DNA of 13,197 nt from IMG/VR virus record IMGVR_UViG_3300012933_000236, positions 64,001 through 77,197 of that record, one strand, 5' to 3'. This DNA comes from a virus (taxonomy: Duplodnaviria > Heunggongvirae > Uroviricota > Caudoviricetes). Shown here piece after piece: positions 1-13,197 of this stretch. The notes under the pieces are model-generated. The model worked only from the letters and a program-made list of their open reading frames with translations, made no database searches and was not told the origin of the DNA. How positions within the stretch are numbered: position 1 is the first letter of the stretch; every line of letters starts with the position of its first letter. Position numbers and translations under genes: made by a program.

Positions 1-2
1 CT

Positions 3-33
3 TAGGCTACCTTCGGGTGGCCTATTTTATTTT
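3..33 (+). terminator. Rho-independent terminator upstream of the lysis cassette
   Basis: 9-bp stem TAGGCTACC/GGTGGCCTA (one G-U) with a cUUCGg tetraloop, followed by TTTTATTTT. Confidence 0.9.
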
Positions 34-68
34 GTGCTAATTATTAATCTGAAGTTGAAAGTATTGAA

Positions 69-296
69 ATGTCTGAGCAAATTGAACACCGAATAATTAA
101 ATTAGAGTTAAAAGTAGAAGATCATGCTGAAGAGTTAAGAAAACTTCAGGATATCTCTACTAGATTAAGTAACTCATTAACTGGTATAGAAAACACATTA
201 AATCAAATCAAGTATTTGGCTATTGGTGCTGTACTAGTAGTATTATCTCAAGCAATCGGGATTACCAATGTTATAAAACTGATGTTGGGTGTTTAA
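69..296 (+). CDS. small coiled-coil protein with a C-terminal TM helix (XhlA-like; holin/antiholin candidate)
   Basis: 75 aa. Heptad-like N-terminus (IIKLELKVEDHAEELRKL...LTGIENTLNQIKY), then hydrophobic LAIGAVLVVLSQAIGI. First gene of the lysis cassette; its stop overlaps the next start (TAATG). Confidence 0.7.
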   Translation: MSEQIEHRIIKLELKVEDHAEELRKLQDISTRLSNSLTGIENTLNQIKYLAIGAVLVVLSQAIGITNVIKLMLGV

Positions 297-778
297 TGAT
301 TGATCCAGTAAGTGCCTTTGCATTAGCTACCGCTGCTTATAATGCAGTAAAGCAAGGTATTGAAGTTGGTAGAGAAATGCACGAAGTCTCCAAAGCATTG
401 GGTACATTCTTTAAAGCTTCTACTGATATAAAAGAAGCCGCTGAACAGCAATCGAAACCTTCTATATTTAAGAAACTATTAAATAAAGGTTCTGTTGAAC
501 AAGAAGCTTTAGATAATTTAGTCAGACGTAGAACAATCATTAAGCAAGAATATGAACTAATGATGATGGTGAAGATGCAATACGGTGATTATGCATATAA
601 TGAAATGCTGGAAGAACGTAGAAAGATTGCTGCAGATAGAATAAAAGCAGAAAGATTGCAAAAAGAATATAATAAAAAAGTAGTTGAAAACATATTCATG
701 TATTCGTTATTGGCAATATTATTATATATATTTTATTTATTAATTACTGCAGGATATACATTAATACAAGGTGTTTGA
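296..778 (+). CDS. hypothetical membrane-anchored protein in the lysis cassette
   Basis: 160 aa. Amphipathic N-terminus (MIDPVSAFALATAAYNAVKQG), charged helical middle, C-terminal TM (IFMYSLLAILLYIFYLLITAGY). Translationally coupled to the upstream gene. Confidence 0.7.
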   Translation: MIDPVSAFALATAAYNAVKQGIEVGREMHEVSKALGTFFKASTDIKEAAEQQSKPSIFKKLLNKGSVEQEALDNLVRRRTIIKQEYELMMMVKMQYGDYAYNEMLEERRKIAADRIKAERLQKEYNKKVVENIFMYSLLAILLYIFYLLITAGYTLIQGV

Positions 779-779
779 T

Positions 780-1196
780 ATGTCAAAGAAATTAGAAGCA
801 AATTCTATTTATGATCAGTTTGATACTAATCATGACGGTGTTGTAACTGACGAAGAATTAAATCGTAGTGAAAGAATGCTGCAAATAGATAACATGGATA
901 AACTTGCAGATCAACAAAGATTGATGGCTTGGATGGCGATGTTTCTACCTATGATTATAATTTTAATAATGCTAACACCCTTTGTTAGTTCAGATAAGAT
1001 TAACATGGTAATGGGATTGGCTACTACTTTTACTGCAGCTATGGGAAGTATTGTAGTTGCATTCATGGCTGCTACTGCTTATATTCGTGGAACTATGAGT
1101 ACAAATACACCTAACAATATTGTAACTCAAAATCCAGTTATACGACCACCAGCACCTGTTGTTAGACCTCCACCACCATCACAAGGAACTCTATGA
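780..1196 (+). CDS. EF-hand-containing two-TM membrane protein (holin candidate)
   Basis: Canonical 12-residue EF loop DTNHDGVVTDEE (822-857), two hydrophobic segments and a Pro-rich tail. Start placed at ATG 780 (AAGGTG upstream) rather than the GTG at 771. Confidence 0.7.
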   Translation: MSKKLEANSIYDQFDTNHDGVVTDEELNRSERMLQIDNMDKLADQQRLMAWMAMFLPMIIILIMLTPFVSSDKINMVMGLATTFTAAMGSIVVAFMAATAYIRGTMSTNTPNNIVTQNPVIRPPAPVVRPPPPSQGTL

Positions 1197-1645
1197 ATTA
1201 TTTAACCATAGGTCTTACTACTGTAGCTTTTGTATCTGGTTTTTACTTACAAGGTTTACGCTCAGATGCTGAAATTAGTGCAATTAAATTACAGCATTCA
1301 AATGCTCTAACAGTAGCTACTCAAAAAGCTTCTGAAGATACTAATACTCTACAAAGGAAAAAAGATGAAGCTCTCAAACAAGCCCAAATTTCTGCTGCTA
1401 AAAATGCTGCCGCTAATGCTGCTCTTAATAGTCAGCTTGAATGGATGCGGGACTACAACGCCCGTAATAGCGCCGCCATTAGTAACTCTACCTGTAGCTC
1501 CGTTAGAGACTACGCCGCAACCGCTACAACCGTATTCTCAGAGTGTACAACTGCTCTTACAGGAATGGCAGAAAAAGCTCAAGGCCACGCCCTTGATTCC
1601 AGAACGCTAAGAGAATCTTGGCCTGTTTTAAAGGATAACAAATGA
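1193..1645 (+). CDS. Rz: i-spanin (Rz-like)
   Basis: N-terminal TM (YLTIGLTTVAFVSGFYL), then an Ala-rich coiled-coil periplasmic domain. Contains an embedded lipoprotein ORF and abuts the endolysin. Confidence 0.85.
   Translation: MNYLTIGLTTVAFVSGFYLQGLRSDAEISAIKLQHSNALTVATQKASEDTNTLQRKKDEALKQAQISAAKNAAANAALNSQLEWMRDYNARNSAAISNSTCSSVRDYAATATTVFSECTTALTGMAEKAQGHALDSRTLRESWPVLKDNK
1365..1610 (+). CDS. Rz1: o-spanin lipoprotein (Rz1-like), embedded in the +1 frame of Rz
   Basis: SD AAGGA upstream. Basic N-terminus, hydrophobic core and lipobox LNG|C (Cys28, 1446-1448). Pro-rich mature part (PVIAPPLVTLPVAP). Lies entirely within the i-spanin gene. Confidence 0.88.
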   Translation: MKLSNKPKFLLLKMLPLMLLLIVSLNGCGTTTPVIAPPLVTLPVAPLETTPQPLQPYSQSVQLLLQEWQKKLKATPLIPER

Positions 1646-2106
1646 AACTTACTGAGAATTTTTCATTAGCCGAAATGACTAAAAGTGAAATCGCAATTCG
1701 TAGAGATATGGATAACACACCGGATGAAACTGTAATAGCTAACCTGCAGTTACTTTGCGAACAGGTCTTGCAGCCGCTTAGAGATGCCTACAAGCTCGGA
1801 ATTAAAGTTAACAGTGCCTATCGTAGTCCTGATGTAAATGCAGCCGTAGGAGGCGTTAGAACATCTGATCATTGCAAAGGGCAAGCTGCTGATATTGAAA
1901 TTCCCGGTGTACCCAATGCTGAAATTGCTCAATACTTAGCAGATAACTTTGATTATACACAAATTATTTTAGAGTTTTATACAGCAGGTATTCCTGATAG
2001 TGGTTGGGTGCATGTATCGTATGATCCTAACAATCTAAAACGACAGGTATTAACTGCAGTAAAACAAAATGGCAAGACTGTTTATTTAAACGGTATTCAC
2101 GCATAA
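1642..2106 (+). CDS. endolysin, Zn peptidase family M15 (Peptidase_M15_3-like)
   Basis: Motifs LTENFSLAEM, NSAYRSP..NAAVGG...SDHCKGQAADI and WVHVSY supply the H/D/H Zn ligands. No signal-anchor. Confidence 0.92.
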   Translation: MKLTENFSLAEMTKSEIAIRRDMDNTPDETVIANLQLLCEQVLQPLRDAYKLGIKVNSAYRSPDVNAAVGGVRTSDHCKGQAADIEIPGVPNAEIAQYLADNFDYTQIILEFYTAGIPDSGWVHVSYDPNNLKRQVLTAVKQNGKTVYLNGIHA

Positions 2107-2147
2107 AAGAAAACCCCGATATCCTTTACAGGACTCGGGGATTTTTT
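2105..2147. terminator. bidirectional intrinsic terminator between convergent operons
   Basis: A-tract AAAAGAAAA, stem CCCCGA..TCCT-TTAC-AGGA..TCGGGG, then ATTTTTT. Lies between the stops of the endolysin (+) and thioredoxin (-). Confidence 0.85.
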
Positions 2148-2162
2148 ACGTCTGTAAGAAGC

Positions 2163-2405
2163 TTATCCTACAAACTGTTTTAATTGTTCAACATTCATGT
2201 AACCTGATCTACGTTTCATGACTTGATTTTCACTCATTAGAAGTACAGTAGGTACTCCACGAATATCAAATTCAGTTGTAGCTGTAGGGTCAGCATCAAT
2301 ATCTACTGTTTCTACCGGAATACCAAGATCAACACCTTCAAGTGTCTTTGATAGTTGTTTACACGGTTGACACCAGTGTGCTTTAAATACTACTAGTTTT
2401 TTCAT
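2163..2405 (-). CDS. trxA: thioredoxin
   Basis: WCQPC active site, VDID and cis-Pro motif GVPT. Downstream of nrdA. Confidence 0.93.
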   Translation of the reverse strand: MKKLVVFKAHWCQPCKQLSKTLEGVDLGIPVETVDIDADPTATTEFDIRGVPTVLLMSENQVMKRRSGYMNVEQLKQFVG

Positions 2406-2461
2406 GCGTAACCACCCATGTCATCTTTTGAAATACCATCCCAACCTTCTTTATGTTTCAT
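2402..2461 (-). CDS. 19-aa micro-ORF MKHKEGWDGISKDDMGGYA (not in the ORF track)
   Basis: Strong SD AAGGA upstream of the ATG. Its TGA overlaps the thioredoxin ATG (ATGA). Fills the nrdA-trx gap. Confidence 0.65.
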   Translation of the reverse strand: MKHKEGWDGISKDDMGGYA

Positions 2462-2475
2462 TCTATTTCCTTTCA

Positions 2476-4170
2476 TTATTGACAAGCTTCACATTCACCT
2501 TTACTGGCTTGTACACCAGCTTGTGTATAGATGTAATACAACGCTAAGATATTAGGGTCACGGAAAGCTTCAGCGTGAACTTCAGCAATCCAAGCAGGGT
2601 CTTCATCTGCTGCAAAGAACAGATTCAACGACTGCCATTGATCAATATACATACTACGCGCAGATGCTAATCTTAACACAGCTTTTTGATTAATCTCAAA
2701 GGCTGTTTTGAACACTTGCTTTTCATCATCCGTTAACCATTCTACGTGCTGCACTGAACCTTGCTTATCTGTGATTTCTTGTACATGTTTCTTGGTGTAA
2801 ACACCTTTCTTTTTCATTAGCTCAAGTAGTACAGGATTCAAACGATCAATTTCACCTGCAGAAGTAGTTTGATTATAACTCATAGCTGGATCAGGATTAA
2901 TACCTTCTGATACACCACCCATTAGTAATGCAGTAGATTTGGTAGGTGCAATAGCAATCAAGTGCGTATTACGAATACCGAAACCTTTACACCACTCAGG
3001 TTCACCTAAGATTACAGCCATTTCCTTAGTTGCATTTTGAGCATGATACCGAATAACAGCTTGAATCTCTTGACTTAATCGGTGTGCATCAAAGCCTTCA
3101 AACGGTAGCATCTCTTGCATGAACAAGGTATGAATACCACATAGACCTAAACCTAACGCTCTGCTCTTTTCAGTAAACCGTACAGCTTTCTCTAAACCAT
3201 TGATACCTTTAGCACGTTCAATAAATTCTGAAGCTACACAATCTAAGAAGATCGTAGCCCAATAAGGTGCAGTTGTATTTTTCCACTCACGATACTTAGC
3301 TGCATTCATTGAAGATAGAACACAAGTATATGTGTGGTCTTTATCGTTGAATAGCATAATCTCAGAACATAGTTGTGAGTTATTAATCTTCAGACCATGT
3401 TCTACATAAGTAATCGGACGTTTAGCATTTGCTTTATCAATAAAGAAGAAGTAACCTTTACCAGTTACCATCTTGATCTTCATTGCCTTTTGAAAGCGTT
3501 CAGTAGCATCACGATCACCAGCTTCTAAACGATCAATGAATGACTGTCGAATGGTCCAACCTGCATTTAAATCATCAGGTTCCGCTAAGATATGATCAGC
3601 GATTTCGTTGAAGTCACCGTGTTCAATATCCAAGTAGAAAGCCCAAGCACCTCTACGTGCAGTACCTTGTGCAATATTACGCATAGCGTTAACATGCTCT
3701 TTAACTACAGGCAAAATACCAGAAGCTTTACCACCTACGCTAATCTTGGAACCACGAGGACGAATACCGCTTAAATCAGTAGCTGTACCAAAGCCGTATT
3801 TAGTCAACATAGCAACTTCGTGTAAGTTACTATAGAAACCATCTACTGAATCATCTGCAATTGTTCCTGAGCATGATACAGGCATTCCACGGGTTGTTCC
3901 CATATTAGCAAGCACAGGAGTACTAGGAGATAACCAACCGTTCCACAGCAGTTTAAAGAACTCTGCTTCAGCTTCAGGAAGCATCGGAACGTGTTTTGCT
4001 GCAGTCTTTGCGATGCGTTCAAATTGACCACGTACTGAAAGACCTTCTGTTTGATATTCATATTTATCTTTGAACATTTGATAACCTGCAGTTGTATACC
4101 ACTGAGGAACCAAATCTTGCTCCTGAAGTTTCTTACGCTCTTCACTTAGTTCTTTATAAATATTACTCAT
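2476..4170 (-). CDS. nrdA: ribonucleotide reductase class I alpha subunit (compact, no ATP cone)
   Basis: SPSTP, PVSC, TARRGA, SQLCSEI, TCVLSS, APTKS, LYYIY and C-terminal CEAC. The true start is probably MSNIYKEL at 4170 (SD AAGGA; 8-nt overlap with the nrdB end), not 4248. Confidence 0.95.
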   Translation of the reverse strand: MSNIYKELSEERKKLQEQDLVPQWYTTAGYQMFKDKYEYQTEGLSVRGQFERIAKTAAKHVPMLPEAEAEFFKLLWNGWLSPSTPVLANMGTTRGMPVSCSGTIADDSVDGFYSNLHEVAMLTKYGFGTATDLSGIRPRGSKISVGGKASGILPVVKEHVNAMRNIAQGTARRGAWAFYLDIEHGDFNEIADHILAEPDDLNAGWTIRQSFIDRLEAGDRDATERFQKAMKIKMVTGKGYFFFIDKANAKRPITYVEHGLKINNSQLCSEIMLFNDKDHTYTCVLSSMNAAKYREWKNTTAPYWATIFLDCVASEFIERAKGINGLEKAVRFTEKSRALGLGLCGIHTLFMQEMLPFEGFDAHRLSQEIQAVIRYHAQNATKEMAVILGEPEWCKGFGIRNTHLIAIAPTKSTALLMGGVSEGINPDPAMSYNQTTSAGEIDRLNPVLLELMKKKGVYTKKHVQEITDKQGSVQHVEWLTDDEKQVFKTAFEINQKAVLRLASARSMYIDQWQSLNLFFAADEDPAWIAEVHAEAFRDPNILALYYIYTQAGVQASKGECEACQ

Positions 4171-5155
4171 TTGTTTCCTTTTTCCATACGAAATCTGCAC
4201 TATCCCAACTACGATGATATTGATTACCCATACCGCTGAAGAAATCATTGAATGTGTAATCGTTGATACCTTTGTAGAACCATTCGGAAATAGGATTATA
4301 CTTCACATCGTACTCTTTTGCAAAACCTAATTGCTTCAAGCATTCGTTAACTCTAGATTGTACGAAGTTTTCAAGTTGATGTGCAGTGATACCTTTGATT
4401 TCACCTTGCTCAAATAACTTAGCAATGATTTGGCACTCGTGTTCGTATAGCTTTTGTGCTACTAATCGAACTTGTGCTTCAATCGCTAACTTGTGTAAGT
4501 TAAAAGCTTCAGGTGACAATGTATTCTTTAACTGTTCTAACTTATATTTGAATGCCCAAGCTCCACCAGTAGAATGCATATTTTCGTCACGTACTGAGAA
4601 GTTAATCCCACGTACAATGTTCATTAACTTGTTCTTACCTTGAGATTGATAGTGCTTTAAGAATGCAAAAGATGAATATAAGATTACACCTTCAACCATC
4701 GAGAAAGCAGCTAACGAAATCAAATCATCTGGATGATCAATAATTTCACCAATGTGTTCTACACGTTGTTTTAACACAGGATCATTTAAGTATGATGTGT
4801 AAAACTCTGGTGTATCAATATGCAGTAATTGATTAATCTTATTATAAAACGGTGCATGAACTGCTAATTCAAACATAGAGAAGACCGAAGCCATTCTATG
4901 AAACTCTGCACCGTCAAACATATTCTTAAATCTACCACCCCAATACTCTGAACCAGCGTGTGTTTCGTAGATGCTGAATAATTTCAACGTAGTGATCACT
5001 GCATGTTTTTCTGCAGGTGTAAAATTGACCAATACGTCTTGAATATCTTTCTCTACTTTAATTTCATCTGGCAACCAGAATACTTTCAATTGTTGGTCTG
5101 CAAACTCAACTGGTTCCTGTCGTTCATTGATAGGTAACAAGTATTTTTCTAGCAT
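4163..5155 (-). CDS. nrdB: ribonucleotide reductase class I beta subunit
   Basis: FWLPDEI, E64, E96/H100, Y104, EGVILYSSF, RDENMH and a C-terminal Tyr (GNQYHRSW). Confidence 0.95.
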   Translation of the reverse strand: MLEKYLLPINERQEPVEFADQQLKVFWLPDEIKVEKDIQDVLVNFTPAEKHAVITTLKLFSIYETHAGSEYWGGRFKNMFDGAEFHRMASVFSMFELAVHAPFYNKINQLLHIDTPEFYTSYLNDPVLKQRVEHIGEIIDHPDDLISLAAFSMVEGVILYSSFAFLKHYQSQGKNKLMNIVRGINFSVRDENMHSTGGAWAFKYKLEQLKNTLSPEAFNLHKLAIEAQVRLVAQKLYEHECQIIAKLFEQGEIKGITAHQLENFVQSRVNECLKQLGFAKEYDVKYNPISEWFYKGINDYTFNDFFSGMGNQYHRSWDSADFVWKKETNE

Positions 5156-5566
5156 TTAGTCTTCCTCTGTTGTTGTCGCGTATTTATCTCTAGATTCTAA
5201 CAATGCCTGTGCATCTTCAGTTTCGTATCTAGCACGATAAATGTCTTCTGTTAATTTACTTCCACTTGCTTTGTCAATAGCAGGTCTACTTGCGTAACCA
5301 CTAGTGATCCAAGCTTTATCTAATCGTTCTTCTCCAACCCACCGACTGCACACAACAATTTCATTGAAACGATTTCTATGCTGCAAACTATCTTGCCTTT
5401 GGTATGGTCGATCTACGTTCATTCCTAGCGAATAAAGAAAGTCTTTAAATTCTTCATCCCTGTATTCAAACTCACTTGAGTAATTTGGCATTACTTTAAC
5501 AATCTCTGATTCAGAAATAATACATAATGCTACAATTGCATTGGGTCGAGTTGTGTTTTTATTCAT
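5156..5566 (-). CDS. hypothetical protein, first gene of the nrd operon
   Basis: 136-aa ORF with SD AAAGGT, directly downstream of a sigma70 promoter. Its stop abuts the nrdB ATG. Confidence 0.75.
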   Translation of the reverse strand: MNKNTTRPNAIVALCIISESEIVKVMPNYSSEFEYRDEEFKDFLYSLGMNVDRPYQRQDSLQHRNRFNEIVVCSRWVGEERLDKAWITSGYASRPAIDKASGSKLTEDIYRARYETEDAQALLESRDKYATTTEED

Positions 5567-5598
5567 TGTTACTACCTTTCAGAACAAACGAGAGTCCT

Positions 5599-5627
5599 AT
5601 TATATCACTGCTTATTGGTTAAATCAA
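5599..5627 (-). promoter_or_regulatory. sigma70-type promoter for the hypothetical-nrdB-nrdA-trx operon
   Basis: TTGATT (5627-5622), 17 nt, then TATAAT (5604-5599) with extended -10 TG. Confidence 0.8.
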
Positions 5628-5763
5628 GGTTATCTTGATCTTCTGATTCATCTTTAATACTGTGTAGTTCACGGTGTTCTTTTACTAATTTAATAGCAAC
5701 CGCATACATGATTATAATTATACATATTAAAACTAATGCACTAATTACTTGTAGAATAATCAT
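5605..5763 (-). CDS. 52-aa single-TM membrane protein (not in the ORF track)
   Basis: MIILQVISALVLICIIIIMYAVAIKLVKEHRELHSIKDESEDQDNLDLTNKQ. ATGA overlap with the upstream gene; SD AAGGA. Confidence 0.75.
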   Translation of the reverse strand: MIILQVISALVLICIIIIMYAVAIKLVKEHRELHSIKDESEDQDNLDLTNKQ

Positions 5764-6320
5764 TTGTTATCCTTTTCTTTAAGTTTAGGGTCTAGCATAA
5801 ATTCAAGCAAGAACATTGCGTTAACGGCTACAGCAGCCATGTGAAGCATATCTGGTACACTACTATCAGTATCATACAATTCGCCTCTTCTGTGGGCTTC
5901 TAAGTGCCTGTATAAAGCATCTAGATATCTCTGTTCAGCACCTTGTACTTTCTTCCAGTTATCACGCTCTTTATACTTCTTAAGACCAACTGTAAGATTC
6001 TTAGCAATCTGTTCTAAAGCATAGGATGGAATCAAACTGTATTGCAACTTGTCATGATCGTATTTAGTACCGGGAGTTTGTTGTTGCACAACATCGGCAT
6101 TGTTCCAGTCTTTCATCTGTTGTGTATCTGATCGAAAATCTACTTTTGATGTTGGTACAAAATGCAAAGGTTTAGGATCATCACATTTCATAATTAGATT
6201 GGCATTATAACAAAGAACCGCTTTATTTCTAAAAGCACAATCTGTGCATACACCTGCTTTATCATCATCTTCTACAGGTGTATATTCTTTACCATCAATT
6301 TTAATGTTACTCAAAAACAT
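5760..6320 (-). CDS. dATP/dGTP diphosphohydrolase-like domain protein (DUF5664-type) with a Cys-rich N-terminal extension
   Basis: GTKYDHDKLQYSLIP...GLKKY..DNWKK...YLDALYRHL...HMAAVAVNAMFL pattern. Start moved to ATG 6320 (SD AAGGAGG). Confidence 0.8.
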   Translation of the reverse strand: MFLSNIKIDGKEYTPVEDDDKAGVCTDCAFRNKAVLCYNANLIMKCDDPKPLHFVPTSKVDFRSDTQQMKDWNNADVVQQQTPGTKYDHDKLQYSLIPSYALEQIAKNLTVGLKKYKERDNWKKVQGAEQRYLDALYRHLEAHRRGELYDTDSSVPDMLHMAAVAVNAMFLLEFMLDPKLKEKDNK

Positions 6321-6322
6321 GT

Positions 6323-6826
6323 TCAATCCTCCTTAAAACCATTCAAGAGTAAATCTGCAGGAATGCAGTTACTTAGATCATTACTTTCAAATCCAATAGG
6401 TTTCATAACCTTATCTTTTAGATTCTTAATTACAAATAACTCATACTCAGAATTATACTCAACAACAACCTGTACACCATCTTGCTCATACATCTGTGCA
6501 GTTTGAATTGCAGTTAGTTCTTTTGAAGGGTATTTAGTTAAGTTATTGTAAGCAGTATCTCGCATTGCTTTGTTCATGTCTACACCAAGGTATTCTAGCT
6601 TTTGTGCAAGACCTAATGCTGTAACTAAAACATCCACCACACCATCTACTACTTCTTTAGCGTTGTTACGGTCAATACCTTTTTCTTTAATCTCTTTAGT
6701 TTCTTCTAAGATTAAGTTATATTGAAACTCAATATCATTTAAAGTAGTTAGTTTGTGCTTACCTGCGATTTCATTGAAAGCATTGCAGTCCATTTGAAAA
6801 TCTGAAATATTGTAATCGTTATTCAT
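6323..6826 (-). CDS. MazG-like / all-alpha NTP pyrophosphohydrolase
   Basis: LILEETKEIKE...AKEVVDGVVDVLVTALG acidic helical motif, followed by NNLTKY and KVMKP. Confidence 0.8.
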   Translation of the reverse strand: MNNDYNISDFQMDCNAFNEIAGKHKLTTLNDIEFQYNLILEETKEIKEKGIDRNNAKEVVDGVVDVLVTALGLAQKLEYLGVDMNKAMRDTAYNNLTKYPSKELTAIQTAQMYEQDGVQVVVEYNSEYELFVIKNLKDKVMKPIGFESNDLSNCIPADLLLNGFKED

Positions 6827-6993
6827 AGATCACCTTTCTTTGTGTTTTTAATATAGTTGAATTCGTAAAGAGCATCTTCAGCAGCTTGTTTAAAGTAAGC
6901 AAAAATAAATAATGGAAGAATGATCAACCAGATAAGATACACCAGAATTTTCAGATTGTGGTTAATACACCATTTTACCCAAGGGTTAAACAT
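6823..6993 (-). CDS. 56-aa membrane protein (not in the ORF track)
   Basis: MFNPWVKWCINHNLKILVYLIWLIILPLFIFAYFKQAAEDALYEFNYIKNTKKGDL. SD AAGGAG; ATGA overlap with the MazG-like gene. Confidence 0.78.
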   Translation of the reverse strand: MFNPWVKWCINHNLKILVYLIWLIILPLFIFAYFKQAAEDALYEFNYIKNTKKGDL

Positions 6994-7039
6994 AATACTC
7001 CTTTACTTTACGTGTCCGAAACTTCGGTCACTTACTATG

Positions 7040-7065
7040 AAAAAATCCCCGGCTGTTAACCGGGG
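7040..7065 (-). terminator. intrinsic terminator downstream of the DEDD exonuclease gene
   Basis: CCCCGG-TTAACAG-CCGGGG-A-TTTTTT on the minus strand. Confidence 0.85.
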
Positions 7066-7089
7066 TGTGAACTCAAATTGTCAAGTGCC

Positions 7090-7118
7090 AGTATAGCACA
7101 AGTTCTTTACATCAACAA
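7090..7118 (-). promoter_or_regulatory. possible sigma70 extended -10 promoter
   Basis: TTGTTG (7118-7113), 17 nt, then TATACT (7095-7090) preceded by TG. The -35 is weak. Confidence 0.45.
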
Positions 7119-8066
7119 GCTTTTACGCTTTTCTTTTGATGTTTTAGATTGTCTATGTCGATGTACAGCACCGCATTCATTACAACGAACTTCGTCAAAT
7201 ACATTGAGCGATGTTTCGATTGTACGACCTGTAGCTTCAACTTCTGAACTACCACATACACGGCAACGAATTAAATCATCATCGTAGTACAAAGCTGCAT
7301 TGAAGTCTGAACCTGCACGACCTAGTTGACGAGTACGCAAATAAACATCATACAATAAATCTACGTCTTGTTCGCAGTAAGTTACCATATCTTTCATAGC
7401 TTGTACATCACCTTCTTGGACTTTGCGCCACAATGAAATACCACCTGTGCTTACTTTGCGACCTAATCCAAAGAACTCACCAATTGCATCTAAACGATTA
7501 CTTGGTAGCTTCAAGTACTTCTTAACCAGTTGTAAAGTATCTAATACTTTAACTTGTGGCAATGGAGGAAAACCATTGTAGATTGCTCTGGCCTGTACCA
7601 CCTTATGATCAAAACCTAAACTATTGTGTGCAAGTACAGCATCTGCTTCTTCGTATAGTTCAAATAGTTTTGCAATAATTCGTGAGTCATCTTTAGCAAT
7701 TACTTCTTCTGGTGTGAGGTAAATACTTTGTGTGTTGTTACTACCTAACCAGCGCCAGCAAGCACACAAAATCCAACCACCGTTATCTAAGATATTATCT
7801 TGTGATAAATTTACTTTGAATCGACCAAAGGTAAGTGCAGTAGCTGCTGCGGTTTCAGTATCGAATACTAAAATCTTTGGACCTTCTGTTTTCTTAAATG
7901 CTACTTCTTCTGGATCATAGAAAGGTTTAGGATCAGCAATCCAACGATTCCAAATATCATTAACAGTAGATTTACCAATACCTAGTTGTTCTGCAACATG
8001 TCTGCTACTCATACCAGCGCCTGTCATTCTCACGACTTGTTCCACGATCTTATCTGAATGTTTCAT
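7107..8066 (-). CDS. DnaQ/RNase H-like DEDDy 3'-5' exonuclease with N-terminal HTH and C-terminal Zn ribbon
   Basis: ExoI VFDTETA, ExoII HNSLGFD, ExoIII YCEQDV. HTH SSRHVAEQLGIGKSTVNDIW. CRVC...CNEC. Confidence 0.88.
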   Translation of the reverse strand: MKHSDKIVEQVVRMTGAGMSSRHVAEQLGIGKSTVNDIWNRWIADPKPFYDPEEVAFKKTEGPKILVFDTETAAATALTFGRFKVNLSQDNILDNGGWILCACWRWLGSNNTQSIYLTPEEVIAKDDSRIIAKLFELYEEADAVLAHNSLGFDHKVVQARAIYNGFPPLPQVKVLDTLQLVKKYLKLPSNRLDAIGEFFGLGRKVSTGGISLWRKVQEGDVQAMKDMVTYCEQDVDLLYDVYLRTRQLGRAGSDFNAALYYDDDLIRCRVCGSSEVEATGRTIETSLNVFDEVRCNECGAVHRHRQSKTSKEKRKSLLM

Positions 8067-8245
8067 TCTACGTTTCCTTCCGTTACGGTTGCATCATGTT
8101 TATAAACCCAATTTAAAGCATTGAATTGCCCACCTTCTCTTGTCCAGTAAGCTTTATCTTCAATAAAAGTTACTTCGAATTCTTCACCGATACGTTTATT
8201 GTACCAAAGAAGAGCATCATTGCAGTCAATTATTTTGATCTTCAT
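8063..8245 (-). CDS. small hypothetical phage protein
   Basis: 60 aa, SD AAGGA. Overlaps both neighbours in a tightly packed operon. Confidence 0.7.
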   Translation of the reverse strand: MKIKIIDCNDALLWYNKRIGEEFEVTFIEDKAYWTREGGQFNALNWVYKHDATVTEGNVE

Positions 8246-8753
8246 GTGAATCCTTTATCTCTTGTATTAAAGTGCGAATTGTATCATAACTGAATTGCTT
8301 TGTCAATACAGCTTTTTGAAATAACTTCTTTCGTTCTGCACCGTTCTTACCTCTACTTTGATTCAAAGCTACCAAAAGGTTATCTTTTTGTGATTCTTTT
8401 AGCTTGTTAAATTCTGTATTGATCTTTTTAATCCAACCATTATGACGATACCTACCATCAGGTTCTTTCTCAAGATAATCAGCGCACTCTCTAAGTAAAG
8501 AAGGTAGATCATTAGGATACCACCAAGCAATCAATCGTGTAAATGCATTTTCACTTTTACCTAAGAAAGCATTAACCTGACGATGTAATACACCTCTTAC
8601 GAATTGAGTCTCGTCATGTGCATGATCAAGAACATGTTGCTTGACTGGAATATCCAAACCAGTTACTGCACAAGTATTAAATTGCTCTTTAGTTAACTGT
8701 TCGCGTACTTTCTTTACATCTGCAGTGTTGTATAAATCAGTTGTCTTCGTCAT
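8226..8753 (-). CDS. recombination endonuclease VII-like (His-Me finger) resolvase
   Basis: VLDHAHD...VRGVLHRQVNAFLG matches the T4 gp49-type DHxH / RGxL / N motif. Confidence 0.85.
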   Translation of the reverse strand: MTKTTDLYNTADVKKVREQLTKEQFNTCAVTGLDIPVKQHVLDHAHDETQFVRGVLHRQVNAFLGKSENAFTRLIAWWYPNDLPSLLRECADYLEKEPDGRYRHNGWIKKINTEFNKLKESQKDNLLVALNQSRGKNGAERKKLFQKAVLTKQFSYDTIRTLIQEIKDSHEDQNN

Positions 8754-9724
8754 AGCATAATACCTCTTTCATCCATAAAGTCATATACATCACTAGGATC
8801 ATTCCAGCTTCTTTTCATGTAGGCGCACTTCCAATACATTTTTAGCATCATCTGCCAATCTGCAATGTGTTCCTTACCATGACAATCTGTGTATTCAAAT
8901 TTATCAGGATATAGTCGTTTAAATTCAGCAAACATAATCCGCATAATCTCTTGTTCTGTAGTAGCATTCTCTAAAGCTTTCATTGCTTTGGCAGGTCCAT
9001 ACTTTACTTGAGACAATTGATAACCTTGGTAGGTATCTGCAGTATCTCCAGCTAGTACTTGAAATGCTAAGAACTTTAAACCATCACCTTTGATTGTAGT
9101 TTTAACTTTACGCAAGTGTCCAACTGTTGGAATAAGGTGAATCTTGGGTTCTTCATCTGTCCAGTTAAAAAGATGAATTCCTTGAGACTGATAGCTATCC
9201 TTATCTACACTCGCTAACACCGCTTCCTGATCGTTATAGAGGGCTTCATAAGCACGTATCGTTACTACGTCATCAACCTCTAGACCGTTATCAATAAGTT
9301 TTGCTTTGTACTTTCGCTTAAGATGATTTCTCACTGCAACTAAATGCACAGGTTTGATCGTGTCTTGTCTGTTGTCTTTATATGGTGTAGGTAGAGCTAA
9401 GTCATGTCTGAACGTTTTACCGCTACCAATATAAATTTCAACTTCATCAGTCCAAGTAGATTCCTGTAATCTTTCAATTGATTTGTTTACAGTAGATATA
9501 GCAAATGAAATATCTAAAGGATGTTGTTGATCTTCAATGCTGTAATCTTCAGCTTTAAATTCCATACCTTTATCAGTTAGAAACTTCTTTAGTTCCGTTC
9601 TGGTTTTAAACTCTTTTTCTCTATTTGACTTCAAATGCTTTGCAATAATCGTGCGACTTTCGGCTGCAGCAGCATGTTTATACGCCACTAAGTCACCGTC
9701 TACGATTAAGAGTCTTTTACTCAT
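8750..9724 (-). CDS. 5'-3' exonuclease / flap endonuclease (T7 gp6 / T5 D15-like)
   Basis: LLIVDGDLVAY, GKTFR, EVDDVV, SVDKD and GDTADTYQG...YGPAKA (H3TH motif). Confidence 0.92.
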   Translation of the reverse strand: MSKRLLIVDGDLVAYKHAAAAESRTIIAKHLKSNREKEFKTRTELKKFLTDKGMEFKAEDYSIEDQQHPLDISFAISTVNKSIERLQESTWTDEVEIYIGSGKTFRHDLALPTPYKDNRQDTIKPVHLVAVRNHLKRKYKAKLIDNGLEVDDVVTIRAYEALYNDQEAVLASVDKDSYQSQGIHLFNWTDEEPKIHLIPTVGHLRKVKTTIKGDGLKFLAFQVLAGDTADTYQGYQLSQVKYGPAKAMKALENATTEQEIMRIMFAEFKRLYPDKFEYTDCHGKEHIADWQMMLKMYWKCAYMKRSWNDPSDVYDFMDERGIML

Positions 9725-9735
9725 AGGCTCTCCTT

Positions 9736-9766
9736 AAAGAAAAACCCGAGGGTATTAGCCTCGGGT
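9736..9766 (-). terminator. intrinsic terminator between the DsbA/GapR-like gene and the 5'-3' exonuclease
   Basis: ACCCGAGG-CTAATAC-CCTCGGGT followed by TTTTCTTT on the minus strand. Confidence 0.85.
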
Positions 9767-9771
9767 GAATA

Positions 9772-9990
9772 TTAGCTACGGCTAATGTCAATAGCTTTTA
9801 GAATTTCATCTGATTTAGCTTTTAGTTCATCAACCTTGTTCTTAACGATTGCTTTTGCTACTGCACTAACAATTGCTGGATCAAGACCTGATTCCTTAGC
9901 TTCATCTTTAATTTCTTTAGCTTCTTCAGCAAGTGATTGCTCTTCAGTATAAATACGAACTAACTTGGCGATTGCTTCTTTTTGATTCAT
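9772..9990 (-). CDS. small dsDNA-binding protein (T4 DsbA / GapR-like)
   Basis: 72-aa helical protein with the pattern EEQSLAEEAKEIKDEAKESGLDPAIVSAVAK. Confidence 0.7.
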   Translation of the reverse strand: MNQKEAIAKLVRIYTEEQSLAEEAKEIKDEAKESGLDPAIVSAVAKAIVKNKVDELKAKSDEILKAIDISRS

Positions 9991-9991
9991 A

Positions 9992-10201
9992 TTAATCCTT
10001 CTTAGTAAAAACTGCTTTGCTGAAAATTGTCAAGTTCAATAGAACTACCGCTGCCCACTGATAAAAACCAAATGGAATTGCTAGAACTGGAAACAATGTA
10101 TTTAGTGACCAGATAATAGCAAGGGGTCCAAAGATGATCAGTAACACAGCAAAAGTAAGCATGAAAACGATTGTCATAATATCCTTAGTTTGTTTTGTCA
10201 T
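9992..10201 (-). CDS. small two-TM membrane protein
   Basis: 69 aa, mostly hydrophobic (FAVLLIIFGPLAIIWSLNTLFP...WAAVVLLNLTIF). SD AAGGA. Confidence 0.75.
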   Translation of the reverse strand: MTKQTKDIMTIVFMLTFAVLLIIFGPLAIIWSLNTLFPVLAIPFGFYQWAAVVLLNLTIFSKAVFTKKD

Positions 10202-10213
10202 GTTAATCCTTAA

Positions 10214-10855
10214 TTAAAATGGAATGTCATCGTCATCATCAAGGGTTGCTGCAGGTTTTGCAGTAGGTTTAGCTTTAGCTGCAGCTTTAGCTTTTGGTGC
10301 TGGCGCTGGTTCTTCAGCTTCATCATCAAATTCGCTACCAGCTTCGTATCCTGCACCCTCTTCGACTACATATTCAATCATTGATGTAACTAGTACATTC
10401 TTTAGATAGAAAGATGTAGTGCCATTGGTGCGCTCAAACTTATCAATGCTGATTGAACCGTAAGAACCATTTGCAGGTAGCTTACTGTTAGTAACATCAA
10501 CTAGTGCTTTACCGACTTTCTCAAAGACTTTTGGCTTGTACAAATCAGGTACAGGTTTACCAGTTTTACCTAGCTCTGTAGACTTACGTAATGTTACAAC
10601 CCAAATATTCTTACCTGCATCTTCTGGAGGTGCTACTTTATAGATACCTTCAAATTCACTGGTTTTAACCTTCTTGATTGAAGTCTTGGCATCTACTTGT
10701 TTAGCGAATGCTTCGTATTCATCTAGTACATCTTCATCAGTAATGGCTACCGAAGCTTTCCATTCATCTGGCTTTGGTGCATCACCTGCTTTAACATAAC
10801 CTTTGACTGGTTTGTGTAGTTGTACATAGAGAAGCATACCTGTTAGTTTTTGCAT
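10214..10855 (-). CDS. ssb: single-stranded DNA-binding protein (T7 gp2.5-like, acidic tail)
   Basis: Beta-rich body, C-terminal DDDDDIPF tail, replication-gene context, SD AAGGA. Confidence 0.8.
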   Translation of the reverse strand: MQKLTGMLLYVQLHKPVKGYVKAGDAPKPDEWKASVAITDEDVLDEYEAFAKQVDAKTSIKKVKTSEFEGIYKVAPPEDAGKNIWVVTLRKSTELGKTGKPVPDLYKPKVFEKVGKALVDVTNSKLPANGSYGSISIDKFERTNGTTSFYLKNVLVTSMIEYVVEEGAGYEAGSEFDDEAEEPAPAPKAKAAAKAKPTAKPAATLDDDDDIPF

Positions 10856-10945
10856 AATATTTCCTTTCGACTATTAATAAAAGACTCTACTTGTAACGGA
10901 AGTAGTAACCGAAGTGCAGTTACATCAGAAGTATCTGCTGTAGCA

Positions 10946-10974
10946 ATTATAGCAAACTGCAAATGCTTTGTCAA
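10946..10974 (-). promoter_or_regulatory. consensus sigma70 promoter driving ssb and downstream genes
   Basis: TTGACA (10974-10969), 17 nt, then TATAAT (10951-10946) plus extended TG. Perfect consensus. Confidence 0.92.
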
Positions 10975-10992
10975 TAGTTATTTGACTTTATT

Positions 10993-11067
10993 TGGTGGGT
11001 CAGACTGGACTTGAACCAGCACTATCTCGATTATGAGTCGAGGGCTTCACCTTTAAGCTACTGACCC
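10993..11067 (-). tRNA. tRNA with CAT anticodon (probably Ile2/lysidine type, otherwise elongator Met), CCA encoded
   Basis: GGGTCAG/CTGACCC acceptor stem, GCTT/AAGC D stem, CTCGA-CTCATAA-TCGAG anticodon arm, GCTGG-TTCAAGT-CCAGT T arm, ACCA end; 75 nt. Confidence 0.95.
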
Positions 11068-11079
11068 GTTGGTTATTAA

Positions 11080-11394
11080 TTATTTGTAAACAATAACTGT
11101 TTTCTGTTCAGGTGTTACAAACTTATAACCTTGGTATTCTGAACCGTAGTGACTTGCATACCAACCGTAGAACTTAACAAAGCAATCTTGATCACCTTTG
11201 CTAAACTTCCATACACACCAATAATCAGAACCTTGATCTTCACCACCATATCGATCTACTGCTGCGTAATTGATCATCTGATTGTCAAGTGCAGTGGCAA
11301 TTTCACCATAACAACCGTATTCATCCATCATTTGTTCCAGTGAACCATCAGTTACAGCATCAAATATAACCTGTAAAGCTTCTTTAAGATTCAT
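11080..11394 (-). CDS. hypothetical protein, paralog 3 (GGEDQGSDYW family)
   Basis: 104 aa from ATG 11394 (SD AAGGAG). Shares VDRYGGEDQGSDYW and the WYASxxGxxY..V.P..KT..V motif with the neighbouring gene. Confidence 0.85.
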   Translation of the reverse strand: MNLKEALQVIFDAVTDGSLEQMMDEYGCYGEIATALDNQMINYAAVDRYGGEDQGSDYWCVWKFSKGDQDCFVKFYGWYASHYGSEYQGYKFVTPEQKTVIVYK

Positions 11395-11590
11395 ATACAA
11401 CTCCTTATTTCTTTACAAACACTGTAATAGTTTTCTCTACGGGTTTAACCTCATAGAATTCTTCGTAAGTTGAACCTTCATATGATGCGTACCAACCTTG
11501 GAACTGAATGAATACAACTTCCATTCCATCAGTAAATGAATAAACACTCCAGTAGTCAGAACCTTGATCTTCACCACCATAACGATCTAC
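11225..11590. repeat. dispersed direct repeat: 11225-11259 and 11556-11590 (26 nt identical, 34/35 overall)
   Basis: TCAGAACCTTGATCTTCACCACCATA occurs at 11225-11250 and 11556-11581, each followed by one variable base and CGATCTAC. Confidence 0.95.
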
Positions 11591-11752
11591 AAGTTCAAAT
11601 TTGATTTTAGCTTCAGTAAGTTGTTTTTTGAATTCTACAACGCTATCGTCATCCCATTTAGAAAGTTCAATACCAATTTCACAATTAAAAAACTCACGTT
11701 TAACATCTTCATCAGCTTCTGCAAGCAAAGCATCAATTTTATCTTTTAACAT
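11405..11752 (-). CDS. hypothetical protein, paralog 2 (GGEDQGSDYW family)
   Basis: 115 aa from ATG 11752 (SD AAGGA). The longer ORF call starting at 11932 overlaps the real upstream gene. Confidence 0.85.
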   Translation of the reverse strand: MLKDKIDALLAEADEDVKREFFNCEIGIELSKWDDDSVVEFKKQLTEAKIKFELVDRYGGEDQGSDYWSVYSFTDGMEVVFIQFQGWYASYEGSTYEEFYEVKPVEKTITVFVKK

Positions 11753-11762
11753 ATTGTTCCTT

Positions 11763-12254
11763 TCAAGGGTTGTAAGCGGTAAATACTGTGCATGTAATTT
11801 GTTTTGGTTGTACAAAAGAAAAACCACTATACTCATTACCATTGTATGATGAATATTGGCAATTAATTTTAACATGACCAACAACTTGTTTATTTTCAAG
11901 AATAGCAAACACAGTATATACAGGATATTCACTTAGGTCATTGTCATCAATACTAGATGAGCTATTATGATACAGGTCGTTATCAAATGTAGCAGAATCG
12001 TACTTAACACTCAGATTGACTTCATGAAGATGTGCATTAATTTCATTCTCAATACCATATTCAGGTTTATTACCTCTAAGGCAATTGACAATATCTTGTC
12101 TATTACCTACAAGATACTTTTTAAAGGCAGTCTCAAAGCGTTTATTCCAAGGTAATGCCGTTTGAAGTTGCTTGATCTTCTCTGCAGCTTCTTTTTGAAT
12201 CTGAGCAATCTGCTGCTCTACTGTAGGTTCAGCTACAGCTTTAGTTCGTGCCAT
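11763..12254 (-). CDS. hypothetical protein, diverged paralog 1 with an N-terminal coiled coil
   Basis: C-terminus YSSYNGNEYSGFSFVQPKQITCTVF aligns with YASHYGSEYQGYKFVTPEQKTVIVY and YASYEGSTYEEFYEVKPVEKTITVF. SD AAGGA. Confidence 0.8.
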   Translation of the reverse strand: MARTKAVAEPTVEQQIAQIQKEAAEKIKQLQTALPWNKRFETAFKKYLVGNRQDIVNCLRGNKPEYGIENEINAHLHEVNLSVKYDSATFDNDLYHNSSSSIDDNDLSEYPVYTVFAILENKQVVGHVKINCQYSSYNGNEYSGFSFVQPKQITCTVFTAYNP

Positions 12255-13059
12255 GTTCTAGTTCCTTTCTAATGTTTTCAAACTTTATTGTATCACACAA
12301 ATCAAAGATTTCAGGATAGTTATCTATCGCAAAATCTCTAAACCAACCACTACATAATGTAGTACACACTTTATCAAGTGCTTTGAGATAAGCATGTCTT
12401 GGTGCATAATTCCAGTTACTTGGTACAAGAAAGCGTTCAATTGCAATGACTTGTGTTTCTTCAGCTACGCATTTGATTTTATCATCATTTGATAGCTTGT
12501 CCCACAAATCTTTGTCACACCATGCACTGCTTGCATCACGTTGAAGCTGAGTATACAATGGTTTATCGTGATATGCAACAAGTTCATGCAAATAATCATG
12601 ATTGTATTTCTTCTCAACATAATCATCAAAGAAGTCTTCTACAGATTTCTTCAAACTCGGATGACCTTGTGGATAAGCTGCCATAGTCAACTTTGTTCTA
12701 TTCTCAAGGATAAGTTCATCAACTTTTGTAAACTCTGCACGATATCTTGCAAGATGCTTATGATAGTGCGTAATGTGCTTTTGAAAGCTTAGATCACGCC
12801 ACAGGTGACTGCGTTTGATGATTGCTAGTCCAATCGGATTAACGATGTATACACGTTGACCTGCAATCTCAAAGTAATCATCAGATGCATACTTTTGTAG
12901 ATCAGAGCTACCTAGTGCATTAAAAGCATGATGTTCAATGCGTTTAGTATCATCTTCAATTTTATGCAAGCTAATAATGTCCCAATCAGCATTGGGTTTG
13001 CACTGGAAGTTCGGAGTCCAATGTTCCAATGCACGAGAACCAATCAGTAGGTTTTTCAT
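12241..13059 (-). CDS. putative Pol-beta-superfamily nucleotidyltransferase with a helical C-terminal domain
   Basis: N-terminal hG[GS] motif LIGSRA (G7,S8), then DWDII (D25,D27). SD AAGGAG. The ORF is solid; the function is inferred from the motif. Confidence 0.65.
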   Translation of the reverse strand: MKNLLIGSRALEHWTPNFQCKPNADWDIISLHKIEDDTKRIEHHAFNALGSSDLQKYASDDYFEIAGQRVYIVNPIGLAIIKRSHLWRDLSFQKHITHYHKHLARYRAEFTKVDELILENRTKLTMAAYPQGHPSLKKSVEDFFDDYVEKKYNHDYLHELVAYHDKPLYTQLQRDASSAWCDKDLWDKLSNDDKIKCVAEETQVIAIERFLVPSNWNYAPRHAYLKALDKVCTTLCSGWFRDFAIDNYPEIFDLCDTIKFENIRKELEHGTN

Positions 13060-13069
13060 ATTACTCCTT

Positions 13070-13174
13070 AGTTATAGTTCAATATATTCCGTATCTTAGT
13101 TAAGTCACTCCCTACTTAACCCAAATAGTAAACCCCGGACGCTTACCCAACCTGAAATATACTGAACTATAACC
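13070..13174 (-). ncRNA. structured RNA element: 20-21-bp closing helix enclosing two hairpins
   Basis: Arms 13154-13173 and 13071-13090 pair fully on the minus strand, with both deviations being G-U. Internal hairpins at 13128-13146 and 13099-13120. Confidence 0.7.
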
Positions 13175-13197
13175 TCTGGTCCCTAAACCAGTATTAT

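Follow-up and report, generated by a model that had tools for sequence, protein, structure and literature searches.

A phage tRNA operon hosts a nucleotidyltransferase-like enzyme with small acidic partner proteins beside a separate structured RNA

The locus described here is a phage tRNA operon with an embedded, separately inherited protein module composed of a nucleotidyltransferase-like enzyme and small acidic partner proteins. It lies in a 13,197-nucleotide stretch of a freshwater phage genome (IMG/VR record IMGVR_UViG_3300012933_000236; hereafter the window), and all of its features are on the minus strand. An initial annotation, made from the sequence of the window, had joined a structured RNA, the enzyme gene, three downstream genes and a tRNA gene into a single candidate system. 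Each of these parts was found where it had been placed; together they are not one four-part system. Our preferred reading, to which we give about an even chance, is that the operon hosts the enzyme and its acidic partners as a module distinct from the RNA, that the enzyme would be a tRNA or RNA 3'-end nucleotidyltransferase controlled by the partners, and that the RNA is a passenger.

Organization of the locus

The enzyme gene (12241..13059, SD AAGGAG) encodes a 272-residue protein with a predicted N-terminal Pol-beta core (DUF7277) and a helical domain (DUF7275). It is followed by P2 (11763..12254, 163 residues), which overlaps the enzyme stop by 14 nt, by P3 (11405..11752, 115 residues) after a 10-nt gap and by P4 (11080..11394, 104 residues) after another 10-nt gap. 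A tRNA-Met(CAU) gene with an encoded CCA (10993..11067) lies 12 nt 3' of the P4 stop. The tRNA was detected by ARAGORN and by Rfam RF00005 (66.9 bits), and its G1-C72 pair shows that it is not an initiator. On its 3' side the operon is bounded by the sigma-70 promoter of the following unit (a 213-residue SSB-like gene), a 12/12 match with a TG extension (TTGACA-17-TATAAT; 10946..10974). Within the unit the best promoter matches score 9/12 (16 in the region versus 11.6 +/- 3.7 expected), and a search of the minus strand gave no terminator. The tight spacing, the absence of internal promoters and terminators and the promoter directly after the tRNA, all described in the initial annotation, were therefore borne out. 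With neither an internal promoter nor a terminator in evidence, cotranscription of the enzyme gene, P2-P4 and the tRNA is plausible on sequence grounds.

The operon continues past the window. Window positions 13143-13197 are record bases 1-55, a 55-bp terminal repeat of a circularly permuted record. Beyond the window end lie the rest of the structured RNA, two further tRNA-like genes and the real operon promoter, a 12/12 sigma-70 match on the minus strand (record 451..422) just past the window end and upstream of tRNA-Arg(UCU). The order is thus promoter, tRNA-Arg(UCU), an aberrant tRNA-like gene, the structured RNA of about 290 nt, the four protein genes and tRNA-Met(CAU). Two other promoter candidates were rejected. 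A TATAAT inside the RNA (record 51-56) lacks a good -35 element, and distant RNA copies have AATATG at that position. The sequence GACACTATA, considered as an SP6/T7-type phage-polymerase promoter, is confined to this RNA, and its two listings are the two copies of the terminal repeat.

The enzyme has a predicted Pol-beta nucleotidyltransferase fold

Pfam places the enzyme in DUF7275 (E 2.6e-61, 207.2 bits) and DUF7277 (E 2.6e-6, 28.5 bits; cut-offs 27), and both profiles match all 31 aligned homologs. The enzyme is a full member of this family (PHROGs 2141 and 6944), which has no assigned function; our literature search found no paper that mentions DUF7275 or DUF7277. The Pol-beta signature, hG[GS] followed 9-20 residues on by [DE]h[DE]h, is present as LIGS (residues 7-8 being the GS pair) and D25-W-D27-I. 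G7, S8, D25 and D27 are invariant among the 31 homologs, down to 48% identity, and the GS/DxD motif is also kept by gp10 of Gordonia phage OneUp and by T-even-type homologs. The same alignment has invariant E42, H44, K82, R83, S84, H85, H154, D155 and H158. E42 and H44 fall on predicted strand 41-44, and E42 is a candidate for the third acidic residue. With a pI of about 6.3 the enzyme is not basic overall.

The AF2 model of the enzyme (pLDDT 90.9) was searched against 48,161 PDB representatives. The best ten matches were all Pol-beta nucleotidyltransferases or nucleotidyltransferase-like folds (Z 4.8-8.2) and covered model residues 1 to about 125. MenT1 was the top match (Z 8.2, rmsd 3.8 A over 124 residues), and further matches were TglT/MenT3 (Z 6.9), MenT4 (Z 6.8), ANT(2'') (Z 6.6) and LnuA (Z 4.8). 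Foldseek gave the same neighbors, with AbiE among the nearest solved structures, and the ESM Atlas neighbors of the enzyme are AbiEii families. The model and the invariant motifs show a predicted Pol-beta nucleotidyltransferase fold with GS and DxD, as had been proposed from the sequence. Note that the fold scores are moderate, with the small-molecule nucleotidyltransferases ANT(2'') and LnuA scoring nearly as high in this model-based comparison. No CD-NTase (CBASS) or class II CCA-adding enzyme appeared in Pfam, NCBIfam, PADLOC or the best structural matches, although the absence of a fold match excludes no family.

Acidic partners are coupled to the enzyme

P3 is a GGE[DG]QG protein modeled as three helices and a curved four-stranded sheet (AF2 pLDDT 95.4). 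It is strongly acidic (pI 4.36, net charge -12.5), belongs to phrog_8206 and has a family of 865 clusters among 1.8 billion representatives. P4 is a second GGE[DG]QG paralog (pI 4.35) that is 37% identical to P3 and matches the partner profile with E 2.8e-32. The earlier description of three homologous genes holds for this clear pair and only in part for P2, a divergent relative that matches the profile over its C-terminal ~47 residues (hhalign probability 95%, E 2e-8). Of the family fold P2 retains just the C-terminal beta half, and the GGEDQG motif is missing; a P2-like gene occupies the same position across the close clade. An acidic loop rich in glycine is invariant in the partner family, and a Y-x-S-x-x-G motif is conserved. 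The family has no match in Pfam, NCBIfam or PADLOC, and its fold matches are weak (NTF2/cystatin/IraD-like, Z 5 or less). An ESM Atlas hit to a Tad3 (Thoeris inhibitor) cluster scored 0.84, below the trust level, and gained no support from a scan of a Pfam copy that may lack the Tad3 model. Against the partner profile, DUF7276, a fungal C-terminal domain, gave no significant match (probability 2-5%). A D-x-Y-G-G-[DE]-N-Q...FW stretch looks similar in DUF7276 and the partner.

A partner gene lies 3' of the enzyme gene in all 37 loci with downstream sequence. When enzymes were grouped at 75% identity, 33 of 34 clusters had a partner, the lone exception being an overlap artefact. Searching from the partner, 77 of 80 loci had the enzyme gene immediately upstream; many sampled loci are from related phages, so that these counts are not independent. 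Modules carry one to three partner copies, and enzyme and partner genes have start-stop overlaps of 4-14 nt, distant loci included. One locus (L088) encodes a natural enzyme-partner fusion of 382 residues, and the partner model also matches a DUF7275 protein of 383 residues from Alteromonas phage PT11-V22. On the Brevibacterium album chromosome, the gene for an enzyme of 27% identity is followed by an ORF that resembles the partner. Gene order, overlaps and fusions thus show enzyme and partner to be translationally coupled, as judged from sequence, almost always adjacent and sometimes fused. A complex prediction for the enzyme and P3, both given as alignments, scored 0.03 (mark 0.32), a value that counts neither for nor against binding.

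The enzyme family is almost wholly viral, with five matches in 185,579 species genomes, three of them on small MAG contigs. Among deposited phage genomes, 736 carry distant DUF7275/DUF7277 relatives, the RB69ORF134c-like genes of T-even-type coliphages among them. No partner gene accompanies the distant homologs in T-even-like, Otagovirus, Phapecoctavirus and Acinetobacter phages. In the genomes compared, coupling to GGE[DG]QG partners and tRNA genes holds for one large branch only; its cultured members include Limnohabitans phage DC31, Gordonia phage OneUp and Alteromonas phage PT11-V22.

The enzyme recurs beside tRNA genes

A tRNA gene (Arg, Met, Ile, Leu or Asn) lies within 1 kb of the enzyme gene, upstream or downstream, in 22 of the 34 clusters; the other 12 have none within that distance. 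This adjacency is far above chance placement and extends to an actinophage with different tRNAs. Gordonia phage OneUp encodes the enzyme as gp10 (E 6e-26) and partners as gp11 and gp12 (E 2e-15 and 4e-20), and the trio ends 52 nt 5' of a tRNA array. Phage tRNA regions are hot spots for accessory genes, and hence the adjacency may reflect position and not function. HNH endonuclease genes, which are typical of plastic regions, flank the module region in both DC31 and OneUp.

These observations bear on the strongest alternative to our preferred reading, namely that the enzyme nucleotidylates a protein or small molecule (a Tyr or Ser of the partner, a host protein, a signaling nucleotide or an antibiotic-like compound), with tRNA proximity reflecting accessory-gene insertion in a plastic region. 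Such a target would fit the flanking HNH genes, the clusters without a nearby tRNA and the presence of ANT(2'') and LnuA among the structural neighbors, and the invariant acidic loop and Y-x-S-x-x-G of the partner might bind a ligand or be modified. We consider it unlikely, as tRNA genes of various identities recur beside the enzyme gene, in either orientation, across phages that are only remotely related, and the closest structures are tRNA-modifying enzymes.

Comparison with nucleotidyltransferase toxins

MenT1, MenT3 (TglT), MenT4 and AbiEii resemble the enzyme in being bi-lobed minimal Pol-beta nucleotidyltransferases whose catalytic sheet is N-terminal and whose C-terminal lobe is helical, and each has a small cognate protein of unrelated fold, as here. 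The differences are several. None of the 31 family members matches PF08843 (AbiEii/DUF1814) at E values up to 1. The enzyme has a canonical DxD, whereas MenT has S/T-x-D (PMC10435456). The MenT active site combines C-terminal motifs III (Lys) and IV (Asp) with motif I (PMC10435456); the enzyme has invariant K82, K150, D146 and D155, which are candidate counterparts, and the MenT1 alignment spans residues 1-246. The antitoxin gene of MenT and AbiEii systems (MenA or AbiEi/COG5340) lies upstream, where the enzyme has an RNA or a tRNA. The partner is instead downstream, acidic, often multicopy and sometimes fused, and has a different alpha+beta fold. Finally, MenT and AbiEii are chromosomal and the enzyme family is viral.

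A phage toxin-antitoxin-like or exclusion module, in which a MenT/AbiEii-type toxin is neutralized by direct binding of the acidic proteins, would account for the nearest structures being MenT toxins and AbiE components. It would also account for a small, tightly linked and translationally coupled partner of another fold, as in MenA1-MenT1, where a 68-residue protein blocks the active site (PMC10435456). We judge this reading improbable given the near absence of the family from cellular genomes, the lack of any match of the enzyme to PADLOC models, the downstream position and up to three copies of the partner, the covalent fusions and the distant enzymes that have no partner. The HEPN-MNT type VII toxin-antitoxin systems likewise pair a minimal nucleotidyltransferase tightly with a small protein that is possibly its target; HEPN is an all-helical domain in contrast to the alpha+beta partner, which has no Pfam match, and the likeness is one of analogy.

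The structured RNA travels with phage tRNA arrays

The initial annotation described a structured RNA that ends at the enzyme SD. Its fold and its position were confirmed; its extent was not, because the segment described is the 3' domain of an RNA of about 290 nt that is cut by the window end. This domain (module A, 13071..13174) has a 21-bp outer stem that closes a three-way junction and encloses two hairpins, and it ends 1-2 nt 5' of the SD. Its predicted fold (MFE -45.9 kcal/mol, z = -6.4) was equaled by none of 200 shuffles. Double compensatory changes occur in 10 of its 38 predicted pairs, every one in the two inner hairpins, and the outer stem covaries across module types (TATAGT/ACTATA versus TATACT/AGTATA). 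The interior is swappable among relatives: L004 has a 99% identical enzyme and a different module by the SD. The last 23 nt of the RNA core (13175..13197) contain a small hairpin with the conserved loop UUUAGGGA, and the core continues into the record, where covariance model R1 matches positions 33-215 of the minus strand with 165 bits. The stem of the UUUAGGGA hairpin covaries (CUGG/CCAG, GCAG/CUGC, CCUAU/AUAGG and CUUG/CAAG). The conserved segments of the whole RNA are AGUCCCG, AUCCCUAGA, GGAUUUC and the UUUAGGGA loop. The loop is complementary both to the 5' GUCCC and to the loop AUCCCUA; as all three segments are invariant, they allow no choice between the two as its pairing partner.

Four versions of the RNA searched against Rfam 15, which includes GOLLD and ROOL, gave only tRNA matches and chance-level matches far below gathering scores. 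An RNase P-like reading of AGUCCCG...ACAGAA found no support in Rfam. A BLAST search of 50,697 phage records with the RNA as query gave DC31 as the sole match, where the RNA is unannotated. Stable RNAs called rnaC and rnaD lie in the tRNA cluster of phage T4. Like these and like the large, ornate RNAs GOLLD and ROOL, the leader is a structured noncoding RNA near phage tRNAs (the T4 likeness being by description only), but it differs from GOLLD and ROOL in its lack of an Rfam match, its length and its own conserved segments. A new family of structured RNAs that belongs to phage tRNA arrays is well supported.

The RNA and the protein module are distributed differently. The RNA is 5' of the enzyme gene in only 8 of the 34 clusters. 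It is missing from L012 and L032 (enzymes 90% and 59% identical), in which tRNA-Arg abuts the SD, and in L026, L030 and L031 a tRNA-Met separates it from the enzyme gene. The same RNA is found in the tRNA arrays of five phages that have neither enzyme nor partners (L125, L144, L155, L157 and L166). In L166 it is flush between two tRNAs, and thus the RNA is presumably released by tRNA-processing enzymes. The RNA is real, but its distribution marks it as a passenger of the arrays, and the proposal that it is a component or controller of the module is not supported; the gene-neighborhood comparison suggested with that proposal upheld the partners and the tRNAs and not the RNA fold. The reading that RNA, enzyme, paralogs and tRNA are one integrated system, with the RNA controlling the enzyme or serving as its substrate, can point to a terminal stem that ends at the SD in the window and close relatives and to the enclosure of every part in one promoter-to-promoter interval, but it is largely refuted by this distribution and by the swappable SD-proximal part, and we regard it as very improbable.

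Discussion

In the preferred reading of a tRNA operon that hosts a separate enzyme and acidic-partner module, the enzyme would, by analogy with the MenT toxins, transfer nucleotides to the 3' ends of RNAs, the acceptor ends of tRNAs being the likeliest target. The acidic partners may bind the enzyme as regulatory, inhibitory or specificity subunits. Placement within a tRNA operon would give coexpression with the phage tRNAs early in infection, and the module could serve to inactivate the tRNAs of the host or, alternatively, to repair or tag tRNA ends that host defenses have attacked. The long stem by the SD is probably a processing or stabilizing element that parts the RNA from the mRNA. A more specific proposal, which we offer tentatively, is that the enzyme and its acidic GGE[DG]QG subunit are a phage-specific two-component tRNA-end modifier, a viral counterpart of MenT. 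Phages of hosts from Proteobacteria to Actinobacteria would use it, in concert with the tRNA genes they carry, to reprogram or protect the tRNA pool in the infected cell, and a new class of structured RNA of about 290 nt, with a function of its own, would be encoded beside it.

To our knowledge few enzymes with tRNA ends as their target have been described from phages, and phage tRNA genes are increasingly viewed as weapons against tRNA-cleaving defenses. The present family is large and without assigned function, its predicted fold is closest to those of tRNA-modifying toxins, and in one large branch an acidic partner is obligate and the genes show a marked tendency to sit in tRNA operons. As that branch includes cultured phages, the tRNA-end proposal is directly testable. 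The leader RNA lengthens the short list of large phage RNAs that have no known role.

A phage tRNA operon carrying a passenger RNA and an enzyme-partner module

The initial annotation had read the structured RNA, the nucleotidyltransferase (NTase), three paralogs and the tRNA as one integrated system. All four parts are present, but they are two things rather than one: the first is a tRNA operon in which the RNA is a passenger, the second an enzyme-partner module with a preference for such operons. Only eight of the 34 enzyme clusters (75% identity clustering) have the RNA ahead of the enzyme, and complete copies with the long closing hairpin occur within the tRNA arrays of other phages lacking both enzyme and partner. 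At locus L166 the RNA sits flush between tRNA-Asn and tRNA-Ile. This distribution and the enzyme-free copies assign the RNA to the tRNA operon.

Layout of the operon

The window is the final 13.2 kb of a 77,197-bp virus record, in which a 55-bp direct terminal repeat (window 13143-13197 = record 1-55) shows that the assembly is circularly permuted. The minus-strand unit thus runs on into the record start, and the edge of the window falls inside the RNA and leaves out the operon promoter, a tRNA-Arg and the DNA polymerase gene. Read on the minus strand, the unit comprises a sigma-70 promoter match (12/12; record 451..422), tRNA-Arg(UCU) (record 410..336), a tRNA-like gene just past the window end (record 216-335), the structured RNA (record 215..33, then window 13174..13071), the genes of the enzyme (window 12241..13059), P2 (11763..12254), P3 (11405..11752) and P4 (11080..11394), and tRNA-Met(CAU), after which comes a second promoter (12/12). 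The gene spacing first reported was exact (the first two genes overlap by 14 nt, and the later intervals are 10, 10 and 12 nt), and a search of the unit gave no convincing internal promoter or terminator.

The tRNA-like gene retains a D arm, a T arm and an acceptor stem of 8 bp. Two hairpins (~60 nt) take the place of its anticodon arm, the 3' end is ACCC rather than ACCA, the folding energy is ordinary (z -0.5) and ARAGORN made no call there.

The closest isolate is Limnohabitans phage DC31 (83% DNA identity). Genes around the unit serve replication and nucleotide metabolism (DNA polymerase, ribonucleotide reductase, exonucleases, SSB-like protein). A 213-aa protein encoded after the second, perfect promoter (window 10214-10855, minus strand) ends in the classic SSB tip DDDDDIPF; it has no Pfam family and only a faint NCBIfam ssb match (E 0.086), and is probably a divergent single-stranded-DNA-binding protein. 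Near the ribonucleotide reductase genes, a 188-aa protein (window 5760-6326, minus strand) with a dATP/dGTP diphosphohydrolase N-terminal domain (PF18909, 1.2e-25) may point to modified DNA or to a changed nucleotide pool.

The structured RNA

The RNA originally described is only the 3' domain of a larger one, which matches no Rfam family. A covariance model of the core, built from 19 sequences, scores 165 bits in this genome. In the alignment, 95.3% of cells pair versus 81% when shuffled, 14 of 27 core pairs show double compensatory changes (reached by 0/500 shuffles), and the covariation score of 0.45 falls to 0.12 or less when partners are slid. Ten covarying pairs support the terminal three-way junction, the interior of which occurs in at least four interchangeable versions, at times two in tandem; a relative with a 99% identical enzyme has a different version. 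In the long hairpin beside the SD the interior is exchanged among close relatives and the closing stem is kept. At ~2870-2995 of each locus, L004, L005, L006, L025 and L029 carry the module B version, L007 and L021 a short one, L008 and L019 two modules in tandem, and L033 and L034 a module with a T-arm-like hairpin. One hairpin version contains the tRNA T-arm-like GUCAGUUCGAUUCUGAC. The RNA is missing from L012 and L032, and in L026, L030 and L031 a tRNA separates it from the enzyme gene.

tRNA genes near the module

In 22 of the 34 clusters the enzyme-partner module has tRNA genes within 1 kb, either upstream or downstream. By a rough estimate, a random gene pair would be equally close in about one case in ten if the phage measured ~75 kb and had two clusters of tRNAs, so the enrichment is real, although inherited synteny accounts for part of it and tRNA regions are plastic. 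Most of the nearby tRNAs are Arg(UCU) or Met(CAU); Ile, Leu and Asn also occur. In Gordonia phage OneUp an array of eight tRNA genes, with identities other than these, starts 52 nt after the enzyme-partner trio. HNH endonuclease genes that immediately precede the tRNA/enzyme region in DC31 (L001:7623-7907, minus strand) and OneUp (L224:1822-2130) fit a recombination-prone region.

Coupling of the enzyme to acidic partners

Counted from the enzyme side, a partner gene adjoins the enzyme in every locus with downstream sequence; counted from the partner side, the enzyme is directly upstream in 77 of 80 loci. Partners occur in 33/34 enzyme clusters, the exception having an overlap beyond the distance window used. 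The two genes overlap by a few bases in distant loci, and OneUp has overlapping stops and starts among gp10 (enzyme), gp11 and gp12 (partners). In L088 a single 382-aa ORF matches both profiles, in Alteromonas phage PT11-V22 a DUF7275 protein of 383 aa gives a match to the partner model, and on the Brevibacterium album chromosome an enzyme of 27% identity is followed by a partner-like ORF. No partner was found beside more distant homologs (T-even-type, Otagovirus, Phapecoctavirus and Acinetobacter phages).

P3 and P4 are members of a protein family (~100-130 aa) characterised by an invariant GGE[DG]xG loop and a Y-x-S-x-x-G strand. Of this fold, P2 retains just the final 47 residues. A search of 1.8 billion representatives gave 865 clusters; the family has entries in PHROG only, and none in Pfam. 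The predicted structure (pLDDT 95.4) is a four-stranded curved sheet with three helices packed on it and has only weak, NTF2/cystatin-like matches. Partners are strongly acidic, with a median pI of 4.4 and a net charge near -12, whereas the enzyme is near neutral.

The enzyme family

The 272-aa enzyme matches Pfam DUF7275 (2.6e-61) and DUF7277. Across 31 homologs (identity down to 48%) G7, S8, D25, D27, E42, H44, K82-H85 and H154/D155/H158 are invariant. When the confident AlphaFold model (pLDDT 90.9) was compared exhaustively with 48,161 PDB representatives, the best ten matches were all NTases or NTase-like folds, including MenT1 (Z 8.2), the AbiEi C-terminal domain (7.0), TglT/MenT3 (6.9), MenT4 (6.8), ANT(2'') (6.6) and LnuA; Foldseek and the ESM Atlas agreed. 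NTase folds top this list, yet the AbiEii/DUF1814 profile hits none of the family members and the enzyme matches no model of a defence system, which argues that this predicted Pol-beta NTase, MenT-like in shape, is a family of its own.

Distant relatives were found by tblastn in 736 phage records. Of 185,579 prokaryotic species genomes, only 5 contain the enzyme. The phage relatives include RB69ORF134c-like genes, which T-even-type phages carry in their e.x region. Distant partner-less homologs of this type (~305-318 aa) in the T-even-type phages Shf125875 (L219:4225-5181) and PG7 (L220:2995-3912) keep LIGSRAL...DWDF and lie in the e.2-e.8 block of genes of unknown function, followed by small membrane proteins. 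Mucoromycete fungi encode 694-752-aa proteins composed of DUF7277, DUF7275 and a C-terminal DUF7276; three-domain proteins of this type are P0272, P0275 and P0276 (Backusella circina, Parasitella parasitica and a metagenome). A DUF7276 stretch, D-x-Y-G-G-[DE]-N-Q...FW, resembles the phage partner motif; profile comparison of the two was not significant.

Possible function

Less likely readings are a protein or small-molecule substrate, or a toxin-antitoxin-like role for enzyme and partners. Most likely, judging from fold and neighbourhood, the enzyme would carry out MenT-like nucleotide transfer to the 3' ends of tRNA or other RNA, and the acidic partners would modulate that transfer.
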